DNA of 64,000 bases from Acidimicrobiaceae bacterium (GTDB lineage Bacteria > Actinomycetota > Acidimicrobiia > Acidimicrobiales > Aldehydirespiratoraceae): positions 194,026 to 258,025 of the forward strand of contig VYFQ01000014.1 in assembly GCA_009842325.1 (NCBI GenBank), given 5' to 3'. The translations under genes were made by a program, and so were the position numbers. The notes under the pieces are model-generated. The model was given only the letters and a program-made list of their open reading frames with translations. It had not been told where the DNA came from and made no database searches. Positions 1-64,000 of this stretch are shown here, piece after piece. Positions within the stretch are counted from its first letter, which is position 1; each line of letters begins with the position of its first letter.

Positions 1-4
1 GCGG

Positions 5-1798
5 TTGCGTCAGCAGCTCGGAAAGGCGGCCTCGGGCCAGTCCGACCTCGCCTCGGGACACCGAGTCACCATCACGAGGGCCTGGGCACTCAATCGGGCT
101 CGGCGCGGCAACCTGGCCATATCCGACGTTGGAGACGTCGTCGAGCTGGACGTTGACTCCCTCACGGTCATCCAGGGTTTGCAACCCCAGAGCCGGCTGG
201 CCGCCCGGCTGCAGGGACCGGTCAAGGCCCTGCTGAGAGTGTGGACCCGGTTCCGGCGGCACCTGGCGACCGTGGTCGGCGTCGCGCTGCGGATCCGGAG
301 CCCGGGGGATGTGGGGCGGTTCGCAGCGATGATCGTCCGGGCTGTCTGGTGGCGCCTCAGGAACGTCCGCCGGAGGCTGAAGATCTGGCTGGGCCTGCAG
401 GCCAGGAGCCGCCGCCACATCGCCCGACTGGCCCGCTACCCGCTCGGGGCCGAGATAGCTGCCTCCGGGAGGGTCGCGTCGGCCGTACTGGCGGCGTCGG
501 CCAGGGTGGCCTCTCCCGCCAGCGACCACCATGTGGACATCGTGCTCGTGGACTCGCCCGGAGCGGCGCGCTCCGTCGCGAGCGGGGCGGCCTCCCACTC
601 GCGCCCGGCTGTGGCGGTGCTGGACGAGTTGCTTCCCCGGCTCTCGGTTCAGGCATTCGATGCGGAGGCCGTGAACCCCATCGGCTGGTCGGCGGCTCAC
701 GAGCCCGAATCGGCGACGCTGCGCTCGCAGCTTCCCTCCGCCGGGCGCGGGGTCTTCAGCCACCGGATCGGCGGAGACGCCCTGGACGAGCTGCGTTCCC
801 TGCACCACTTGGAGGATCGGGCGACATTCCACCGGAGCGCCCAGCAGCGGGCGGCGGCTCTGGCCGCGCTGGCCGCGGCCGGCGTCCTGGTCAGCGTCCC
901 CGACCCCGACGCCGACCTGAAGGAGTGCCTCGGCGAGCAGCTGCACGACCTGCTGGCCGGTCCGGCCGTGGCGCGTGCCTCCACCCATGAGCGAGAGCTG
1001 TTGAGCATCACCATGCGGCGCTGCGCGCTGCGAGACCATTCATTGCGAAGCCGTGCCAAGCAGATTCTGGGCGCGACGGGCATGGACTCTCACGGGCCGG
1101 AGGTCTCCATCCTCGCGCCGACGAGGCGGCCCGAGAGACTGGGCGAGGTCATCGACACCGTGCGGTCCCAGACCTACCCGCGCCTGGAGCTCGTGCTCGC
1201 CCTCCACGGTGACGGCTTCGGTGGCGACTCGGAGATCGCCGCGCTCACCGGCACCCTCCAGCATCCGGTGCAGGTGGTGCGAGTGGATGCGGACAAGCCT
1301 CTCGGGGCCGTCCTCAACGCGGCCGTCGAAGCATCCTCGGGCACTCTGCTCACCAAGATGGACGACGACGACCACTACGCCCGCGAGCACGTCTGGGACC
1401 TGGTGCTGGCCCACGAGTACTCCCGGGCCGAGCTGGTCGGGAAGTCAGCCGAGTACGTGTACCTGGAGAGACTCGACAAGACGGTGCGAGACGCCCACCG
1501 TCAGAAGTTCTCGGAACGCTTCATACCGTTCGTCGGCGTGTCCGGCGGCGTGCTGATCATCGCGCGGCATGATCTTGACGCCGCGGGCGGCTGGCGCCGC
1601 GTCCCGCGCCGGGTCGACATCGCCCTCGCCCAGGACGTCGTCGCGGTCGGCGGCAGGATCTACTGGACCCACGGTGCCGGATACCTGCGGGTGCGACACG
1701 GCGACGAGCACACGTGGACCGTCGACGACAGCCACTTCCTGGGCCGAGCCAGCGAGGTGCGCGACGGTCTAGACCTGAGCTTTGCCGGCTTCGACTGA
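5..1798 (+). CDS. Family 2 glycosyltransferase with a long N-terminal region of unknown function (5' end may lie at or before the window edge)
   Basis: C-terminal part has a GT-A/GT2 signature: VSILAPTRRPERLGEVIDTVRSQTYPRLELVLALHGDG ... KMDDDDHY (DxD). The ORF is open from base 5. Confidence 0.7.
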   Translation: MRQQLGKAASGQSDLASGHRVTITRAWALNRARRGNLAISDVGDVVELDVDSLTVIQGLQPQSRLAARLQGPVKALLRVWTRFRRHLATVVGVALRIRSPGDVGRFAAMIVRAVWWRLRNVRRRLKIWLGLQARSRRHIARLARYPLGAEIAASGRVASAVLAASARVASPASDHHVDIVLVDSPGAARSVASGAASHSRPAVAVLDELLPRLSVQAFDAEAVNPIGWSAAHEPESATLRSQLPSAGRGVFSHRIGGDALDELRSLHHLEDRATFHRSAQQRAAALAALAAAGVLVSVPDPDADLKECLGEQLHDLLAGPAVARASTHERELLSITMRRCALRDHSLRSRAKQILGATGMDSHGPEVSILAPTRRPERLGEVIDTVRSQTYPRLELVLALHGDGFGGDSEIAALTGTLQHPVQVVRVDADKPLGAVLNAAVEASSGTLLTKMDDDDHYAREHVWDLVLAHEYSRAELVGKSAEYVYLERLDKTVRDAHRQKFSERFIPFVGVSGGVLIIARHDLDAAGGWRRVPRRVDIALAQDVVAVGGRIYWTHGAGYLRVRHGDEHTWTVDDSHFLGRASEVRDGLDLSFAGFD

Positions 1799-1833
1799 AC
1801 CGGCGACGCGGCTCATCGGCGGGTCGGGTTCGC

Positions 1834-3108
1834 TCAGGACTCGCGGGCGTGGGCCGCGTACTGGTGCTGCAGCAGGCTGCCGGCCACCAGCGTGCCGGCC
1901 AGGACCGCGGCCACCAGGGCCAGCTCCACCCGCAGGAACGGTTCGAAGTCGAAGCTGACCACGACCGCGAAAGCGGCGATCCCGGCGATCCATCCGACCA
2001 CCGCCAGCCGGGTGTGGTCCAGCGCGACCAGGCCCAGCGCCAGCGACAGCATCAGCATCAGGCCTCCCCCGCTGGCGGCCAGCAGGGCCATGTCGCTGCG
2101 GCCCAGCTCGTCGCCGAAGACGACCCGCACGATCGGCGGCCCGATCACCGCGGCCGCGGCGGTGGTGGCCAAGGCCACGGCCGCCACCGCGGCCACGATC
2201 TTGAGTTGCATCCTGCGGAACCCGACAAGGTCGCCGTGGCCGGCCAGGGTGGCCAGGCTGGGCAGCAGGCTGGCCTTCACCGCCTGGAAGAAGAACAGCG
2301 GGATGCGGGCGATGAGCATGCCGTTGAGGAACACGCCGGGAGCCTCGGCCCCCAACTCGTCGCCGCCCACGATGTCCACCGCCACCGGCCCGACGTTGAG
2401 TATGAAGGCCTCGCCGATGGCCGCAATGAGCAGGAAGCCGAGGGCCGGCGTGAGCTCCCGGTACGTGGCGGGGGGCCCGGCTCGCACGAAGGGCCGGCGG
2501 GGGCCGGCCGCGGCGACCGTGGCGACCACCAGCGCGAAGGCGATGGCCAGCCCGTAGGCGCCCACCGCGGCCACGCCGACGATTGCCAGCACCACGGCCA
2601 GGGCCATGCGGGCCCCGCCCTCGACCACGAAGTACCAGGCGTAGCGGTCGAACATGTGGCGGCCGCCGAGGATGCCCCGCACCAGTTGGGAGCCGGCGAA
2701 CGCGCCCAGGGCGAGAACGAGGGCCAGGAGCAGCTCGGGCCGGCCGTCGAGCAGGCTGTCGAGCCCGAGCGGCCAGGCCACCAGCAGGCCCGCGATGACC
2801 AGCACGAACTGTGCCGCGCCCAGCACTCCCGCCCGACTCAGCACCGGTGCGCTGCCGACTCCCCGGCTGGCCCGGTCGGCGGTGGCCCGGGCCACCTCCT
2901 GCTCGAGGGGCTGGAACAGCCCGAAGCCGCCGATGTTGACCAGGGCCCACAGCACGGCCAGGCTGCCGTAGCCGTCGTCGCCCAGGGCGCTCTGGGCCAC
3001 CACCAGGTACCCGTAGGTGGTTAGGCCGTTGAAGACCAGCCCCCAGAGGATCCAAGAGGTGCCGAAGGGCAGCAGGCTGACTACGCGCCCCCGGAGATTG
3101 TTCAGCAA
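1834..3108 (-). CDS. Polytopic membrane protein, polysaccharide flippase-like (Wzx/MOP superfamily type)
   Basis: 424 aa with many hydrophobic helices in series. It converges on the GT2 gene. The start is TTG at 3108 in the track; start uncertain. Confidence 0.5.
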   Translation of the reverse strand: MLNNLRGRVVSLLPFGTSWILWGLVFNGLTTYGYLVVAQSALGDDGYGSLAVLWALVNIGGFGLFQPLEQEVARATADRASRGVGSAPVLSRAGVLGAAQFVLVIAGLLVAWPLGLDSLLDGRPELLLALVLALGAFAGSQLVRGILGGRHMFDRYAWYFVVEGGARMALAVVLAIVGVAAVGAYGLAIAFALVVATVAAAGPRRPFVRAGPPATYRELTPALGFLLIAAIGEAFILNVGPVAVDIVGGDELGAEAPGVFLNGMLIARIPLFFFQAVKASLLPSLATLAGHGDLVGFRRMQLKIVAAVAAVALATTAAAAVIGPPIVRVVFGDELGRSDMALLAASGGGLMLMLSLALGLVALDHTRLAVVGWIAGIAAFAVVVSFDFEPFLRVELALVAAVLAGTLVAGSLLQHQYAAHARES

Positions 3109-3133
3109 CTGTCCGATGGCGCGGTCCTTCTGC

Positions 3134-3195
3134 TTCGCTCCTGTTCGCTGCGCTCACGGGCCGCTCGGGCCACGGCCTCGCTAGCGCTCGGCCTC
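3134..3195. repeat. Copy 1 of a ~60 nt intergenic repeat lying just 5' of a minus-strand gene
   Basis: ttcgctcctgttcgctGcgctcacgggccgctcgggccacggcctcgcTagcGCtcggcctc is almost identical to 4414-4473. Confidence 0.85.
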
Positions 3196-3246
3196 AGGCA
3201 GGAACTTGAACCTCCGGAGTCTAGATTGCGACGAGGCTAGAGGTAG

Positions 3247-4407
3247 CTAGGAGAGCGTCGGCATGCAGAGGCCGTCGAGTTCGCCGACCTGGATGCGGTC
3301 CCGGTTGTCGTAGGTGACCTCGTTGGAGGGGTCGGGCCGCAGCTTGAACTCGCGGAAGCTCATCTCCAGAGCGTCGAAGGCCACCAGGCGGCCCCGCAGC
3401 GAGTCCCCCACTCCCAGGATCAGCTTGATGGCCTCCAGGGCCTGCACGCTGCCGACGATGCCGGGCAGCACGCCCAGCACTCCGGCCTCGGCGCAGCTCG
3501 GCGCCATCTCCGGCGGAGGGGGCTCGGGCAGCATGTCGCGGTAGGTGGGCCCGTTGCGGGGGTCGAACACGGTGACCTGGCCCTCGAAGCGGAAGATCGA
3601 CCCGTGTACCACCGGTATGCCGAGCTTCACTGAGGCGTCGTTGAGCAGGTAGCGGCTCGGGAAGTTGTCGGCCCCGTCGACCACCACGTCGTAGCCGTCG
3701 AGGATCTCCATGACGTTGTCGGCGCCGAGCCGGGCGTCGTAGGTGACGACGTTGACGTCGGGGTTCAGCGCGGTGAGGGTCTTCTTGGCCGAGTCGACCT
3801 TGCGGTCGCCCACCCGGTCGACGTTGTGCAGGACCTGGCGCTGGAGGTTGGACTCGTCGACCACGTCCATGTCGATGATGCCGATGGTGCCCACTCCCGC
3901 GGCCGCGAGGTACAGCGCCGCCGGGGAGCCGAGACCTCCCGCGCCGAGCAGCAGGACCTTGGCGTCGAGCAGCTTGAGCTGCCCGTCCTCGCCCACCTCG
4001 GGCACCAGCAGGTGGCGCTGGTAGCGGTTGCGCTGATCGGGCGACAGGGTGCGGGGCCGCGCCCAGGCCCGGCCCTCGTCCTTCCACTTGTTGAAGCCGC
4101 CGTCCATGGACACCACGTCGGTGTAGCCCATCTGCTCGAGCGTCACCGCCGCGAAGGCGGAGCGCACGCCGCCCGCGCACATGGCCACCAGCGGGGTGGA
4201 CCGGTCGGACACGCGGTTCTCGATGCTCGACTCGAGCTGGCCCCGCGGGATGTGCACGGAGCCGGCGATGGCTCCCTGCTCGTACTCGTCGGGCTCGCGC
4301 ACGTCGAGCAGGGTCCAGCCCTCGCTCAGCAGCTGCTCGCCGCCGGCGGTGTCGACCTCGCGGATCTCGGCCTTGGCCTGCTGCAATAGTTCTCTGAAGC
4401 TCGCCAT
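3247..4407 (-). CDS. Rhodanese-ThiF/MoeB-family adenylyltransferase/sulfurtransferase (MoeZ-like, but with the rhodanese domain N-terminal)
   Basis: N-terminal rhodanese motif LLDVREPDEYEQGAIAGSVHIPRG. ThiF Rossmann motif LLLGAGGLGSPAALYLAAAGVGTIGIIDMDVVDESNLQRQ. Start placed at ATG 4407, because 4414-4437 belongs to the noncoding repeat; alternative start at 4437. Confidence 0.8.
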   Translation of the reverse strand: MASFRELLQQAKAEIREVDTAGGEQLLSEGWTLLDVREPDEYEQGAIAGSVHIPRGQLESSIENRVSDRSTPLVAMCAGGVRSAFAAVTLEQMGYTDVVSMDGGFNKWKDEGRAWARPRTLSPDQRNRYQRHLLVPEVGEDGQLKLLDAKVLLLGAGGLGSPAALYLAAAGVGTIGIIDMDVVDESNLQRQVLHNVDRVGDRKVDSAKKTLTALNPDVNVVTYDARLGADNVMEILDGYDVVVDGADNFPSRYLLNDASVKLGIPVVHGSIFRFEGQVTVFDPRNGPTYRDMLPEPPPPEMAPSCAEAGVLGVLPGIVGSVQALEAIKLILGVGDSLRGRLVAFDALEMSFREFKLRPDPSNEVTYDNRDRIQVGELDGLCMPTLS

Positions 4408-4413
4408 CGGTCG

Positions 4414-4473
4414 TTCGCTCCTGTTCGCTTCGCTCACGGGCCGCTCGGGCCACGGCCTCGCAAGCTCGGCCTC
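4414..4473. repeat. Copy 2 of the ~60 nt intergenic repeat
   Basis: Near-identical to 3134-3195. It lies immediately upstream of the rhodanese-ThiF start. Confidence 0.85.
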
Positions 4474-4528
4474 TGGCTAAACCCTACCTGTCTTGTCAGG
4501 ATTTAGCCACCCCAGCGAGGACCGGTGA

Positions 4529-5308
4529 CTAGTCGATGGGATCTAGCCCGCAGATCACCGGTAGCACTTCGCTGATGGAGCCGCCCACCAGCACGTCGGC
4601 CAGCGCGTCGAACTCGGTGGGCTCGCCGTTCACGATGACCAGGCCGGCCCCCGACTGCGCGGCCAGGGGGGCGGTCATGTTGATGGGCGACACGGCCAGC
4701 GTCGTGCCCACCGCCAGGAACAGGTCGCATTCCACGGCGGCCCGCTCGGCTCGGGCCAGGTCGACCGGGTTGAGGCTCTGGCCGAACGACACCGTGGCCG
4801 CTTTCAGGATCCATCCGCAAAGGGGGCACTGCGGGTCCGGCTCCCCGGCCCGCACCCGATCCAGAGCGACCTCGATGTCGTCGCGGTAGTCGCACGACAG
4901 GCACTGCACCTTGCGGGTCGTGCCGTGTATCTCGACCACCCGTTCGGGATCGCTGCCGGCCCGCTGGTGGAGCTCGTCCACGTTCTGGGTGATCAGCAGA
5001 TTGAGCTTGCCCCGCTGCTCCAGGTGGACTAGCGCTTCGTGGCCCCGGTTCGGCTCGACGTCAGCCCACAGCGCTCCAGAAGCCCGGCGGGCCCAGTTGC
5101 TGCGGCGCACTTCGGGATCCGACACGTAGACGTTGATGTTCGAGGCCCGCTCGGCCGCGGGATCGCGTGTCCATAGCCCCTTCGGACCCCGGAAGTCGGG
5201 CAGTCCGCTGTCGGTGGAGATGCCGGCCCCGGTGAGGACAGTGACGCGTTCGGCGGCATCGACCATCCGGCGGGCCGCGGCGACCGCGGCCGCAGCATCC
5301 GCGAGCAC
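4529..5308 (-). CDS. cobB: NAD-dependent protein deacetylase, Sir2 family
   Basis: GAGISTDSGLPDFRGPKGLW, ITQNVDELHQRAG, and the zinc Cys pairs CLSC...CPLC. GTG start at 5308. Confidence 0.85.
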   Translation of the reverse strand: MLADAAAAVAAARRMVDAAERVTVLTGAGISTDSGLPDFRGPKGLWTRDPAAERASNINVYVSDPEVRRSNWARRASGALWADVEPNRGHEALVHLEQRGKLNLLITQNVDELHQRAGSDPERVVEIHGTTRKVQCLSCDYRDDIEVALDRVRAGEPDPQCPLCGWILKAATVSFGQSLNPVDLARAERAAVECDLFLAVGTTLAVSPINMTAPLAAQSGAGLVIVNGEPTEFDALADVLVGGSISEVLPVICGLDPID

Positions 5309-5386
5309 GCCGCCAGAGTAGCGGAGCCGGCGCGGCCATCGGCCTTGCTTGCTAAATCAGCAGAAAAAATGTCTTGAGATTTCTGT

Positions 5387-5415
5387 TTGACAAGCATCGA
5401 CTGTCAACATATGTT
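5387..5415 (+). promoter_or_regulatory. Candidate sigma-70-type promoter with an overlapping palindrome, upstream of the 5489 gene
   Basis: TTGACA (5387-5392), 17 nt, TATGTT (5410-5415). TTGACA-N9-TGTCAA inverted repeat, plus a third TTGACA at about 5422. Sits in an AT-rich divergent intergenic region. Confidence 0.35.
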
Positions 5416-5488
5416 CAGACATTGACACTTCCCCCGGACATCTTGCAACTGAGGCGCTCGCGAGCGCCCGCATTCTTGGAGAGACATC

Positions 5489-6115
5489 ATGACTTCGTCC
5501 ATCAACCTCCCGCCTGCGGTCCTCGACTCAGAGGTGATCACGCTGATTCCATGGATCGACCACCGCGTCGACGCCTTCGGTCACGACCCGAGATCCACCT
5601 ACGTCGAACAGTTCTGGCTCGGAACGCTGGGCCCTTCCACCACCTGGTTCCTGCGCCATTGCGCCAACCTGCTCGACGACGCCGGCAGCACGGCCGTCAA
5701 TCTGCGGGAAACAGCCGGCACCCTGGGTATCGGACACGAGGGCGGCTCGCGCAGCGCCATGTCAAAGACGGTTGCTAGAGCCTGCCGGTTCCGGGCGGCA
5801 CGATCCGTGGGGTCGGCAACCCTGGCCGTCCGCCTTCGACTGCCGCAACTCAGCTACCGCCAGGTGCAACGCCTGCCAGAACCGGTGCAGCGACGCCATG
5901 AAGAGTACCTTGCGGTCAACTTGAGTCGGGACGAGGTGTGCCGGCAGCAGTCGCGGGCCCGGCGGCTGGCCGTGTGCCTGATCGAGTGCGGTGACAGCTT
6001 CGAACAGACAGAGAGGCTGCTGGCTCGGATGAGCTACCACCCCGCCATCGTTGCCGAGGCAGTCCGCTGGGCATGGAGCCTCCATCACGGGCGGTCTTCC
6101 CCCGAGGCGGCCTGA
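5489..6115 (+). CDS. Hypothetical protein (208 aa)
   Basis: Clean ORF downstream of the AT-rich promoter region. No family recognised with confidence. Confidence 0.45.
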   Translation: MTSSINLPPAVLDSEVITLIPWIDHRVDAFGHDPRSTYVEQFWLGTLGPSTTWFLRHCANLLDDAGSTAVNLRETAGTLGIGHEGGSRSAMSKTVARACRFRAARSVGSATLAVRLRLPQLSYRQVQRLPEPVQRRHEEYLAVNLSRDEVCRQQSRARRLAVCLIECGDSFEQTERLLARMSYHPAIVAEAVRWAWSLHHGRSSPEAA

Positions 6116-6157
6116 CTTCCGCTCCTGCCGTGATGTAGCGTCGGAACCGGTCAGGGG

Positions 6158-7210
6158 GTGCACATGGAGCCCGGAATACCCACCGGTATCGACGACATCG
6201 ACGACGAATGGCTGTCGCACGCCATGGGTTCGCCGGTGCGGATCACCGGCATCGACGACATCGGGACCGGGGTCGGGATGATCGGCGCCATCTACCGGGC
6301 GACGCTGGAGGGTGACGGCCCCGACACCGTGGTCTTCAAGATGCCCGGCCTCGACGAGACGGCCCGCTTCACGGCCCAGATCCTGCGCCTCAACATCCGC
6401 GAGGTCGGCTTCTACCGGGAACTGGCCGCCGAGAGCCCCATCCGGGTCCCCCACTGCCACTTCGGTGCCGTCGATCCCGAAACCCACGAGTTCGTGCTGG
6501 TGCTGGAGGACGTGGGCTCGTACCGGGCCGTCAGCCAGATCGGGGGCATGGGCCGGGCCGACGCCGAGCAGGCCGTGGACGAGCTGGCCGCCTGGCACGC
6601 CCACTGGTGGGGCAAGGCCGACCCGATCGTGGAGCGCGGCACCGCGATGGCAATCCACGATCCCATCTACCCGATGCTGCTGCCGCCGGTGTTCTCCGAC
6701 GGCTGGGCCAAGGTCCGGGGGGCGATGAGCGTCCCCCGGGTCGTAGAGACGGTCGCCGACGGCTGGGTGGAGGCCCTGCCCGAGATGCTGGGGTCGCTGG
6801 CGACGACGCCGAGCACCCTGGTCCACGGCGACTACCGGGCCGACAACATGTTCTTCGACGACGACGGGCGGGTCGTGCTGCTCGACTTCCAGGTCATCGG
6901 CCAGTCCATGCCCGTGGGTGACCTGGCCTACTTCGTCACCGGGAGCCTCTCCCCCGCTACCGCCTCGGAGATCGAGCCGGGGCTGTACGAGCGCTGGCTG
7001 AGCGCCCTCGCATCGGAGGGGGCACCCGAGTCGGAGCTCGACGGGATGTGGGACATCTACCGCGGCGCGGTGCTGTTCTGCGTCTGCTACCCGATGATCG
7101 CCGGCGCGGGCATGGACCTCACCGACGAGCGCCAGCGGGGATTGCTGGAGGCCACCTTCGAGCGCTTCGAGCGGGCTGCCGACGAGCTGAGCCTGACGGA
7201 CCTGCTCTGA
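6158..7210 (+). CDS. Phosphotransferase-family (APH / ecdysteroid-kinase-like) protein
   Basis: Catalytic-loop signature LVHGDYRADNMFFDDDGRVVLLDFQ. Confidence 0.75.
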   Translation: MHMEPGIPTGIDDIDDEWLSHAMGSPVRITGIDDIGTGVGMIGAIYRATLEGDGPDTVVFKMPGLDETARFTAQILRLNIREVGFYRELAAESPIRVPHCHFGAVDPETHEFVLVLEDVGSYRAVSQIGGMGRADAEQAVDELAAWHAHWWGKADPIVERGTAMAIHDPIYPMLLPPVFSDGWAKVRGAMSVPRVVETVADGWVEALPEMLGSLATTPSTLVHGDYRADNMFFDDDGRVVLLDFQVIGQSMPVGDLAYFVTGSLSPATASEIEPGLYERWLSALASEGAPESELDGMWDIYRGAVLFCVCYPMIAGAGMDLTDERQRGLLEATFERFERAADELSLTDLL

Positions 7211-7320
7211 GCGGCTGCGACTCTCGCGCGGCGTTCTAGCCGGACCCCCTGAACGACAAGGCCAGCTCGACCAGGGTGCGCACGCCAAAGCCGGTACCGC
7301 CCTTGGAGATCTCGCCATCG
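7178..7320. repeat. Left direct repeat of the islet: the true 3' end of the kinase gene plus a decayed 3' remnant of pepA
   Basis: 7184-7210 matches 11254-11280, with one mismatch seen. 7254-7320 matches 11314-11380, with 5 mismatches in 67 nt by my count. On the minus strand 7254-7320 translates to DGEISKGGTGFGVRTLVELAL, which is the pepA C-terminus. Confidence 0.8.
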
Positions 7321-7400
7321 AGGGAATCCATGTGACACCGGTGATGCAAGGGTGATACTCTTTAGGCAGCCGGGTGAGCGACAATCGAGGAGAGTTGACC

Positions 7401-7667
7401 ATGAGTCAAACACCCGATGCTCCGGCTGCCTGGCCTGCCGAGCACAGCGAGACTAGCAGTTGGCTGATGCGCCTAGTCATGACCGAGAGATTCCAGATCA
7501 TCAACGCGATTGCGGCCGTGCCCCTCGTGGCGGTCTGCATCGCGATGCTGAACGGCAACTATCACCCTGTCGCCGTCGCCGTATTGTCGTGGCCGCTGTT
7601 GATTCCGATATGGGTCTTCGGCAGAAAACTCACCGGCAGGCCCGTCGTACGGACTCGCTCGCAATAA
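7401..7667 (+). CDS. Small two-helix membrane protein
   Basis: GAGGAG Shine-Dalgarno at 7387-7392, about 8 nt before ATG 7401. Hydrophobic segments IINAIAAVPLVAVCIAML and VAVAVLSWPLLIPIWVF. Confidence 0.4.
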   Translation: MSQTPDAPAAWPAEHSETSSWLMRLVMTERFQIINAIAAVPLVAVCIAMLNGNYHPVAVAVLSWPLLIPIWVFGRKLTGRPVVRTRSQ

Positions 7668-7890
7668 TCAGGTCGACTCGGCTGTTGAGAAGTTGCTCGT
7701 CGACGGCGGGGTGATCTGTGTCACCGGATTCGTGTGCAGCATTGTGCGCTTCAATGGCTGATCCCCAGACGTTTTCGGCGCGGGCCTGACCAACTGCTGC
7801 GGCGCGACAGTCCGATGACGAAGCGCCGCAGCCAGCCAGCACCAACAACAGGACTGCCCCCGGCACGGCAAGGTACCTACGTGTCGTCAA
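7630..7890 (-). CDS. Possible small lipoprotein
   Basis: TTG start gives (M)TTRRYLAVPGAVLLLVLAGCGASS, with lipobox LAGC. Short, and the start is uncertain. Confidence 0.3.
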   Translation of the reverse strand: MTTRRYLAVPGAVLLLVLAGCGASSSDCRAAAVGQARAENVWGSAIEAHNAAHESGDTDHPAVDEQLLNSRVDLIIASESVRRACR

Positions 7891-7974
7891 TAGTAGGGGT
7901 GGTTGGGCGGGGCCATTCCACGCCGGGTAAGCGTTCCGGTTGGCCCCGCCCAACGCTCCTTTTGAGCAGGGCAT

Positions 7975-8379
7975 CTAGCTGTGCGCCCAGCGCAGAACCT
8001 GTTCGCAGGCGACGTACGTGCCGCCAGCCGCGACCCCGCCAGCCACGGGGTTTCCTCCAGTCGCACCGGTCGCCGCCGATGCCGCGACCGTTGCGACGGT
8101 CGTGCATACGACGACGTGGTACCAGTGGCCGTGTGGAATGCCGCAGACCTGTGTCCACACCGGCCCATATATCGGTCGGCTGTAGTCGGGCCGCACGCCG
8201 GAATCTTGCGGGCCGCTGGGGGCGACCTGCGTAGTGTGGTAGCCAACTACGCCTTGGACGTAGCGGCCCTCACACTTGGTGTGAGCGGAGGCGGGTTCGG
8301 GGTCTACGGCAGCGTCCACGACGAGGCCAGCACCGGCCAGCGTCAACACCACTAGAAGGGCCAAGGTGACACGCAACAT
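7975..8379 (-). CDS. Secreted or membrane-anchored Cys-containing protein with a Gly/Ala-rich C-terminal hydrophobic region
   Basis: Signal peptide MLRVTLALLVVLTLAGAGLVV...ASA. Four Cys. C-terminus is TTVATVAASAATGATGGNPVAGGVAAGG. AT-rich upstream region. Confidence 0.45.
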   Translation of the reverse strand: MLRVTLALLVVLTLAGAGLVVDAAVDPEPASAHTKCEGRYVQGVVGYHTTQVAPSGPQDSGVRPDYSRPIYGPVWTQVCGIPHGHWYHVVVCTTVATVAASAATGATGGNPVAGGVAAGGTYVACEQVLRWAHS

Positions 8380-8521
8380 CAGTTCTGTGACTTTCTGCTT
8401 GCCGCTCACCCGGCGTCTGAAATAACTGTATAGCAAGAAATAAAGGAACCTGTCAACTCTTCATGACATTTTTGATCGAATGACTACGAATTGCTGAGCC
8501 AAGCTCCCTAGCGGGCATCAA

Positions 8522-8680
8522 GACGGACGGGTCGTGCTGCTCAACTTCCAGGTCATCGGCCAGTCCCATGCCGGTGGGCGACCTGGCCTACTTCGTCACC
8601 GGGAGCCTCTCCCCCGCCACCGCCTCGGAGATCGAGCAGTCGCTCTACGACGCTGACTCAGCGCCCTCGCATCGGAGGGC
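8522..8680 (+). pseudogene. Decayed internal fragment of the phosphotransferase gene
   Basis: Aligns to 6864-7022 with substitutions and a frame-disturbing indel (cagtcccatgccggtg versus cagtccatgcccgtg). The 84-aa track ORF 8568-8822 reads through it. Confidence 0.7.
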
Positions 8681-8818
8681 GACGCGCTCAGCCATGCGCC
8701 TCTCAGCCAAGAAGGGAGACGATCGGGCCGACCGTATCGTGGCGGAAGCCAACGCTACTGAGCTAGCTGGCGAGCTGAGGACCATGCTGACGTCCTGCGG
8801 TCGCACCGCCTTCAGCTG

Positions 8819-9859
8819 CTAGAGGACACCCTCACGAGCCAAGAGGCGAGTCTTCATGACACTGCCATAGCCCCACTTGCCGACATCCTGGGTCTTTCGG
8901 AATGTCTCATGGACAACGCGGTGGCAGGGAACCAGCAGCGGTACAGGGTTCCGTCTCATCGCTTCGCTCACCGGTCTGTATGCGTTGGGGCGTCCGATCA
9001 CCCGCGCAACATCTTTGTAGGTCCTCACTTCTCCACGAGGAATGCGAGTGGTGGCCAACAGAGCGTCCCTGTGGACCGGTGCGCTCGCTAGCGACGAGAG
9101 ATCGATTGGCACATCAGTGCGCCCTGCCTCTAACGCCGCTTGCACCTTCTTGACCAGCTTCGGATCGCGGTCGGGATCCGGTCCAACTTCCACATCAACG
9201 CCGATTTCATCACGCAGAAGGGCGACGAACCCGTTGGGATCCATGACTCCCCATTTGGATGCGCTCAGACCTGACTCGGGATCGCAGGCGAGGTCTCCAT
9301 CCTGTGCGACCCGCAAGGCTGAGACCCTCCCGCTGTGGTGGGCCACGAAGACGGACCCAAGAGGACTGTCCACCGCGAACCAGGCGTGGACCGGCACATG
9401 AACGCCCGTGCGACTGCCGCGCGAGCCATGCGGCAAGCGCATCGCCTTGTGGGCGCCGGAAGGGTCGGCCCTGGCAGTCTCGTTCCCGGCGGCGTTGAAC
9501 TCTCTCAGTAGGTGCTTGGCTTTGTCCGTCTCCATCGCGTCCACAGCCTCAAGCAGCTTGACTACGCCACCGATTACGATCGCAACATCGTGACGCTCAA
9601 TGCGCTCGTGGTGTGCCCATCGATGGCGCTCTTCTCGAAGTGTTCCCACTAGCTTCCTGATGACGCCGCGATCTGAAGTCGGGAACTGGCCACCGACCTG
9701 TTCCCAACGCTCGTCAATCACTCGCAACAAGTAGCTGGGATCGCCTGTGGAGTCCGCGCCCGCTGAGGTCATCGGCGTGTGACGTTGGACGAAGGGCTTG
9801 AGTCCTCTTGCCAGCAACTGTAAGGCCTCATCCACCCAGGTCCGGTTGCTCACATTCAC
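8819..9859 (-). CDS. Fusion protein: N-terminal Swt1-like HEPN domain plus a complete Ogt/MGMT-type methylated-DNA-protein-cysteine methyltransferase
   Basis: N-terminus has LLRVIDERWEQV...LREERHRWAHH (Rx4H) ...LLEAVDA. C-terminus has IPRGEVRTYKDVARVIGRPNAYRPVSEAMRRNPVPLLVPCHRVV (PCHR active site). The middle region resembles the Ogt N-terminal domain. Confidence 0.65.
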   Translation of the reverse strand: MNVSNRTWVDEALQLLARGLKPFVQRHTPMTSAGADSTGDPSYLLRVIDERWEQVGGQFPTSDRGVIRKLVGTLREERHRWAHHERIERHDVAIVIGGVVKLLEAVDAMETDKAKHLLREFNAAGNETARADPSGAHKAMRLPHGSRGSRTGVHVPVHAWFAVDSPLGSVFVAHHSGRVSALRVAQDGDLACDPESGLSASKWGVMDPNGFVALLRDEIGVDVEVGPDPDRDPKLVKKVQAALEAGRTDVPIDLSSLASAPVHRDALLATTRIPRGEVRTYKDVARVIGRPNAYRPVSEAMRRNPVPLLVPCHRVVHETFRKTQDVGKWGYGSVMKTRLLAREGVL

Positions 9860-9941
9860 CGTTCAGACTCCTCTCGTGGCGACCGCCGACTGGAACCCTA
9901 GGCGTCGACCATGACGCGAGGCTCTAGGACAGACCCACAAG

Positions 9942-10505
9942 ATGCAGTCGCCGTTGGCGAGCAACAGCAAGAAGCTGAACGCCGGAAGGGGTCCGGTCGG
10001 CAAGACCGCCGTCGTCGGTGCCCGCGACCGGGCGACGGGCCACGTCGCGGCTCAGGTCATCGACTCGGTGGACGCCGAAACGCTGCAAGGGTTCGTCACC
10101 GACCGCACCGCGGAGGGTGCCCGCGTGTTCACCGACGGTGAAGCCGCCTATCGGGGCCTGCCCCGCCGTTCTTCGGTGTCGCATTCGACCGGCGAGTACG
10201 TCCGCCGGGAGGGCAAGGTCAAGGTCCACACCAACGAGATCGAGTCGCTGTGGTCCACGCTGAAGCGGGCGCACAAGGGCGTCTACTACCGCCTGTCCGC
10301 CAAGCACCTACAGCGCTATGTGGACTCGTTCGCTGCGAAGCGCAACATCCGCGACGCGGACACCATCGACCAGATGGCCGCGGTGGTGGCGTCGATGTTC
10401 GGCCGGGAGATCACCTACGACAAGCTGATCGCCGGGGATCGAGGCTTGGCCGTGGATGAGTTCCTCACGTTGGTAGGGGGTAGAAAATATACAACCGCAT
10501 CCTGA
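9942..10505 (+). mobile_element. N-terminally truncated IS1595-family (ISXO2-like DDE) transposase remnant
   Basis: SKKLNAGRGPVGKTAVVGARDRATGHVAAQVI...TLQGFV...HTNEIESLWSTLKRAHKGVYYRLSAKHLQRYVDSFAAKRN. The zinc-ribbon N-terminus and the first part of the DDE domain are missing. Confidence 0.7.
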
Positions 10506-10517
10506 TACGGAGGACAG

Positions 10518-11147
10518 ATGACCACTAAGGCGCAGCGCCGCCAGCGAGATCGTCTCCTGGATCAGCAGAATGGTCTGTGCGGGATCTGTTGGCTCCCCAT
10601 TAGCGACCAGGCCAAGGCAAGCAAGAACTACGAAAGAGAGCACATTCTGCCGAAGGTCTGGTATCGCGATTTGAGCATGGAAGGCAAGGACGACGTGTCC
10701 AATCTGCAAGCAGCGCACAAGGCATGCGGACAGATGAAAGATCGGGAGTGGCTGCCCTGGAACAGACATCTATTGGCCGCCGTGACGAGTTTTGGAGAGA
10801 TGCCCGGACCAGATACCTCAGCTTCTTTGATCCCATACTTGGCCGTATATCGCAGCGAGCAGTACCTGATATCGCCTCCGACAATGGAAGATCCCGGGTT
10901 CCGCCAATGGCTCGACACTGAACCGCGAAGGTCGTGGCGCACAAACTCCTACCGCGCCTGGAACGACCAGGCTGAGTTCATGTACAGAAGGGCTATAGAT
11001 CATTATGTAGCTCGACAGCCCGTGCATGACCTCACCGGCATCCAGCCCATGTCTTGGGAAACGTGGGAAGCCACCGTGGAGTTGTCGCCCGGACTTGATG
11101 GATTTGTGATGAGTCGCATCCCCGGAACCACCAGGAAGGGACCATGA
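10518..11147 (+). CDS. HNH endonuclease-domain protein
   Basis: CGICWLPI...EREHILPK...NLQAAHKACGQMK. GGAGGA Shine-Dalgarno before ATG 10518. Visibly lower G+C than its surroundings. Confidence 0.65.
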   Translation: MTTKAQRRQRDRLLDQQNGLCGICWLPISDQAKASKNYEREHILPKVWYRDLSMEGKDDVSNLQAAHKACGQMKDREWLPWNRHLLAAVTSFGEMPGPDTSASLIPYLAVYRSEQYLISPPTMEDPGFRQWLDTEPRRSWRTNSYRAWNDQAEFMYRRAIDHYVARQPVHDLTGIQPMSWETWEATVELSPGLDGFVMSRIPGTTRKGP

Positions 11148-11260
11148 AGGTTGAGCAGCGCAGCGTGCCTGTCCGCGATCTCGTGGACGGCTACAGCGAT
11201 GACGGTGCTGGGGGCGTGGTCGGCTACGGTCGCCTACTGGATATCCGTCCGCCGAGCTGA
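11144..11260 (+). pseudogene. 38-codon stump of a gene truncated at the islet/repeat junction (N-terminus resembles ParB/DUF262-type nuclease-associated proteins)
   Basis: ATGA overlap with the HNH stop. MKVEQRSVPVRDLVDGYSDDGAGGVVGYGRLLDIRPPS then stops inside the right direct repeat. Family assignment is from memory only. Confidence 0.3.
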
Positions 11261-11380
11261 GCCTGACTGACCTGCTCTGAGTCCCGCCCTTTGGCTCAGT
11301 TGCTCGAGGTGTACGACAAAGCGAGCTCGACCAGGGTGCGCACGCCGAAGCCGGTGCCGCCCTTGGAGATCTCGCCGTCG
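11248..11380. repeat. Right direct repeat of the islet: remnant of the kinase 3' end plus the true pepA 3' end
   Basis: See 7178-7320. 11254-11280 encodes ELSLTDLL-stop, which is the kinase C-terminus. Confidence 0.8.
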
Positions 11381-12762
11381 TCCGACTCGGCCCGGGCCGG
11401 ACCGGCGATGTCGAGGTGGGCCCAGGGGATGCCGTCGGCCACGAACTGCTGCAGGATCAACCCCGCGGTCAGAGCGCCCCCGTGGGTGCCGCCGATGTTC
11501 TTCATGTCGGCCACGTTCGACTCGAACTGCTTGGCGTAGTCGGCGGGCAGCGGCAGCGGCCACACCCGCTCCCCGGCGCGGTCCGCGGCGGCGCGGATCT
11601 CATCGATCAGCGGCTCGTCGTTCCCCATCAACCCCGCGATGGAGGGACCCAGCGCCACCATGCAGGCGCCGGTGAGGGTGGCCAGGTCGACGATGGCGTC
11701 GGGTTCGTCCTCGCAGGCCAGCGACAGGGCGTCGGCCAGGATCAGCCGGCCCTCGGCATCGGTGTTGAGCACCTCGATGGTCTTGCCGTTGCGGATGGTG
11801 AGAACGTCGCCGGGCCGGGTGGCGTCGCCGCCGAGCATGTTGTCGGTCATGGGCAGGTACCCCTTGACCCGGACGGGCGCGCCGACCGCGGGCAGCACCG
11901 ACATGGCCCCGATGATCGCCGCGGCCCCGCACATGTCCATCTTCATGGCCATCATTCCCTGGGCGGTCTTGATGGACAGGCCTCCGGCGTCGAACGTGAT
12001 CCCCTTGCCCACGTAGGCCAGCGTCGCGGCGGGGTCGTCCGCGGGCTCGTAGGTCAACTCCACGTAGCGCGGCGGATGGGTGCTGCCCCGGTTGACGCCG
12101 AGCAGGCCGCCGAGCCGCTGCTTCTTGATCTCCGCCTCGTTCCAGACCCTCGACTTCAGTCCGGCCTTGCGGGCGACGGCCGCAGCCTTGCGGGCGAAGG
12201 CCGGGGCAGTGAGCGAGCCGCCGGGCTCGTTGGACAGGTCGCGGGCCACGCACACCCCCGCGGCGATGGTGGAGCCCCGGGCCAGGGCGTTCTTGGCCGC
12301 GGCCGATGTGCTTCCCACCACGTCGACCCTGGCCAGCTTGGGAGCGCCGTTGCCGCCGCTGGAGCCGTCGGCGGACGACTTGTAGACGGTGTAGCGGTAG
12401 CCGCCCAGGATCACGCCCTCGGCGAGCGCCTGACGGGCGGCGTCGTCGTCCAAGTCGGAATCGGCGGGAAGCCGCACCGCTGCCCGTGCGTGACGCGAGC
12501 ACGAGCGAGCCAGCGCCGCGCCGGCTCGCCGGACGGTGGCCGCGGTGACTTCGGCAGCCGGGCCGACGCCGACCAGCCCGGCGAAGCCGCCGCCGGCCGG
12601 CTGCAGATGGACCTGCTCCGCCTTGCCCCTGAACCCGGTGGTGTCCAAGACCGCCGCGTCGAAACCGTCTATGCCAGCTTCGACATCCTCGGCGGTGACA
12701 AGAGAAACACTGGCGGTGGCCGCCTTGGGCACGGAGCGAACTGCATGGACTGTGATCGGCAT
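11296..12762 (-). CDS. pepA: Leucyl aminopeptidase (M17)
   Basis: NTDAEGRLILADAL, VGKGITFDAGGLSIK, DMCGAAA. Confidence 0.9.
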   Translation of the reverse strand: MPITVHAVRSVPKAATASVSLVTAEDVEAGIDGFDAAVLDTTGFRGKAEQVHLQPAGGGFAGLVGVGPAAEVTAATVRRAGAALARSCSRHARAAVRLPADSDLDDDAARQALAEGVILGGYRYTVYKSSADGSSGGNGAPKLARVDVVGSTSAAAKNALARGSTIAAGVCVARDLSNEPGGSLTAPAFARKAAAVARKAGLKSRVWNEAEIKKQRLGGLLGVNRGSTHPPRYVELTYEPADDPAATLAYVGKGITFDAGGLSIKTAQGMMAMKMDMCGAAAIIGAMSVLPAVGAPVRVKGYLPMTDNMLGGDATRPGDVLTIRNGKTIEVLNTDAEGRLILADALSLACEDEPDAIVDLATLTGACMVALGPSIAGLMGNDEPLIDEIRAAADRAGERVWPLPLPADYAKQFESNVADMKNIGGTHGGALTAGLILQQFVADGIPWAHLDIAGPARAESDDGEISKGGTGFGVRTLVELALSYTSSN

Positions 12763-12787
12763 CCGGTCAGACTAATGGGCTGCCCGA

Positions 12788-13699
12788 CTAGCCCGATGCT
12801 GGGGCGGGGAGGTCCTGCTCGACGGTGAGCGTCGGCGCGAACAGGTCCCCGAGTTGTTCAACCCGGTCGAGGACTTCGGAGGCGGTGAACGACAGCGGCT
12901 CGCCGTCGGCCCCGTCGGACACCTCGTCCCAGGTGATGGGCGCGGACACGGTGGGACGGTCCAGGCCCCTCAGCGAGTAGGGGGCGATGGTGGTCTTGAA
13001 GCGGGCGTTCTGGCTCCAGTCGATGAACACCTTCTGTGGCCGCAGGCTGCGCTTCATCACCGACACCACCAGTGCCGGCAGTCGCTTCTCGAGCAGCTGG
13101 GCCACGGCCAGGGCGAAGCCGGCCGCGTGGTCGTGGGAGTGGGGCCGGTTGAGGGGCACGTAGAGCTGCATCCCCTTGCTGCCCGAGGTCTTCGGCCATC
13201 CGGACAGGCCGACCGACTCCAGAACCTCGCAGACATGCAGGGCCACTTGGCAGCACTCGACGATCGTGGCCGGCTTGCCCGGGTCGAGGTCGAACACGAC
13301 CATGGTGGGCGAGTCGAGGTCGCCGCAGCGGGCCATCGGGGCGTGGATCTCCAGCGCGGCCAGGTTGGCCGACCAGGCCAGCGCGGCCACGGAGTCGAGG
13401 CGGCAATATTCGATCGGCCCGCCCCTGTCGCCCGGACCACGGCACGTGGGAACCCAGTCGGGACGGTGCTTCGGGCAGCGCTTCTCGAAGAACGATTCGG
13501 CGGTCACGCCGTCGGGCCAGCGCCGCAGGGTGACACCCCGGTCGCCGACGTGGGGAAGCATCGCCGGCGCGACCCGCACGTAGTAGTCGATCACCTGCGC
13601 TTTGGTGAACCCGGTCAGCGGGTACATGACCTTGTCGAGGTTGCTGACCGACAGCCGGCGCCCATCGATGGTGACGGGCACGCGCTCGGGTGCGCTCAC
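12788..13699 (-). CDS. NHEJ DNA polymerase/primase domain protein (LigD-Pol, stand-alone)
   Basis: VTIDGRRLSVSNLDKVMYP..GFTKAQVIDYY...RWPDGV...FFEKR. GTG start at 13699, downstream of the Ku stop. The longer track ORF overlaps Ku. Confidence 0.8.
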   Translation of the reverse strand: MSAPERVPVTIDGRRLSVSNLDKVMYPLTGFTKAQVIDYYVRVAPAMLPHVGDRGVTLRRWPDGVTAESFFEKRCPKHRPDWVPTCRGPGDRGGPIEYCRLDSVAALAWSANLAALEIHAPMARCGDLDSPTMVVFDLDPGKPATIVECCQVALHVCEVLESVGLSGWPKTSGSKGMQLYVPLNRPHSHDHAAGFALAVAQLLEKRLPALVVSVMKRSLRPQKVFIDWSQNARFKTTIAPYSLRGLDRPTVSAPITWDEVSDGADGEPLSFTASEVLDRVEQLGDLFAPTLTVEQDLPAPASG

Positions 13700-13736
13700 T
13701 GATCCGCCCGAACCGCGACCCGCCCCGCTCGACCTC

Positions 13737-14612
13737 TCAGGCCGACTTGCGGATCTTCGTCGCCGGTTCCTCGGGCTTCGCCTCCGGCTCCGCGGCGGCC
13801 TCGCCCCCGGTGGGGTGGCGCTTGCGGGCCTCCTTGGCCGCGGCGACCGAGGCCTCCAGCGCGGCCATGAGATCGACAACGGTGTCGGACGCCGGTGCGG
13901 CCGGCGCCACCGTGGCCGTGGTGTCGCCGGAGGCCTTGCGCTCGATGAGCTCCAGCACCGCCTCCCGGTAGGAGTCGGTGTAGCGGTCGGGCTCGAATTC
14001 GGCCTCGAGGGCGGCGATGAGCTGGCGGGCCATGGCCGTCTCCCGCTCGTCCACGTCAATGCCGTCCAGCCCTTCGAAGCCGTCGATGTCGTCCGGCGCC
14101 ACCAGCTCGTCGGAGTACACCATGGTCGACAGCATCAGCCGCCCGTCGACGGGACGGACGGCGGCCAGGTACTGCTTCGAGCGCATCACGAAGTGGCAGA
14201 CGGCCACCTTGTCGGCCTCGTCCATGGCCTCGGCCAGCAGCTTGTAGGGCTTGGCCGCGGCCTCGTCGGGAACCAGGTGGTAGGCGCTGTCGTAGAAGAC
14301 GGGATCGATGTCGGCTAGGTCGATGAAGGCGTCGATGTCGATGGTGCGGGCCGCGACCGGGGCCAGCTCCTCCAGCTCGCGGTCGGTGACGGTGACATAG
14401 TCGCCCGACGCCAGCTCGTAGCCCTTGATGATCCGCTCGGGCGGCAACTCGGTGTCGTCGGCCGACGACACCTTCTTGTAGCGCACCCGGGCGCCGGTCT
14501 CGGCGTCGAGCTGGTTGAAGCGCACGTTCTTGCGGCTCACCGCGCTGAAGAGCTGCACGGGAATCGTGACCAGTCCGAAGCTGATCGATCCCTTCCAGAT
14601 CACTCTCGGCAC
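13737..14612 (-). CDS. ku: Ku protein (non-homologous end joining)
   Basis: MPRVIWKGSISFGLVTIPVQLFSA...VRFNQL, with a basic C-terminal tail. Confidence 0.9.
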   Translation of the reverse strand: MPRVIWKGSISFGLVTIPVQLFSAVSRKNVRFNQLDAETGARVRYKKVSSADDTELPPERIIKGYELASGDYVTVTDRELEELAPVAARTIDIDAFIDLADIDPVFYDSAYHLVPDEAAAKPYKLLAEAMDEADKVAVCHFVMRSKQYLAAVRPVDGRLMLSTMVYSDELVAPDDIDGFEGLDGIDVDERETAMARQLIAALEAEFEPDRYTDSYREAVLELIERKASGDTTATVAPAAPASDTVVDLMAALEASVAAAKEARKRHPTGGEAAAEPEAKPEEPATKIRKSA

Positions 14613-14689
14613 TGTTGGCCTCCTCGCATCGGCCCGGGCCCGGCGTAGCCGGAACCCGGCGCGCAGGCCTCCGCACCGCCTAGTTGAGT

Positions 14690-15544
14690 TTAGGGCGCGA
14701 GCAGGATGCGGGCCACCAGGTCCTGACCGAAGGCGGTGACGATGGCCAGGTACACCAAGCCGGTGGCGGCCATCACCGCCGAGTACTGGCGCTCACGCAG
14801 CGCGGCTCTCGCTACCGCCACCAGCAGCAGTGTCGTGGCGGTGGAGGCCACCCAGAACCAGCCCAGCAGGCCGTTGTAGCCGTCGTCGATGGTGCCGTTG
14901 AGCACCGACACCATGCCCGTGGGCCACAGCATCACGATCGTCTCGGGCACCCAGATCACCGCCGCGGCCCGGATCATCTGCAGTAGCGGCCCTCGGGCCA
15001 GGCCGGGCTGGACCAGGTACCAGTGGCCCAGCAGCATTGCGCTCAGCACCGCCCCGCAGAACAGGGCGCCGACGAGGGTGCGAGCCACCGCCAGCCCGGC
15101 GGGGCCCCCGGCCGCCAACGCGCCCAGCAGGACCGCGATCAGACCGGCCGTCGCTGCGAGCAGATCCAGCACCGGAGGGAACTCGGGCGCAGCGGGATCG
15201 AAGCGGGTCTCGGCCCGGTCGATGCCGGTCATCTCCGCCACCCGGGCCGACCGGCGCGCCACCTGGGCCCGCTGACCGGCCACGCCCGCCGACCGGCGCG
15301 CCACCGAGACTGCTCCCGCGACCAGCCCGGCTAAGGCGAAGACCATCGTGGCCACCTCGCGGCTCCAGGTCGGCTCGGCCAATAGCGCGGTAACCAGAGA
15401 GCCCCCGGCCAAAGCCAGGAACACTCCCCGCATCAGCCATCCGTATCCGAGCCCGACCTCGCGGCGGCGGGTGGTCACCCAAAGGAAGAACCACCCGCCC
15501 GCGGCCCAGCCGACCAGCAGCGTGGCGGCGTCGAGTTCGACCAT
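14690..15544 (-). CDS. Polytopic membrane protein of unknown function
   Basis: 284 aa with multiple hydrophobic helices. No family recognised. Confidence 0.45.
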   Translation of the reverse strand: MVELDAATLLVGWAAGGWFFLWVTTRRREVGLGYGWLMRGVFLALAGGSLVTALLAEPTWSREVATMVFALAGLVAGAVSVARRSAGVAGQRAQVARRSARVAEMTGIDRAETRFDPAAPEFPPVLDLLAATAGLIAVLLGALAAGGPAGLAVARTLVGALFCGAVLSAMLLGHWYLVQPGLARGPLLQMIRAAAVIWVPETIVMLWPTGMVSVLNGTIDDGYNGLLGWFWVASTATTLLLVAVARAALRERQYSAVMAATGLVYLAIVTAFGQDLVARILLAP

Positions 15545-15562
15545 GGCGGCGAGGCAGGCCGC

Positions 15563-16666
15563 TCAGGCGACGACGGCCAAGTTGTGGTCGGCGCGGTTGA
15601 GGGGGTCGGGACCGTCCGGCGAGGCGGCCACGATGTCCTCCAAGCGGGCACCCCACCGGCCGGGCACATAAATCCCCGGCTCCACCGAGAAGGCGTTGCC
15701 CGCCTCCAGCGGCCGGACGTTGCCCTCCACGATGTACGGGTCCTCGTGGGCCTCGGTCCCGATCCCGTGGCCGGTGCGGTGCACGAAGAAGTCTCCGTAT
15801 CCGGCGGCGGCGATGATCGACCGGGCCGCCCGGTCCACATCCTGGGCAGGGGTGCCCACCGCTGCTGCGGCCACGCCGGCCGCCTGCGCTTCGAACAGGA
15901 CGCCGTACAGCTCGACGAACTCCGACGGCGGCTCGCCGGTGTACACGCAGCGGGTGATGTCCGAGCAGTAGCCGACGCCGTCGTCGCCCACCATCGTGCC
16001 GCCGAAGTCACACAGCACGACCTCGCCGGCGCCGATCACCCTAGGTCCGGGTTCATGATGCGGGCTGGCTGCGTTGTCGCCGGCGGCCACGATGGCGAAG
16101 TTCACCCGGTCGTGGCCCTCGGCCACGATCTGGCGGCCCAACTCGGTCGAGACCTCGGCCTCGGTCCGTCCCACCAGCCCGATCTCGCCCCGCTGGAGCC
16201 GGCCCGCGATCCTGTCCACCGCGGCTCCAGCGGCCCGCAGACGCTCGATCTCATCGGCCGTCTTCACTGAGCGGATCGGGGCGGTGACATCCGAGCCACG
16301 CCTCCAGGCCGCGTCCGGCATGACCGTCATCAACTCCACCAAGAACCGGGACCACATGTGGTCCCCGACCGCGGCCACCGTCGCGGCTCCGGCCAGGCCG
16401 GCCACGATGTCCACCGGGTCCTCGGTCTCGTCCCAGGGCCGCATCCCGAAGACATCGGGACGCTCGGCCACCCGGGGAGCCTCCATCCGGGGCACGACCA
16501 GCGTGGCCTCGCCGTCGCAGGGCACCACCAGCATGGTGAGACGCTCCAGCGGCATGGCTTCATAGCCGCAGAAGTACGGCAGGTCGGCCCCCACCGACAG
16601 CAGCAGCACGTCCACGCCCTGCTCAGCCATCAACGCCCGGGCCCTGTCCAGCCGATCGGTGAACAT
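15563..16666 (-). CDS. M24-family Xaa-Pro dipeptidase/aminopeptidase
   Basis: HRTGHGIGTEAHEDPYIV, with the metal ligands DFGG...D...H...E...E. Confidence 0.85.
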   Translation of the reverse strand: MFTDRLDRARALMAEQGVDVLLLSVGADLPYFCGYEAMPLERLTMLVVPCDGEATLVVPRMEAPRVAERPDVFGMRPWDETEDPVDIVAGLAGAATVAAVGDHMWSRFLVELMTVMPDAAWRRGSDVTAPIRSVKTADEIERLRAAGAAVDRIAGRLQRGEIGLVGRTEAEVSTELGRQIVAEGHDRVNFAIVAAGDNAASPHHEPGPRVIGAGEVVLCDFGGTMVGDDGVGYCSDITRCVYTGEPPSEFVELYGVLFEAQAAGVAAAAVGTPAQDVDRAARSIIAAAGYGDFFVHRTGHGIGTEAHEDPYIVEGNVRPLEAGNAFSVEPGIYVPGRWGARLEDIVAASPDGPDPLNRADHNLAVVA

Positions 16667-16675
16667 GGGCGCAGC

Positions 16676-18409
16676 CTAGGTTCGTGCCGGGGCGGCCTCC
16701 ACGGCGGCGTCGGCGGCCTGGCGGGCGTGGTAGCTGGAACGGGTCAGGGGCGAGGCCTCTACATGGCGGATGCCCATCGACTCGCCGATCTCCTTCCATC
16801 GCTCGAACGCCTCCGGCGGCCACCAGCGATCAACCGGAAGATGGCGTGCGCTGGGACGCAGGTACTGGCCGATGGTCACGATTTCGGTTCCGGCTGCATG
16901 CAGGTCCGCCAGGGTCTGGACCACCTCGTCGTGGGTCTCGCCCATGCCCGCGATGATTGACGACTTGGTGGTCAGTCCCTCCGCCTTCGCCCTGGCCAAC
17001 ACCGCCAGGCTGCGGGCATAGCCGGCTGACGGGCGTACCGCTCGCTGGAGCCGGGCAACGGTCTCGATGTTGTGGTTGAGCACGTCGGGACGTGCATCGA
17101 ACACCGTCTGGAGGGCGGCCGCTTCACCACCGAGGTCGCTTATCAGCGTCTCGACACGGGCCGCAGGCAGGCGATGCCGGACCGCGGCCACCGTGTCGGC
17201 CACGACGGTTGCTCCCCCGTCGGCCAGATCATCGCGGGCCACCATGGTCACCACCACGTGCTCGAGGCCCATCCGGACGGCCGCCTCAGCCACCCGCTCC
17301 GGCTCCTCCGAGTCCACCGGACCGGGGCGGCGGGTGTCGACCAGGCAGAAACCGCAGGCCCGGGTGCAGCGCTCGCCGAGAATCATGAAGGTCGCGGTGC
17401 CGTCGTTCCAGCACTCGGAGATGTTGGGGCAGCCGGCCTCCTCGCAGACGGTCACCAGGTCGAGACCACGCAGCGTCGAGCGGACCTCGTGGAACGTCGG
17501 CCCGGTGCTGAGCGGCACCCGCATCCATTCCGGCTTGCGTGACCGCAGCGGCACCGGCTCGTGGCTCTCGCCGTCCAGCCGGGCAGCCTCCAGCCGGCCC
17601 AGCAGGCGCAGCGACACTCCCTCGGCCGCGGCTCCGGCCTCGGGGCTGCCGTCCGTCGCCGTTTCGGCATCCGCCGAGCCGTTCGCCGCGTCCCGGGTGA
17701 ACCGGGCCATGTCCGCAGGAGCCACCCGGTGGGCGACATCGGCCCGGTCGATGCGGCCGTGCGCGCCCCATGTCCCAGCAGCCCGTTGCGCCACGAGGTC
17801 CACGACCTGTTGCATCGACACGCCGATGCCCTCGGCCGCCAACGATGTCACTCCCAGGCCGGTGATCCCGCAGGGCACGATCCGAGCGAACCACTCCAGG
17901 TCGGGATCGACGTTGAGCGCGAAGCCGTGCATGGAGCGGGCCCGCGACAGCCTCACGCCGATGGCGGCAATCTTCCGGGGCCGCAGCCCCTCGGGGTCGA
18001 CCCACACCCCGGTGTGACGCTCGAGACGTCCCGCCTCGAGCCCCAGATCGGCTAGGACGTCGATCAACAGCTGCTCCACGCCGCTCACGTAAGCGGCGGT
18101 GTCCGCCATCCCGCCGCCGCGCCGGCCGGGCACGGTGAGAATCGGATAGCCCACCAGTTGCCCGGGTCCGTGGTAGGTGACCTCGCCGCCCCGGTCGGTC
18201 TCCACCACCGAGCCGCCCAGCGCCTCGACGTCGACCAGCAGGTGCTCGCGCCGGCCCCGGCGGCCCAGGGTCACCACATGGGGATGCTCGAGCAGGAGAA
18301 GGTGGTCGTCGGAGGAGTGGCCGTGAAGGCGGCGTTGGAGTGCCAGGGCATCGTCGTAGGCCACACGGCCGAGCCAGCGGATCCGCAGGACGGGCCGGTC
18401 AGTGGCCAC
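16676..18409 (-). CDS. Fused octanoyltransferase LipB (N-terminal) and lipoyl synthase LipA (C-terminal)
   Basis: N-terminus is LLLLEHPHVVTLGRRG...KIAAIGVR. An Ala/Gly/Glu-rich linker follows. C-terminus has CEEAGCPNISECW and the radical-SAM motif CTRACGFC. There is no stop codon between the two halves. Confidence 0.8.
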   Translation of the reverse strand: MATDRPVLRIRWLGRVAYDDALALQRRLHGHSSDDHLLLLEHPHVVTLGRRGRREHLLVDVEALGGSVVETDRGGEVTYHGPGQLVGYPILTVPGRRGGGMADTAAYVSGVEQLLIDVLADLGLEAGRLERHTGVWVDPEGLRPRKIAAIGVRLSRARSMHGFALNVDPDLEWFARIVPCGITGLGVTSLAAEGIGVSMQQVVDLVAQRAAGTWGAHGRIDRADVAHRVAPADMARFTRDAANGSADAETATDGSPEAGAAAEGVSLRLLGRLEAARLDGESHEPVPLRSRKPEWMRVPLSTGPTFHEVRSTLRGLDLVTVCEEAGCPNISECWNDGTATFMILGERCTRACGFCLVDTRRPGPVDSEEPERVAEAAVRMGLEHVVVTMVARDDLADGGATVVADTVAAVRHRLPAARVETLISDLGGEAAALQTVFDARPDVLNHNIETVARLQRAVRPSAGYARSLAVLARAKAEGLTTKSSIIAGMGETHDEVVQTLADLHAAGTEIVTIGQYLRPSARHLPVDRWWPPEAFERWKEIGESMGIRHVEASPLTRSSYHARQAADAAVEAAPART

Positions 18410-18420
18410 CAGCGACGAGC

Positions 18421-19875
18421 TCAGCGGATCTCAGCCTCCCAGTCGCGGGTCTCGATGATCTCCTTGGTCCGGTGGAGGAACGCAGCCGCGTAGGCGCCGT
18501 CGAACGCTCGGTGGTCCCAGGCCATGGCCAGCACGCCCATCGAGTGGATGGCGATGGACTCGTTGCCATAGGTGTCGGTCACCACCACCGGCTTGCGGGA
18601 GACGCCGTCGGTGCTCAGGATGGCCACCTGGGGCTGGTTGATGATCGGGAACTGCATCATCGTCCCGTACTGGCCGGCGTTGGTGAGCGTGAACGTGCCC
18701 CCGGCCAGGTCGTCGGGTCCGAGCTTGCGGCTGCGGGCCCGGTTGGCCAGATCCACGATGTCCCGGGCGATCTGGCGGAGGCGCTTGCCCTCGGCACTGT
18801 GGATCACCGGAGCCAGCAGCCCTTGGAAGTCGATGTCCACTGCGACGGCCAGGTTGACGCCGGCGTGGACCACCAGTTCGTCCCCTCCGAAGCTGGCATT
18901 GAGATGCGGGTAGTCGCGCAGAGCGTCGACCACGGCCCTGGCGATGAATGGCAGGTAGGTGAGGCTGAAGCCCTCCTCCGCCTTCCACGCCTGCTTGGCG
19001 GCCCGGCGGACCTTCTCCACTCCCTCGTAGTCGACCTCTATGGCGGTGAGGACGTGAGGCGATGTCTGCTTGGACATCACCATGTGCTCTGCGGTACGCC
19101 GCCGGATGTTGTTGAGGGGCACCACGCTGTCGCCGCTGCGGACAACGACTGAAGGCACCGCTGATCGTCTGGCCCGGCGTGAGCGCTTGGGTTCCTCAGG
19201 GGCGGCAGCCGGAGGCGGGGGCTCAGCCTCAGCGGCAGCCGGATCCTCAGCGGCCACCGGAGCCTCAGCGGCTACCGGAGCCTCAGCCGAGGCGCGGGCC
19301 CTTATGGCTTGCTCGACATCGGCGCGGGTGATGCGGCCGCCGAGGCCGGTGCCGGTCAGCAAGGACGGATCGAGGTTGTTCTCGCTGATCAGGCGGCGCA
19401 CCACCGGCGACAGCACGATCCCCGCCGCCCGGAACGCCCCGGCGGACTTCGGCTCCTCCGGCTCGGATGGCGTCTCAGCCGCTTCGGGCGGCGGTTCGGG
19501 AGCGGCAGGCGGCTCCACCACCTCCTGCACCGGCTCAGCAGCAGGCGGCTCCACCACCTCCTGCACCGGCTCAGCAGCAGGCGGCTCCACCACCTCCTGC
19601 ACCGGCTCAGCAGCAGGCGGCTCGGCGGGCGGTGCTTCTCCCGCCTTGCCGACGCGGGCCAGGACCTGCCCGACCTCCACTAGGTCACCCTCATTGGCGA
19701 GGATCTCTGACAGCACTCCCGCCACCGGGGACGGCACCTCGGTGTCGACCTTGTCGGTGGAGACCTCGAAGAGCGCCTCGTCAAGGGCGACCTCCTCACC
19801 TACATGCTTGAACCATCGGGTGATGGTCCCCTCGGTGACCGTCTCTCCCAGCTGGGGCATCATGATGTCGGCCAT
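18421..19875 (-). CDS. sucB: Dihydrolipoamide acyltransferase, E2 of a 2-oxoacid dehydrogenase complex
   Basis: One lipoyl domain (EVSTDKVDTEVPSP), a PSBD (LSPVVRRLISENNLD...GTGLGGRITRADV) and a catalytic domain (AWDHRAFDGA). The symbol is by convention; it may act as the PDH E2 (DlaT-like). Confidence 0.9.
   Translation of the reverse strand: MADIMMPQLGETVTEGTITRWFKHVGEEVALDEALFEVSTDKVDTEVPSPVAGVLSEILANEGDLVEVGQVLARVGKAGEAPPAEPPAAEPVQEVVEPPAAEPVQEVVEPPAAEPVQEVVEPPAAPEPPPEAAETPSEPEEPKSAGAFRAAGIVLSPVVRRLISENNLDPSLLTGTGLGGRITRADVEQAIRARASAEAPVAAEAPVAAEDPAAAEAEPPPPAAAPEEPKRSRRARRSAVPSVVVRSGDSVVPLNNIRRRTAEHMVMSKQTSPHVLTAIEVDYEGVEKVRRAAKQAWKAEEGFSLTYLPFIARAVVDALRDYPHLNASFGGDELVVHAGVNLAVAVDIDFQGLLAPVIHSAEGKRLRQIARDIVDLANRARSRKLGPDDLAGGTFTLTNAGQYGTMMQFPIINQPQVAILSTDGVSRKPVVVTDTYGNESIAIHSMGVLAMAWDHRAFDGAYAAAFLHRTKEIIETRDWEAEIR
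19505..19623. repeat. Perfect 36 bp tandem repeat, about 3.3 copies, inside the E2 linker
   Basis: The unit gcaggcggctccaccacctcctgcaccggctcagca is repeated head to tail. It encodes (EPPAAEPVQEVV)n. Confidence 0.9.
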
Positions 19876-19884
19876 CAGCAGTCC

Positions 19885-21294
19885 TTACCCGTGGAGCGAG
19901 CGGCCCGTCAGCGACAGGATCGTCTCGCCGAACAGCTCGCTCATGGTTGGATGGGGTTGTATCAGACGGGCGACATCGTCGACCGTCGCTTCCCAGTTCA
20001 CCGCGAAGTAGGCCTGGCCCAACTGCTCGGTCACCCATGGCCCCGCCATGTGAACCCCGAGGATGCGGCCGCCGGTGCCGTCGGCCTGCTTCTCGGCGAC
20101 CACCTTCACCAGGCCCTCGGTCTCGCCCAAGATCTGGGCCCGGCCGTTGGCCATGTAGCGGTGCATCGAGGTCACCACTTCGAATCCCGCGTCGATCGCG
20201 CTCTGCTCGGTGTGCCCGGCGAAGGCCACCTCGGGGTGGCAGTAGATGCACCAGGGCGTGCCGTGGTAGTCGAGGGGGTCGGGGTCCTCGCCCAGGATGT
20301 CGCAGATGGCGAGCATGCCCTCGGCGAAGGCGGTGTGGGCCAGCTGCGGGCTGTCGACCACGTCGCCCACGGCCCACACGCCCACGGCGGTCGTGCGGCA
20401 GCGGCCGTCGACCGCCACGAAGCCGCGGTCGTCCAGCTCAACTCCGGCGGCGTCGAGTCCCAGGTTCTCCGTGCGGGGCCGGCGGCCCACAGCCACCACG
20501 ACCATCTCCACGTCGACCTGCTTGCCCTCCCCGAAGGAGACCACGGTGCCGGAGCGGTCCGGGCGAGGCTCATGACCGTGCACCGTCACGCCGGTGTGCA
20601 CCTCGATTCCCCGCTTGCGGAACGACCGCCTCACTACCTTGGCCACCTCAACGTCGCAGCCGGTTAGGATGTCGGAAAGGGCCTCCAGAACAGTGACCTC
20701 GGTTCCCAGGTCGCCCATCATCGACGCGAATTCGCAGCCGATTGCGCCGCCGCCGATCACCGCGGCCGATGAGGGCAGCCGGCCGATCGAGAACAGCTCG
20801 TCGGAGGTGACCACCAGCTCACCGTCGATGTCGAAGCCCCCGATGGTCCGGGGCGTAGACCCCGAGGCCAGGATGATCGAACCTCCGGACAGCGTGCGCT
20901 CGGAGCCGTCGGCCGCGGCCGCCAGAACCGTGCCGGACGGGCCGAGGGAGCCGATGCCCTCGTAGATGGTCACCTTGCGCTGCTTCAGCACCGACGACAG
21001 CCCCGCCATCATCTTGTCGATGACTTGCTGCTTGCGGTCCAGCACTGTGGTCCAGTCGAGGCTGGGATCGCCGGCGCCCACCCCGAACTCGGACGCCCTG
21101 GCCACCGTGCGGTACACCGAGGCGGCCTCCAGGAGCTCCTTGGCCGGGATGCAGCCGACGTGCAGGCAGGTGCCGCCCACCTTGCTCTTCTCGACCACGG
21201 CGATGTCGAGGCCCGCGCTGGCGCCGTACAGGGCTGCGGCATAGCCGCCCGGCCCGCCGCCGATGACGATCACGTCGTGTGCTGCGTCGCTCAC
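19885..21294 (-). CDS. lpdA: Dihydrolipoyl dehydrogenase (E3)
   Basis: VIVIGGGPGGYAAAL, GGTCLHVGCIPAK redox disulfide, C-terminal HPTMSE. Confidence 0.9.
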   Translation of the reverse strand: MSDAAHDVIVIGGGPGGYAAALYGASAGLDIAVVEKSKVGGTCLHVGCIPAKELLEAASVYRTVARASEFGVGAGDPSLDWTTVLDRKQQVIDKMMAGLSSVLKQRKVTIYEGIGSLGPSGTVLAAAADGSERTLSGGSIILASGSTPRTIGGFDIDGELVVTSDELFSIGRLPSSAAVIGGGAIGCEFASMMGDLGTEVTVLEALSDILTGCDVEVAKVVRRSFRKRGIEVHTGVTVHGHEPRPDRSGTVVSFGEGKQVDVEMVVVAVGRRPRTENLGLDAAGVELDDRGFVAVDGRCRTTAVGVWAVGDVVDSPQLAHTAFAEGMLAICDILGEDPDPLDYHGTPWCIYCHPEVAFAGHTEQSAIDAGFEVVTSMHRYMANGRAQILGETEGLVKVVAEKQADGTGGRILGVHMAGPWVTEQLGQAYFAVNWEATVDDVARLIQPHPTMSELFGETILSLTGRSLHG

Positions 21295-21339
21295 AAGGCC
21301 TCCCGGATGATGGCGCGACCCTACCGGTTCCTACCGGCT

Positions 21340-21441
21340 TCAGAACCAGCCGAACCTGCCCGACAGCACCTGGACGGTGAAGGCCACCAGGATGGCGAGA
21401 CCGCACAGCAGCGCGGCGAGAATCAGCCTGCGGGTGCTCAC
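21340..21441 (-). CDS. Possible 33-aa single-helix membrane peptide, translationally coupled (GTGA) to the upstream gene
   Basis: (M)STRRLILAALLCGLAILVAFTVQVLSGRFGWF. The GTG at 21441 overlaps the TGA at 21440-21438. Confidence 0.25.
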   Translation of the reverse strand: MSTRRLILAALLCGLAILVAFTVQVLSGRFGWF

Positions 21442-21767
21442 TTCGAGCGGCGGCGACGGCGGCGACGGCGCCGGCCGACCACCCAGCCGAGGACCTCGGT
21501 CAGCACTGCTCCGGCTACGGCGGCCACGATGATCACCGCCCATAGAGGGCCGTTCACCTCAACGAACCACCAGGTGACCGGCACCTCGCGGTCGTTCTGG
21601 ACAACGAAGACGATCAGGGCCGCCGCAACCAGCAGCGCGAGGACCACCCCGGGCCGGATCGACCACTTCCGTGCCGCAGGCGTGGTGCTGCGGCTACCGG
21701 TGTCGGAGGCGCCGGCCTGTCCGGCGTCGAAGGCTCCGGGGTCCGGGGGTGTCAGGTCTTCATCCAC
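21438..21767 (-). CDS. LapA-domain (DUF1049-like) small membrane protein with a poly-Arg tail
   Basis: VVLALLVAAALIVFVVQNDREVPVTWWF...GPLWAVIIVAAVAGAVL...RRRRRRRRR. Confidence 0.5.
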   Translation of the reverse strand: MDEDLTPPDPGAFDAGQAGASDTGSRSTTPAARKWSIRPGVVLALLVAAALIVFVVQNDREVPVTWWFVEVNGPLWAVIIVAAVAGAVLTEVLGWVVGRRRRRRRRRSK

Positions 21768-21829
21768 ATCAGCCCTCGATCTCTCCGGCCGGGCCGCGGG
21801 GATGCTAGACCAACCGCAGTGATGCGACC

Positions 21830-22741
21830 ATGCTCGTAGCGGTGACGGGCTCCACCGGGCTCATCGGCCGGGCCCTGGTCGAACGTCTGACTTCCGACGG
21901 ACACCAGACCGTGAGGGTGGTGAGGTCGGCTGGCGCGGCCGGTCAGCAGGGATCCACCGTGAACTGGGATCCCGAGGTCGACCAGATCGAGGGCGAAGCC
22001 TTGGAGGGCGTTGACGCAGTGGTGCATCTGGCCGGCGAGCCGATCGCTGCCCGACGCTGGTCCTCCTCTCAGAAGCGACGCATCGCCGACAGCCGGACGC
22101 GGGGCACAGCCCTGCTGGCCGGCGCGCTGTCCCGTCTCGACGCGCCGCCGAGCGTGCTCGTGTCGGCGTCGGCCATCGGCTACTACGGCGACCGGGGCGA
22201 CGAGCGCCTCGACGAGTCGTCCAGCGGCGGGCGCGACTTCCTGGCCCAGGTGTGCCGAGACTGGGAGGCGGCCGCGGACCCGGCCCGCGATGCCGGCATC
22301 CGGGTTGCCCACCCCCGCACCGGCGTCGTGCTGAGCCGGTCGGGGGGTGCGCTGGCCGAGATGCTCCCCTTCTTCAGGCTGGGCATCGGGGGCCGCATCG
22401 GAAACGGCCGCCAATGGATGAGCTGGATCACGCTGCAAGACGAGGTCGAGGCCCTGCTATGGCTGCTGACCGCGGATGTGGAGGGGCCGGTGAACCTCAC
22501 CGCGCCCGAGCCGGTCACCAACCGCCACTTGACCGCGGCTCTGGGGCGGGCACTGCGCCGCCCGACGCTGCTGCCCACACCCAAGCCCGCCCTGTGGACC
22601 CGCCTGGGTCGCGAGCTCACCGAGGCCTTGCTCTACAGCAGTGCCCGGGTGGAACCCACCCTGCTGCTGCGCCGCGGGTTCCGGTTCACCCATCCCGACA
22701 TCGCCACCGCTCTCGACGAGGTACTAGCCCGGCATCCCTAG
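21830..22741 (+). CDS. TIGR01777-type SDR/epimerase-family protein (YfcH-like)
   Basis: MLVAVTGSTGLIGRALV Rossmann motif and a C-terminal DUF1731-like region. Confidence 0.7.
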   Translation: MLVAVTGSTGLIGRALVERLTSDGHQTVRVVRSAGAAGQQGSTVNWDPEVDQIEGEALEGVDAVVHLAGEPIAARRWSSSQKRRIADSRTRGTALLAGALSRLDAPPSVLVSASAIGYYGDRGDERLDESSSGGRDFLAQVCRDWEAAADPARDAGIRVAHPRTGVVLSRSGGALAEMLPFFRLGIGGRIGNGRQWMSWITLQDEVEALLWLLTADVEGPVNLTAPEPVTNRHLTAALGRALRRPTLLPTPKPALWTRLGRELTEALLYSSARVEPTLLLRRGFRFTHPDIATALDEVLARHP

Positions 22742-23265
22742 GGGCCGCGGCGGGAAACCTGGTCGGTGGCCGCGCCGACCGCAAGTTGGTCCACGATCTC
22801 GTTCCACTCGTTGCCGGAGTGGCCCTTGACCCAGTGGAACGAGATCTCGTCGGCCCGGGACAGGTAGAGCTCGATGAGCGGTTCCCAGAGGTCGCGGTTG
22901 GCTACCGGCTTCTTGTTGGCGTTTCGCCAGCCTCGCCGCTGCCATCCCTCGTACCACCGGTCGCGGAAGCAGTGGACGACGTAGGTGGAGTCCGACACCA
23001 CCTCGACCGGTCCGTCCAACTCCCGCAGCGCCTCCAGTACCGCCTGCAACTCCATTCGCTGGTTGGTGGTGTGCGGGTCGGGGCCGCAGGCCCAGGCGCC
23101 GCCGGGCACGGCCCATGCCCAGCCCCCAGGTCCAGGATTGCCCAGGCAGGCGCCGTCGGTGTACACGACTGTGGGCTCCGCGACGGTTCCGGCTGCGGGT
23201 TCGGCAGCAGAGTCGGCGGCTAGTCCGGGAAGGGGTTCGGCTACCACGCCCTGATGGTCGCGCAT
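22738..23265 (-). CDS. rnhA: Ribonuclease HI
   Basis: VVYTDGACLGNPGPGGWA, TNQRMELQAVLEAL, WVKGHSGNEWNEIVDQLA. Start placed at ATG 23265 to avoid overlap with aceE. Confidence 0.85.
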   Translation of the reverse strand: MRDHQGVVAEPLPGLAADSAAEPAAGTVAEPTVVYTDGACLGNPGPGGWAWAVPGGAWACGPDPHTTNQRMELQAVLEALRELDGPVEVVSDSTYVVHCFRDRWYEGWQRRGWRNANKKPVANRDLWEPLIELYLSRADEISFHWVKGHSGNEWNEIVDQLAVGAATDQVSRRGP

Positions 23266-23284
23266 CGGTGCTGCGAGGTCGCGA

Positions 23285-26047
23285 ATGCATCCTTTGCTGC
23301 CATCATGGAGGGCAGTGGCCGACAACTTCCTGCGCCAACTTCCGGACATCGACCCAGCCGAGACCCAGGAATGGATCGACTCGCTCGACGCCATCATCGC
23401 GGCCGGCGGCCGGGAGCGGGCCCGCTACATCGTGGCCAAGCTCCTGGAACGCTCCAACGAGCAGCGGGTGGGGGTGCCACCGACCACGTCCACGCCCTAC
23501 ATCAACACCATCCCCGCCTCCGAGCAGCCCTTCTTCCCCGGCAACGAGCAGGTCGAGCGGCGCATCCGCCGCTTCATCCGCTGGAACGCGGCCGCCATGG
23601 TCATCCGGGCCAACAAGACAGCTGACGGGATCGGCGGCCACCTGTCCACGTTCGCCTCGTCGGCCTCGCTGTACGAGGTGGGCTTCAACCACTTCTTCAA
23701 GGGAAAGGACGACGGCCTGGTCGGCGATCACATCTACTTCCAGGGCCACGCCGCTCCCGGCGTGTACGCCCGGGCCTACCTCGAGGGCCGGCTGAGCGAG
23801 CAGGAACTGGACAACTTCCGGATGGAGGTCGGCGGCAACGGGTTGTCGGGCTACCCCCACCCGCGGCTCATGCCCGACTTCTGGGAGTACCCGACCGTCT
23901 CGATGGGCCTCGGGCCGATCAACTCCATCTACCACGCCCGCTTCAACCGGTACATGCACAACCGCCGCATCGACGACACCGCCCAAAGCACGGTGTGGTG
24001 CTTCCTGGGCGACGGCGAGTGCGACGAGCCCGAGACCCTGGGGGCCATCGCCCTGGCCGGCCGCAACGACCTCGACAACCTGAAATGGGTGGTCAACTGC
24101 AACCTCCAGCGCCTCGACGGCCCGGTGCGGGGCAACGGCAAGATCATCCAGGAACTCGAGGGCGTGTTCCGCGGCGCCGGCTGGAACGTCATCAAGGTGA
24201 TCTGGGGCACCAGGTGGGACGAGCTGCTGATGCGCGACACCGACGGGGCCCTGCTCAACAAGATGGCGACCACCGTCGACGGCGAGTACCAGCGCTACGC
24301 GGTGGAGACGGGCGCCTACATCCGGGAGCACTTCTTCGGACCCGACCCCCGGCTGCGCAAGCTCGTTACACACCTCAGCGACGAGGACCTGCGGGTCCTG
24401 CCCCGGGGAGGCCACGACTACCAGAAGGTGTACGCCGCGTTCAAAGCCGCCACCGAGGTCAAGGGCCAGCCCACGGTAATCCTGGCCAAGACCATCAAGG
24501 GGTGGACCCTCGGCGAGGGCTTCGAGGGCCGCAACGCCACCCACCAGATAAAGAAGATGACCACCACGCAGCTGATGGAACTCCGCTCGCGGCTGCACAT
24601 GGAGAACGAGATCGACGAAGCAGACCTCGCCGACGGGATCCCGCCCTACTACCGGCCGCCCGCCGACTCGGAGGAGATCCGCTACATGATGGACCGCCGC
24701 CGCGCCCTCGACGGGGCCGTGCCGCGGCGGGTGGTGCGGGACCGCCGCCCCATCACGCTCCCCGCCGACGGACCCTTCATCGACATGCGCAAGGGCTCGG
24801 GCGGGCGCGAGGTCTCCACCACGATGGCATTCACGGCCCTGCTGCGCGATCTGATGCGGGACCAGCACTTCGGCCGGCGGGTAGTGCCCATCGTTCCCGA
24901 CGAGGCCCGCACGTTCGGCATGGACTCGCTGTTCCGGGAGTTCCGCATCTACGCGCCCCACGGCCAGCTCTACGAGCCGGTGGACCATGACCTGCTGCTG
25001 AGCTACAGCGAGTCGACCGACGGCCAGATCCTCGAGGAGGGCATCACCGAGTGCGGCTCCCTGGCCAGCTGGCTGGCCGCGGCCACCTCCTACGCCAACC
25101 TCGGCGTGCCCATGGTGCCGTTCTACGCCTTCTACTCCATGTTCGGCTTCCAGCGGGTGGGCGACTCGATCTGGGCCGCAGCCGACGCCCGGGCCCGGGG
25201 ATTCCTCATCGGCGCGACCGCGGGGCGCACGACGCTGCTGGGCGAGGGGCTCCAGCACCAGGACGGCCACAGCCATGTGCTGGCCTCGACGGTGCCGCCC
25301 TGCGAGTCCTACGACCCGGCCTTCGCCTACGAGTTGGGGGCCATCGTCGACGAGGGCTTGCACCGGATGTACCCGCCGGACACCGCCGACGGCAGCGACG
25401 TCTTCTACTACATCACCATCTACAACGAGAACTACGAGCAGCCGCCCCGTCCCGACCACGTGACCGACTCCGACATCACCGGCGGCCTGTACAAGTTCGA
25501 CGACGGCCCGGGGAGCCGCAAACGCTCGGCCACCATCCTGTTCTCGGGAGCGTCGGTGGGAGCCGCGCTCGAGGCTCAGGCGCTGCTGGCCGAGCATCAC
25601 GACACGTCGGCCGAGCTGTGGAGCGCAACCTCCTACCAGCGGCTGCGGCGCGAAGCCCTCGACGTCGAGCGCCGCAACCGGCTGCATCCCACCGACGAGC
25701 CCGCCGTTCCGCTGGTCACCCGGCGACTGTCCGACTCCGACGGCCCGATCGTGGCCGTGACCGACTTCATGACCCTGGTCCCCGACCAGATCGCCCGCTT
25801 CACTCCGAGGCCGCTGCACGTGCTGGGCACCGACGGGTTCGGCCGCTCCGACACCCGCGAGGCGCTGCGGCGATTCTTCGAGGTGGACGGGGTCCACATC
25901 GTGCTTGCCGTGCTGTCGGCATTGATGGAATCGGGCGAGGCGTCAGCGGACGAGGTCGCGGCCGCCATCGACCGGTACGGCATCGACGTCGACCGCGACG
26001 ACCCCGGCCATCCCGACACCGGCGCACGGCTATCCTCAGACGGGTGA
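23285..26047 (+). CDS. aceE: Pyruvate dehydrogenase E1 component, homodimeric type
   Basis: 920 aa. LPDIDPAETQEWIDSLD N-terminus, GHLSTFASSASLYEVGFNHFF, GDGECDEPE. Confidence 0.9.
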   Translation: MHPLLPSWRAVADNFLRQLPDIDPAETQEWIDSLDAIIAAGGRERARYIVAKLLERSNEQRVGVPPTTSTPYINTIPASEQPFFPGNEQVERRIRRFIRWNAAAMVIRANKTADGIGGHLSTFASSASLYEVGFNHFFKGKDDGLVGDHIYFQGHAAPGVYARAYLEGRLSEQELDNFRMEVGGNGLSGYPHPRLMPDFWEYPTVSMGLGPINSIYHARFNRYMHNRRIDDTAQSTVWCFLGDGECDEPETLGAIALAGRNDLDNLKWVVNCNLQRLDGPVRGNGKIIQELEGVFRGAGWNVIKVIWGTRWDELLMRDTDGALLNKMATTVDGEYQRYAVETGAYIREHFFGPDPRLRKLVTHLSDEDLRVLPRGGHDYQKVYAAFKAATEVKGQPTVILAKTIKGWTLGEGFEGRNATHQIKKMTTTQLMELRSRLHMENEIDEADLADGIPPYYRPPADSEEIRYMMDRRRALDGAVPRRVVRDRRPITLPADGPFIDMRKGSGGREVSTTMAFTALLRDLMRDQHFGRRVVPIVPDEARTFGMDSLFREFRIYAPHGQLYEPVDHDLLLSYSESTDGQILEEGITECGSLASWLAAATSYANLGVPMVPFYAFYSMFGFQRVGDSIWAAADARARGFLIGATAGRTTLLGEGLQHQDGHSHVLASTVPPCESYDPAFAYELGAIVDEGLHRMYPPDTADGSDVFYYITIYNENYEQPPRPDHVTDSDITGGLYKFDDGPGSRKRSATILFSGASVGAALEAQALLAEHHDTSAELWSATSYQRLRREALDVERRNRLHPTDEPAVPLVTRRLSDSDGPIVAVTDFMTLVPDQIARFTPRPLHVLGTDGFGRSDTREALRRFFEVDGVHIVLAVLSALMESGEASADEVAAAIDRYGIDVDRDDPGHPDTGARLSSDG

Positions 26048-26634
26048 AGCAGGTCGGGACGGGCACTCTGGCGGTCACGGGCGACGACGCTGCTGACCGC
26101 CTGCTCAACACCGATCCCCTGGCTCTGCTCTTGGGGATGCTGCTCGACCAGCAGATCCCCCTGGAGTGGGCCTTCATGGGGCCTCATCGCCTGGTCGAGC
26201 GGCTGGGTGCCGAACTGGACGCGGTGGACATCTCCGAGCGGGACCCCGACGAGTTTTCCGCCCTGGTCAGGGCTAAGCCGGCGCTGCACCGGTTTCCGAG
26301 CTCGATGGCCAAACGGATGCAGGCCCTATGCCGGCATGTCGCTGATCACTACGACGGCGACGCCGGGGCGGTCTGGAACGCGGCGGCGAGCGGCGAGGAT
26401 CTCTTCCGGCGATTGCGGGACCTGCCCGGCTACGGCGACGAGAAGGCTCGGATCCTGACCGCCGTCCTCGCCAAGCGCTTCGGCGTCCGTCCCGACGGCT
26501 GGGAGGCGCAGGCCGGAGCCTTCGCCGACGGCGAGCCGCGATCGGTAGCCGACATCGACAGCCCGGAAGCGCTACAACGTGTGCGGGCATGGAAGAAAGA
26601 GCAGAAGGCCCTTGGCAAGAGGAAGGACGAATGA
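26044..26634 (+). CDS. HhH-GPD-type base-excision-repair-like protein
   Basis: The GTG at 26044 overlaps the aceE stop. LLGMLLDQQIPLEWAF...LPGYGDEKARIL. Confidence 0.55.
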   Translation: MKQVGTGTLAVTGDDAADRLLNTDPLALLLGMLLDQQIPLEWAFMGPHRLVERLGAELDAVDISERDPDEFSALVRAKPALHRFPSSMAKRMQALCRHVADHYDGDAGAVWNAAASGEDLFRRLRDLPGYGDEKARILTAVLAKRFGVRPDGWEAQAGAFADGEPRSVADIDSPEALQRVRAWKKEQKALGKRKDE

Positions 26635-27182
26635 GAGTCCGACTCCTGGCGTGCGCTGTGATCGTTGCCCTTACGGTCGCGGCCTGCGGGGCCGATGACG
26701 TCGCGACCAATGCGGAACCAGCTTCCACGGGGACCGACGTCGCGGCTTCCGATGCCCCCGCCAACCCCTCGGGAGATGTGCCCGACCTCGAAATGGTCAG
26801 CGTGTACACGGGGGAGACCGTCAATCTCCAGTCGCTGGTGAGCGGCGAGACGCCGCTGCTGCTCTGGTTCTGGGCGCCTCATTGACCCACCTGCCGGAGA
26901 GAGGCTCCGGCCCTTGAGCAGTTCGCTCAAGACAACACCGGCAAGGTGACGGTCGTGGGGATAGGCGCCCAGGACGACTTCGCCTACGCCGAGCGATTCG
27001 TGTCCCAGACCGGAACCACCTTCCCCATGCTGTGGAGCGACTCCAACGAGAGTTGGCGCCACTTCGATGTCGGTAGGAACTCGAGCGTGCTGCTGCTCGA
27101 CAGCGGTGGCAACCTGGCCGACGACAGCCCCGGCAGCTTCGACGCAGCGAGCCTCAGCGACCAGCTTGCTGCCCTAACCTGA
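26631..27182 (+). CDS. Lipoprotein TlpA/ResA-like thiol:disulfide oxidoreductase with in-frame UGA (candidate selenocysteine, residue 85) in an H-U-P-T-C motif
   Basis: ATGA overlap with the upstream stop. Signal peptide with lipobox VAAC. LLWFWAPH-TGA(26883-26885)-PTCRREAPALEQF...VTVVGIGAQ...TFPMLWSD...VLLLDSGG continues in the same frame. Hairpin lies 7 nt after the TGA. Confidence 0.7.
26893..26911 (+). promoter_or_regulatory. Candidate bacterial SECIS hairpin 1
   Basis: GCCGGAG-AGAGG-CTCCGGC: 7 bp stem, G-containing loop, starting 7 nt 3' of the UGA. Confidence 0.55.
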
Positions 27183-27185
27183 GCG

Positions 27186-28385
27186 ATGAAGATGCCGCTC
27201 TCCACCCGAATTCTCGCAGTGTTCCTCGCCATCGCCCTGCCGGCCGCCGCCTGCGGCAGTGATGCCGACCCGAGTACCGGGGATCAAGGCATCAACGCCA
27301 GCGCCGAGGATCAGGCCGCTCTTGAGCAGGCCCATGCCGAGGCCGACGCGGCTGCGGCTGAGGCCGCCGAAGCCGCCGCCGCAGAGGCAGCGGCCCAGGC
27401 AGAAGCGGAAGCCGCCGCCCAGGCAGCCGCTGAAGCCGAAGCCGCCGCTCAAGCCGAGGCTGCCGCTCAAGCCGCGGCTCAAGCGGAGGCCGAAGCCGCG
27501 GCCGCCAAGGCGGCTGAGGCCGAACTCGCGCTGGCGGCTGCTGAAGCGGAGCCTGAGGGAACTGTGGACCCCGAAGTGGTCGACGAACTCGAGCAGCAGC
27601 TGGCGCAAGCCCAAGCCGAGGCCGAGGCAGCCGAGGCCGAGGCGGCCGCACAGGCAGCCGCCGCCGAGGCAGCCGCACAGGCAGCCGCCGCTGAGGCCGA
27701 AGCAGCCGCGGAAGCCGCAATCGCCGAGGCCGAAGCCCGAGCCATAGCCGCCGAGGCCGAGGCCCTAGCCGAAGCCGCGGAAGCCGAGGCAGCGGCCCAA
27801 ACTGCAGCCGCCGAGGCCGCAGCCCAAGCGGCAGCCGAGGCCACCACGACAGCCGCACCAACGACAACCGCCGCGCCCACAACCACCGCAGCCCCGACGA
27901 CAACTGCCGCGCCCACAACCACCGCAGCCCCGACCACGACAGCCGCACCGACGACCACCGCCGCGCCGGTCATCGAGATCGAGGTGCCGGCTCAGGACAT
28001 GATCGAAGTGCGCACGGGAGCGGCCGTCAACCTTCGCGACTTCGCGGACGGATCGACACCCCTGCTGCTCTGGTTCTGGGCCCCGCATTGACCGATCTGT
28101 CGGCGAGAGGCCTCGCCGGTCGGGCAGTTCGCCCGAGACAACGAAGGTAAAGTCATCGTCATAGGCGTGGGCGGCTCGGACACCCGCGCCGAGGCCGAGA
28201 GTTTTGTGGCCTCCGCCGGCGGTCCGGACAACATGCTCTGGGGCAGCTCCTTCGAGGCGTGGAACCACTATCGCGCCGGCAACCCCAACCTGATACTGCT
28301 CGACGCGACCGGTGCAACACAGATCGAGAAGGTCAGCCAATTCAACAAGAACCGCCTCCAGGACGCACTGGACAGCCTCGGCTAG
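27186..28385 (+). CDS. Second lipoprotein TlpA-like oxidoreductase paralog with in-frame UGA (candidate Sec, residue 302) in H-U-P-I-C, preceded by a long low-complexity linker
   Basis: Lipobox AAAC. Roughly 200 aa Ala/Glu/Gln-rich stretch, then 7 x TTTAAP. LLWFWAPH-TGA(28089-28091)-PICRREASPVGQF...VIVIGVGG...LILLDATG continues in frame to 28385. Confidence 0.7.
27843..27968. repeat. 18 bp tandem repeat x 7 encoding (TTTAAP)7
   Basis: The direct translation gives seven consecutive TTTAAP units. The copies differ at synonymous positions. Confidence 0.85.
28101..28118 (+). promoter_or_regulatory. Candidate bacterial SECIS hairpin 2
   Basis: CGGCGAG-AGGC-CTCGCCG: 7 bp stem starting 9 nt 3' of the UGA. 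The stem sequence differs from hairpin 1 but pairing is preserved. Confidence 0.55.
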
Positions 28386-28388
28386 ACA

Positions 28389-28431
28389 ATTCACCCGCCG
28401 TTTACCGGCATTCACTCCGGGTTTACGGTGG
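28389..28431 (+). promoter_or_regulatory. Candidate PHO box (four direct repeat units at ~11 nt phasing) upstream of pstS
   Basis: ATTCACC (28389), GTTTACC (28400), ATTCACT (28410), GTTTACG (28421). Resembles the actinobacterial PhoP GTTCACC direct-repeat operator. Confidence 0.45.
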
Positions 28432-28525
28432 CCGAAGCCTTCTGAAACCTTGCCTCGCGTAGCTTGCCTGCGGCTCGCGATTGGCGCGGGCTTGCCATGC
28501 GATTCCCCGAGGGAGGGACAACCAG

Positions 28526-29506
28526 GTGGGCAACCCAAGGCGCCAGCTCCTCTGGCTGCCGGTGATTCTCGTGAGCTTCTCGCTCGTGGCCGCAGCGTGC
28601 GGCGGGGACGACGAGGACGCGAATGAAGCCACGACGGGCGCGGTAAACATCTCGGGCTCGTCCACAGTGGAGCCGATCTCGATCCGGGTGGCAGAGCTGT
28701 TCGAGGACGTGGCGCCGGACATTTCCGTCACCGTGGACGGTCCCGGCACCGGTGACGGCTTCAAGCTGTTCTGCGAGGGCGAGACCGACATCTCCGACGC
28801 CTCCCGCCAGATCAAGGCCGCCGAGAAGGAAGACTGCCTCGCCAACGGCATCAACAACATCGTCGAACTCAAGGTGGGCGTGGACGGCATCGCCGTGATG
28901 ACCAGCGAAGACAACGACGCCGTCGAGTGCCTGACCTTCGACCAACTGTTCGACCTCATCGGCCCCAACGGCGAGGGCACCGCCACATGGGCCGAGGCCT
29001 CACCCGGGCTACCCGACGCCCCGCTGGACATATTCGGCCCGGGCGAGGAATCCGGAACCTTCGACTCCTTCATCGAGATCGTCCTCGAGGACCTCGCGGA
29101 GCAAGCCGGCGTCGAAGCCACCACCCGCACCGACTACATCCCCTCCGGCGATGACAACGTCATCCTTCAGGGCATCCAGTCCAGCGACACCAGCCTGGGC
29201 TGGGTCGGCTTCGCTTTCGCCGTCAACTCCACCGGCGCGAAGCTGCTTGAGGTCGACGGCGGGAACGGCTGCGTCAGCCCCACAGACGAGACCATCGCCT
29301 CCAACGAGTACCCCATCAGCCGAGACCTGTGGATCTACGTCAACGCGGACAAGGCCGCCGCCAACGACGCCATCGTCGCCTACCTGGACTTCTACGTCTC
29401 AGAGGCCCTGTCGGCCGCAGTCAGCGACGTCGGCTACGTACCCCTGAACGAAGCGGCCCGCGCCGAGACCGCCGAGCGCTGGCACAGCCGCACAACCATC
29501 GGTTGA
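28526..29506 (+). CDS. pstS: Phosphate ABC transporter substrate-binding lipoprotein
   Basis: GGGAGGG Shine-Dalgarno before GTG 28526. Lipobox VAAC. ISGSSTVEPI...VDGPGTGDGF. The alternative ATG at 28481 is less likely. Confidence 0.8.
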   Translation: MGNPRRQLLWLPVILVSFSLVAAACGGDDEDANEATTGAVNISGSSTVEPISIRVAELFEDVAPDISVTVDGPGTGDGFKLFCEGETDISDASRQIKAAEKEDCLANGINNIVELKVGVDGIAVMTSEDNDAVECLTFDQLFDLIGPNGEGTATWAEASPGLPDAPLDIFGPGEESGTFDSFIEIVLEDLAEQAGVEATTRTDYIPSGDDNVILQGIQSSDTSLGWVGFAFAVNSTGAKLLEVDGGNGCVSPTDETIASNEYPISRDLWIYVNADKAAANDAIVAYLDFYVSEALSAAVSDVGYVPLNEAARAETAERWHSRTTIG

Positions 29507-29559
29507 CGGCCGGTGCCGAACGCTCAGACTCCCACCGGTCAGCGGAGTAGCTTCCCGCG

Positions 29560-30711
29560 GTGACCGACGCGAGCGTCGCCCAGCCCATGGCGCTGACGGC
29601 TGAGAACCTGCAGATCGCGTCTACCCGTCGACGCCGCGAGGTGATCGTCCGGTACTGCCTCCTGATGGCCGCGCTGGGGACGGTGGTGGTGAGCGCCCTC
29701 ATCGTGTGGAGCCTGGTCTCGGAGGCCTGGACGTTCATCACCGGCGTGGCGTGGGCGGACACCTGGGGACAGCTGGGCTGGTTCCCGAGAAGGGGGCTCT
29801 ACGACATCCCCACCATCGTCATCGCCTCCATCATTGTCACCGCAATCGCCATGCTGGTCGCCGGGCCGCTGGGTCTCGGCGCGGCGGTGTACCTGTCGGA
29901 GTACGCCAACCGCAGGGTCCGAGCCTGGCTCAAGCCCGCTCTGGAGATCCTGGCCGGGATCCCGTCGGTGGTCCTGGGCTTCTTCGCCCTCACCTGGATC
30001 GCCCCCAATCTGGTGGGACGCATCGGCAAGAACACGTTCCTGGTGGTCGGCGTGGTGATCCTGATCGGGTACGCGGTGATCGCGGCCGGCGTCGCCCGCA
30101 ACCGGATCAAGCACTACCGCGCGAGCGGTGCCGAGCCTTCGTCGCTGATCGTCGCGATCGGGGCCATCGCCGCGCTCGTCGCCATCTTCGCGCTGGTGGG
30201 TGCCTGGTTGTTGAACGTGTGGCTCGAGTTCGCCCCGGCCCGGGCCGGTTCACTGGCCGCGGCCGGCATCGGGGTGGGCGTGCTCACCATCCCTCTCGTC
30301 GCCTCCATCTCCGAGGACGCCATGGCCGCGGTGCCCGACTCCTTGCGACAGGCGTCCGCCGGCCTCGGCGCGCGCCGGATGACCACAGCCACGACGGTGG
30401 TGCTTCCTGCCGCCATCTCCGGCATCGTGGCTGCCTTCATCGTGGCTGTCTCGCGGGCCATCGGTGAGACGATGGTGGTCTTCCTGGCCGGAGGGGCGGC
30501 CGACGCGGCCCGGTTCACGGACTCGCCGTTCGAGGGCAGCCTGACCATGACGGCGGCCATGGCGTCACTGGCGTCGGGCACCGACAGCGTGGTGGGAGAG
30601 GGACTCACATTCCAGAGCCTGTACTTCGTGGGACTGATGCTGTTCGGAATCACGCTCGGCTTGAACGTCGTCGCGGCCCGATTCGTGGCCCGTGTGCGCG
30701 AGGCGTACTAG
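29560..30711 (+). CDS. pstC: Phosphate ABC transporter permease
   Basis: Polytopic. Permease EAA-type region SEDAMAAVPDSLRQASAGLGARR. Position in the pst operon. Confidence 0.85.
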   Translation: MTDASVAQPMALTAENLQIASTRRRREVIVRYCLLMAALGTVVVSALIVWSLVSEAWTFITGVAWADTWGQLGWFPRRGLYDIPTIVIASIIVTAIAMLVAGPLGLGAAVYLSEYANRRVRAWLKPALEILAGIPSVVLGFFALTWIAPNLVGRIGKNTFLVVGVVILIGYAVIAAGVARNRIKHYRASGAEPSSLIVAIGAIAALVAIFALVGAWLLNVWLEFAPARAGSLAAAGIGVGVLTIPLVASISEDAMAAVPDSLRQASAGLGARRMTTATTVVLPAAISGIVAAFIVAVSRAIGETMVVFLAGGAADAARFTDSPFEGSLTMTAAMASLASGTDSVVGEGLTFQSLYFVGLMLFGITLGLNVVAARFVARVREAY

Positions 30712-30724
30712 AGGCGGTGACACG

Positions 30725-31687
30725 ATGATGAGCCGCCTCTCCGATGACAGGTCCCGAGCCGCCATCGCCGCGTCGATCGAGAAGCGCCGTGTCGACACCC
30801 GGGGCCTGCTGTTCCGCACGCTGCTGCAAGCCTGCCTGCTGGTGACCCTGGCGCTGCTGGCGGTGCTGATCATCAGTGTCGTCACCAACAGCACCGACCA
30901 GCTCGGCACCCGGCTGGGAGACTTTCTCAGCGGCACCCTGCGCTCGCAGTCCGGCGACGACCGCCTCGGCGTCCATCAGGGAATCTACGGGTCGCTGTGG
31001 ATTGCGGTGATCGTGGCGGTGCTCGCCTTCCCCGTCGGCATCGGTGCGGCCGTCTATCTCGAGGAGTACGCGCCGCGGAACCGGTTCACAGAATTCGTCG
31101 AGGTCAATATCCGCAACCTGGCCGGAGTACCGTCGGTGGTGTACGGATTGCTCGGCCTCGCCTTGCTCGTCAAGGGGAACCTGTTCGGCCTCGACCGGCT
31201 CACCGGCGGCTCCTCCACTGTGTCGGCCGGAATCACCCTGGCCATTCTGGCCCTGCCCATCGTGGTGATCACCGCCGGTGAGGCTGTGCGGGCCGTGCCC
31301 GTCGAGCTGCGCGAAGGCGCCTACGGCGTGGGTGCGACCAAATGGGAGATGATCCGCACCCAAGTGCTCCCCTACGCCGCTCCCGGCATCCTCACCGGCA
31401 CGCTGCTGTCGATGGCCCGGGCGGTGGGAGAGGCCGCTCCGCTGATACTGGTCGGCGCGATCTCGGGCCGCCTCGGCAACGACCCCGGGCTGTTCGACCT
31501 GAGCGCGCTGACCGACCAGTTCACCGCGCTGCCGATCGTGATCACGACCTGGACCGTGCAGTCGGGCCGCGACGTCGGCTTTACTGCGGCCGCGGCAAGT
31601 GCCATTGTCGTACTGCTCGTGTTCGTGCTCCTGATGAACTCCGCAGCCATCGGACTACGGAACCGATTCGAGAAGAAGCGAGGCTGA
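30725..31687 (+). CDS. pstA: Phosphate ABC transporter permease
   Basis: [26 protein letters not shown]. Operon position. Start at ATG 30725, after the pstC stop. Confidence 0.85.
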
Positions 31688-31694
31688 TCGAAGG

Positions 31695-32597
31695 ATGTCG
31701 GACGGCACCGAGACTGCCATCGAGCATTCGGCCATCGAACGCCCGGCCATCGAGCGTTCAGCCACCGGCGACAATGACGCCGGCCCGGCCGAGACCATGC
31801 CGTCGCTGGCGACAGAACGCGACATGGTGTTCCGCTCGCGGGATGTCAACGTGTACTACGGCAGCTTTCGTGCGGTGCGCGATGTCTCCTTCGATGTCTA
31901 CAAGAACGAGATCATGGCCCTCATCGGGCCCTCGGGCTGCGGCAAGACCACCGTGCTGAGGTGCTACAACCGCATGAACGACCTCATCAGAGACGCCCGA
32001 GTCACCGGCACCATCACCTACCGCGGGGTGGACCTCTACGACGAGAGAGTCGACGCGGTCGAGGTTCGGCGCCGCATCGGCATGGTGTTCCAGAAGCCCA
32101 ACCCCTTCCCCAAGTCGATCTACGACAACGTCGCCTACGGTCCGCGAGTCGCCGGCCAGAAGAAGGGCCTCGACGACATTGTCGAGAACTCGCTGCGCAA
32201 AGCGGCCCTGTGGGAGGAGGTGAGCGACCGCCTCAACGACTCCGCGCTCGGACTGTCGGGAGGCCAGCAGCAGAGGCTGTGCATCGCCCGGGCCATCGCC
32301 GTCGACCCCGACGTGCTGCTGATGGACGAGCCGTGCTCGGCGCTCGACCCCATTGCCACGGCCCGCATCGAGGACTTGATGCAGGAGATCAAGCAGGACT
32401 ACACCATCATGATCGTGACCCACAACATGCAGCAGGCGGCAAGGGTGAGCGATACAACCGCCTTCTTCACCTCCGACATTCACTCCGAGCGCGACACTCG
32501 CACCGGCATCCTGGTGGAGGTGGACACCACCCAGAAGATCTTCTCCAACCCCTCCGACGAGCGGACGGAGAACTACGTGACCGGCCGGTTCGGTTGA
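31695..32597 (+). CDS. pstB: Phosphate ABC transporter ATP-binding protein
   Basis: [35 protein letters not shown]. Confidence 0.9.
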
Positions 32598-32610
32598 GAG
32601 TGGGACGAGC

Positions 32611-33372
32611 ATGACCGAACAGACCCGCAAGGGGTTCCACGCCGAGATTGACGAGATCAGCGACCTGATAGTCCAGCTCGCCGCCCGGGCCAGCGACGCG
32701 GTGGCCCGGGCCACCGACGCCTTGTTGAAGTACGACCTGGCCGAGGCTCAGCAGATCATCGACGACGACGACTACATCGACGTGGCCGCCATCGAGGTCG
32801 AGGAGAGGTGCCAGAGCCTGCTGGCCCTGCAACAGCCCATGGCCGGCGACCTCCGCCAGATACTGGCTGCCATGTGGATCACGGGCGAGCTCGAGCGGAC
32901 CGGCGGCCTGGCCTGCAACATCTGCAAGGGCGCCCGCCGGATGTTCCGCACCGAGCTGCCTCCCAGACTGCGCGGCCTCATCGCGGAAATGAACGAGGAG
33001 GCGATCCGGCTGATCCGCTTGTCGGTGGACTCCTACTCCGAGCACGACGCAGCCTTGGCCAGCGCCCTTCACGACATCGACGACCGGCTCGACAGCCTGC
33101 ACCGGACCTTCGTCAAGACCCTCCTGGAGTCCAGCCGCACGCACGATCTCGACGTTCAGCCGTCGATGCAGCTGGCCCTCATAGCCCGCTACTACGAGCG
33201 CATCGGCGACCACGCCGTGAACATCAGCGACCGGGTCCGCTACATGGTCTCCGGGGTCATGCCATGGCGGGCCGGGTTGGCTCGACACCGGGTCAGGGAC
33301 GAACCGAGAAAGCATGAGCTGGCCGCCGACTCGGCGGAGATGTCCTCCAACGGCGACGACAAGGCCGACTAG
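32611..33372 (+). CDS. phoU: Phosphate signalling/transport regulator PhoU
   Basis: Two PhoU repeats (E..D..ID, ARYYERIGDHAVNI). Confidence 0.85.
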   Translation: MTEQTRKGFHAEIDEISDLIVQLAARASDAVARATDALLKYDLAEAQQIIDDDDYIDVAAIEVEERCQSLLALQQPMAGDLRQILAAMWITGELERTGGLACNICKGARRMFRTELPPRLRGLIAEMNEEAIRLIRLSVDSYSEHDAALASALHDIDDRLDSLHRTFVKTLLESSRTHDLDVQPSMQLALIARYYERIGDHAVNISDRVRYMVSGVMPWRAGLARHRVRDEPRKHELAADSAEMSSNGDDKAD

Positions 33373-33384
33373 AATCGAATACCG

Positions 33385-34614
33385 ATGACCTCGCTCATCA
33401 TCGGAGTGCTCCTGGTGGTGGGCGGCGCGATGGTGGGCATCGCCCTGGACCGGTCTCTTCTGCGACGCTGGATCAGGAACCGTGACCCCCGGCGGCACCA
33501 TCCGGCTCCCGAGACTCGGGCAGCCAGCAGCCGGCGGCGCTCAGCCCGCCACGCGATCGAGGACGCCGAGAGGCGTGTGGAGTCGGCCGAGGCGGGCCAA
33601 TTGTCGGCTGAGACCGCAGCCAGCAGGGTGGAGGCGAGCCTCGACGCCCTGCAGGCAGGGCTCGTGCTGTGCGACCGCAACGGTCGGGTGGTGGCGCAGA
33701 ACACCGCCGCGACGCAGTTCCTGCAAGCGCGCCACGGCGAGGCCCTCGTGGCCCCGGTGATCAAGGACCTGCTCGAGCAGGCCCGCTCCGGCGAGCTGGT
33801 CACGACCAGGGTCGAGCTCCACGCCGAGCCGCGCCGCAGCTACGAGGTCAGGGCCGGGCCGGTAGAACGCGGGGGCGAGATGCTGGGCGCGGTCGCACTG
33901 GTGCACGACATCACCGAGCACGACCGCATCGAGTCGGTGAGGAGGGACTTCGTGGCCAACGTCAGCCACGAACTGAAGACTCCCATCGGTGCTCTGAGCC
34001 TGCTGGCGGACTCGCTGGCGGCGGACTCGGACCCGGAGGTGGCCGCCCACCTCGCGGGCCGGATGCAGATCGAGATCCAGCGTGTGGCCAACACCATCGA
34101 CGACCTGCTGACCTTGGCCATGCTGGAGGACGAGAGCGGCCGCCCCGGCGCGCGGGTCGACGTCGGTGCGGTTGTGGCCGCGGCCGTTGACCGGATCTCC
34201 GAGACGGCCGAGCAGAACGACGTCAAGGTGGTCCTCTCGAATAGGACCGCCGCCACTGCGATTCGAGGATCGCGGCTGCATCTCGAGTCAGCGGTGTTCA
34301 ACCTGCTCGACAACGCGGTCAAGTTCAGCGAGTCCGGCGGTCGGGTCGACGTGGTCGTCGAAGCCGACCAGCAGGCTCTGACCGTCTCGGTGACGGACGA
34401 GGGGATCGGCATCCCGGCGACGGAGCAGTCCCGGATCTTCGAGCGCTTCTACCGCGTCGACCGGGCCCGGAGCCGCAGCACCGGGGGCACGGGGCTGGGG
34501 CTGGCGATCGTGCGTCATGTGGCCCTGAACCACGGCGGCGACGTAAGCGTGACCTCGCGGGAGGGCTTCGGAGCGAAGTTCACCGTCACCCTGCCCCTCG
34601 ACAGCGGCGACTGA
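33385..34614 (+). CDS. Sensor histidine kinase (PhoR/SenX3-like)
   Basis: H-box FVANVSHELKTPI, N-box LLDNAVKFS, G-boxes DEGIGIP and GGTGLGLAIV. No response regulator gene is adjacent in the window. Confidence 0.85.
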   Translation: MTSLIIGVLLVVGGAMVGIALDRSLLRRWIRNRDPRRHHPAPETRAASSRRRSARHAIEDAERRVESAEAGQLSAETAASRVEASLDALQAGLVLCDRNGRVVAQNTAATQFLQARHGEALVAPVIKDLLEQARSGELVTTRVELHAEPRRSYEVRAGPVERGGEMLGAVALVHDITEHDRIESVRRDFVANVSHELKTPIGALSLLADSLAADSDPEVAAHLAGRMQIEIQRVANTIDDLLTLAMLEDESGRPGARVDVGAVVAAAVDRISETAEQNDVKVVLSNRTAATAIRGSRLHLESAVFNLLDNAVKFSESGGRVDVVVEADQQALTVSVTDEGIGIPATEQSRIFERFYRVDRARSRSTGGTGLGLAIVRHVALNHGGDVSVTSREGFGAKFTVTLPLDSGD

Positions 34615-34624
34615 CCGCTCGCCG

Positions 34625-35428
34625 CTAGAGGCTGGCGTTCCGGTCGCCGGCGCCAGCAGCCGAAGCCAGAAGCGACTGGCGCTGGCGCTCGAGCCAGCCG
34701 AGCAGCACGGCGACGGCCCGCGGGTCGTGGCGCAGGTGGTGGGCGGCTCCGCCGATGACGCGCAGATCGGCACCGGGATGGGCATCGGCCAGGACCCGGG
34801 CGTCGAATACCGGGACGGTCTCGTCGTCGCTGCCGTGGAGCACCAGCAGGGACCGGTCTGCGAGCGATTCCGCGGCCTCCACGGCTCGCACGGACTTGAT
34901 CTCCGCGGCCCACCGGTCGAACCGCTGAGGGAACTCTGGATCGCGTATCACGCCCACCTCGCGGGCCCACACCAGCAGCTTGCGAGGGTTGCGGGCCCAG
35001 TCCTCGAAATCGGCCGGCGCGGCCACTGCGGCCACGCCCCGCACCCGGTCGTCGCGGCTGGCCACCACCACCGCCAGCGCGCCCCCGGTTCCGAAGCCGA
35101 TCAGCCATACGCCGGCGCATGGCACCTCCGATGTCAGGAAGTCGACCGCCCCGACGAGGTCGCGCCGCCAGCCGTCGAGCGAGAAATCGCCGGCGGAACC
35201 GGCCACTCCCCTCGATGCGTAGGTGAGAGCGGCGAAGCCGGTCTCGGCTGCGATCAGGTCGGCGAGGGCGGGCATGGTCATGGTGGAGTTGATGCCCCCA
35301 CCGGGCTCGGTCGGGAAGCCGTGGACGATGACCACCGCCGGTTGCACCGACGGCGCCCGGGCGGGCCGGGCGAGATGGGCCGTCAACTCGTTCGAGTCGA
35401 CGGTGAACCGGCTGTCCATCGGGCTCAC
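34625..35428 (-). CDS. Alpha/beta-fold hydrolase
   Basis: VVIVHGFP..., nucleophile elbow GFGTGG, C-terminal GAAHHL. Confidence 0.65.
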   Translation of the reverse strand: MSPMDSRFTVDSNELTAHLARPARAPSVQPAVVIVHGFPTEPGGGINSTMTMPALADLIAAETGFAALTYASRGVAGSAGDFSLDGWRRDLVGAVDFLTSEVPCAGVWLIGFGTGGALAVVVASRDDRVRGVAAVAAPADFEDWARNPRKLLVWAREVGVIRDPEFPQRFDRWAAEIKSVRAVEAAESLADRSLLVLHGSDDETVPVFDARVLADAHPGADLRVIGGAAHHLRHDPRAVAVLLGWLERQRQSLLASAAGAGDRNASL

Positions 35429-35452
35429 CGTATCGGCGTGGACGGACGCGCA

Positions 35453-35480
35453 GTGGGGCGGGTCCGAGGACCCGCCCCAC
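35453..35480. other. Perfect 12 bp GC-rich stem with a tetraloop, in a long intergenic region
   Basis: GTGGGGCGGGTC-CGAG-GACCCGCCCCAC. No clear U-tract on the minus strand; a weak T-rich tail on the plus strand. Confidence 0.6.
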
Positions 35481-35758
35481 TAGTCGTTTCTGCCGGAAAT
35501 CCCGGTCGAGCCATGTGGTACCGCGGCTACAAGTAGCCGCTCATGCCGCGCCGGATGTGACAAGGTCCGGCGACTCGGTTCCGGGGGTGGAGCTGGCGGG
35601 AATTCGCCAGTCGGTCCAGCTTGCCGTAGCTAGCGGCCAGCCACCTCCAAGGTCACAAAGCATAAAGCACTCAGTTGGACCACCTCCTTTCCTTGGTGAC
35701 ACCAGTCAACCACAATCCGGCCCCCAAGCCAAGCATCGAGCGGGTAGGAGTTCAGCGG

Positions 35759-36205
35759 TCAGGCCGGAGGCTCGCCTGCGCTGACTGCGCCGATCTCGGC
35801 CAGATAGGCAAGCTGCGCTTCGAGGATGCACACCACGTCCACCGGATCGGGGCCGCCCTCCTCCAGAGATCGGGCCACCACCGCGTCGCAGGCGGCGCCG
35901 GTGTCGGCCACGGCCATGTCGCCGACGGCCACCGCCGGGTCGCCGAGCTCCTGGCCGTAGGAGGTGGCCAGACCCACTGCCGCGAACCAGTCGAGATGCC
36001 AGCTCAGCACCGTCCTCACGTCGTCGTAGCTGATCCTGGCGGTTACCTCGCCGGGCAGGCGGTCGGCCACATAGGTGACCGCGTCGGCCAGCCGGTACAC
36101 CGACGGTGCTGTCTCCTGCTCAAGGCGTCCGACCGCGATCCCCACCGACACGAAGGCGATCACCACCACGGCAGCCAAGCCGACCGCAGCGATCAGCCAG
36201 ATCAC
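35759..36205 (-). CDS. Hypothetical N-terminally anchored protein
   Basis: MIWLIAAVGLAAVVVIAFVSVGIAV anchor. No family recognised. Confidence 0.45.
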   Translation of the reverse strand: MIWLIAAVGLAAVVVIAFVSVGIAVGRLEQETAPSVYRLADAVTYVADRLPGEVTARISYDDVRTVLSWHLDWFAAVGLATSYGQELGDPAVAVGDMAVADTGAACDAVVARSLEEGGPDPVDVVCILEAQLAYLAEIGAVSAGEPPA

Positions 36206-36247
36206 GGCAAGATCCCTCCGGAAGGGGTCTCCAATGGACCGGGGCCC

Positions 36248-37363
36248 CTACAAGCCGATGCGCTGGGCCAGCAGCTCCCGGTGGTAGGTGGGATCGCCGA
36301 AGAGGAGCTCGGAACTCTTGGCCCGCTTGAAGTAGAGGTGCGCGGGGTGCTCCCAGGTGAAGCCGATCCCTCCGTGGATCTGGATGTTCTCGGCCGCCGC
36401 GTGGAAATAGGCCTCCGAGCAGTAGCTCTTGGCCAGCGACGCAACTTGAGGCAGCTCGTCGTTCATCTCGGCCGCGCACCAGCCCGCGTAGTAGGCCGCG
36501 GACTTGGCCGACTCGACCTCCAGGAGCATGTCGGCACACTTGTGCTTGATCGCCTGGAACGAGCCGATGGGACGGCCGAACTGCACCCGGACCTTGGCGT
36601 ACTCCACCGACATGTCCAGGCAGCGCTGCGCGCCGCCCACCTGCTCGGCCGCCAGAGCCACCGCAGCCAGGTCAAGCACGGTCTCCAGCACCGGCCAGCC
36701 CTGCCCCTCGGCACCGACGAGGGTGGCCTCCACCCCCTCGAAGGTGAGCTTGGCCTGCTTGCGGGTCTGGTCCATGGTCGACAGCGGCGTGCGGGTGAGA
36801 CCCGGCGCGTCGGGATCGACGGTGAACAGCGAGACGCCGCCGCCGGTGCGGGCCGCCACGATCACCAGGTTGGCGGTATGGCCGTCGAGGACATACATCT
36901 TGACGCCGTCGAGCCTCCACGAACCGTTGTCCGGTGAGGCCACCATGGTGATCCCGGGCTCGTCCCAGCGGCCGTTCTGCTCGGTGAAGGCCAGCGTGGC
37001 CCTGGTCTCGCCTGAGGCGATGCCGGGCAGATGAGCCTGCTTGGCCGCTTCGTCGTCGGAGTGCGCCAGCGTGTTGGCAGCCAGCACGGCGGAGGAGAAG
37101 TACGGCGCGCAGAGCAGGGCCCGACCCATCTCCTCCAGCACGACCACCTGCTCCACGCAGGTGAAGCCTTGGCCGCCGTAGGCCTCGGGGATCGTCAGGG
37201 CGGGGAGGCCCATCTGATCTGACATCTGGGCCCAGACGTCGGGGTCGAAGCCGCGCTCGGTGTCCATCTGCTCGCGTACCGCGGACTCGGGCGACTTCTC
37301 CTCAAGGAAGCTGCGGACGAATTCTCGGAGTTGCTCCTGCTCGTCGGTGAATGCGAAGTTCAC
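36248..37363 (-). CDS. Acyl-CoA dehydrogenase
   Basis: (V)NFAFTDEQEQLREFVRSFLEE..., C-terminal QIHGGIGFTWEHPAHLYFKRA. GTG start at 37363. The upstream ORF extension was rejected. Confidence 0.85.
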   Translation of the reverse strand: MNFAFTDEQEQLREFVRSFLEEKSPESAVREQMDTERGFDPDVWAQMSDQMGLPALTIPEAYGGQGFTCVEQVVVLEEMGRALLCAPYFSSAVLAANTLAHSDDEAAKQAHLPGIASGETRATLAFTEQNGRWDEPGITMVASPDNGSWRLDGVKMYVLDGHTANLVIVAARTGGGVSLFTVDPDAPGLTRTPLSTMDQTRKQAKLTFEGVEATLVGAEGQGWPVLETVLDLAAVALAAEQVGGAQRCLDMSVEYAKVRVQFGRPIGSFQAIKHKCADMLLEVESAKSAAYYAGWCAAEMNDELPQVASLAKSYCSEAYFHAAAENIQIHGGIGFTWEHPAHLYFKRAKSSELLFGDPTYHRELLAQRIGL

Positions 37364-37460
37364 GTGGGACTCTCCTGGGAGTGGTGTGAGGGCCAGCTGT
37401 GAGGCCAAGCTATCGGGGCTGAAGGGCCGTAGTGCCCGCTGCGCGCCGTAGGATTTCAGC

Positions 37461-38215
<755 letters not shown>

Positions 38216-38219
<4 letters not shown>

Positions 38220-39463
38220 GCAACGGCGGCAGAGACCGGTTCGCAGCCGCGACGAAGGCGCAGTTCCCGCTACTGGAGCGTCAGGTCCACGGCCGGCCCA
38301 TCGTCTACCTGGACTCGGCCGCTTCGTCGCAGAAGCCCCGCTGCGTGCTGGACGCCATGAACAGCTACTACGAGACGATCAACGCCAACGTCCACCGGGG
38401 AGCCTACGAGATCGCGGCCCAGGCCACCGAGGCCATGGAGGCGGCCCGAGCGGGGGTCGCCCGGTTCGTGAACGCGCCGTCCGCCGACGAGATCGTCTTC
38501 ACCAAGAACGTCACGGAGGCCATCAACCTCGTGGCCCGTTCGTGGGGCGGGGCCAACCTCGGGCCGGGTGACGCCGTGGTGATCACCGAGATGGAGCACC
38601 ACGCCAACATCGTTCCCTGGCACATCATGGCGGCGGAGAAGGGTTTCGAGCTCCGCTGGATCGGCGTCGAAGCCGACGGCCAGCTCGATCTCGCCAACCT
38701 GGACCGGCTCCTCGACGGGGCCAAGCTCCTGGGCGTGACCGCCATGAGCAACGTGCTGGGAACGCTCAACCCGATCCGCCGGCTGGCCGACGCCGCCCAT
38801 GACGCCGGAGCGCTGATGCTGGTGGACGCGGCCCAGTACGTGCCCCACCTTCCGACCGACGTGCAGGCTCTGGGGGCCGACTTTCTGGGTTTCACCGGCC
38901 ACAAGATGTGCGGACCGACCGGCATCGGGGTGTTGTGGGCCCGAGCCGAGTTGCTGGAGGCGATGCCGCCGTTCCTCGGCGGCGGCGAGATGATCCTGGA
39001 CGTGCGCAAGGACGGCTTCCTGCCGAACCACATCCCCCACAAGTTCGAGGCCGGAACCCCGCCAATCGCCGAGATCGTCGGGCTCGGTGCCGCGGTCCAG
39101 TACCTCGACGGCCTGGGAATGGACCGGGTGCGCGAGCACGAGGTCAGCCTCACGGCCTACGCGCTGCGCACGCTCGAGGAGCGCTACGGCTCCCAGCTCG
39201 CGGTGCACGGCCCGTCCGAACCGGCCTGCCGGGGCGGCGTGCTGTCGATGAGCTTCCGGGACATCCACCCCCACGACCTGTCGCAGGTGCTGGACGACCG
39301 CGGCGTGTGCGTGCGGGCCGGCCATCACTGCGCCAAGCCGCTGATGCGGCACCTCGGGGTGCCGGCCACGACCCGGGCGTCGCTCTACGTGTACAACGAC
39401 ACGTCTGACGTGGACGCCCTGGCCGACGCGCTCGGCGTCGCCGGCGAGTTCTTCGCCAGGTAG
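38216..39463 (+). CDS. sufS: Cysteine desulfurase, SufS type
   Basis: ATGA overlap with sufC. VYLDSAASSQKP, INANVHRG, GHKMCGPTGIG, RAGHHCAKPL. Confidence 0.9.
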
Positions 39464-39475
39464 CGGGAGCGCGCC

Positions 39476-39964
39476 ATGGCCGGGCTGGAGGACCTGTACC
39501 GCGAGATCATCCTCGACCACTACCGCAACCCCCGCAACCGCGGCGAGCTGGAGGTGCCGCCCGCCGTCCAGGCGGTGGGCTTCAACCCGCTGTGCGGAGA
39601 CGAGGTGATCGTCTACGTGGACGTGCAGGACGGCGTGATCACCGACGTGTCCACCGGCGGCCAGGGATGCTCGATCAGCCAGTCGTCGGCATCGATGATG
39701 TCCACCGCAATCAAGGGCCGCAGCGTGGCGGAGGCGCGGCGTATGGTGCGGGCCTTCAAGCACATGATGTCCATCCACGGCACCGGGATCGGCGGCACCG
39801 GCGACGACCTGGACGACGACGGTGACAGCGGCAACGGCGCCGGCGACGTCAAGCTCGGCGACCTGGAGGCCCTGCGCGGCGTGGTCAAGTTCCCGGTGCG
39901 CATCAAGTGCGCCACACTGTCGTGGAACACCCTGGTGCAAGCCCTCGACGAGACCTTCGCCTAA
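39476..39964 (+). CDS. sufU: SUF-system Fe-S scaffold/sulfur acceptor, SufU (NifU-like)
   Basis: LYREIILDHYRNPRNRG, NPLCGDE, GQGCSISQSSASMM, KCATLSW. Confidence 0.85.
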   Translation: MAGLEDLYREIILDHYRNPRNRGELEVPPAVQAVGFNPLCGDEVIVYVDVQDGVITDVSTGGQGCSISQSSASMMSTAIKGRSVAEARRMVRAFKHMMSIHGTGIGGTGDDLDDDGDSGNGAGDVKLGDLEALRGVVKFPVRIKCATLSWNTLVQALDETFA

Positions 39965-39984
39965 CAGTCGAGCGGCCTCCCGAG

Positions 39985-42753
39985 CTAGTCCCGGGCCAAG
40001 AGGTCCTTAATGGCCTCGCCGTAAGCGGCCAGCTTGGCGGGACCGATGCCCGAAACTGCCAGCAAGGCATCGTCGGTGTCGGGGCGACATCGGGCCAACT
40101 CGCGAAGCGTGGAATCGGAGAAGACCACGTAAGCGGGAACGCCGTCGGCCTTGCTTCGCTCCAGACGCCACTGCCTTAGGCGCTCGAAGGCGGCTGCGGC
40201 GTCGGGCTCGAGCGCCTCGTCGATGGGGCTGCTCTGTGCTCTAGAGGACGCTCTGGGAGCGTCGCGCCGCGCGGGCGGGGACGGTTCGGCGGATTCTGGA
40301 AGGCGGGCTTGGACCGGGCGGGCTCGTGGGTCCATGGGCTCGAGCTCGGAGCGCCAGGACATATCGGTGATGAAGCGGGATTTCGGGCCGTCGGCGACGA
40401 CCAGCACGGACTCCGAGCCGCGGGTGATGGCCACGTGGAACACGCGGCGCTCCTCCTCGATGTCACTGGCCAGCCGATGCGGCATCAGGCCCTCGGTGGC
40501 CGACAGGACGATCACGTGGGGCCACTCCAGGCCCTTGACCCGGTGCACGGTGGCCAGGCGCACGCCCCGGCCCCATGACGGGCGTCCGAGCCGGGCGTCG
40601 TCCTCGTCGCCGTCAGCGCGACCGTCGGTCAGGCGACCCCGCAGCCAGTCCTCGAAAGCCTCCGGGTCACCGCAGTGCGGCGCCACCGACATCAGGGCTC
40701 GTAGGTCGTCGCCGTGGGCGGACCGGTCCACCGAACGGCGGGAGGCGTCGAGTCGCTCGTCGAGGCTGGCGCCGAGTTGTGTCCCGTCCCGTACCGCCTC
40801 CAGCAGGCGCAGCGTGTCAGCGCCTTCGCGGGCCAAGTCCCCAAGGCGCTCCACGTCGTCAGCGAAGTCCTCCACCCGCTGGGCGGTCCGCTCGTCGGAG
40901 ATGCGTCCGGCCAGCCGGCGCAGCGCTCCCACGTTGCGCTGCTCGGCTATCCACTCGACCACCCTCGGAGAGATGCCTCGGGGCGGGCGTCGGGCCGCTG
41001 TGGCCAGCGCGGCTGCTGGCAGCTGAGCCGTTCCGGCCGTTGCCAGCCGGAGCCACGCCAGCGCGGCGGCGACTCCGGTGCGCTCCAGAAACCATGGGCC
41101 GACGGGCGTCATGCAGTCGATTCCGGCTTCCGACAGCAGGATCTGAGGGGCCAGCAGCGTGCTGTTGACTCTGGTCAGCACGGCGATGTCCTCGGCTCTG
41201 ACTCCGTCGTCCATGAGGCTCCGCACTCGATCAACCACAGCCGAGCCGCCGTCGCGTACGGATCTCACGTCAACCTGGCGGTCGCCCGAAGCGGACGGGT
41301 GACCCAGACGGGGCTGGATGTCTTTGGCGATGCGGTGGCGGTTGTGCGACAGCAGGTTGGTGGCGGCCTCGACCGCGGCGGGCGGGCAGCGGTAGTTGAC
41401 TCCGAGCAGGTGGCGGGCCGCGCCGGGGAAGAAGCGCTCGTACTCGATGAGCCAGCGGGGCGAGGCGCCGGAGTAGCCGTAGATGGTCTGGTCGTCGTCG
41501 CCCACGCCGAATACGTCGCCTCTCGGACCGGCCAGCAGGCGGATCATCAGCAGGTGGGCGGGGGTGAGGTCCTGGAACTCGTCGACCAGAAGCACGCCAC
41601 ACACCCGGCGGGCCGCGGCCCGGGCGGCCGGATCGGTCAGCAGCACATCTATGGCCCGGATGATCTGGTGGTCGAAGTCGACTACGCCCCGCTCGACCAG
41701 TGCCTCGGCGTAGGCCGGGGCCAGCTCGGCGAAGCCGTCAACGTCGGGGGCGTAGTCCCGCTCGACCTCGGCCGGGTCCCGCAGCCCGAGGCGGGACGCG
41801 CTGAGCGCCTCCACCCACGGAGCCAGCGGGTCGGTCATGGCCCGCCTGCGCTTGCGGGGAGCCCGCTCCCCCACCAAGTCGTGCAGCAGGTTCCGAACCT
41901 CCCGCTCACCTATGACCTCTACCCGGTCGTGGCCCGTGGGTCGGGCGAATCGCCCGGCGCCGTTGCACACCGCCAGCGCCAGGCTGTTGAGGGTCCGCAC
42001 CTCCAGGCCGGGTAGGTCGGCGGTGCGCTCCTGCATCTCGGCCCGGGCCCGCACGTTGTAGGCGACGAGGCACACAGCGGACGGCGCCACGCCCAGGTCC
42101 CGCACCAACCACCGGGCCCGCTCGGTGAGCACCCGGGTCTTGCCCGACCCCGCCGGCGCCACGATGCAGGCCCCTCCCCCGAGGTGGCCCACCGCCCGCC
42201 GCTGGTCCGGCGCCAGATCGGCCACGGGTTCGCAGCTCCGCAGCCCGCCTAGGGAACCCGCGGCGAGGTTGGCCGCCGGGATCAGCGCCGCGCCGTCCAA
42301 CTCCGAGGCACCGAATGAGTCCAACGGACCGCCGTCGCACCACATGCTCCCAGCCTCGATAGCCACATCGCCGGGCTTGTCCCCCGGCATGGGACGGGCA
42401 CCAGCCTCCAGGGCGCGGTCGCGGGGGGCGAATCGCAGCCGGTCGGGATCTCGTGCGTCCACTGCGTTGGCCGTAAGCAGGTGGTGCCATACCTCGTCGG
42501 GCAGCGTCAGTCCCGGCCCCAGCTCCCACCAAGGCTTCTCCAAGGCTGGGCGGGCACCGGGCAGCGGGCCGTCCAGCTCGATCACCAGCCGCTCGCGCCC
42601 GTGCCACGCCGCCCGCAGCCGCCGACCTACTGAGGCGTCCAATGACGCTGTCTCCACCCGCACGCGGGGGCAGGCCTCCCACGGCGCGGGCGGAGGCTGA
42701 CCGGGCGACACCAGCACGCTGCGACCAAGGCAGTCCGGCCCCGATGGCGTCAT
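39985..42753 (-). CDS. UvrD/PcrA-family helicase with a ~200-aa unknown N-terminal region and a C-terminal HRDC domain
   Basis: Walker A is IVAPAGSGKTRVLTER. VDEFQDLTP. TVHRVKGLEWPHV. HRDC-like LRQWRLERSKADGVPAYVVFSDSTLRELA...GIGPAKLAAYG. ATG 42753 overlaps the upstream stop (ATGA). Confidence 0.8.
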   Translation of the reverse strand: MTPSGPDCLGRSVLVSPGQPPPAPWEACPRVRVETASLDASVGRRLRAAWHGRERLVIELDGPLPGARPALEKPWWELGPGLTLPDEVWHHLLTANAVDARDPDRLRFAPRDRALEAGARPMPGDKPGDVAIEAGSMWCDGGPLDSFGASELDGAALIPAANLAAGSLGGLRSCEPVADLAPDQRRAVGHLGGGACIVAPAGSGKTRVLTERARWLVRDLGVAPSAVCLVAYNVRARAEMQERTADLPGLEVRTLNSLALAVCNGAGRFARPTGHDRVEVIGEREVRNLLHDLVGERAPRKRRRAMTDPLAPWVEALSASRLGLRDPAEVERDYAPDVDGFAELAPAYAEALVERGVVDFDHQIIRAIDVLLTDPAARAAARRVCGVLLVDEFQDLTPAHLLMIRLLAGPRGDVFGVGDDDQTIYGYSGASPRWLIEYERFFPGAARHLLGVNYRCPPAAVEAATNLLSHNRHRIAKDIQPRLGHPSASGDRQVDVRSVRDGGSAVVDRVRSLMDDGVRAEDIAVLTRVNSTLLAPQILLSEAGIDCMTPVGPWFLERTGVAAALAWLRLATAGTAQLPAAALATAARRPPRGISPRVVEWIAEQRNVGALRRLAGRISDERTAQRVEDFADDVERLGDLAREGADTLRLLEAVRDGTQLGASLDERLDASRRSVDRSAHGDDLRALMSVAPHCGDPEAFEDWLRGRLTDGRADGDEDDARLGRPSWGRGVRLATVHRVKGLEWPHVIVLSATEGLMPHRLASDIEEERRVFHVAITRGSESVLVVADGPKSRFITDMSWRSELEPMDPRARPVQARLPESAEPSPPARRDAPRASSRAQSSPIDEALEPDAAAAFERLRQWRLERSKADGVPAYVVFSDSTLRELARCRPDTDDALLAVSGIGPAKLAAYGEAIKDLLARD

Positions 42754-43523
42754 GGCCCGGTCGCGGTGCCGAGGCGGCGCATCGCCGCTAGCACCTGGTC
42801 GGGGCGGTGGCAGCGGCCGTAGTCGAAACCGGCCCGGATGCAGATCTCCAGCAGCTCGTCGTGCTGATCCGTCTGCTTCCACGGCAACGGCAGGTACACC
42901 GGCAGCCCGAAGGCTCGCAACGCTTCGAGGTTCTCGTAGACCCGCTTCTGGTACCGGTAGCGGTCGGCCCAATCCCAGTCGGGCGGGCCGAAGCCGGTCC
43001 CCGGATCCAGGATCAGCCGGCTGCGCTCGATGCCCGCGCCCAGCCAGCACTGCAGCGACCGGTCGAACCACTTGCAGATCACCTCGACCGGATCGCCGAT
43101 CACAGGCCTGGATGCCTTGGGGTCAGCGCCCCAGACGAAGGGCGCCACCACCGGCACGTCCCGCCGGGCGGCAAGCCGCACCATTTCCGGGTTCTGGAGT
43201 CCGTCGGCCGCGTTGATCATCGTGGCGCCGCAGTCAAGAGCCCGTCGCATGATCTCCGGCTGCCACGAGTCCACGGAGAGTTGCGCCCCGCGCGATTCGC
43301 ACAACTCGGCCAGCGCTTGGACCTTGCCGTCGATGCGCCGCCATTCGGCCTCGACATCCACCCGATCGGCGAACTGCGTGGAGCCCGCGCCGCCGAGATC
43401 GATGCCCACGCAGCCCTGATCGAGCAGTTGGGCAGCCCGGGCCACCGCGCCCTCGACCGTTGTGGCCACCGAGAAGTCGGCCAGCGAATCCGGCGAAGCA
43501 TTGACGACGCCGTGCAGACTCAT
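42750..43523 (-). CDS. Dihydropteroate synthase-like pterin-binding protein (divergent, FolP2-like)
   Basis: VNASPDSLADFS, SVDSWQPEIMRRAL, GATMINAADG, LDPGTGFG. ATG at 43523. Confidence 0.65.
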   Translation of the reverse strand: MSLHGVVNASPDSLADFSVATTVEGAVARAAQLLDQGCVGIDLGGAGSTQFADRVDVEAEWRRIDGKVQALAELCESRGAQLSVDSWQPEIMRRALDCGATMINAADGLQNPEMVRLAARRDVPVVAPFVWGADPKASRPVIGDPVEVICKWFDRSLQCWLGAGIERSRLILDPGTGFGPPDWDWADRYRYQKRVYENLEALRAFGLPVYLPLPWKQTDQHDELLEICIRAGFDYGRCHRPDQVLAAMRRLGTATGP

Positions 43524-43616
43524 TGCCGGTGCGTGATCCGCCACGCCCGGCAGTGTCGCACGACGCCGCTGCCATCCCACCCGGTGTTGAGGAGCGTGCG
43601 CGTTAGAGTCGCCCGC

Positions 43617-44615
43617 GTGAGCGATCTGCCGCCGGCCGACTGGTACACCGACCCGGAGGACGAGTCGCAGTACCGCTACTGGGACGGGTCGACGTGGACC
43701 GAGCACCGGGCCCCCCGCCACAGCCAGCCGGATGGCGAGACGGAGTCCGGCCCGGGCCAGTTGCGCCGTCCGGGGCGGCTGATCGCCGAGATGCTCTCGA
43801 TGACCCGCCGGCGGTGGCGGAGTTGCGCTACGGCGGCCCTCATTTACCTGGCCGCACAAGTGGCCATGGTGGTACTGCTGCTCATAGCCGGCAACGACAT
43901 CTTGATGGGCGAGCTGGGTGAGATCTGGGACAGGGTCAGCGACCCCAACTTCGATCCGGAGGCGCCCGAGCAGACGGCCTACTTCGAATCGCTGGAGGTG
44001 GATCTCTCGCTCGTGAACTTCGTGCCGATCGTGCTGGGCATCGTTGCCGTGTGGGTTGGGAGCAACGTGCTGCAGGCGGCGGTGACGCGCGTCGCGCTGA
44101 ACGACCTACGAGGCCGGACTCTGACAGGGTCGGATGCGCTCAGACGCGCCATTGGCCGGGTCCCACGGCTGATGGGCCTCGATCTCCAGGTGGCCGCCAT
44201 CTTCCTGATTGCGGTGGTTGCCGTAATCGTCGGGGCTGTCTTTGCGCCTGTGCTGTTGATACCGCTGATACCGGCGTTCATCGTTGGCGCCGTCTATTTC
44301 ACGGTGGTGATGTCGCTGGCTTTCGCATACGCCTCGGTCGGGCCGGCCACACCATCACTCGCCTATGGTGCCCGCCTCGTGCGGGGACGGTTCTGGGGGA
44401 CGCTGGGTCGGATGCTGCTCATCTTCGTGGTGCTGACGGCCGTCACCCTGGCGGTCGGACTGGTGTTCACCCTGGCGGGGTCCTCGGCGCTGACGTTCCA
44501 GTTGGTGTCGCAACTGGTGCAGACGGTCGTCGGAACGGCCGTCACGGTCGTGGGCATGATCGCGGTGGCGATCATCTACCACGACCTGGGAGGCGAGTCA
44601 GACGAGGGCGCCTAG
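43617..44615 (+). CDS. DUF2510-type N-terminal domain fused to a polytopic membrane domain
   Basis: [27 protein letters not shown], then 5-6 hydrophobic helices. Start uncertain (GTG 43617 or 43596). Confidence 0.55.
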
Positions 44616-44902
44616 CCGCTGGCCGCGTCGACGCGCTCGATGAAGTCGCGGTCCCGGGCCGAGAGGCCGCCCACATCGTGGCTGGTGATGGCCAGCTCTA
44701 CCTTGTTGTAGACGTTGGACCACTCGGGGTGATGGAAGAGCCGCTCGGCGATCAGCGCCACATGGGCCATGAACGCGAACGCGGCCCGGAAGTCGGCGAA
44801 CACATACGAGCGGCGCAGCACGTTGCCGTCGCGGCGCCACTCGGGATGCTCGGCCAGCACCTCCGCGATCTCGGCCTCAGTCAGCAGGTCCTTGTTGCTC
44901 AT
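44612..44902 (-). CDS. 4a-hydroxytetrahydrobiopterin (pterin-4a-carbinolamine) dehydratase
   Basis: [42 protein letters not shown]. Confidence 0.8.
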
Positions 44903-44947
44903 GGGCCTCGATGATATTGGGCGTCGATCGGCGCCGGGTGTCGAGGT

Positions 44948-45751
44948 CTACGTCAGCAGGTCGGCGAACGGGTCTCCGAAGGGATCGGTGAAGGGGGTGG
45001 CGTCCGCGTCCGAGTCCGGCTGCGGTACGGCCCCGGTCCAGCGCTCGTAGCCCTCAGCTTCCAGCTCGTCGGCCAACTCAGACCCGCCGGACTCCTGTAT
45101 TCGACCGCCGGCGAACACATGCACCGAATCCGGCCTGAGATGAGCGAAGACCCGGCTGTAGTGGGTTATGGCCAGCACGCCGAGCCCATCATGCTCGGTG
45201 GCTTCCTCGATGCGGCCGGCCACCAGCCTCAACGCGTCCACGTCGAGGCCGGAGTCGAGCTCGTCGATCACCGCGAAGGCCGGCTTCAGCACGCCGAGCT
45301 GCAGGGCCTCGTTGCGCTTGCGCTCCCCTCCCGAGAGATCCACGTTCACCGGGCGCTGCAGGAACTGCTCGTCGAGGCCGATTCGGCTGGCCTCGGAACG
45401 CATCTGCTCGCCGACGGCGGCACCCTCGGGGGTGCACACCGACTCGGTGAGCATGTCGAGCAGCGAGACGCCGGGAACCTCGGTGGGATACTGCATGGCC
45501 AGGAACAGGCCCGCCTCGGCCCGCCGCCACGCCGGCATTCCCAGCAGTTCCGTGCCGTCTAGGCGGACCGAGCCGTCGAGCACGTCATAGCCGCCCCGCC
45601 CAGCGACCACGTGGGCCAGGGTCGACTTGCCCGACCCGTTGGGTCCCATCACCGCGTGCACCTCGCCCGCGGCTACCTCCAGGTCGACGCCGGTCAGGAT
45701 CTCGCGGCCCGCCACCGACGCCCGCAGGCCCTCGATCACCAGCGTGCTCAC
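44948..45751 (-). CDS. sufC: Fe-S cluster assembly ATPase SufC (copy 2) with an acidic C-terminal extension
   Basis: GPNGSGKSTL, DLSGGERKRNEALQ, VIDELDSGLDVDAL. GTG start at 45751. Confidence 0.85.
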   Translation of the reverse strand: MSTLVIEGLRASVAGREILTGVDLEVAAGEVHAVMGPNGSGKSTLAHVVAGRGGYDVLDGSVRLDGTELLGMPAWRRAEAGLFLAMQYPTEVPGVSLLDMLTESVCTPEGAAVGEQMRSEASRIGLDEQFLQRPVNVDLSGGERKRNEALQLGVLKPAFAVIDELDSGLDVDALRLVAGRIEEATEHDGLGVLAITHYSRVFAHLRPDSVHVFAGGRIQESGGSELADELEAEGYERWTGAVPQPDSDADATPFTDPFGDPFADLLT

Positions 45752-45800
45752 GAAACGTCCCCGTCCTCGATCACGAGGGTGCTCACGAAGCGTCCCCGCC
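45731..45800. repeat. 35 bp tandem duplication (31/35 identical) of the Rieske-stop/sufC-start junction
   Basis: 45731-45765 is ctcgatcaccagcgtgctcacgaaacgtccccgtc. 45766-45800 is ctcgatcacgagggtgctcacgaagcgtccccgcc. Confidence 0.9.
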
Positions 45801-46121
45801 CGAGCCCGCATCGAGCTTCAGCAACACCATTCCGTCCACCACCGACACCTCGTAGGTCGGCACGGCCCGGGTCGCCGGCAGCGACAATGGTTCCCCGGTC
45901 TCCAGATCGAACATAGCCCCGTGGGCCACGCACTCGATAGCGCAGTCGTCGGGCTCCACCCAGCCCTCCGACAGCGAGACCTCGGCGTGGGAGCAGGTGT
46001 CACCGATGGCGTACACGTCGTCGCCTATGCGAACCACCGCTATCTCGCGGCCCTCCACCTCGACCCGCCGCGCTGAGTCGGTCTCGATCTCGTCCAGGGG
46101 GAACAGCTCGTGGGTCGTCAT
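45783..46121 (-). CDS. Rieske [2Fe-2S] ferredoxin-like protein within the suf cluster
   Basis: CSHAEVSL...CVAHGAMF Rieske ligand motifs. Confidence 0.8.
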   Translation of the reverse strand: MTTHELFPLDEIETDSARRVEVEGREIAVVRIGDDVYAIGDTCSHAEVSLSEGWVEPDDCAIECVAHGAMFDLETGEPLSLPATRAVPTYEVSVVDGMVLLKLDAGSGGDAS

Positions 46122-46166
46122 TGTGGAGTCTCCGATCTCGAACAGTCTGCCTCGGCCGTCATGGCG

Positions 46167-47444
46167 TCACGCCGCGGCCTTCAACATCTGGTTGAGCTTC
46201 AGGGCCAACGCCTCGCGGGCCGCTCCCTCGACGGCCCGAACCGGCAGCCCGTCGATCACCTCGTCGAAGAAGCCGGCCACGATCAGGCGCTCGGCCACCG
46301 GTGTCGGGACGCCCCGGCTCTCCAGGTAGAAGACCTGGTCGGGATCCACCGGACCGACCGCGGAGGCATGGCTGCAGCGCACGTCGTTGTTCTCGATCTC
46401 CAGATTGGGTACGGACTCGGCCCAAGCGTCCTCGCTGAGCTTCAGGTTGCGGTTGGTCTGGAAGGCGTTGGTGCCCCGAGCGTCGGGCCGCACGCGGATC
46501 AGCCCGGTGTACACGCTGCGGGCCGAGTCGCCCACCGCGCCCTTGTAGAGCAGGTTGGACGTGGTGTCGGGCGCGGCGTGGTCCTGATAGGTGCGGAAGT
46601 CGAGGATCTGGTCGCCCGATCCGAAGTATGCCGACAGCAGGTCGCCGCTGGCGCCCCGGCCCACCAGGCGGGTGTCGGTCCGGGTGCGCGCGTAGCCGCC
46701 GCCCAGCGCGACCGACGCAGCGACGAGGGCGGCGTCGCGCTCCACCCGAGCGGTGTGGGCCGCGATCTGGGTGGTCCGGTGGTCGTGCTGCTGGAGGTTC
46801 ACGTAGCCGAGCCAGGCGGCCTGGCCGACATCGAGCTCGACCACGGGAACGACCAGCGCCGAACCGGCGGAGCGCTGCATGTCGAGCACTTTGGCCGACC
46901 CGTTGGACCCGACCCGCACCACCAGCCGGGGGAAGGTGGCCACTCCGGCCGCGCCCGCGTGGTGGCGCACCGCGATCACGCCTTCGACGGCCACCCCGGC
47001 GGGGATGTCCACCAGGATGGGGCACCCGGCGAATGCGTCGTTGAGCACGGTGAAGTAGTCGCTGGCCCCGTCGGCCACCGAGCCCAGCACCTCGGCGCCA
47101 TCGGATGCGTCGACCAGTGGGCCCGCGCTGACCCCCTGCTTCGACAGCTCGTCCAATCCCCTCGAGGCGACTATGCGACCGTCGGCAATATCGAGGACCG
47201 CGGCCACCGCCCCGTTGGCCGCATCCACGCCGGCCCAGGCTCCGTCCTGCGGGAAGGGTTCCTCGACTCCTGCCAGCTGGTAGGCGGCTAGGTCGAAGTC
47301 GGCGATCGCGCTGTATCGCCACTCCTCTTCGGCCGAAGTGGGAGGATTCGCAGCCGCGAAGCGCTCGGCCGCCACGGCCCGGCGTTCCGCCAGCCAGCCG
47401 GGGCCCGGCAGGCTGCGGGCCGCGTCAGTAGTGAAGGAATGCAC
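46167..47444 (-). CDS. sufD: Fe-S cluster assembly protein SufD
   Basis: Beta-helix SufBD-family C-terminus (NLEIENNDVRCSHASAVGPVD..QVFYLESRG). Operon context. Confidence 0.85.
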   Translation of the reverse strand: MHSFTTDAARSLPGPGWLAERRAVAAERFAAANPPTSAEEEWRYSAIADFDLAAYQLAGVEEPFPQDGAWAGVDAANGAVAAVLDIADGRIVASRGLDELSKQGVSAGPLVDASDGAEVLGSVADGASDYFTVLNDAFAGCPILVDIPAGVAVEGVIAVRHHAGAAGVATFPRLVVRVGSNGSAKVLDMQRSAGSALVVPVVELDVGQAAWLGYVNLQQHDHRTTQIAAHTARVERDAALVAASVALGGGYARTRTDTRLVGRGASGDLLSAYFGSGDQILDFRTYQDHAAPDTTSNLLYKGAVGDSARSVYTGLIRVRPDARGTNAFQTNRNLKLSEDAWAESVPNLEIENNDVRCSHASAVGPVDPDQVFYLESRGVPTPVAERLIVAGFFDEVIDGLPVRAVEGAAREALALKLNQMLKAAA

Positions 47445-47450
47445 TCGTAG

Positions 47451-47888
47451 TCAGCCGCCGTCGCGGTACCGCCTGCGGAAGCGCTCCCCCAGCCCGCCTC
47501 CGCCGGAGGAGGATCCGCGGCCGCCCTTGCCCTTCTTGCCCTTCGCCTTCGGGCCCCGGGCGCGCCGACGCTTGCGGCGCTCGGCCTCCACCTCGGCGAT
47601 CACGTCGGGGGCGGCCGCATTGACGATGTCCTCGGCCGCGTCGAGCAGGGCACCGATGCTGTCGTCGCTGCCGAGGCTCTCGGGCTCCGGCGGCGTCTCG
47701 GGGGTGACCAGGGAGCCGTAGCTCCAGTTGACGTCGGCCAGCCGCCGGGTGTATTTCGGGCAGTCGTCGGGACAGCGCCACGGCGCCTCTGGAGCCAGGT
47801 CGAGATCGCACTTGCGCACCGTTTCCCCGTTGGGATAGGTGCGCGACTCGAAGTACTTGCAGTCCTGGCGCATCGGCATTACTGACAT
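47451..47888 (-). CDS. Small 4-Cys protein with a highly basic Gly/Lys/Arg tail, located between sufB and sufD
   Basis: C10-x16-C27-x11-C39-x3-C43-P pattern, then ERRKRRRARGPKAKGKKGKGGRG. ATG at 47888. Confidence 0.5.
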   Translation of the reverse strand: MSVMPMRQDCKYFESRTYPNGETVRKCDLDLAPEAPWRCPDDCPKYTRRLADVNWSYGSLVTPETPPEPESLGSDDSIGALLDAAEDIVNAAAPDVIAEVEAERRKRRRARGPKAKGKKGKGGRGSSSGGGGLGERFRRRYRDGG

Positions 47889-47935
47889 TGTGTCAGGCTG
47901 CCGGGCTTTCGCGTCGCTCACCCGGCGCGGATTGG

Positions 47936-49339
<1,404 letters not shown>

Positions 49340-49439
49340 GGGATCTCCCGATCCGCTAGTGCTTGCATCTCAATCTAGCGCGGGGAGTGACGATCAGTCG
49401 ATACGCGAATCCCGCCGAGTGCCGTCGCATAGTGGAAGA

Positions 49440-49958
49440 TCAGTCGATACGGCGCTGCTCGGCGCGGTAGTGGTGGCCGCGCTGGGCGTAGACCTCTGCG
49501 TTGCGCTGGTTGTGGTCGGGATCGAGCGCGTTCTCGCGGATGCGGGCAGGGGTCCCGAGCGCCATGGCCTGGGCCGGCACGACCGTCCCGCCGGTCACGG
49601 TGGCATTGGCCCCGACCAGCGCGTTGGGGCCGATGCGGGCATCGTGCATCACCACCGACCCGACACCTATCAGAGATCCGTCCAGCACGGTGCATCCCTC
49701 CAGATGGGCCTGGTGGCCGATGGTGACCCCGTCCCCGACGATGGTGGGATGGTTGGGCGTGCAGTGGATCACCGCCCCGTCCTGCACGTTGCTGCGGGCG
49801 CCGATCCGGATCAGGCCGTCGTCGCCGCGGAGCACTGCGTAGGGCCACACCGAGGCCTCCGGACCGAGCTCGACATTCCCGATCACCACCGCCAGCGGAT
49901 GCACGTAGGCGGTCGGATCGATTCTCGGCTCCAGGTCGCCGAGCGCGTAGATCGCCAT
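49440..49958 (-). CDS. Gamma-carbonic-anhydrase-like / hexapeptide-repeat (LbH) protein
   Basis: IDPTAYVHPLAVVIGNVELG..SVWPYAVLRGD...IGARSNVQDGAVIH. Confidence 0.75.
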   Translation of the reverse strand: MAIYALGDLEPRIDPTAYVHPLAVVIGNVELGPEASVWPYAVLRGDDGLIRIGARSNVQDGAVIHCTPNHPTIVGDGVTIGHQAHLEGCTVLDGSLIGVGSVVMHDARIGPNALVGANATVTGGTVVPAQAMALGTPARIRENALDPDHNQRNAEVYAQRGHHYRAEQRRID

Positions 49959-50477
49959 CTAGAGCCCCGCGACGCGGCCGTAGCCGCCCTTCAGGAAGAT
50001 CAGCGGCCCGGGCGCCGATTGGCTGTCGCCGTCGGCCGTGCCAAGGGCGACGACCCGGCCCACCACGATGACGTGGTCGCCGGCGGAGTGGACCGCCTCG
50101 ACGCGGCAATCGATCCAGGCCACACATCCCTCGATCACCGGCGCGCCGGTGATCTCCACCCTGGTGCGCAGGCCGTCGAAGCGGTTCTCGACCTTGCTGG
50201 CGAACGTGGAGGACACGTCGGCCTGGTCATCGCCCAGAACGTTTACGCAGAAGCTGCCCACGTCGCGCATCCGGATCCACGAGTCGGAGTCATGGCCGGG
50301 ACAGAACGACACCAGGGGCGGGTCCAGCGAGACGCTGGTGAACGATCCGATCGTCATCCCCTCGGGGCCACCGGGACAGGCCGCGGTCACCACCGTGACG
50401 CCGGTCGGGTAGTGGCCCAGCACCCGGCGGAACTCGCGGCCGTCTATGAAGTCACTCCCGCCGCTGCTTCTCCCCAT
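49959..50477 (-). CDS. Flavin reductase-domain protein
   Basis: FRRVLGHYPTGVTVVT...MTIGSFTSVSLDPPLVSF...HVIVVGRV. ATG at 50477. Confidence 0.75.
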   Translation of the reverse strand: MGRSSGGSDFIDGREFRRVLGHYPTGVTVVTAACPGGPEGMTIGSFTSVSLDPPLVSFCPGHDSDSWIRMRDVGSFCVNVLGDDQADVSSTFASKVENRFDGLRTRVEITGAPVIEGCVAWIDCRVEAVHSAGDHVIVVGRVVALGTADGDSQSAPGPLIFLKGGYGRVAGL

Positions 50478-50508
50478 CGCATCGGGAGGGTAACAGTGGC
50501 ACAATCGG

Positions 50509-51966
50509 ATGATGAGTTCTGACCTCCCCCCGGTGCCGCCGCTGCCCGACGGGCTGGTGGCGGTGGTCAAGCGCGACTGCCCGACCTGCGAGCTGGTGGC
50601 TCCCGTGCTCAGCGACCTCCATGAGCGGGCTGACTTGACCGTCATCACGCAGGACGATCCGCACTTCCCGGCCGAGGCTGACTGGGTGCGCCACGACGCT
50701 GATCTGGCCCTGTCGTGGCATCACGACATCGAGACCGTGCCCACGTTGCTGCAGGTGAGCGGGGGCGTAGGCGGGCAGCGCACCGTCGGCTGGTCCCGCT
50801 CCGAGTGGGAGCAGCTGTCGGGGTTGGACGGCTTGGGCCGGGGTCTCCCGGACTGGCGGCCCGGCTGCGGATCGCTCAGCGTGGACCCCGCCCATGCCGG
50901 CGAGCTGGCCGTGCGGTTCTCCGGTTCGAGCCTGCGGAGCCGCCGGGTCGAGCTGGCCTCGCTGGAGGACGAATGGGAGGCGATGTGGGATCGGGGCTGG
51001 TCCGACGGCCTGCCGGTGGTGCCGCCGACCGAGGCCAGGGTGCTCCGGATGCTCGAGGGCACGACCCGCGACCCATCCGAGGTGGTGGCGGTGGTGCCGC
51101 CCAGCCTGGTCGAGTGCACCGTCGAGAAGGTGGCCGTCAACGCAGTGATGGCCGGCTGCGCACCCGAGCACCTGCCGGTGGCGATCGCTGCGCTGGAGGC
51201 GGTGTGCACCGACGAGTTCAACATGCACGGCGTGCTGGCCACCACCATGAGTGTCGGGCCGGTGCTGGTGGTGAACGGGCCCGTGGCCGGGCGCATCGGC
51301 ATGAACAGCGGGATCAACTCGCTGGGCCAGGGCAACCGGGCCAACTCGACCATCGGTCGGGCCCTGCAATTGGTGGTGCGCAACGTCGGCGGCGGGCATC
51401 CCGGGGGCGTGGACCGGGCCACGTTTGGCTCACCGGCCAAGGTGGGGTTCTGCTTCGCCGAGGACGAGGCGGGCTCGCCGTGGACCTCCCTGGCGGAGAG
51501 CCGGGGCTGGCGGGCGGACCAGTCCACCGTCACCGTGTTCACCGGAGAGTCGCCCAGGATCCTCGCCGACGAGCGGTCCCGCACTCCCGACTCGTTGACC
51601 CGGCACCTGGCCCAGGCGCTGCAGGCCACGGTCTCGCCCAGGATGATGTTGGGCATGGATGCCATGCTGGTGCTGTCGCCCGAGCACATGGCCCGTTACG
51701 CCGACGCGGGCTGGAGCCGGGACCGCTTCATGGAGGAACTCTCGGCCGAACTGACCTTCGACGGCGACGACCTGCTGGCCGGCGTGGGCGGCATCGCGGC
51801 GGGCCTGCCCCCCACGGCCGCCGGCCAGAAGATTCCCAAGTTCCGCCCCGGCGGGCTGCTGGTCGTCCATTCCGGCGGCCCGGCCGGCCTGTTCTCGGCG
51901 ATCATCGGCGGCTGGGCCAACGGGCCGAGGGGCAGCGACCCGGTCACCCGCGAGATCACGCCGTAG
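50509..51966 (+). CDS. Thioredoxin-like (CPTC) N-terminal domain fused to a ~380-aa domain of unknown function
   Basis: VAVVKRDCPTCELVAPVL...VPTLL is thioredoxin-fold-like. The remainder (..GNRANSTIGRALQLVVRNVGGGHPG..) was not recognised. Confidence 0.5.
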   Translation: MMSSDLPPVPPLPDGLVAVVKRDCPTCELVAPVLSDLHERADLTVITQDDPHFPAEADWVRHDADLALSWHHDIETVPTLLQVSGGVGGQRTVGWSRSEWEQLSGLDGLGRGLPDWRPGCGSLSVDPAHAGELAVRFSGSSLRSRRVELASLEDEWEAMWDRGWSDGLPVVPPTEARVLRMLEGTTRDPSEVVAVVPPSLVECTVEKVAVNAVMAGCAPEHLPVAIAALEAVCTDEFNMHGVLATTMSVGPVLVVNGPVAGRIGMNSGINSLGQGNRANSTIGRALQLVVRNVGGGHPGGVDRATFGSPAKVGFCFAEDEAGSPWTSLAESRGWRADQSTVTVFTGESPRILADERSRTPDSLTRHLAQALQATVSPRMMLGMDAMLVLSPEHMARYADAGWSRDRFMEELSAELTFDGDDLLAGVGGIAAGLPPTAAGQKIPKFRPGGLLVVHSGGPAGLFSAIIGGWANGPRGSDPVTREITP

Positions 51967-52007
51967 GAAGCTCGCGACTACCCTCACCCCGGTAAGGAGG
52001 CCGCCTG

Positions 52008-52526
52008 ATGACCACTGTCCTCGATCCCACCTCGGAGCAGGCCCCGGCAGCGCGGGAGCGGGCCACCCGGCCCGAGTCGCTGGCCGGGCTGACCGTCGGG
52101 CTGCTCGATATCTCCAAGCCCCGCGGCAACGTGTTCCTCGATCGTGTCTCGGAACGCCTCACCGGACTGGGCGCGACGGTCAACCGCTACACCAAGCCCA
52201 CATTCACCAAGCCCGCTCCGGTTGACCTGCGACACGAGATCGCCACCACCTGCGACGCGGTCATCGAGGCGCTCGCCGATTGAGGCTCCTGCGTGTCGTG
52301 CAGTGTGCACGACATCAGCGACATCGAGCGGCGCGGCGTCCCCGGCGTGTTCGTCTCGACCGTCCACTTCGCTTCGGCCGTCGAGGCACAAGCCGAGTCG
52401 CTCGGCTTCGACGCAGCCGCGGTGCTCACCCGCCACCCCATCCAGGACCGCACCGACGACGAGATGGCGGCCATTGCCGACGCCGCCTTCGACGAACTGG
52501 TCCAAGCCCTGGTCGGCCCGTCCTAG
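52008..52526 (+). CDS. UGSC-motif protein with in-frame UGA (candidate selenocysteine, residue 92)
   Basis: AAGGAGG Shine-Dalgarno 7 nt before ATG 52008. ...VIEALAD-TGA(52281-52283)-GSCVSCSVHDISDIERRGVPGVFV... continues in frame to 52526. Hairpin lies 11 nt after the TGA. Confidence 0.65.
52295..52313 (+). promoter_or_regulatory. Candidate bacterial SECIS hairpin 3
   Basis: GTCGTGCA-GTG-TGCACGAC: 8 bp stem (or 7 bp with a 5-nt loop), G in the loop. Confidence 0.5.
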
Positions 52527-52530
52527 CCAA

Positions 52531-53970
52531 CTACGACCAGGCGACCAGGGCCACTGCGATGGTGCTCGCGTAGAGGACTCGACGGCCGGAGGCGGCGCTC
52601 AGGAACATCCCGTTGGCCACTCGCGAGCCGGTTGCGACCCGGTCGATGAGGTCGCCGGTGGCGATGTCGACCACCACCAGGTCGTCCGACGGCGGGCCGC
52701 CGTCGGCTCCTGACGTGAAGTCGTTGATGACCAGTTCCCCCGACTCGGGGTACACCACCGGCTGCATGGACGGGCGCACATCCAGGTGCCATGCCACGCT
52801 CATCTCGCGGGGTGGCGGTCCGGCCGGGATCTCAACCCCGGCGAGACCGCTGTTCACCGAGTCCCAGGCGACGGCCATGCCAACGCCGGGCCGGACGTCG
52901 GGTATGTGGGCCGGAGGCGCGATGATCCCGCCGCCGGGTGTGCCGAAGGGCTCGATCTCGTCGCGGTCGCCATCGTCGGTGAGGCTGAACCGCAGCAACC
53001 GCTGAGCTCCGGACCAGGGCGCCGGGTGGCGCCACGACAGCCGGTTGCCGGGCGGTTCGTCGAAGCGGCCGTTGGGCTCGGTGGTGTGGATGGCCCGGAC
53101 CGACTCGATGTCGCCGCAGTCCATGATCCAGCAGTCCCCGTCGGAGAGGCACGAGTCCCAGGACAGGCCCCAGGCGCCCTGGGCGGCGCGGTACCGGGGC
53201 CTCCAACTCGCGTCGATCTCCAGGCCGCACCCGCCGCCGTTCCGGCCGGGCTCGCCCACGAACAAGCGCCACAGATGCTCGGTCCCGGGGACGTAGATCA
53301 CTTCCACCGTGGAGCCGTCGATGTCCACCACATCGGCGGCGATGCGTCCCATCGAGCCCTCGGGCAGCACCAGCGGCTCGCCCACCAACTCCAGGGACTC
53401 GGGCTCCAGGCGCGTCAGCGTCGTGCCGCCCTGGCCCTCGAGCCGCAGGTCCTTGGTGACGATGGTGCCGTCGCGCAGGGCCAGCATCCCGTTGTGGGAG
53501 CGGTCGGCCGGCAGCCGCCGCTCGGCCAGCACCGACAGGTCGTCGTGGTCGAGCCTGTGCAAGTAGGAGCCGTTGACGCTGTAGACCGCTCCGTTGGCGT
53601 GGGCCAGGATCGACCCGCACCACACGTGTCCTCCGCACGGGAGCCGGGGCGAGCGGGCCAGCGGCTCCAGCAACTGAGCGTCAGCGCCTCCCGCGCTCAG
53701 GTCCAGGCGCTCCACCCAGCCGTAGGGCTCGGGACCGCTGAAGGCGGGCATGGTCCCGCCCAGGTACCACTGGTCCGGTTCGCGCTCCACGAACATCACG
53801 TTCCAGCGCCCGTTGCGCTTGCTGGCCACCGAAGCTGTGCCCGCGCCGGCATCGAGGCGACCGGTGGCTGCCTTCTGCCGCCGGTTGCCCCCGCACTCCG
53901 CGGGCCACGCCGAGTGCCAGTACCCGTCCCGGGCCCCCGGCCGCCCCTCGAACCGGTCCAGCCCGGTCAT
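52531..53970 (-). CDS. Hypothetical protein, possibly beta-propeller-like
   Basis: 479 aa from ATG 53970. Repetitive beta-strand-like segments. No family recognised. Confidence 0.45.
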   Translation of the reverse strand: MTGLDRFEGRPGARDGYWHSAWPAECGGNRRQKAATGRLDAGAGTASVASKRNGRWNVMFVEREPDQWYLGGTMPAFSGPEPYGWVERLDLSAGGADAQLLEPLARSPRLPCGGHVWCGSILAHANGAVYSVNGSYLHRLDHDDLSVLAERRLPADRSHNGMLALRDGTIVTKDLRLEGQGGTTLTRLEPESLELVGEPLVLPEGSMGRIAADVVDIDGSTVEVIYVPGTEHLWRLFVGEPGRNGGGCGLEIDASWRPRYRAAQGAWGLSWDSCLSDGDCWIMDCGDIESVRAIHTTEPNGRFDEPPGNRLSWRHPAPWSGAQRLLRFSLTDDGDRDEIEPFGTPGGGIIAPPAHIPDVRPGVGMAVAWDSVNSGLAGVEIPAGPPPREMSVAWHLDVRPSMQPVVYPESGELVINDFTSGADGGPPSDDLVVVDIATGDLIDRVATGSRVANGMFLSAASGRRVLYASTIAVALVAWS

Positions 53971-54010
53971 GGTCGCCGTCCTCTGAGGCGGGCGCTCAGG
54001 ACGGCGCCGG

Positions 54011-54754
54011 TCATCGGGTGAAGAGTTCGGGGACGATCGGGCAGTCCGAGCGTCGAGCCGCCTCGGCGGGAGTCCGCAAACCGGAGGGCGTGACCACCCT
54101 GGTGACGAACCGGTCGAGATCCAGCACGGCCAGGCCCCGCATGGCCGGATCATCGGGGCGGTGCCGGGCGCTCAGGAGGTCCCACATGCGCCCGGGCAGT
54201 ATCCGCCCCGCGCCCGAGACGAGCCATACCGGAGTCCGGAAGCCGCGGGCCATCTCAGCCACCGACACGGTCTCGGCCACCACCAGCGCCTTCGACGGTC
54301 CTGCGCAGTCGCTGGTCATGAGCACCAGATCGGCTGAGGCCGCGGCCTCGAGATCGTCCGGCTCGATCCAGCGCAGATCCGGGCGGTCGTCCAGTGCGGC
54401 GGCGTAGGCGCCCAAGTCCCCGACGGCCAGAACACTCGACCCGGCGGGCAGGGCATCCATGCCGTTCGCGAGCACCTGCGGAGTTGCGTCGTCTTCAAGG
54501 TCCCCAACCACCCGCCGCGCCTCAGAGCGAGGATCCATGGCGGTGAGCATCCGGGCCGCCAGCCATACCAGCGGCGCGCAGTCGCTGCGCCGGTCCAGCA
54601 GCCGGCGGCACGACGTGAGCAGACCCTTCGGATCGTCAGCGAACGACGACAGCGCCGAGGCCGACTCCCGCACCAGCGGCACCACCGGCACAACCCCAGC
54701 CCGAGCCACATACCGAAGCCGCTCAATCGGATGCACGACGGAGATGCTACGCAC
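54011..54754 (-). CDS. Hypothetical protein (distant eIF-2B/MtnA-like fold suspected)
   Basis: The ORF is open up to 55042, but the upstream part crosses a 17 bp tandem repeat. GTG 54754 is proposed; start uncertain. Confidence 0.35.
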   Translation of the reverse strand: MRSISVVHPIERLRYVARAGVVPVVPLVRESASALSSFADDPKGLLTSCRRLLDRRSDCAPLVWLAARMLTAMDPRSEARRVVGDLEDDATPQVLANGMDALPAGSSVLAVGDLGAYAAALDDRPDLRWIEPDDLEAAASADLVLMTSDCAGPSKALVVAETVSVAEMARGFRTPVWLVSGAGRILPGRMWDLLSARHRPDDPAMRGLAVLDLDRFVTRVVTPSGLRTPAEAARRSDCPIVPELFTR

Positions 54755-54902
54755 AACCCTAAGGCGCCAGCCGGGGCACCAGGGTTCGTAGACAAGCCGC
54801 CAGACCGCGTCGGTGGCACGACCGGCCAGGCCGGGGGGTGGCGACGAGTCAGATGACCGACGAATAGGGCGAAGCCCGTGTCGGTCATCTGACTCGGCGA
54901 CA

Positions 54903-54970
54903 GGACCCGCCGGCCGGAAGGACCCGCCGGCCGGAAGGACCCGCCGGCCGGAAGGACCCGCCGGCCGGAA
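54903..54970. repeat. 17 bp perfect tandem repeat x 4 in a divergent intergenic region
   Basis: (ggacccgccggccggaa)4. Each unit contains the palindrome CCGGCCGG. The unit length is not a multiple of 3. Confidence 0.9.
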
Positions 54971-54995
54971 CAACGCGAGCGCTAGCGTTGGCTCC

Positions 54996-55481
54996 GTGAC
55001 CGCCGTCTCGCTAGATCTGGAACTGGACCCGCTAGGAGGCAAGGCCAGACCGCTGTCCTCCTGGCTAACGACCTTCCCGCTGCTGCCCGTTCTCCTAGAT
55101 CCCTACACCAATGAGAGCGCCTGGATCCTCCACACCGCCCGGCGCATCCTGGTCACCTACGCCGAAGCCGGATGCCGGACGTGCTGGGTAGTCGCCTGCG
55201 ACCCCGACGACGCCCGGCGCTTCCTCGGTCCCTACGCCGAAGAGATCCTCACCTTCTCCGACCCCGACCGCCGGGTGCCCACCGCGCTCGGGCTCGACAC
55301 CTTGCCCGCGTTCGCCTTCGTCCTCCAGAACGGGTCGGTCACCGCGGCCGCCCAGGGCTGGAACCCTGCGGAGTGGCGGGACGTGGCCGAGACCGTTTCG
55401 GACTACACGCACTGGCAGCGCCCGGTGATTGGCGACGGGCAAGACCCGGTCGCGTTCCCGGGAACGCCTGCGAGGCCCTGA
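54996..55481 (+). CDS. Thioredoxin-fold (TlpA-like) protein lacking the CxxC motif
   Basis: From GTG 54996: [14 protein letters not shown]...[14 protein letters not shown]. Resembles a redoxin fold, with the active-site Cys residues replaced. Confidence 0.4.
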
Positions 55482-55507
55482 GACAGGCTCCGACTGGAAC
55501 GGACGTC

Positions 55508-57166
55508 ATGGCCGCCTCGTCCGACCTCAAGGATTTCGCCTATTCGGACATGCTGCCTCTCGGCGCCGACGACACCGATTACCGGCTGGTTTCGACCGAG
55601 GGGGTCTCCACCATCGAGGCCGCGGACCGGAGGTTCCTGAAGGTCGAGCCCGAGGCGCTGACGCTGCTCACGTCGGTGGCCATGCACGACATCAACCACT
55701 ACTTGCGCTCCGACCACCTCCAGCAGCTCCGCAACATCCTTGAGGACCCCGAGGCCTCGGACAACGACCGCTTCGTGGCCACCGAGCTGCTGCAGAACGC
55801 CAACATCGCCGCGGGCGGGATCCTGCCCATGTGCCAGGACACCGGAACCGCGGTGATCATGGGACGCAAGGGCGAGCAGGTGCTCACCTTCGGCGACGAC
55901 GCCGAAGCCATCTCCCGGGGCGTCTACGACACCTACCGCATCTCCAACCTGCGCTACTCGCAGCTCGCCCCGCTGGACATGTTCACCGAGGTGAACACCC
56001 AGAACAACCTGCCCGCCCAGATCGAGATCCACTCCAAGCCCGGCGACGTCTACGAGCTGTTCTACATGGCCAAGGGCGGCGGCTCGGCCAACAAGTCGTT
56101 CCTGTACCAGAAGACCAAGGCCCTGCTCAATCCCGAGTCGCTGATCGACTTCTGCGACGAGACGCTGCGGCTGCTCGGCACCGCGGCCTGCCCGCCCTAC
56201 CACCTCGCCCTGGTGGTGGGCGGCACGTCAGCGGAATACAACCTCAAGGTGGCCAAGCTGGCCTCGGCCAAGTACCTCGACTCCCTGCCCACCTCCGGCG
56301 ACCCCGACACCGGCCACGGCTTCCGGGACCTCGAATGGGAGAAGCGGATCCTGGAGCTGACCCAGGCCTTCGGCATCGGCGCCCAGTTCGGCGGCAAGTA
56401 CTTCTGCCACGACGTGCGGGTGGTCCGCCTGCCCCGCCACGGCGCGTCCAACCCGGTGGGGATCGCGGTGAGCTGTTCGGCCGACCGCCAGGCCCGAGCC
56501 AAGATCACCTCCGAGGGGCTGTTCCTAGAGCGCCTGGAGACCGACCCGGCCCGGTTCCTTCCCGAGACCCGCGCCGACGACCTCTCCAGCGAGGTCGTGC
56601 CGGTGGACCTCGACCAGCCCATGGATGAGATCCTGGCCCGGCTGACCCGCTACCCGGTCAAGACCCGGCTGGCCCTGACCGGCACGCTGGTGGTGGGCCG
56701 CGACATCGCCCACGCCAAGATCAAGCAACGCCTGGACGCCGGCGAGCCGATGCCGGACTACATGCGGGACCACCCGGTGTACTACGCCGGTCCGGCCAAG
56801 ACTCCGCAGGGCTACGCCTCCGGGTCGTTCGGACCCACCACCGCGGGCCGCATGGACTCCTACGTCGACCAGTTCCAGGCGGCCGGCGGGTCGATGGTGA
56901 TGCTGGCCAAGGGGAACCGCTCGTCAGAGGTGACCGAGGCCTGCGCCCGCCACGGAGGCTTCTACCTGGGATCCATCGGCGGCCCCGCCGCCCGCCTGGC
57001 CCGCGACTCGATCCGGCGGGTGGAGGTGCTCGACTACCCCGAGTTGGGAATGGAGGCCGTGTGGCGCATCGAGGTCGAGGACTTCCCCGCCTTCATCGTG
57101 ATCGACGACAAGGGGAACGACTTCTTCGCCGAGGTCTCCACCCCGGTGAGGCTCCGCGGCCGCTAG
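55508..57166 (+). CDS. Class I (Fe-S dependent) fumarate hydratase, single-polypeptide form
   Basis: [25 protein letters not shown]-terminal domain GRDIAHAKI...YYAGPAKTP. Confidence 0.85.
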
Positions 57167-57621
57167 GCGTCCAGCGCAGCCTCCGCCGCGGGCACCGGCC
57201 CGTCGGTCGCGGTCTGCCAGTCGAGTACCTCGCAGTCGCCCCACAGCCGTTCGAGCTGGTACAGGGAGCGCCGCTCAGCGTCGAAGACGTGCACGACGAA
57301 CGGCCCGTAGTCGAGCAGTACCCACTGGCGGTCGTCAGAGCCCTCGATGCGCATCGGCGACGGTCCGCCCGCCTCCTTCACCATCTCCTCGACGCCCTCG
57401 GTGATGGAGCGCACCTGGCGGGCATTGTTGCCGTGGGTGATCACGAACAGGTCGGTGACCACCAGCACGTCGCCGACGTCGATGACCACCGTGTCGACGC
57501 CCTTGCGCTCATCGGCGGCGGCCGCCGCGGCCACGGCCCAGCGCCGAGCGTAGGCACCGTCGACCAGAGGAGGTGAACCGGCCGGGGCGACAGGATCGGC
57601 CGGGCTTGCTCCTAGCGTCAC
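57163..57621 (-). CDS. rsfS: Ribosome silencing factor RsfS
   Basis: [26 protein letters not shown]...[18 protein letters not shown] overlap with the upstream gene. Confidence 0.85.
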
Positions 57622-58880
57622 CGCGCCGCCTGGTCCAATCCGACCGTCACGGTTATGTCGACCACGTCGGCCCCGCTCTCGCCCAGCTCAATGAGAGCCA
57701 TGTCGACGCCGAGCTCGATGGCGATGGAGTTGGTGATGGGATCGTTCACGAGTTCCTCGCGATGGTAGGCGAACTGGGTGGCCTCCACACCGAAGGCCTC
57801 CGCGTTGCCTATCACGGTGATCACTCCCCCGGCCGCGACCACAATGTCAGCCAGCCCATCCCGGATGGCTGGATCGCCCGTGCCGTCGAGTAGCTGGACC
57901 CTGGGGCGCAGGAACGACTCCGGCTGCTGGGGCCACGGGGCCAGCTCCAAGGCCTCGGCCCTCAGCCACGCTCTGCTCTCCGCGCCCAGGAACTGGACCG
58001 GGGCGGCGCCGGGATCGGATGCGACGGACTCGAAGGGAACAACCTCCACCACGGTAGTGCCCGCTCCGAGGGCCCGCAGGAATGGTGCCAGGGGCGAGTC
58101 GGCCGGGGGGATGGCCGCCTCGGGGTCCGGCGCCCGACCGATGACACCCAGCCACGACTCCCACATGGCCCGCTGGCGCTGCGCTCGGTTGCCGTCGGCC
58201 TCGTCAGGGTTGCGGTGGGCGTAGACAGCAGCTGCATCGGCCGCAGTCAGCTCGTAGCGTCCGGCCTGGTAGACGACCCGTTGCGCTCCGTCGGCGCCTA
58301 CCTCGATCAGATCATCGACCAACAGGTACGGCAGCGGCTCCGCGGGGCCGATGCTGTGGGCGAGCACCTCGGTGGGCACCTCGACAACCTGCCCGAAGCC
58401 GAGGCCGAACATGTCCTCGGCAACCTGCCGGACGGCCTCGACACCTCCCCGCGCGAAAGTGCCGGAGAGCAGCTCGCCCTGCCCCGGCGAGCCGCCCGGG
58501 GGCACGACCACGAGGTCGGCCGGCAGCAGCACCACACCACCGCCCGCGTCGATGCCCGTCAGTGCCATGAAGGCCACGCCGGTCAGGCCGCCGTTGTGGG
58601 TGTGGAGCGAGAGCAGCGTGGGGGTGGCCTCCACCAATTCCACATATCCGGGCTCGTCGGGCTCCAGGACGATAGTTTCCTCGACGCTGTCCACCGTGGT
58701 CCTGAGAACAGCGCGGCCGCCCGTCAGAGCCAGCAGCAGGACCGCGATCCCCGCGGCCACCACAACTCCCGGATAGACGAGCCTCCAGAACAGGTGAGAC
58801 GGAGGAGCGGGCCGGCGGTGACGCCAGCTAGGCAGGCGCCAGTTGGGCGGGCGCCAACTGGGCGGGCGCCAGCCGGGCAT
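57618..58880 (-). CDS. Membrane-anchored LytR C-terminal domain protein (LCP-related)
   Basis: N-terminal (WRPPS)-type repeats, one TM helix, C-terminal LytR_C-like region (VITVIGNAEAFGVEATQ...). TGATG overlap with nadD. Confidence 0.55.
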   Translation of the reverse strand: MPGWRPPSWRPPNWRLPSWRHRRPAPPSHLFWRLVYPGVVVAAGIAVLLLALTGGRAVLRTTVDSVEETIVLEPDEPGYVELVEATPTLLSLHTHNGGLTGVAFMALTGIDAGGGVVLLPADLVVVPPGGSPGQGELLSGTFARGGVEAVRQVAEDMFGLGFGQVVEVPTEVLAHSIGPAEPLPYLLVDDLIEVGADGAQRVVYQAGRYELTAADAAAVYAHRNPDEADGNRAQRQRAMWESWLGVIGRAPDPEAAIPPADSPLAPFLRALGAGTTVVEVVPFESVASDPGAAPVQFLGAESRAWLRAEALELAPWPQQPESFLRPRVQLLDGTGDPAIRDGLADIVVAAGGVITVIGNAEAFGVEATQFAYHREELVNDPITNSIAIELGVDMALIELGESGADVVDITVTVGLDQAAR

Positions 58881-59482
58881 CAGCGACCGCACCCGTAAAG
58901 GCCTCTGGATCTGACGACTTCGATCACGGCAGCGGGCACGAGCGCCTCCACCGGTCGACCGTCCGTGAATCGGGACCGGATGTCGCACGACGAGATGTCC
59001 AGCGCCGGGACCTCCACCACCACGGCCGGCCATCCGGCCGGGGGACGCCCGCCGGAGGGCCCCGGCCGATCTACCACGACCGTTGTGGCCAGCTCGCGCA
59101 GGTCCGCGGGGCGCTTCCAGGTGTCGAGTCCCTGGGCGGTGTCCGAGCCCACCACCAGCAGCAGTTCGGCCTCGGGATGCAGACGGCGCATCTCGCGCAG
59201 CGTGTCGGCCGTGTAGCTCTCGCCGCCGCGATCGATCTCGAGCGCACTCGCCTCGAGCCCGTCGAGGTCACTGACGGCGGCCGTCACCATCTCCAGTCGC
59301 AGATGAGCGGGCGTCACCGGATGCAGCCCGGACTTCTGCCATGGATCGTTGGCCACCACGAACAGCACCTTGGAGAGTGCGAGCCGGTGGAGTACCTCCA
59401 ACCCGGCGGCGAGGTGGCCGAAATGGGGCGGATCGAACGTCCCTCCCAGCACACCCATGCGAGGAGGGTCCGGTCGCTGCAC
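58880..59482 (-). CDS. nadD: Nicotinate-nucleotide adenylyltransferase
   Basis: GVLGGTFDPPHFGHL... Confidence 0.85.
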   Translation of the reverse strand: MQRPDPPRMGVLGGTFDPPHFGHLAAGLEVLHRLALSKVLFVVANDPWQKSGLHPVTPAHLRLEMVTAAVSDLDGLEASALEIDRGGESYTADTLREMRRLHPEAELLLVVGSDTAQGLDTWKRPADLRELATTVVVDRPGPSGGRPPAGWPAVVVEVPALDISSCDIRSRFTDGRPVEALVPAAVIEVVRSRGLYGCGR

Positions 59483-59558
59483 GGCGGAAGTCTATGATGG
59501 GACGGTCAACCGCACTGCAAACGCGTGACCAATGTCACAGCTCGCGCGGGCGCACATC

Positions 59559-59587
59559 TTGACTTGCCGGGAACAAACACCTAATCT
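59559..59587 (+). promoter_or_regulatory. Candidate housekeeping-type promoter for the sigma factor gene
   Basis: TTGACT (59559-59564), 17 nt, TAATCT (59582-59587). Lies about 125 nt upstream of ATG 59713. Confidence 0.4.
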
Positions 59588-59712
59588 ATATTGGTTCGTC
59601 TGGGCTGGAGTAGCGCACTTGGAGGGTGTGCGCCCGGCACCAAATCCTCCCCACAAAGAAAGCGAGAAGGCTGCCCCTGCCGACGCGAGCGGGGCCGGTC
59701 AGGTGATCAGAC

Positions 59713-60558
59713 ATGAGCGACTCAGTAGGACAGTACCTCAATGAAATCGGCGCAGTCGCGCTGCTCAACGCCCAAGAGGAGCGCGAGCTCTCGCAGGCCA
59801 TCGAGCGCGGCGTCGAGGCCCGTCTCCGCAAGGAGGAGGGCGAGACCGGCCGCGAGATCGACAGGGCGATCCGCGAGGCCGCTGCGGCCAAGGACCGCTT
59901 CATCCGGGCCAACCTGCGCCTGGTGGTGAGCGTCGCCCGCCGCTATCCCCTTCCCCCGGGCATGGAACTGCTCGACCTCATCCAGGAGGGGAACCTCGGA
60001 CTCGAGCACGCCGTCGACAAGTTCGACTGGCGCAAGGGCTTCAAGTTCTCCACCTACGCGACCTTCTGGATCCGCCAGTCCATCGGGCGGGCCCTCGATC
60101 AGAAGGCGAGCCTGGTGCGCCTGCCCGGCGACCGGTCCGCGTCGTTGCGCGCCGCGCTGCGGCAGGTGTCCGGCGACGGCGACGAGCTGGACGACGACCA
60201 TGCCCGGCTGCACAGGCTGACCACCCCCACCTCCCTCGACCGCACCATCGGCGACGACGACAGCAACGAGCTGATCGATCTGCTCCCCGACGCCAACCCC
60301 GGGCCCGAGCTCGAGGTAATGGCCAAGGCCGAGGAGGAGATGGTGACCGGCCTGCTCGACATCCTCGAGCCCCGGGCCAAGTACGCGGTCGAGCAGCGCT
60401 TCGGACTCTCCGACGGCATCAAGCGCTCCTACCGCGAGGTCGGCGAGGAGCTGGGCGTCACCGCCGAGGCGGCCCGCCGCCTGGTGAAGCGCGCCATCAA
60501 TGCCGTGCGCGAGCATGCCGAGGAGCTGAGTCTGGCCGAGACGGTCGACGCGGCTTAA
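59713..60558 (+). CDS. Sigma-70 family RNA polymerase sigma factor (group 2-like, no region 1.1)
   Basis: YLNEIGAVALLNAQEE, ANLRLVVSVARRY, DLIQEGNLGLEHAVDKFD..GFKFSTYATFWIRQ, region 4 SYREVGEELGVTAEAARRL. Confidence 0.85.
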   Translation: MSDSVGQYLNEIGAVALLNAQEERELSQAIERGVEARLRKEEGETGREIDRAIREAAAAKDRFIRANLRLVVSVARRYPLPPGMELLDLIQEGNLGLEHAVDKFDWRKGFKFSTYATFWIRQSIGRALDQKASLVRLPGDRSASLRAALRQVSGDGDELDDDHARLHRLTTPTSLDRTIGDDDSNELIDLLPDANPGPELEVMAKAEEEMVTGLLDILEPRAKYAVEQRFGLSDGIKRSYREVGEELGVTAEAARRLVKRAINAVREHAEELSLAETVDAA

Positions 60559-60562
60559 CGCC

Positions 60563-61939
60563 ATGTCCGCCGGAGATCCCACCCTGTTCGCCGGCGGAAG
60601 CGATTGGTCGCCCTCGTCCTGGAGGGCCAAGCCTGCTCTCCAGCAGCCGGCTTGGCCCGACGAGGCCGAGCTCGAGCAGGCCACCAAGGCGCTGCGCGAC
60701 CTGCCTCCGCTGGTGTTTGCGGGAGAGGCCCGCTCACTCATGAGCCACTTGGGGCGGGTAGCCAACGGCGAGGCGTTCCTGCTGCAGGCGGGCGACTGCG
60801 CGGAGTCGTTCGACTCCTCCGCCGACTCGATCCGCGACAAGCTGCGGGTCATCCTCCAGATGGCCATCGTGCTGACCTACTCGGGGGGCGTGCCGCTGGT
60901 GAAGGTCGGCCGCATCGCGGGGCAGTTCGCCAAGCCGCGGTCGAGCCCGACCGAAACCAAGGGCGAGGTGGAGCTCACCTCGTTCCTGGGCCACATGGTC
61001 AACGACATCGGCTTCAGCGAGGCCGAGCGGCTGCCCGACCCGCGCCGCCTGCTGACCTCGTACCACCGGGCCGCGTCCACTCTCAACCTGCTGCGAGCCT
61101 TCACGCGGGGCGGTTACGCCGACCTGTCGAGGGTTGCCAGCTGGAACCGGGAGTTCGTGGCCACGTCGCCCGCGGGCCGGCGCTACGCACGCATGGCCGA
61201 TGAGATAGACCGGGCCCTGCGGTTCATGACGGCGTGCGGGGTGACCACCAGCAACACCCCGCAGCTGCACGAGGTGGAGTTCTACACCAGCCACGAGGCC
61301 CTGGTGCTCGACTACGAGGAGGCCCTCACCCGCGAGGACTCCACTACCGGCGACTGGTACGACTGCTCGGCCCACATGCTGTGGATCGGCGAGCGCACCC
61401 GCCAGCTCGACGGCGCCCACGTGGAGTTCCTGCGGGGAGTGCGCAACCCGCTCGGCTGCAAGATCGGGCCCACGGCCACCGCCGAGGAGGTGGTCTCGCT
61501 GTGCGAGCTGCTCAACCCGCAGCGGGTGCCCGGCCGGCTCACCCTCATCACCAGGATGGGGGCCGGCAAGGTGGAGACTCTGCTGCCCCCGCTGCTGCGG
61601 GCCGTGCGCGACTCGGGCCACCCGGTGGCCTGGGCGTGCGACCCGATGCACGGCAACACCTACACCTCCACGTCGGGGCGCAAGACCCGCGATTTCGACG
61701 ACGTGCTGGCCGAGATAAGCGGCTTCTTCGCGGCCCACACCGCCTGCGGCACCTGGCCCGGGGGCGTGCATGTGGAGCTGACCGGCGACGCCGTCACGGA
61801 GTGCATAGGGGGCGCCGACAAGATCCTCGACGCCGACTTGGAGCGAGCCTTCGAGACCCTGTGCGATCCCCGACTCAACGGCCGCCAGTCAGTGGACCTC
61901 GCCTTCCGGGTGGCCGAGATGCTCTCCGGCGCGAACTGA
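60563..61939 (+). CDS. Class II 3-deoxy-7-phosphoheptulonate (DAHP) synthase
   Basis: WRAKPALQQPAWPD, FLLQAGDCAESF, GRIAGQFAKPRS, WACDPMHGNT. Confidence 0.9.
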   Translation: MSAGDPTLFAGGSDWSPSSWRAKPALQQPAWPDEAELEQATKALRDLPPLVFAGEARSLMSHLGRVANGEAFLLQAGDCAESFDSSADSIRDKLRVILQMAIVLTYSGGVPLVKVGRIAGQFAKPRSSPTETKGEVELTSFLGHMVNDIGFSEAERLPDPRRLLTSYHRAASTLNLLRAFTRGGYADLSRVASWNREFVATSPAGRRYARMADEIDRALRFMTACGVTTSNTPQLHEVEFYTSHEALVLDYEEALTREDSTTGDWYDCSAHMLWIGERTRQLDGAHVEFLRGVRNPLGCKIGPTATAEEVVSLCELLNPQRVPGRLTLITRMGAGKVETLLPPLLRAVRDSGHPVAWACDPMHGNTYTSTSGRKTRDFDDVLAEISGFFAAHTACGTWPGGVHVELTGDAVTECIGGADKILDADLERAFETLCDPRLNGRQSVDLAFRVAEMLSGAN

Positions 61940-61946
61940 ACGTAAC

Positions 61947-63416
61947 TCAGGCCAGGCGGTCTACGAAGGCTTCCAGCTGGCGCAGGTTGCGCACCTCGAA
62001 GACGCCGTCGCAGTGGGGGGCGTACTCCCCCACGATCGAGTCGCCGGTGTCCCAGTAGCTGCGGGGCTCGGGGTTCAGCCAGAACACGTGGCGGGCCTTC
62101 TGCTGCAGGGCCTTGATGATCCAGCTCTCGGGTGCGTGGTAGTTGTTGCGGGCGTCACCGAGGATCAGCACAGTGGTGCGAGGGCCGACGTCGTCGGCGT
62201 AGTTGTCCCAGAACACGCCGAGGGCGTGGCCGTAGTCGGAGTGGCCGTCCACCCACACCACGTCGGCCTCGGTGTTGACCCGGTGCACCGCCTCCGCGAT
62301 GTCGTCGGTGCCCTCGAAGAAGCTGGTCACCTCGTCGAGCCCGTCGATGAACACGAACGACCGGACCTTGGAGAACTGGCTCGAGATGGCGTACACCAGG
62401 TGCAGCGTGAACCGGGCGAAGGCGGCCACCGAGCCCGACACGTCGGCCACCACCATGATGTCGGGCTTGTGGGGCCGCGGGTGGCGGAACTTCGGCTCCA
62501 CCGGCACGCCCCCGTAGGACAGCGAGTGGCGCACGGTCGAGCGGAAGTCGAGCGGTCCGGCCCGTCCGTGGCGGCGCTTGCGGACCAGCCTGGCCGCCAG
62601 CTTGCGGGTCAGCGGGTATATGGCCTTGCGAAGGCTGGCCATCTCCTCGCGTGACGCGTGCATGAAGTCGATGTCCGACGGCAGCGGCTTGCGCAGGGTC
62701 TTGGCCATGGCCTCGACGCCCCGGTCGGCCACCAGCCGCCGCCGGATCTCAGCCTCGATCTGGCGTTTGAGCTCGGCGATGCGCAACTCGAACTCGTCGC
62801 GCCTCAATCGCAGGTCGAAGTCGTCGACGTCGCCGTCCGTGTGCTGTTCCGCGTCCATGAGACGCTCCAGCACGCCTTCCAGGTCGAGGTTCCGCAGGGT
62901 GCGGTACAGGTAGTAGGTGCCTCCGACGGGACGGCCCGGCTCCATCCCGGCGTACCGGCGCACCGCCTCGCGGGCCGCGGCGCGGAGCATCTCGGAGTCG
63001 CCCCGCATCAGCGCCCGGTAGAGCATCTCAGCCAGCTCCTCAGGGCTGAGCATGTCGCCACCGGAGCCCCGGTCGCCCTCGGCCCGGATCTCGCCGTCGG
63101 CCTCGTCGGCCTCTTCGAGATCATCGGCGGCTATCTCGTACTGGGCGCCCCGCAGGGAGAAGTACACCTCGAAGACGGTCTCGAAGGCCTTCCAGTGGGC
63201 CTGGTTCTTCACCAGCGTGGCCGCCAGGGCGTACTTGAAGGTCTCGCGGTCGGTGATGGGGACGTGCTTCACGGCCTCCATGGCGTCGAGGTTCTCGGTG
63301 AGGCTGGCGGGAATCCCGACAGCCCGCAGCTCCGCGATGAAGCCGTTGAGAAGGTCCAGGAGGGGGTCCCCCGCCTCGACCGGGAGCGTGGGGAGGTCAG
63401 TCTCGTAGGCCGTCAC
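61947..63416 (-). CDS. VWA domain-containing CoxE-like protein
   Basis: C-terminal VWA with the MIDAS-like motif VVADVSGS. Paired with the upstream MoxR ATPase. Confidence 0.7.
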   Translation of the reverse strand: MTAYETDLPTLPVEAGDPLLDLLNGFIAELRAVGIPASLTENLDAMEAVKHVPITDRETFKYALAATLVKNQAHWKAFETVFEVYFSLRGAQYEIAADDLEEADEADGEIRAEGDRGSGGDMLSPEELAEMLYRALMRGDSEMLRAAAREAVRRYAGMEPGRPVGGTYYLYRTLRNLDLEGVLERLMDAEQHTDGDVDDFDLRLRRDEFELRIAELKRQIEAEIRRRLVADRGVEAMAKTLRKPLPSDIDFMHASREEMASLRKAIYPLTRKLAARLVRKRRHGRAGPLDFRSTVRHSLSYGGVPVEPKFRHPRPHKPDIMVVADVSGSVAAFARFTLHLVYAISSQFSKVRSFVFIDGLDEVTSFFEGTDDIAEAVHRVNTEADVVWVDGHSDYGHALGVFWDNYADDVGPRTTVLILGDARNNYHAPESWIIKALQQKARHVFWLNPEPRSYWDTGDSIVGEYAPHCDGVFEVRNLRQLEAFVDRLA

Positions 63417-63450
63417 TGCCGAGTCTTCCCATGACCGGCGACTGCATCTG

Positions 63451-64000
63451 CTAGGGCTCGATGCCCTCGACGGTCGCCAGTTCCTTGTTCGCCTTGGCGA
63501 TGTCGCTCTGGTACTTCAGCAGGATGTTCACCGTCTCGGCGGCCACGTCGGCGTCGATGTGCTGAACGCCCAGCAGGACCAGCGTGCGGGCCCAGTCGAG
63601 GGTCTCCGACACCGACGGCGGCTTCTTGAGCTCCAGCCGGCGGATGGAGCGGACCACCCGGGCCACCTGGTCGGCCAGGTTCTCGGCAATGTCGGGAACC
63701 TTGGCCAGCACGATCTCCTTCTCCCGCTCCATCGTCGGGTAGTCGATGTGGAGGTACAGGCAGCGCCGCTTGAGAGCCTCGCTCAGCTCGCGGGTGTTGT
63801 TGGACGTCAGGAACACCAGCGGCACCTGAAGCGCCTCCATGGTGCCTAACTCCGGGATCGAGACCTGGTACTCGCTGAGGATCTCCAGCAGCAGGGCCTC
63901 GGTCTCGACCTCCACCCGGTCGACCTCGTCGATCAGCAGCACGATCGGGTCGACGGCCCTGATGGCCTCCAGCAGGGGCCGGGTCAGCAGGAACTCGTCG
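63451..64000 (-). CDS. MoxR/CoxD-like AAA+ ATPase (5' part lies outside the window)
   Basis: LLIDEVDR (Walker B), LVFLTSNNTRELSEALKRRC. The reading frame stays open to the window edge. Confidence 0.75.
   Translation of the reverse strand, partial: DEFLLTRPLLEAIRAVDPIVLLIDEVDRVEVETEALLLEILSEYQVSIPELGTMEALQVPLVFLTSNNTRELSEALKRRCLYLHIDYPTMEREKEIVLAKVPDIAENLADQVARVVRSIRRLELKKPPSVSETLDWARTLVLLGVQHIDADVAAETVNILLKYQSDIAKANKELATVEGIEP

Follow-up and report, generated by a model that had tools for sequence, protein, structure and literature searches.

How does a small islet of accessory genes come to lie between two intact convergent genes, bounded on either side by copies of the ends of those very genes, if it encodes no recombinase of its own? 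This question is raised by a locus of about 4 kb in the window, the stretch of 64,000 nucleotides from contig VYFQ01000014.1 of an Acidimicrobiaceae bacterium that was analyzed here. The host is an uncultured sponge symbiont, and the flanking genes are housekeeping genes that face each other: an intact kinase gene of the APH/EcKL type (6158..7210, forward strand; 350 aa; Pfam PF02958 and PF01636), for which gene callers pick the ATG at 6164 (348 aa), and an intact pepA gene for an M17 leucyl aminopeptidase of 488 aa (11296..12762, reverse strand; Pfam PF00883 and PF02789). A first-pass annotation had described the DNA between them as one old, immobilized element with attL/attR-like ends. Our analysis leads us to lean instead toward a recombinase-free accessory islet acquired by Campbell-type homologous integration, that is, an insertion with long target duplication.

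The duplicated junction and its empty site

A direct repeat search of the window recovers both repeat pairs that the first-pass annotation had reported, namely 7179-7211 against 11249-11281 (94% match) and 7250-7320 against 11310-11380 (92% match); shuffles put the chance expectation for a 29-nt core of the first pair (1 mismatch) at 0.00 occurrences. A third piece, in which kinase positions 6863-7020 recur at 8522-8679 with 92-96% identity, one +1 and one -1 indel, enlarges the duplicated unit of kinase 3' end, spacer and pepA tail from the earlier estimate of about 140 bp to at least 458 bp. No further copies of the repeat were found elsewhere in the genome. The left junction copy (6863..7320) is unbroken, built from the direct repeats D1, D4, D11, D6 and D2, and collinear with the single-copy junction of relatives. 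It comprises the kinase 3' end up to 7210, a 25-nt spacer (7211-7235) and a dead pepA tail (7236..7320, reverse strand), which retains the last 27 codons and the stop codon of an allele ending in ...LSFRGSG* and, as read from the alignments, carries 3 unique substitutions that are all synonymous in the pepA frame. The right copy lies in two parts, 8522-8679 and 11249-11380, split by 2,569 bp (8680-11248) that replace 158 bp. It starts with a dead internal kinase fragment (8522..8679, forward strand; the equivalent of 6863-7020) and resumes with a dead kinase tail (11249..11281, forward strand; repeat D6, the equivalent of 7179-7211), which is followed by the right spacer and the live pepA 3' end (11282..11380). 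Both copies align to the single junction of relatives: the left one runs outward into the intact kinase gene and ends inside pepA, and the right one begins inside the kinase gene and runs outward into intact pepA. The target junction is hence duplicated just as had been described, with a dead pepA tail on the left and a dead kinase tail on the right.

That the islet is an insertion is evident from the comparison with related genomes that had been suggested earlier. All congeners having the kinase gene (26/26) possess the empty site, with the kinase gene directly convergent on pepA; the junctions of relatives are empty or hold just copies of a ~60-nt repeat element, and no alternative cassettes were found there. 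The G+C content is 0.56-0.65 in the islet versus 0.68-0.75 in the flanks, in agreement with the previous remark on its composition. Within the species the islet occurs in 19-21 independently assembled contigs from several studies, which are 99.9-100% identical, and exact-protein look-ups with pepA and the kinase for an intraspecific empty site returned only conspecific contigs that have the islet. Given that the source is a metagenome-assembled genome and that the two repeat copies are different alleles, an assembly chimera of two strain alleles might be suspected. However, the same 7-17 kb structure recurs across samples, studies and assemblers (ENA, NCBI and Logan records), and another species, represented by L114, has the same architecture, which leaves such a chimera a negligible probability; an assembly artefact was discarded on account of the independent assemblies with identical structure.

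The first-pass annotation also held that the spacer between the homology blocks had wholly diverged. The copies do differ there, but the differing stretch represents two different alleles of a 15-25-nt spacer and the last five pepA codons, each of which is present in other species. At the left, the kinase end resembles the sister species L062 at 14/16 informative sites up to the stop codon, and the spacer at 7211-7235 together with the dead pepA tail is of the L063/G018 type. At the right, the kinase fragment 8522-8679 shows the L063/L065/L067 motif at 4-5/7 sites and is 97% identical to L065; the adjoining spacer is of the L062/L087 type, and spacer and pepA are 97-99% identical to L062. The foreign signal of the right fragment resides mainly in one 23-nt motif and in overall identity, with sites 6964 and 7196 in the resident state, and the informative-site comparison identifies no sampled species as its donor. 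The outer halves of the repeats would accordingly match the sister species and the inner halves another species group, a mosaic that imports could mimic. Recombination with divergent congeners does occur at this locus: over 237 nt of its kinase gene, the conspecific contig L042 shares 95.7% identity with L075 of the other major clade, and identity to relatives is mosaic along the whole window. When the same four-segment allele test is applied to L114, its spacers diverge too far from every sampled relative to be assigned to a type.

Core cargo, secondary insertion and a second islet

The islet is not the single element it was first taken for; it consists of a core of 1.2 kb and a later insertion of 2.57 kb that is missing in L114. 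The core cargo (7321..8521) contains three small membrane or exported-protein genes taken from the ORF list, namely ORF1 for a small membrane protein (7374/7402-7667, forward strand), ORF2 for a lipoprotein-like protein of 114 aa (7630-7974, reverse strand) and ORF3 for an exported protein of 153 aa (7975-8436, reverse strand), and ends in an AT-rich stretch (8437-8521). The cargo ORFs have no match in Pfam, PHROG, PADLOC or NCBIfam, and an ORF2 alignment run against JGI metagenome contigs gave no hit. The cargo DNA is absent from the 38 congeners searched, its match being in its own genome only. No terminal inverted repeats accompanied by a short target-site duplication were seen where the islet ends, the sole conserved inverted repeat (7369-7384/8399-8414) being internal to the cargo and devoid of a flanking duplication.

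The secondary insertion (8680..11248) encodes, according to Pfam and the translations, a HEPN_Swt1-MGMT fusion protein (8819-9859, reverse strand), a remnant of an IS1595 transposase in the form of a C-terminal fragment (9942-10505, forward strand) and an HNH protein (10518-11147, forward strand), whose likeness to PtuB is weak and below any cut-off. A 38-codon ORF (11144-11260, forward strand) follows the HNH gene and extends into the kinase tail; in an attempt to trace it to a larger, truncated gene, its sole relative (L130, 83%) turned out to have its break at the same position. Among congeners the insertion has matches at the level of the IS and of an ogt paralogue only. The cargo has itself been a landing site too: in the conspecific contigs L042, L043 and L060 a 3,049-bp IS1595-family transposon, which in L042 displays 17-bp perfect terminal inverted repeats and an 8-bp target duplication, occupies the site CGACAGTC that is empty in the window (7805..7812), and a search of the window's own genome for this element found it absent.

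The distant congener L114 harbors a simpler islet with homologous cargo, 80% identical across 7321-8440, flanked by 573-bp repeats (87%) in the same topology as in the window. It has no recombinase and lacks the secondary insertion, its dead kinase fragment being continuous, and the inner repeat ends differ between the two islets. On the locus tree the window and L114 lie on opposite sides. Between them dS amounts to 0.36-0.61 for the cargo and 0.33-0.48 for the flanking genes, and dN/dS values of 0.28 for ORF2 and 0.35 for ORF3 point to purifying selection on the cargo. Since the cargo has diverged from that of L114 to a similar degree as the flanking genes, it is old, its age matching the split of the two host clades, whereas the dead repeat parts are young, being 97% identical to a living kinase allele, that of L065; the earlier verdict of an old and immobilized element is thus right as to the age of the cargo and wrong as to these parts. 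More remote kin of the three genes are found at a different convergent gene pair with the same architecture in L131 (where a 4-kb insert lies between 392-nt repeats of the 3' end of a TetR gene), adjoining a tyrosine integrase in L116/L117, and adjoining a serine-recombinase fragment in L111, in an island with 66-nt direct repeats.

Routes by which the islet could have arisen

The absence of an integrase had been noted from the outset, and profile searches agree with it: there is no match to tyrosine recombinases (PF00589) on this contig or to serine recombinases (PF00239) in the whole genome, and no recombinase or remnant of one was found in the islet of the window, in L114 or in any conspecific contig. 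An integrative element that entered the kinase 3' end by site-specific recombination, supplied a replacement gene end (attL/attR) and lost its integrase later would share the topology of elements integrating into gene 3' ends, and the remote cargo kin next to recombinase genes in L116/L117 and L111 speak in its favor. Yet the repeats consist of ordinary coding sequence, 458-573 bp long and 87-96% identical, without a perfect core and with inner ends that differ between the window and L114, so that the attL/attR comparison does not survive. After such an event, furthermore, the left kinase end should be foreign and the right fragment resident, the reverse of what is observed, and host-like sequence flanking the crossover on either side indicates homologous rather than site-specific exchange. 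Being at odds with the missing recombinase, the missing core and the reversed allele pattern, this origin was rejected, and we consider it improbable; the data appear to fit a single-crossover (Campbell-type) homologous integration better.

We propose that the incoming DNA would have joined the three-gene cargo to the kinase-3'/pepA-3' junction of a related Candidatus Aldehydirespirator lineage, either as a circle or as a linear piece with both ends inside the junction. One homologous crossover between this DNA and the resident junction, carried out by the host at or close to the final ~30-190 nt of the kinase gene, would leave both genes intact and yield two chimeric junction copies, the left one with the resident kinase end, the foreign spacer and the dead pepA tail, and the right one with the foreign dead kinase fragment, the resident spacer and the live pepA. 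A single reciprocal crossover could in this manner account for all four allele segments. The inner ends of both repeats would have been trimmed by small deletions, and the dead kinase fragment may have offered a safe landing place, in which 2.57 kb carrying the HEPN-MGMT gene, an IS1595 element that decayed later and the HNH operon would have replaced 158 bp of the fragment. In some strains the 3-kb IS1595-family transposon would have landed in the cargo afterwards. The single crossover, the circular or ends-in intermediate and this order of events are what we infer, and one point against the Campbell-type reading is that a cargo dS close to that of the flanks also fits long vertical residence.

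Such residence is what would be expected had the convergent junction undergone a tandem duplication in situ, neutral as both genes stayed whole, with an early ancestor of the genus capturing the cargo at the new joint and passing the islet on vertically. Many scarless losses by recombination between the repeats would then have emptied the site in other lineages, and later imports from islet-free relatives would have overwritten all but the inner repeat edges. Besides the equality of cargo and flank dS, the purifying selection on the cargo genes and the position of the window and L114 on opposite sides of the locus tree conform to this scenario, as do the short imports from divergent congeners in the kinase gene and the mosaic identity along the window; islet-free donors, moreover, cannot easily cover the inner repeat edges, so that an edge effect is expected. 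However, on the locus tree such a history calls for some ten or more independent losses. The dead kinase fragment lies only 3% from the living allele L065 and the changes in the pepA tail are synonymous only, which implies that the dead repeat parts are not ancient relics and that each needs a separate replacement: two separate imports of the same foreign class would have to stand in for one crossover. In situ duplication therefore strikes us as possible but doubtful. Of similarly low probability, we think, is a self-propagating mobile unit that lacks a recombinase and takes a copy of its chromosomal target along as portable homology arms. Recombination between the flanking repeats would release it as a loop, and after transfer to another Aldehydirespirator lineage it would integrate at the intact kinase-pepA junction; each passage would rebuild the arms from living alleles while the cargo stays old. 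If true, this would account for old cargo with young arms, for the presence of the islet in two distant clades with empty sites between them and for the kin of the cargo with the same architecture at another gene pair in L131.

Relation to described modes of gene gain

The islet is a real case of an already described class of gene gain and entails no new principle. Insertion with long target duplication was reportedly described by Nobusato et al. in 2000 (Gene 259:99). Furuta et al. 2010 (PMC2853133) present long, variable target duplications at gene 3' ends, with imperfect repeats of tens to ~420 bp and no mobility genes, list an actinobacterial case in Clavibacter among others, and propose a cycle running from insertion through use of the repeats to release. 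As in those cases, the insert is missing in relatives, which hold the target once (26/26; 38 congeners), both imperfect flanking direct repeats align to the single target, the duplication exceeds 30 bp and is variable (at least 458 bp in the window, 573 bp in L114), and no integrase or transposase is responsible, the IS1595 fragment belonging to the secondary insertion. Unlike those cases, whose cargo is typically a restriction-modification system, the islet carries three small membrane or exported-protein genes; its repeats are longer (458-573 bp) and 8-13% diverged, its two copies are different species-level alleles, it resides in two distant lineages of one genus, and one repeat copy has itself become a landing pad.

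In Campbell-type insertion-duplication, a laboratory method in streptococci and Bacillus, a non-replicating circle with a chromosomal fragment integrates by one homologous crossover. The islet likewise displays a homology segment duplicated on either side of the insert, apparently chimeric copies and no element-encoded recombinase, and in both the window and L114 each copy is continuous with its own flank and truncated inward. In nature, the Campbell type is exemplified by cfr(C) of Campylobacter coli with its pcp-mediated circular intermediate (PMC10770853). The H47 island of Escherichia coli (PMC3191183, PMC5426353) is small, has extensive imperfect direct repeats with recombination in identity segments within them, and encodes no recombinase; its experimental mobility without RecA points to host site-specific or RecA-independent functions. 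The islet resembles it in being small, in its imperfect direct repeats and in the missing recombinase, whereas the repeats of H47 do not consist of duplicated target gene ends. Comparable small cassettes between conserved flanking genes are the minimal mobile elements of Neisseria (Saunders and Snyder 2002; PMC1797815; PMC3787668), which are exchanged by homologous recombination without mobility genes. These occur as alternative cassettes with no gene-end duplication; at the present locus, in contrast, the junction is duplicated, relatives have it empty or with the ~60-nt repeat, and L114 holds the same cargo rather than an alternative one.

The locus thus affords a base-by-base view of the way in which small accessory genes are acquired and retained by an uncultured sponge symbiont that uses no dedicated mobility enzyme for this: both neighboring genes remain intact, the dead repeat halves serve as neutral landing pads for defence-type genes and insertion sequences, and the whole unit could in principle be lost or transferred by ordinary recombination. 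With old cargo and young arms in two distant lineages, it could be a test case for the target-duplication life cycle, so far argued mostly for restriction-modification genes. A scan of the window's own assembly for direct repeats (at least 84% identity, 60-1,100 bp, 0.3-25 kb apart) returned 21 pairs besides the islet, and the clean insertion-duplication topology was seen in 0/3 of those inspected. The inspected pairs are tandem paralogues on contigs C26 and C29 and, on contig C12, a doubly truncated toxin-antitoxin fragment beside a 6.5-kb Mrr-helicase insert.

The kinase-pepA junction and its duplication

The window derives from a metagenome-assembled genome of the Acidimicrobiia, assigned through its closest relatives to the genus Candidatus Aldehydirespirator; sponge and marine metagenomes are the source of the contigs. 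An intact gene for an APH/EcKL-type kinase (6158-7210, + strand; stop codon at 7208-7210) converges here on an intact pepA gene coding for an M17 aminopeptidase (11296-12762, - strand), with an islet of accessory genes lying between them. The direct repeats which the first-pass annotation had described at the ends of these genes are borne out: 7179-7211 recurs at 11249-11281 with 94% identity, and 7250-7320 at 11310-11380 with 92% identity. The chance expectation for the 29-nt core with one mismatch is 0.00 in shuffled sequence, and a whole-genome search recovered no further copies elsewhere in the same genome. Their length, earlier put at ~140 bp, has to be revised upward, with a third piece, 6863-7020 of the kinase gene, recurring at 8522-8679 with 92-96% identity, its frame broken by one extra and one missing base relative to the kinase. 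The repeat unit hence measures at least 458 bp and runs from the 3' end of the kinase gene through its stop codon and the spacer into pepA, of which it includes the final 27 codons. Of the two copies, the left is continuous (6863-7320) and the right is split (8522-8679 and 11249-11380), with 2,569 bp (8680-11248) in place of 158 bp. The comparison of base composition proposed at the outset gave a lower G+C content within the islet (0.56-0.65) versus outside it (0.68-0.75).

The earlier claim of an insertion called for an empty site, and this was found in every congener having the kinase gene: in 26 of 26 the kinase converges directly on pepA, the gap holding only a spacer of 15-25 nt or a ~60-nt repeat element that is present once, twice or three times. 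Searched against 38 further species of the genus, the core of the cargo (7321-8521) has no matches, and 8680-11248 is matched in congeners solely by copies of insertion sequences and by ogt paralogues. Exact-protein look-ups retrieved 19 contigs with the protein of the HEPN-MGMT gene of the islet, 21 with PepA and 13 with the kinase, originating from several studies and assemblers. All these contigs carry the islet, most being 99.9-100% identical over 5-17 kb, and no conspecific empty site occurs among them. The presence of the same islet in independently assembled contigs excludes an assembly chimera; the islet is a real insertion that is fixed in the species.

The kinase gene is missing from some congeners (L022 of G007, L023 of G005, and G024), in which pepA comes almost immediately after a 208-aa gene; within the genus, the kinase gene thus counts as accessory too. 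The ~60-nt element is present twice in the window (3134-3199 and 4414-4477) and also in the kinase-pepA spacers of the relatives L062, L064, L067, L068, L073, L082 (three copies), L084 and L085, which marks this spot as a general insertion hot spot.

Composite structure and age of the islet

A search with the 153-aa cargo protein (ORF3, 7975-8436, - strand) uncovered a second islet in L114, a locus of a distant congener; its flanks share 92-93% identity with L082, L083 and L086, all three with empty sites, and ~80-84% with the window. The L114 islet has the order kinase, spacer, dead pepA tail, cargo, complete dead kinase 3' fragment, spacer and pepA, with direct repeats of 573 nt that are 87% identical. 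Its cargo is homologous to window 7321-8440 (80% nucleotide identity), and it has no counterpart of window 8680-11248, a block containing a HEPN_Swt1-MGMT fusion gene, a C-terminal fragment of an IS1595 transposase, an HNH gene and a 38-codon ORF. Judged by this layout, the 2.57-kb block entered the dead kinase fragment as a secondary insertion, and the original duplication spanned at least 570 bp. The window repeats have been trimmed at their inner ends, ~50 nt of the kinase fragment being gone on one side and ~52 nt of the pepA tail along with ~108 nt beside it on the other. The islet is composite rather than the single element first envisaged. The HEPN-MGMT gene itself (8819-9859) is called as only 141 aa, covering the MGMT part, in two conspecific assemblies (L049 and L055; GCA_009837475.1 and GCA_009845195.1), and so the fusion is broken or otherwise started in some strains.

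Three conspecific contigs (L042 at 10056-13104, L043 and L060) contain, at the position of window 7805-7812, a 3,049-bp IS1595-family transposon that is not found in the window's own genome. It is bounded by 17-bp perfect terminal inverted repeats (GGTGACTACTTACGTGT) and an 8-bp target duplication (CGACAGTC), and its passengers are an SLH-domain protein, a Fn3-like protein and small ORFs. The accumulation of elements in the islet is still ongoing.

When the window is compared with L114, dS is 0.36 and 0.61 and dN/dS 0.28 and 0.35 for the cargo ORFs, and the flanking genes show comparable dS (kinase 0.33, pepA 0.42, Ku 0.37 and LigD-Pol 0.48). The cargo is therefore functional, with purifying selection maintaining it, and its age is roughly that of the divergence of the two host clades. 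The dead kinase fragment differs by 3% from a living allele, and each of the three changes unique to the dead pepA tail is synonymous and must therefore have arisen while the tail was still coding. The first impression of an old islet therefore holds for the cargo but not for the dead parts of the repeats, whose youth implies that the arms were recently re-made or overwritten by homologous exchange with other congeners. One such exchange within the genus can be seen directly in L042, where 26 substitutions relative to the window cluster in 237 nt of the kinase gene (6421-6657); with 95.7% identity to L075, which belongs to the genus's other major clade, this tract is a short inter-clade recombination import.

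Repeat alleles and the origin of the islet

By identity the closest relative of the window is L062, from a sister species. In a midpoint-rooted tree of the locus over 7.2 kb, from which L062 was left out as too short, the window groups with L064, and L114 lies across the root. The left kinase end shares 95-99% identity with L062, and it agrees with L062 at 14 of the 16 sites separating L062 from L063, L065 and L067, which are identical to each other at these sites and represent another species group. In the left copy, the spacer and the dead pepA tail follow the L063 type, with the same length (137 nt from the kinase-tail motif to the pepA motif) and a C-terminus reading ...LSFRGSG* versus ...LSFSSSG* in L063. 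The right dead kinase fragment contains the motif of L063, L065 and L067 (GAGCAGTCGCTC...CTCAGC) and is 97% identical to L065 versus 92% to L062. Its foreign signal stems mainly from this one 23-nt motif, it has the resident state at two informative sites (6964 and 7196), and the relatives' own sequences are mosaic. The right spacer and pepA are 97-99% identical to L062, and this pepA has the C-terminus ...LSYTSSN* of L062 and L087. Taken together, the outer halves of the repeats appear to be resident and the inner halves foreign, probably from a donor lineage outside the sampled species, with the alleles in either copy seemingly switching close to the stop codon of the kinase.

Exactly this outer-resident, inner-foreign pattern would be expected if the resident junction and an incoming copy of it had undergone a single reciprocal crossover. 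We lean, with moderate confidence, towards a Campbell-type (single-crossover or ends-in) homologous integration, in which a molecule bearing the junction would have entered and recombined once at the resident junction, with secondary insertions and trimming of the repeats following. An ancient duplication in situ, passed on by vertical descent with many scarless losses and with imports that spared only the inner repeat edges, is a rather doubtful alternative. Duplication in situ should leave both copies resident in type, and two imports would have had to follow. Both of these leading readings operate via host homologous recombination and differ on whether the islet moved. A decayed site-specific element, close to the attL/attR-like reading first offered, is improbable. 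Integration of the att type into the kinase gene predicts the opposite allele pattern for the kinase segments and was rejected. The ORFs of both the window islet and L114 include no recombinase, upholding the initial remark on the missing integrase; six-frame searches of the window's own genome found tyrosine recombinases on three other contigs only and no serine recombinase, and neither terminal inverted repeats nor a short target duplication is present at the islet ends. Slight support for such an element comes from remote relatives of the cargo that adjoin a tyrosine integrase (L116/L117) or a serine-recombinase fragment (L111).

Comparable insertions and relatives of the cargo

The islet has the architecture of "insertion with long target duplication", a class known from restriction-modification genes, in which the related genome has a single target, the repeats measure tens to ~420 bp and mobility genes are lacking; such inserts have been proposed to pass through a cycle in which they insert, make use of the repeats and are released (PMC2853133). 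The Campbell-type mechanism would be a natural counterpart of laboratory insertion-duplication. A natural case of a circle combined with homology is cfr(C) in Campylobacter coli (PMC10770853), and Escherichia coli H47 has an island with long imperfect repeats and no recombinase (PMC3191183). Particular to the present islet are a cargo other than restriction-modification, the length and divergence of the repeats, their two species-level alleles, the simpler form in a second lineage (L114) and the fact that a dead repeat half has served as a landing pad.

In another genome (L131), a 4-kb insert contains a remote relative of the cargo trio, between IS30-type and IS481-type transposases; the insert is flanked by 392-nt repeats (4181-4572 and 8633-9024, 85% identical) of the 3' end of a TetR gene, in the same topology as in the window. 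This offers a hint, but no more, that the cargo travels by a repeat-flanked insertion route. Within the window cargo a 16-nt inverted repeat, GCCGGGTGAGCG(A/G)CAA (7369-7384 and 8399-8414), is conserved in L114; the GTG start codons of ORF1 and ORF3, the two units that face inward, fall within its arms, which may thus act as a leader or operator common to both. The family of the 114-aa lipoprotein-like ORF2 (7630-7974) is rare elsewhere in the order, but each of the five genomes searched from the sister genus g18 (G076, G149, G248, G366 and G431) has 2-7 copies of it. Another contig of the window's own genome, C12, contains 354-nt direct repeats (100735-101087 and 107566-107919; L132) of 92% identity, which reach from the end of a toxin-like ORF into the start of a ribbon-helix-helix antitoxin, the second copy being truncated at both ends. 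Between them lies a 6.5-kb insert that encodes an aspartyl-protease-like protein and a 1,660-aa Mrr-ResIII helicase.

Follow-up and report, generated by a model that had tools for sequence, protein, structure and literature searches.

A conserved tandem pair of probable TlpA/DsbE-like selenoprotein genes in a member of the Acidimicrobiia

Does a TGA triplet that interrupts a reading frame where a thioredoxin-fold protein should carry its nucleophilic cysteine terminate a short gene, or does it encode selenocysteine (Sec)? The question is raised by two open reading frames, 26589-26885 and 26946-27182, which lie in the same frame and are split by TGA 26883-26885. An original prediction had proposed that reading through this triplet from ATG 26631 yields a 183-residue TlpA-like lipoprotein with the lipobox VAAC, and both the split and the read-through protein are borne out by the sequence of the window, i.e., the whole 64-kb stretch of DNA that was analysed. 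The single candidate gene put forward at that time (gene A) is real, but a second, adjacent gene with the same TGA site (gene B) had been overlooked. From the comparison of both genes with their homologues we conclude that A and B very probably form a conserved tandem selenoprotein pair, encoding lipid-anchored extracytoplasmic thioredoxin-fold oxidoreductases in which Sec serves as the nucleophile (U-P-x-C). The features of the locus are compiled in Table 1.

Table 1. Coordinates of genes A and B and of their sequence and RNA features within the window.
Feature	Position	Strand	Remark
Gene A, 183-codon TlpA/DsbE-like redoxin lipoprotein	26631..27182	+	read through TGA 26883-26885
Gene A signal peptide and lipobox, MRVRLLACAVIVALTVAAC	26631..26687	+	sequence read by eye
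Sec codon of gene A, TGA, position 1 of U-P-T-C (putative Sec)	26883..26885	+	aligns with Cys
Hairpin 1 of gene A, GCCGGAG-AGAGG-CTCCGGC, 7 bp	26893..26911	+	sequence
Hairpin 2 of gene A, CUUGAGC-AGUUC-GCUCAAG, best SECIS candidate	26913..26931	+	loop 26920-26924, 34 nt after UGA
Gene B, 399-codon lipoprotein paralog of A	27186..28385	+	read through TGA 28089-28091
Gene B signal peptide and lipobox, MKMPLSTRILAVFLAIALPAAAC	27186..27254	+	sequence read by eye
Gene B spacer, Ala/Glu-rich repeats, then 7 x TTTAAP (27832-27968)	27300..27968	+	sequence
Sec codon of gene B, TGA, position 1 of U-P-I-C (putative Sec)	28089..28091	+	aligns with Cys
Hairpin 1 of gene B, CGGCGAG-AGGC-CUCGCCG	28101..28118	+	16 nt spacing
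Hairpin 2 of gene B, UCGGGC-AGUUC-GCCCGA, best SECIS candidate	28120..28136	+	loop 28126-28130

The start codon of gene A overlaps the stop of the upstream gene (ATGA) and is preceded at a distance of 4 nt by GGAAGGA; its terminator is a genuine TGA (27180-27182), and gene B ends with TAG (28383-28385). Read by eye, both genes begin with signal-like N-termini and lipoboxes: In gene A the predicted lipid-modified residue is Cys19 (26685-26687), and signal and lipobox are kept in the orthologue P0005/L004. Gene B has a different layout, in which a long low-complexity spacer precedes the C-terminal TlpA-like domain; in its orthologues the N-terminal fragment is variable in length (206 to 332 aa). 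The domain of gene B is 47% identical to gene A, and the immediate surroundings of the two TGAs, WFWAPH-TGA-PTC-RREAP in A and WFWAPH-TGA-PIC-RREAS in B, share WFWAPH-TGA-P.

As judged from profile and structure matches, the two predicted lipoproteins belong to the TlpA/DsbE-like redoxin family (cd02966). Among the Pfam models, gene A is best matched by Redoxin (PF08534; 52.7 bits, cutoff 26.6), followed by AhpC-TSA with 46.2 bits, and Thioredoxin_8 and Thioredoxin match as well; gene B is a borderline match to AhpC-TSA (25.8 bits, cutoff 26). The best PDB matches of gene A, over ~110 residues, are DsbF (3ios, E=1e-13) and DsbE (1lu4, E=3e-12), with further matches to ResA, StoA, and CcmG. Both proteins carry the signature W-x-x-C-x-x-C-x-x-E-x-P of the fold with the putative Sec (U) in the place of its first cysteine, namely as WAPH-U-PTC-RRE-A-P in A and WAPH-U-PIC-RRE-A-S in B. 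They differ in the cis-Pro loop, which is retained in paralog B (NPN) and gone in paralog A, where NSS or NST is found in 5/5 orthologues versus QPT in the Cys-containing forms. Within NCBIfam, A and B score far under the cutoffs of the TlpA/ResA/CcmG-type equivalogs (38 vs 123 bits and similar), neither matches NF047660 ("HUIPC motif thioredoxin-like selenoprotein"), and the sole selenoprotein-related match is SelL_rel_redox (E=0.036, 13.7 bits, cutoff 120).

We then compared the TGA sites with the corresponding position in relatives. A Cys codon aligns with the TGA of A and B in 58 non-redundant homologues (55 TGC, 3 TGT), which is the alignment that replacement of Cys by Sec calls for. These homologues carry WAPH-C-xx-C and are hosted by Acidimicrobiia and other actinobacterial MAGs; they stem from pattern scans of contigs (genomes and metagenomes), and since the scan pattern had Cys at the Sec position, only Cys forms occur among its matches, which served as controls. 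The TGT-containing forms resemble recent conversions. On the other side stand 15 putative Sec sites, independent or paralogous: the two genes of the window, both genes again in each of four relatives, one site each in L001 and L004, and a tandem array of three paralogs in L003. The codon is TGA in all 15 and never TAA or TAG, across at least 8 distinct genomic contexts and genomes of 59-69% GC; likewise, every gene A orthologue found has TGA at the aligned site. The four relatives with both genes show 68-86% identity and the shared synteny aceE / HhH-GPD / A / B / pstSCAB. Both TGAs are present with identical flanks in six independent same-species assemblies, so that they are not sequencing errors, a possibility that the original prediction had left standing.

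If UGA is to be decoded as Sec, an RNA structure downstream should set these sites apart from the Cys forms. The original prediction had assigned this role to hairpin 1, which does exist in gene A with its 7 bp; as a SECIS element, however, it is not discriminating, and hairpin 2 is the better candidate. Hairpin 1 has a greater stability in the Sec forms (-11.0 kcal/mol, versus -7.0 kcal/mol in the Cys forms; p=0.015) but is frequent in the latter too, lies in different registers in the two genes, shows only weak covariation, and has in gene A a UGA-to-loop distance of 14 nt, which falls under the published range of 16-37 nt. For these reasons it was dropped as SECIS; it is possibly an accessory or spacing helix. 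In general, a lone hairpin says little here because the DNA has 69% GC: The generic criteria of the published bSECIS consensus (loop of 3-9 nt starting with G and then G/U, stem of 4-16 bp, spacing of 16-37 nt, MFE <= -7.5) are unspecific at this locus, as structures of this kind follow 16% of the TGA triplets in the window and 4/19 genuine terminator TGAs.

Hairpin 2, in contrast, separates the two classes: It is found at 15/15 Sec sites versus about 1/58 Cys forms. The first five Sec forms analyzed all have 6-7 contiguous pairs, compared with a mean of 0.76 in the 58 Cys forms (p=8e-5), and across 13 sites the paired fraction of cells is 91%, as opposed to 12-49% in slid controls. Six sites have U-A at pair 33:47 and six have C-G, and pair 35:45 is A-U, G-C, or G-U; these counts do not represent independent events, since the 15 Sec sites are related to one another and the U-A/C-G switch mostly tracks the A/B split. 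Codon usage points in the same direction. The Ala codon in the 3'-arm is GCT at 12/13 sites, whereas GCT accounts for 7.7% of Ala codons genome-wide and for 1/35 Ala codons at this position in the Cys forms; in the single exception, in gene B, the change of GCU to GCC compensates that of GAG to GGG. The exact core GRGCAGTTYGCYC follows each Sec TGA at a distance of 33 nt; elsewhere in ~830 kb of related loci it recurs as one broken copy only, and its near matches in the rest of the window fall within intact ORFs or on the non-coding strand. Part of this conservation acts at the protein level, since the hairpin overlaps the conserved peptide EQFA[QR].

Hairpin 2 also lies within every limit of the bSECIS consensus, with a stem of 6-7 bp, an MFE of -7.8 to -11.9 kcal/mol, and a loop distance of 34 nt that comes close to the upper limit. 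Like the elements described by the bSECISearch model and the E. coli fdhF type, it is a stem-loop within the coding sequence 3' of UGA, and its 5-nt loop has G-U at positions 2-3. Unlike the consensus, a second stable hairpin precedes it and occupies the spacer. The E. coli fdhF SECIS carries a bulged U, and none is seen in hairpin 2. Rfam gave no match to a SECIS family at gathering or permissive thresholds, bacterial SECIS elements being poorly covered there. Taken together, the comparison of Sec and Cys forms indicates that the SECIS is most probably hairpin 2 (26913-26931) rather than hairpin 1. The replacement of the nucleophilic Cys by Sec in a TlpA-like lipoprotein, i.e., the core of the original prediction, is hence supported by the invariant TGA, by purifying selection on the downstream frame (see below), and by a Sec-specific hairpin.

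Could the UGAs instead be read through without SelB? In such a scenario near-cognate tRNAs (Trp, Cys, Arg), aided by a weak stop context (UGA-C) and by the hairpins, would decode UGA inefficiently and produce a truncated lipopeptide mixed with selenium-free full-length protein. UGA-C is a leaky stop context, and C follows UGA at 14/15 sites; moreover, stable hairpins lie downstream. Sec machinery was not found in the searches of the window and the Sec-form loci: No tRNA-Sec was detected in the window or in the related loci scanned alongside, Pfam annotation of 40 window genes revealed no SelA, SelB, or SelD, and probes from a sel cluster on the related contig L083 had no match in the window or any Sec-form locus. 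A SelB search with a query from the same class gave 5,075 matches, and the copy of the source MAG was not among the 120 listed. Elsewhere in the lineage, however, full sel clusters exist: The cluster on L083 comprises selC-selA-selB-selD, and in an Acidimicrobiales MAG (L019) selB, first found by tblastn with approximate E. coli SelD/SelB probe sequences and then read as an ORF, adjoins a Cys-form homologue. Numerous MAGs of the Acidimicrobiaceae and Ilumatobacteraceae furthermore have an annotated SelB, and selA/B/C/D have been reported for all Actinomarinales in a preprint. Judged by these gene inventories, Sec machinery is present in the lineage. Read-through is further disfavored because in 15/15 cases the stop coincides with the catalytic Cys and occurs at no other position, a pattern characteristic of Sec/Cys exchange, because Trp or Arg at this position would entail the loss of the redox motif, and because hairpin 2 agrees with the SelB-type consensus (G-U in the loop). 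We therefore deem it improbable.

Decay of the two genes, in which the TGAs would be nonsense mutations and at most short N-terminal lipopeptides would be made, is very improbable. It would agree with the public annotations, which list the pieces as separate hypothetical proteins, with the lost cis-Pro of paralog A, and with the dN/dS of gene B, which is higher after the TGA (0.25-0.65) than upstream (0.07-0.17). Decay does not explain, however, why the same codon occupies the same position in 15 genes from genomes of 59-69% GC, nor why rare codons maintain a Sec-specific RNA structure. Furthermore, the number of codons after the TGA is constant (98 in A, 97 in B) with neither a frameshift nor a second stop, dN/dS downstream stays below 1 in gene A (0.21-0.55) as in gene B, and synteny is still kept in relatives where the identity of the gene A fragment falls to 68%. 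The frame downstream of the TGA is, by these measures, under purifying selection, and motifs typical of the family carry on beyond the TGA.

Equally, one might assume genuine split genes, whose N-terminal piece associates with a C-terminal piece translated from a start of its own (GTG 26946): A GTG or ATG is indeed available downstream of each TGA and is used by gene callers. In the public calls gene A appears as two pieces of 84 aa and 75 aa and gene B as two pieces of 299 aa and 72 aa, and 53 further protein clusters, mostly of 75-78 aa, represent the C-terminal part of this gene as left by split calls. We nevertheless regard this arrangement as extremely unlikely. The 20 codons from TGA to GTG are conserved as coding sequence, and both the C-x-x-E-x-P signature and the resolving Cys lie within them; the C-terminal piece, lacking a signal peptide, could not reach the exported N-terminal piece; and the start positions called for the fragments vary between assemblies. 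That TGA encodes an amino acid throughout the genome, an idea for which nothing speaks beyond the two in-frame TGAs, is practically out of the question because TGA is the commonest stop in the window and ends 17/32 well-supported genes, gene A included, and because the window scan revealed no other convincing TGA-interrupted gene.

Decoding of the UGAs as Sec can be envisaged as follows. The stem-loop 31-49 nt past UGA (6-7 bp, loop A-G-U-U-C) would bind SelB together with Sec-tRNA(Sec), and SelB would deliver Sec at the UGA instead of termination; hairpin 1, just ahead of hairpin 2, may set the spacing or slow the ribosome. Full-length A and B would leave the cytoplasm, receive a lipid at the lipobox Cys, and stay anchored to the cytoplasmic membrane on its outer side, where the Ala/Glu- and Thr/Pro-rich spacer of gene B (~240 residues) may keep its domain off the membrane. 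The selenolate would then attack disulfides or oxidised sulfur of the substrate, forming a selenenylsulfide with the resolving Cys. SelB binding, incorporation of selenium, export, the substrates, and the direction of electron flow are what we infer for A and B in this scheme.

With respect to known systems, the nearest solved structures are those of Mycobacterium tuberculosis DsbF (Rv1677, 3ios) and DsbE/MPT53 (Rv2878c, 1lu4), which resemble A and B in the active-site region WFW(A/T)PWCPxCxxEAP and are likewise actinobacterial and secreted or lipid-anchored, but contain Cys instead of Sec and keep the cis-Pro that is missing in paralog A. DsbF and DsbE act as oxidants in vitro despite their TlpA/CcmG-like fold. 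The reductases TlpA, ResA, CcmG (DsbE), and StoA, which work with CcdA or DsbD, share with A and B the thioredoxin fold, the C-x-x-C-x-x-E-x-P signature, and a predicted membrane-tethered extracytoplasmic site, and the HMM and PDB matches to them are weak but consistent. They differ in their genomic setting: A ccdA-like gene adjoins Cys forms in 40 loci, whereas 0 Sec-form loci have one nearby, and in the window A and B neighbor pyruvate dehydrogenase, a DNA glycosylase-like gene, and pstSCAB, with no cytochrome-c maturation context.

A more specific reading is that the pair constitutes a CcdA-independent, selenium-based surface redox module of a monoderm actinobacterium that acts as a relay or in a peroxidase- or oxidase-like manner and not as classical TlpA/ResA reductases. 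In this reading, which we consider rather unlikely, paralog A, devoid of the cis-Pro, would lie near the membrane, and paralog B, which keeps it, would stand on a ~240-residue stalk. If true, it would represent a functional departure from the ccdA-linked Cys-form family.

As a selenoprotein pair, A and B do not constitute a novel type of system: TlpA-like UxxC proteins with Sec had been predicted from marine metagenomes in 2005 and 2008, which makes the two genes a mis-annotated new example. By description, the basis on which A and B were compared with these predicted proteins (MGB1650493.1, HEU0032618.1), the likeness extends to the superfamily, to Sec at the nucleophilic position of U-x-x-C, to the marine metagenomic origin, and to widespread Cys-containing homologues; a lipoprotein anchor, a tandem pair, an actinobacterial host, and a SECIS structure do not feature in the descriptions. 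What the locus contributes is, first, the correction of a systematic annotation error, as A and B are split into "hypothetical protein" fragments in every public assembly examined, the NCBI record of the source MAG among them, and are missed by the curated NCBIfam selenoprotein models. Second, it adds a well-supported selenoprotein pair to the Acidimicrobiia, for which we found one preprint on Sec use (order Actinomarinales). Third, the candidate SECIS of this lineage (core GAGCAGUUYGCUC, backed by covariation and codon bias) could seed searches for further selenoprotein genes, and A and B provide, along with their homologues, a natural comparison set for Sec versus Cys.

Gene A reads as one gene divided in two, as the original prediction proposed: its two called open reading frames share a frame, with the in-frame TGA between them. 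Translation probably starts at an ATG that follows GGAAGGA and forms an ATGA overlap with the stop codon of the HhH-GPD-like gene before it; read-through from here gives the anticipated 183-residue protein, whose N-terminus, judged by eye, is of lipoprotein type (MRVRLLACAVIVALTVAAC) and whose active site reads WFWAPH-TGA-PTC-RREAP. The protein matches the Pfam families Redoxin (52.7 bits), AhpC-TSA, Thioredoxin_8 and Thioredoxin. Among solved structures it scores best against M. tuberculosis DsbF (3ios, E=1e-13) and DsbE/MPT53 (1lu4, E=3e-12), with thioredoxins, StoA, ResA and CcmG next. Among NCBIfam models, DsbE, ResA and TlpA matched only below threshold, and no selenoprotein-specific model matched. 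Directly 3' of gene A lies gene B, which was overlooked in the original prediction and repeats the architecture of gene A. The NCBI record of the source MAG leaves gene B itself uncalled and lists in its Ala/Glu-rich spacer a 144-aa antisense ORF, which is a low-complexity artefact. The cis-Pro of the thioredoxin fold is retained in paralog B and gone from paralog A, where QPT has become NSS or NST in all five orthologues (window 26775-27179 and L079-L082, the loci of four relatives with both genes). A catalytic Trx-fold protein would not ordinarily lack this residue; its loss may point to altered substrate handling.

Coordinates of the features discussed (window positions unless a related locus, L, is named)
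Feature	Position	Strand	Remarks
Gene A	26631-27182	+	TGA 26883-26885; called as ORFs 26589-26885 and 26946-27182
Gene B	27186-28385	+	TGA 28089-28091; WFWAPH-TGA-PIC-RREAS, domain homologous to that of A
Gene B lipobox		+	PAAAC; read from sequence
Gene B spacer		+	~240 residues, Ala/Glu-rich, ends in 7 x TTTAAP; read from sequence
Hairpin 1	26893-26911		after gene A TGA
Hairpin 2	26913-26931; 28120-28136		genes A and B; candidate SECIS
Antisense ORF, 144 aa	27174-27614	-	L073 13890-14324
Tandem Sec-form paralogs (three)	L003 1116-4130		TGA at 1374, 2518, 3780; hairpin 2 in each
Second L005 paralog	L005 10522-11182		masked N run over active-site region
selB fragment; tlpA-like gene and ccdA	L019 3-893; 1070-2707	-; +	divergent; tlpA-like gene is a Cys form
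selC-selA-selB-selD	L083 8602-12790		compact cluster
Rhodanese-ThiF/MoeB fusion	3247-4437	-	uninterrupted
Region without strong GC3 signal	about 7300-9900		~2.5 kb
Transposase fragment	9942-10505		IS1595 family (ISXO2-like)
577-aa ORF	16676-18409	-	LplA-B_cat, LIAS_N, Radical_SAM
SufS-type ORF	37847-39463	+	~150 residues before Aminotran_5

A sequencing artefact is ruled out, because both TGAs recur, with the same flanking sequence, in six independent assemblies of this species; the locus is present in VXTL01000027.1 of GCA_009837475.1 (record title 'MAG: Acidimicrobiaceae bacterium'). A change of the genetic code is likewise ruled out, since TGA serves as an ordinary stop more often than any other codon here (17 of 32 window genes) and also ends gene A itself. 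A third possibility is a pseudogene, or a genuinely shorter gene followed by a non-conserved frame. The four relatives keep the order aceE / HhH-GPD / A / B / pstSCAB-phoU, with gene A fragments 68-86% identical, and a TGA at the same codon interrupts both genes in all four, in some cases within contigs as long as 4.18 Mb. L001 (JGI metagenome), L004 (Tara) and L003 supply more distant homologues with TGA at the active-site position (Sec forms). In the L003 paralogs the fused N-terminal part is an SLH-domain or Thr/Pro-rich region, another mode of cell-surface anchoring for the domain. A pseudogene is made very unlikely by the codon itself (TGA at 15 of 15 Sec sites, TAA or TAG at none), by the constant length after it (98 codons in A, 97 in B) and by a downstream dN/dS of 0.2-0.65.

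The expected alignment of Cys with the TGA was borne out: database homologues with TGC or TGT at this position (Cys forms) read WAPH-C-PxC. We collected 68 loci from genome and metagenome collections (Acidimicrobiia, Sporichthyaceae, Nanopelagicales, Microthrixaceae and Paraconexibacter MAGs); their 58 non-redundant sites, all TGC or TGT, form a Cys-only control set and no census, because the search pattern itself contained Cys. A ccdA-like gene adjoins the Cys-form gene in 40 loci and is absent from all of the Sec-form loci.

Each TGA is followed by two adjacent hairpins. In a window this rich in GC (68.8%), 16% of all TGA triplets are followed by a hairpin that satisfies the generic criteria for a SECIS, so a lone hairpin would be no evidence, and the argument rests on the contrast between Sec and Cys forms. 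Hairpin 2 spans +31 to +49 from the U of UGA, has the loop AGUUC and agrees, at a spacing of 34 nt, with every element of the published bacterial consensus (loop of 3-9 nt beginning with G then G/U, stem of 4-16 bp, spacing of 16-37 nt, MFE <= -7.5). The first five Sec forms each have 6-7 contiguous pairs here, whereas the 58 Cys forms average 0.76 (p=8e-5) and include a single full stem. In an alignment of 13 Sec sites the paired fraction of cells is 91% and falls to 12-49% with the 3' arm slid; pair 33:47 is U-A in six and C-G in six, and pair 35:45 is A-U, G-C or G-U. Codons that are disfavoured in this genome maintain the stem: Ala in the 3' arm is encoded by GCT in 12 of the 13 sites (7.7% of window Ala codons; in Cys forms, 1 of 35 at this position), the lone GCC is offset by GAG->GGG in the 5' arm, and CTT, CAA and CGA (each 3-10% of its codon family) also contribute. 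The exact core GRGCAGTTYGCYC sits 33 nt past every Sec TGA and elsewhere in the 82 fetched loci appears only in one Cys form with a broken stem. The hairpin originally named as SECIS, hairpin 1, does exist and folds a little more stably in Sec forms (p=0.015), yet it is rejected in this role: it is frequent in Cys forms, its register differs between A and B, it shows little covariation and it lies 14 nt from the UGA in A. Hairpin 1 is possibly an accessory helix.

In a neighbour-joining tree of ~135 residues, which is not robust, one clade holds 11 of the 12 Sec forms included (A, B and L003 sequences) and a single Cys form, L005 (TGT at 10109), while L001 groups beside L053, which also has TGT (3112) and keeps most of hairpin 2. 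TGT is a rare codon, used by both Cys forms nearest the Sec forms; together with the hairpin in L053 it suggests recent Sec-to-Cys switches, and the grouping in the tree hints at recent Sec/Cys interconversion.

The window holds no tRNA gene of any kind, and none of its 40 Pfam-annotated genes is SelA, SelB or SelD. SelB homologues number in the thousands, many of those listed coming from Acidimicrobiaceae and Ilumatobacteraceae MAGs, and one such locus, L083 (69% GC), carries tRNA-Sec, selA, selB and selD in a row. In the Antarctic Acidimicrobiales MAG locus L019, a selB fragment neighbours a Cys-form gene, perhaps by chance or as a remnant of an earlier link between this family and the Sec machinery. 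For another order of Acidimicrobiia, the Actinomarinales, a 2026 preprint reports the complete machinery throughout. These relatives place the trait in the class; the organism's own genome was searched over the 64-kb window. Many Acidimicrobiia SelB calls among the matches listed are only 280-520 aa despite long contigs (full length ~570-630 aa); in L083, SelB is divided between a 507-aa call and a 96-aa winged-helix piece, and the match P0099 joins SelA and SelB domains.

Elsewhere in the window, the 577-aa ORF unites a lipoyl/octanoyl transferase catalytic domain with lipoyl synthase domains; it adjoins the genes for pyruvate dehydrogenase E2 and E3 and by its domain content looks like a LipB-LipA fusion. 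The transposase fragment and the adjacent region, in which no ORF has a GC3 signal as strong as elsewhere in the gene set, may represent a degraded mobile element. MoeB is among the families with known Sec forms; the uninterrupted rhodanese-ThiF/MoeB ORF presumably encodes a Cys form. The SufS-type cysteine desulfurase ORF overlaps an opposite-strand acyl-CoA dehydrogenase gene, and its listed start is probably too far upstream.

The alignment of TGA with Cys, the conserved downstream frame and the Sec-specific hairpin 2 support the reading of a TlpA-like selenoprotein gene, now extended to two genes and with the candidate SECIS reassigned to hairpin 2; on this comparative evidence, A and B are very probably genuine selenoprotein genes. 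They belong to an already known kind: a 2005 study of the Sargasso Sea metagenome predicted 'thiol-disulfide isomerase-like' proteins with Sec (cd02966, UxxC), and a 2026 review of prokaryotic selenoproteomes lists a 'Redoxin family protein' (PF08534, UxxC) and a UGC-type TlpA family. Particular to A and B are the actinobacterial (Acidimicrobiaceae) host, the predicted lipoprotein anchoring, the missing ccdA neighbour, a defined candidate SECIS with a second hairpin ahead of it, the splitting of both genes in all public annotations examined, and the conserved tandem arrangement of a stalked B with an A that lacks the cis-Pro.

Follow-up and report, generated by a model that had tools for sequence, protein, structure and literature searches.

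DsbF and DsbE of M. tuberculosis are extracytoplasmic actinobacterial proteins that have been reported as oxidants. UxxC TlpA-like selenoproteins have already been catalogued, and in E. coli fdhF the SECIS is a hairpin located just 3' of the UGA, with a G-U in its apical loop at nt 23-24. Ala-rich helical spacers are known from TolA domain II and from designed A(EAAAK)n linkers, and Thr/Pro-rich linkers from actinobacteria. The two genes described here, A and B, lie within the window, as we call the whole 64-kb stretch of DNA that was analysed, and are further members of this known recoding type. They are tandem paralogs, and the motif WFWAPH-TGA-P-x-C, with its single in-frame TGA, occurs in each. 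Very probably the active-site Cys has been replaced by Sec in both of them, with the UGA decoded by means of a two-hairpin element and the products being exported, lipid-anchored oxidoreductases of DsbE/DsbF type.

Gene A (26631..27182, forward strand) starts with an ATG that overlaps the stop of an upstream HhH-GPD gene (ATGA), and its own stop occupies positions 27180-27182. Gene B (27186..28385, forward strand) begins 3 nt past that stop, with its ATG at 27186, and ends at a TAG (28383-28385) when the internal TGA is read through in frame. The predicted Sec codons are found at 26883..26885 in gene A and at 28089..28091 in gene B (both on the forward strand); in gene B the TGA follows LLWFWAPH and the same frame continues (PICRREASPVGQF...) to 28385, so that the open reading frame listed separately at 28167-28385 belongs to it. 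All coordinates and sequence statements of the original prediction on gene B were correct on recheck. According to Pfam searches of about 45 window genes, aceE, the HhH-GPD gene and pstSCAB-phoU are neighbours of the pair. The host is a sponge-associated actinobacterium. A scan of the window flagged further in-frame TGA candidates at 27180, 46169 (reverse strand) and 15565 (reverse strand); the first two were discarded as ordinary junctions of adjacent genes.

Gene A encodes a lipoprotein-type redoxin (DsbE/DsbF/TlpA-like) and matched Redoxin (PF08534) with 52.7 bits, followed by AhpC-TSA (PF00578) and Thioredoxin_8 (PF13905) with 46.2 and 35.7 bits, the cutoffs being 26.6, 26 and 27, respectively. 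Gene B encodes a lipoprotein precursor with a stalk and a redoxin domain. It scored 25.8 bits, just under the Pfam cutoff of 26, and was 48% identical to gene A over the catalytic domain (E 4e-45); its thioredoxin-fold domain, to which Pfam and NCBIfam matches also point, spans 27969..28382 (forward strand). The best PDB relatives were M. tuberculosis DsbF (3IOS, E 1e-13) and DsbE/MPT53 (1LU4, E 3e-12). In the alignment with both structures, the TGA codon of A and B corresponded to the first Cys of CPxC, and the active sites U-P-T-C (A) and U-P-I-C (B) to C-P-T-C in 3IOS and C-P-F-C in 1LU4. In the cis-Pro column, gene B retained Asn-Pro, Asn-Ser was present in gene A and in 23 further members of the family, and Pro was found in 81 of 105 sequences. 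Assignment of the pair as ResA, CcmG or TlpA orthologs was rejected, since NCBIfam scores were 27-38 bits against cutoffs of 123-359 and ccm or res genes did not form part of the gene context. Homologs of A and B, Sec forms and Cys forms alike, are adjoined by ccdA in around 24 loci; neither ccdA nor cytochrome c maturation genes appeared in the 64-kb window. By analogy, this neighbourhood suggests that the family works in a reducing pathway, unlike the oxidants DsbF and DsbE.

The codon in question was conserved well beyond the window. TGA occupied it in 9-11 related Acidimicrobiia genomes, in both paralogs for loci L001-L009 and in gene A for L010 and L012, and TGC or TGT was found at the same place in more distant homologs (L011 and L013-L028). 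About 75 of 80 loci from one metagenome scan carried TGA there; over the whole family the count was 98 sequences with TGA and 23 with TGC or TGT, and at least six Sec/Cys switches were placed on the family tree. This indicated that the repeated and conserved TGA in both paralogs is more than chance. Past the TGA, the 98 codons of gene A and the 97 codons of gene B presented no indels and no stops in 12 and 10 orthologs, respectively. Window sequences compared with these orthologs gave dN/dS values of 0.18-0.37 (A) and 0.29-0.51 (B); values near 1, which the original prediction had named as evidence against recoding, were thus not seen in the 10-12 orthologs, where the whole range was 0.18-0.51. 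Gene B is fairly fast-evolving, with omega up to 0.5. These comparisons indicated that the frame past the TGA is under purifying selection in both genes. The proposal that the locus reflects recoding rather than decay was strongly supported by the TGA at the Cys codon of both paralogs, the maintained frame, the dN/dS below 1 and the RNA structure specific to Sec forms that is presented below. Recoding is also favoured over decay because TGA serves other genes of the window as an ordinary stop and because a gene of a curated selenoprotein family is located there.

Two hairpins follow the TGA in each gene, as judged from RNA folding and ortholog comparison. In gene A, hairpin 1 (H1; GCCGGAG-AGAGG-CUCCGGC) spans 26893..26911 and hairpin 2 (H2; CUUGAGC-AGUUC-GCUCAAG, with G-U in the loop) spans 26913..26931; in gene B, H1 (UCGGCGAG-AGGC-CUCGCCGG) spans 28100..28119 and H2 (UCGGGC-AGUUC-GCCCGA, also with G-U in the loop) 28120..28136, all on the forward strand. 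H1 of gene B is the hairpin proposed earlier, with arms CGGCGAG and CTCGCCG at 28101-28107 and 28112-28118, which RNAfold widened by one pair to 28100-28119; its counterpart in gene A differs in sequence, as had been stated (GCCGGAG and CTCCGGC at 26893-26899 and 26905-26911). H2, which lies directly past H1, is better conserved and was absent from that description. Counted from the U of UGA, H1 covers nt ~11-31 and H2 nt 31/32-48/49. Minimum free energies were considerably lower in Sec forms than in Cys forms, both for H1 (-12.1 vs. -5.2; P = 4e-11) and for H2 (-10.1 vs. -4.1; P = 7e-13), and the synonymous-recoding z-scores reached -1.7 (H1) and -2.5 (H2) in Sec forms vs. around 0 in Cys forms. 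Rare codons appeared within the stem arms (AGA 2%, CTT 3%, GCT 8%, CAA 11%); CTT, GCT and CAA are those that form the arms of H2 in gene A. Covariation of the stem, which the original prediction had proposed to examine, was found in H2: in the 22 most similar sequences it was 100% paired, and two of its pairs were compensatory. Over 81 unique sequences, its pairs were formed in 73-81 of the 81 and the loop G-U was invariant; the position of H2 did not vary, its stem hardly did, and its loop had the form (A/G)GUU(C/U/G). H1 was assessed by per-sequence folding and not by column-wise covariation, because its register shifts between sequences; it was present in 81 of 81 sequences, with 48 different arm sequences, and hairpins were therefore not absent from orthologs. 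Both genes thus contain what defines a bSECIS, a stem-loop 3' of the UGA with G or G-U in the apical loop, in the form of two hairpins specific to Sec forms, the spacing of H2 being longer than classical. An Rfam search returned no SECIS match, either at the gathering threshold or at E<=10, as could be anticipated from the poor coverage of bacterial SECIS elements in Rfam.

Either of the two hairpins may be the one bound by SelB. The original prediction held that a paired stem at the first hairpin is kept in the two paralogs, and as far as structure is concerned this was so; as the recoding signal itself, H1 fared less well, and the adjacent H2 is, to judge from conservation, the more likely SelB site. 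It is possible, though we consider it rather unlikely, that Sec is inserted with H1 as the SelB-binding SECIS and that H2 is accessory or results from conservation of the EQFA(Q/R) peptide. The presence of H1 in all 81 sequences with so many arm sequences amounts to strong structural covariation, its loop falls at nt 18-25, where the UGSC gene of the same window likewise has its loop (G23-U24), and H1 loops begin with G or AG. Against this, H1 occurs in five registers (i+j = 40, 41, 43, 44, 45), its loop sequence is not conserved and contains no G-U; some of its pairing comes free, CGG (Arg) being the reverse complement of CCG (Pro); and L011, the nearest Cys form, has lost H2 while a stem resembling H1 persists. 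In contrast, H2 has an invariant loop G-U, stays at one position, contains rare codons and gives the stronger recoding z-score, although its G-U, at nt 39-40, is removed from the UGA by 16 nt more than in the UGSC gene and in E. coli fdhF.

A more elaborate form of the H2 reading is offered tentatively, as we think it doubtful in its full extent. The two hairpins may act as a composite bacterial SECIS in which H1, folded at the mRNA entrance, serves as a spacer free of sequence and register constraints that would bring H2 to the canonical effective distance of ~9-11 nt from the UGA; the motif EAPxVEQFA(Q/R) in helix alpha-1 would then be dictated by the RNA, and A and B would form a two-tier selenol relay. 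If so, the Glu-to-Gly and Gln-to-Arg changes between A and B would be RNA-driven compensatory substitutions, and A, with its short tether and without cis-Pro, together with B on its long stalk, would pass selenol chemistry outward from the membrane into a sponge symbiont's wall zone.

Decoding of UGA as Sec in this genome has supporting evidence in the window itself. A gene of the UGSC (seleno)protein family (52008..52526, forward strand; NF041046, 147.1 bits, cutoff 125) contains an in-frame TGA at 52281-52283 followed by a canonical 10-bp hairpin at 52293-52315, whose loop carries GUG at nt 23-25 counted from the U of UGA. TGA is at the same time the commonest ordinary stop, terminating 23 of 46 crude gene calls in the window, and a genome-wide reassignment of TGA was ruled out on that account. 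Genes for the machinery did not appear nearby: selA, selB, selD and tRNA-Sec were found neither in the 64-kb window nor in the 20-kb flanks of related loci, ARAGORN detected no tRNA-Sec in the window and all related loci, and Pfam searches of the ~45 window genes gave no Sec machinery. In tblastn searches of the window and related loci, with SelA, SelB and SelD from E. coli and SelA and SelB from Acidimicrobiaceae as queries, the sole match was in L018, a Cys-form locus. Operons of selA-selB are present in other Acidimicrobiia, in Actinomarina and in many sponge-symbiont bins; among the 120 best protein matches listed, selA-selB contigs (JABIQD01, JAFMSL01, PBGE01/TARA) came from other lineages only. 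For the sponge Acidimicrobiia bin134, 90%-complete and of similar GC, Slaby et al. gave SelD and no SelA or SelB COG.

The empty search for Sec machinery in the window and flanks would fit a reading of the UGA as Cys, Trp or Gly without Sec, for instance through hairpin-stimulated near-cognate suppression, and stable 3' RNA structures can in general stimulate stop-codon read-through. We give this explanation only a small chance. TGA is not reassigned in the genome, the site is the nucleophilic Cys of CxxC, where Sec and Cys are classically exchanged and where the family tree records repeated switches, the curated UGSC family uses the same device in the window, and SelA and SelB are widespread in Acidimicrobiia. 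Decoding as Trp was rejected separately, the codon being aligned with Cys and not with the preceding Trp of DsbE/DsbF. Finally, it is extremely improbable that the TGAs are real stops, with A and B as decaying pseudogenes or truncated N-terminal products and with downstream frames that are open by chance in GC-rich DNA. A GC content of 69% does make long spurious ORFs common, public gene calls do end at the TGA and the empty search of window and flanks for Sec machinery would agree, but the same nonsense codon occurs at the same catalytic position in two paralogs, ~10 genomes and ~75 metagenome loci, the indel-free and constrained frame past it is homologous throughout to the C-terminal half of redoxins that contain Cys, and truncated products would retain neither the second Cys nor the greater part of the fold.

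Returning to Sec insertion as the preferred reading, both proteins appear to be anchored in the membrane. The lipobox Cys is residue 19 in gene A (MRVRLLACAVIVALTVAA-C19, lipobox VAAC) and residue 23 in gene B (MKMPLSTRILAVFLAIALPAAA-C23, codon 27252-27254), with Ala at -3, a relaxed lipobox as judged by eye; in gene B the signal peptide and lipobox (...LPAAA-C23) occupy 27186..27254 (forward strand) and the lipobox is conserved in orthologs. The Ala/Glu/Gln repeats and (TTTAAP)7 announced ahead of the catalytic domain of B were confirmed as a low-complexity region of 180 residues, 87% A+E+Q (27303..27842), and a linker of exactly seven TTTAAP units, predicted to be disordered (27843..27968), both on the forward strand. 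The length of the Ala/Glu/Gln region varied among orthologs, always in frame. In the structure model, which covers residues 1-301 of gene B, two long helices were predicted (residues 40-121 and 129-223); an extended rod and helices folded back on each other would both be compatible with it. Because of the lipobox, the two predicted long helices and the disordered Thr/Ala/Pro linker, it is a reasonable inference that the stalk holds the redox domain of B far from the membrane.

Taken together, A and B would be exported, lipid-anchored thiol-disulfide oxidoreductases with a thioredoxin fold, of the actinobacterial DsbE/DsbF (TlpA/ResA-like) type and with an H-U-P-x-C active site. During translation, SelB with Sec-tRNA(Sec) would be drawn to the RNA structure adjoining the UGA on its 3' side, and Sec insertion would take the place of termination; H2 would be the SelB-binding hairpin and the folded H1 a structured spacer leaving ~9 single-stranded nt between the UGA and H2. 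After export through the Sec translocon and lipidation, A would stay near the membrane on a linker of ~30 residues and B would be carried on its ~180-residue Ala/Glu/Gln helical stalk and flexible (TTTAAP)7 linker. By analogy with relatives that have an adjoining ccdA, a membrane electron carrier of CcdA type probably maintains the selenol/thiol pair in its reduced state, and the targets of the pair in the cell envelope would be disulfides or oxidised thiols.

Genes of this type are split or truncated by standard gene callers. In the public record of the contig, gene A was called as fragments of 84 aa and 75 aa, and the public protein call P0005 ends at ...WFWAPH; surface redox enzymes of widespread marine and sponge-associated Acidimicrobiia are for this reason missing from annotations. 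The family is large, to judge from the ~75 TGA-bearing loci of a single metagenome scan, and its ~80 natural variants of a coding-region recoding signal could be used to derive actinobacterial SECIS rules and to train selenoprotein predictors. A and B also show RNA structure in a coding region constraining codon choice and even the amino-acid sequence, and they point to selenium-dependent thiol chemistry at the outward-facing side of the membrane in sponge symbionts. Current understanding of Sec decoding is unchanged by them.

Compared with known systems, A and B resemble the catalogued UxxC redoxin selenoproteins in the thioredoxin fold, in Sec as the first residue of UxxC and in having been predicted from an in-frame TGA followed by a hairpin and from homologs with Cys, the likeness being drawn from published descriptions; the Pfam models PF00578 and PF13905 are common to them and gene A. 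Neither gene matched any selenoprotein-specific NCBIfam model, including the HUIPC-motif family NF047660. In those parts of the literature on UxxC redoxin selenoproteins available to us, no description was found of the HUPxC motif, tandem Sec paralogs, a lipoprotein anchor or a long stalk. ResA, TlpA and CcmG (DsbE), which depend on CcdA, gave weak but consistent NCBIfam and PDB matches. The stalk of B is similar to TolA domain II and A(EAAAK)n linkers in composition, predicted long helices and location between membrane anchor and globular domain, and may be comparable in function. As in the SECIS of E. coli fdhF, a hairpin within the coding sequence follows the UGA directly, and the loop G-U of H2 is invariant, with compensatory changes in the stem; A and B differ from it in having two tandem hairpins and the G-U at nt 39-40. 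The closest relatives of solved structure remain DsbF (3IOS) and DsbE (1LU4), with which the WFWAP-x-C-P-x-C-x-x-EAP region and the whole domain align end to end, whereas they present Trp-Cys where A and B have His-Sec, keep the cis-Pro where gene A has Asn-Ser, and are devoid of a stalk.

Genes A and B, tandem paralogs on the + strand, each presented a sole in-frame TGA, the predicted selenocysteine (Sec) codon. Gene A (26631-27182) started with an ATG overlapping the TGA stop of the HhH-GPD gene before it, and gene B (27186-28385) began 3 nt past the stop of gene A, as originally predicted. The in-frame TGAs (26883-26885 in gene A and 28089-28091 in gene B) were immediately preceded by the identical peptide LLWFWAPH and followed in the same frame by P-(T/I)-C-R-R-E-A..., with the stop at 98 (A) and 97 (B) codons; the coordinates proposed for the TGA of gene B, and for its frame open onward to 28385, were correct. 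Part of the public contig VXTL01000027.1 (407 kb; GCA_009837475.1) has a sequence identical to the window, and its annotation splits gene A into pieces of 84 aa and 75 aa (public records L116-L120); the start of gene B lacks any + strand call in L116 and L119.

When the TGA was read as Cys, gene A matched the Pfam families Redoxin (52.7 bits), AhpC-TSA, Thioredoxin_8, and Thioredoxin; gene B scored slightly below the cutoffs. The two catalytic domains shared 48% identity (E 4e-45). The nearest solved structures were DsbF (3IOS, E 1e-13) and DsbE/MPT53 (1LU4, E 3e-12) of M. tuberculosis, and in both alignments the TGA column corresponded to the first Cys of W-C-P-x-C. Matches to the NCBIfam models DsbE, ResA, TlpA, and StoA were all sub-threshold for A and B, and selenoprotein-specific NCBIfam models gave no match. 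Judged from these Pfam, structure, and NCBIfam matches, A and B are predicted to be actinobacterial redoxins of the DsbE/DsbF/TlpA-like type that are exported as lipoproteins, and their active site is U-x-x-C if the TGA encodes Sec. The cis-Pro column of the thioredoxin fold was occupied by Pro in 81 of the 105 members of the family, among them gene B with Asn-Pro, and by Asn-Ser in gene A (around 27096-27101, GRNSSVLLLD) and 23 other members. A public protein call of 259 aa (P0012) joined an SLH (PF00395) N-terminal part to a C-terminus running into the redoxin N-terminal strand (…KPLLLWFLSPL); this protein may represent a family variant anchored to the wall, or the call may be frameshifted.

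The TGA was conserved among relatives. One scan of species-representative genomes yielded 28 loci: both paralogs kept the TGA in L001-L009 (MAGs of Acidimicrobiia plus closed chromosomes of 'Ca. Aldehydirespirator'), which had the common gene order aceE - HhH-GPD - A - B - pstS; gene A kept it in L010 and L012, and the more distant homologs (L011, L013-L028) presented TGC or TGT at this codon (Cys forms, as opposed to the TGA-bearing Sec forms). In a metagenome scan TGA occurred at the same codon in about 75 of 80 loci; the search patterns were biased to Sec forms, and this proportion is no unbiased estimate. Public protein calls (P0005, P0008) were cut at ...WFWAPH or started just past the site. 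The region 3' of the TGA showed zero indels and zero stops in any ortholog, and its dN/dS between the window and the orthologs (pairwise NG86; dS 0.15-0.54) was 0.18-0.37 for A and 0.29-0.51 for B, and not near the value of 1. Taken together with the conserved TGA and with hairpins specific to Sec forms, this supported the original prediction of recoding rather than decay. Genome-wide reassignment of TGA was rejected, since 23 of the window's 46 crude gene calls ended in this codon. A neighbour-joining tree required at least six Sec/Cys switches, and the Cys form L011 adjoined the Sec form L012. L011 (9302-11182) is the nearest Cys-form relative and lies in a genome of 50% GC; the active-site region of its second paralog is N-masked in the record. 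In six loci of more distant lineages (L056, L057, L059, L066, L098, and L108) a stretch of 0.8-1.6 kb held two paralogs with the TGA; tandem pairs of Sec forms are thus a recurrent feature of this redoxin family.

Two adjacent hairpins followed each TGA. The first, H1, was correctly placed at 28101-28118 in gene B, RNAfold adding one pair (28100-28119); the second, H2, lay directly 3' of H1 (26913-26931 in gene A and 28120-28136 in gene B). H1 was found in 81/81 unique Sec-form sequences and was kept across 48 different 5' arms, in five registers and without conservation of the loop sequence. H2 occupied a fixed position, nt 32-37 pairing with nt 43-48 as numbered from the U of UGA. Its pairing held in 100% of cells in 22 close sequences, with compensatory changes at two pairs (U-A/C-G and A-U/G-C), and its six pairs were formed in 73-81 of the 81 unique Sec-form sequences. 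The paralogs differed here in LEQFAQ (A) vs. VGQFAR (B), and the Glu/Gly and Gln/Arg replacements fell exactly at the compensatory positions of the H2 stem, so the amino acid changes follow RNA pairing. The loops of H2 were AGUUC (60), AGUUU (13), GGUUC (6), and AGUUG (2), with an invariant G-U, a loop requirement known from work on SelB-SECIS of E. coli and Moorella.

Both hairpins were specific to Sec forms. Mean MFE was -12.1 kcal/mol in Sec vs. -5.2 kcal/mol in Cys forms for H1 (P = 4e-11) and -10.1 vs. -4.1 kcal/mol for H2 (P = 7e-13); the z-score of each sequence against its own synonymous recodings was -1.7 for H1 and -2.5 for H2 in Sec forms, and about 0 in Cys forms for both. The hairpin arms of gene A used codons rare in the window (AGA, 2.3% of Arg; CTT, 3.5% of Leu; GCT, 8% of Ala, twice; CAA, 11% of Gln), and L011 retained an H1-like stem and had lost H2. 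Considering its fixed position, invariant G-U, stronger recoding z-score, rare codons, and loss in L011, we therefore regard H2 as the likelier candidate for the SelB-binding hairpin, and H1 would be a structured spacer. When H1 was folded, 7-12 unpaired nt separated UGA from H2 in 65/77 sequences (mode 9 nt), the mode being the same as the 9 nt ahead of the hairpin in the third predicted selenoprotein gene of the window, the UGSC gene. No Rfam model matched H1 or H2.

This UGSC gene (52008-52526, +) emerged from a scan of the window for in-frame TGAs flanked on either side by sequence of coding-type GC3; besides both redoxin sites and three candidates at gene junctions, the scan flagged one extra site (52281-52283, +). 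Against a cutoff of 125 bits, the gene scored 147 bits with the NCBIfam equivalog NF041046 'UGSC family (seleno)protein'. Its TGA occupies the U position of the UGSC motif and is followed by a hairpin of 10 bp (52293-52315, +) displaying a GUG loop at nt 23-25 after UGA. The gene constitutes independent evidence for Sec decoding within the same 64 kb. The TGA at 15563-15565 (-), ending an M24 peptidase gene, had a coding-like in-frame continuation (…AACLAAMVELDAATLLVGW…) and probably just marks the boundary to the following gene (14690-15544), which had no match in Pfam. Sec forms exist in other bacteria for the families of a MoeB/ThiF-rhodanese gene (3247-4437, -) and of an O6-methylguanine methyltransferase domain fused to a Swt1-like HEPN domain (8819-9859, -); the scan flagged no in-frame TGA in either gene. 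Neither selA, selB, selD, nor tRNA-Sec was found in the 64-kb window or the fetched flanks of related loci. Several Acidimicrobiia MAGs carried selA-selB operons, and Actinomarina genomes presented full Sec machinery. Most sponge-symbiont bins of Slaby et al. had SelA and SelB; in their Table S4 the Acidimicrobiia bin76 has SelA, SelB, and SelD, and bin134, with a GC like that of the window lineage, shows SelD only.

Gene B encoded a signal peptide and lipobox (Cys23 at 27252-27254), followed by 180 residues with 87% Ala/Glu/Gln (27303-27842) and exactly seven TTTAAP units (27843-27968) ahead of the catalytic domain, in agreement with the composition originally described. AlphaFold2, run on residues 1-301 as a single sequence, predicted a pair of long helices, spanning residues 40-121 and 129-223 (pLDDT 83-94), and a disordered Thr/Ala/Pro repeat; the helix break PEGTVDPE occurred only in some orthologs. 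In the orthologs Sec lay 259 to 354 residues away from the lipid-anchor Cys, always in frame, and relatives displayed other low-complexity tethers, such as a long, acidic, Asp/Glu/Thr-rich one instead of the Ala/Glu/Gln stalk in L011. A long spacer of variable length thus does separate the anchor from the catalytic domain. That it holds the redox domain far from the membrane, as proposed, is plausible; it may be stretched out as a rod or folded back as a helical hairpin.

Directly beside the redoxin gene, ccdA, whose product is a DsbD-type membrane electron carrier, was found in about 24 homologous loci of both Sec and Cys forms, immediately 3' in L018 (1-2707), L013-L016, L021, L022, L049, L052, L053, L062, L064, L071, and others. 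This adjacency points to a putative CcdA-fed reducing pathway on the outward-facing side of the membrane. In L018, selB lay divergently upstream of the Cys-form gene. In the window lineage, A and B were located between aceE/HhH-GPD and pstSCAB-phoU, with no ccdA near them. Elsewhere in the window, an apparent fusion of LipB and LipA in a single 577-aa ORF (16676-18409, -), made up of a lipoyl(octanoyl) transferase/ligase catalytic domain and a radical-SAM lipoyl synthase, adjoined the genes for E2, E3, and E1 of a 2-oxoacid dehydrogenase, and genes for Ku and a LigD primase-polymerase domain, a non-homologous end-joining pair, were adjacent (12788-14612, -).

Features of note for specialists are an architecture of two hairpins of which the first floats, the peptide motif imposed by RNA, the tandem pair of a short-tether (A) and a long-stalk (B) protein, and a gene A without cis-Pro. 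Reviews of the prokaryotic selenoproteome already list predicted UxxC families with redoxin-type domains, among them the 'Prx-like thiol:disulfide oxidoreductase' (PF00578) and the UGSC family. The two genes therefore represent a large, poorly annotated clade of an already known kind of selenoprotein, and the mechanism is not new.
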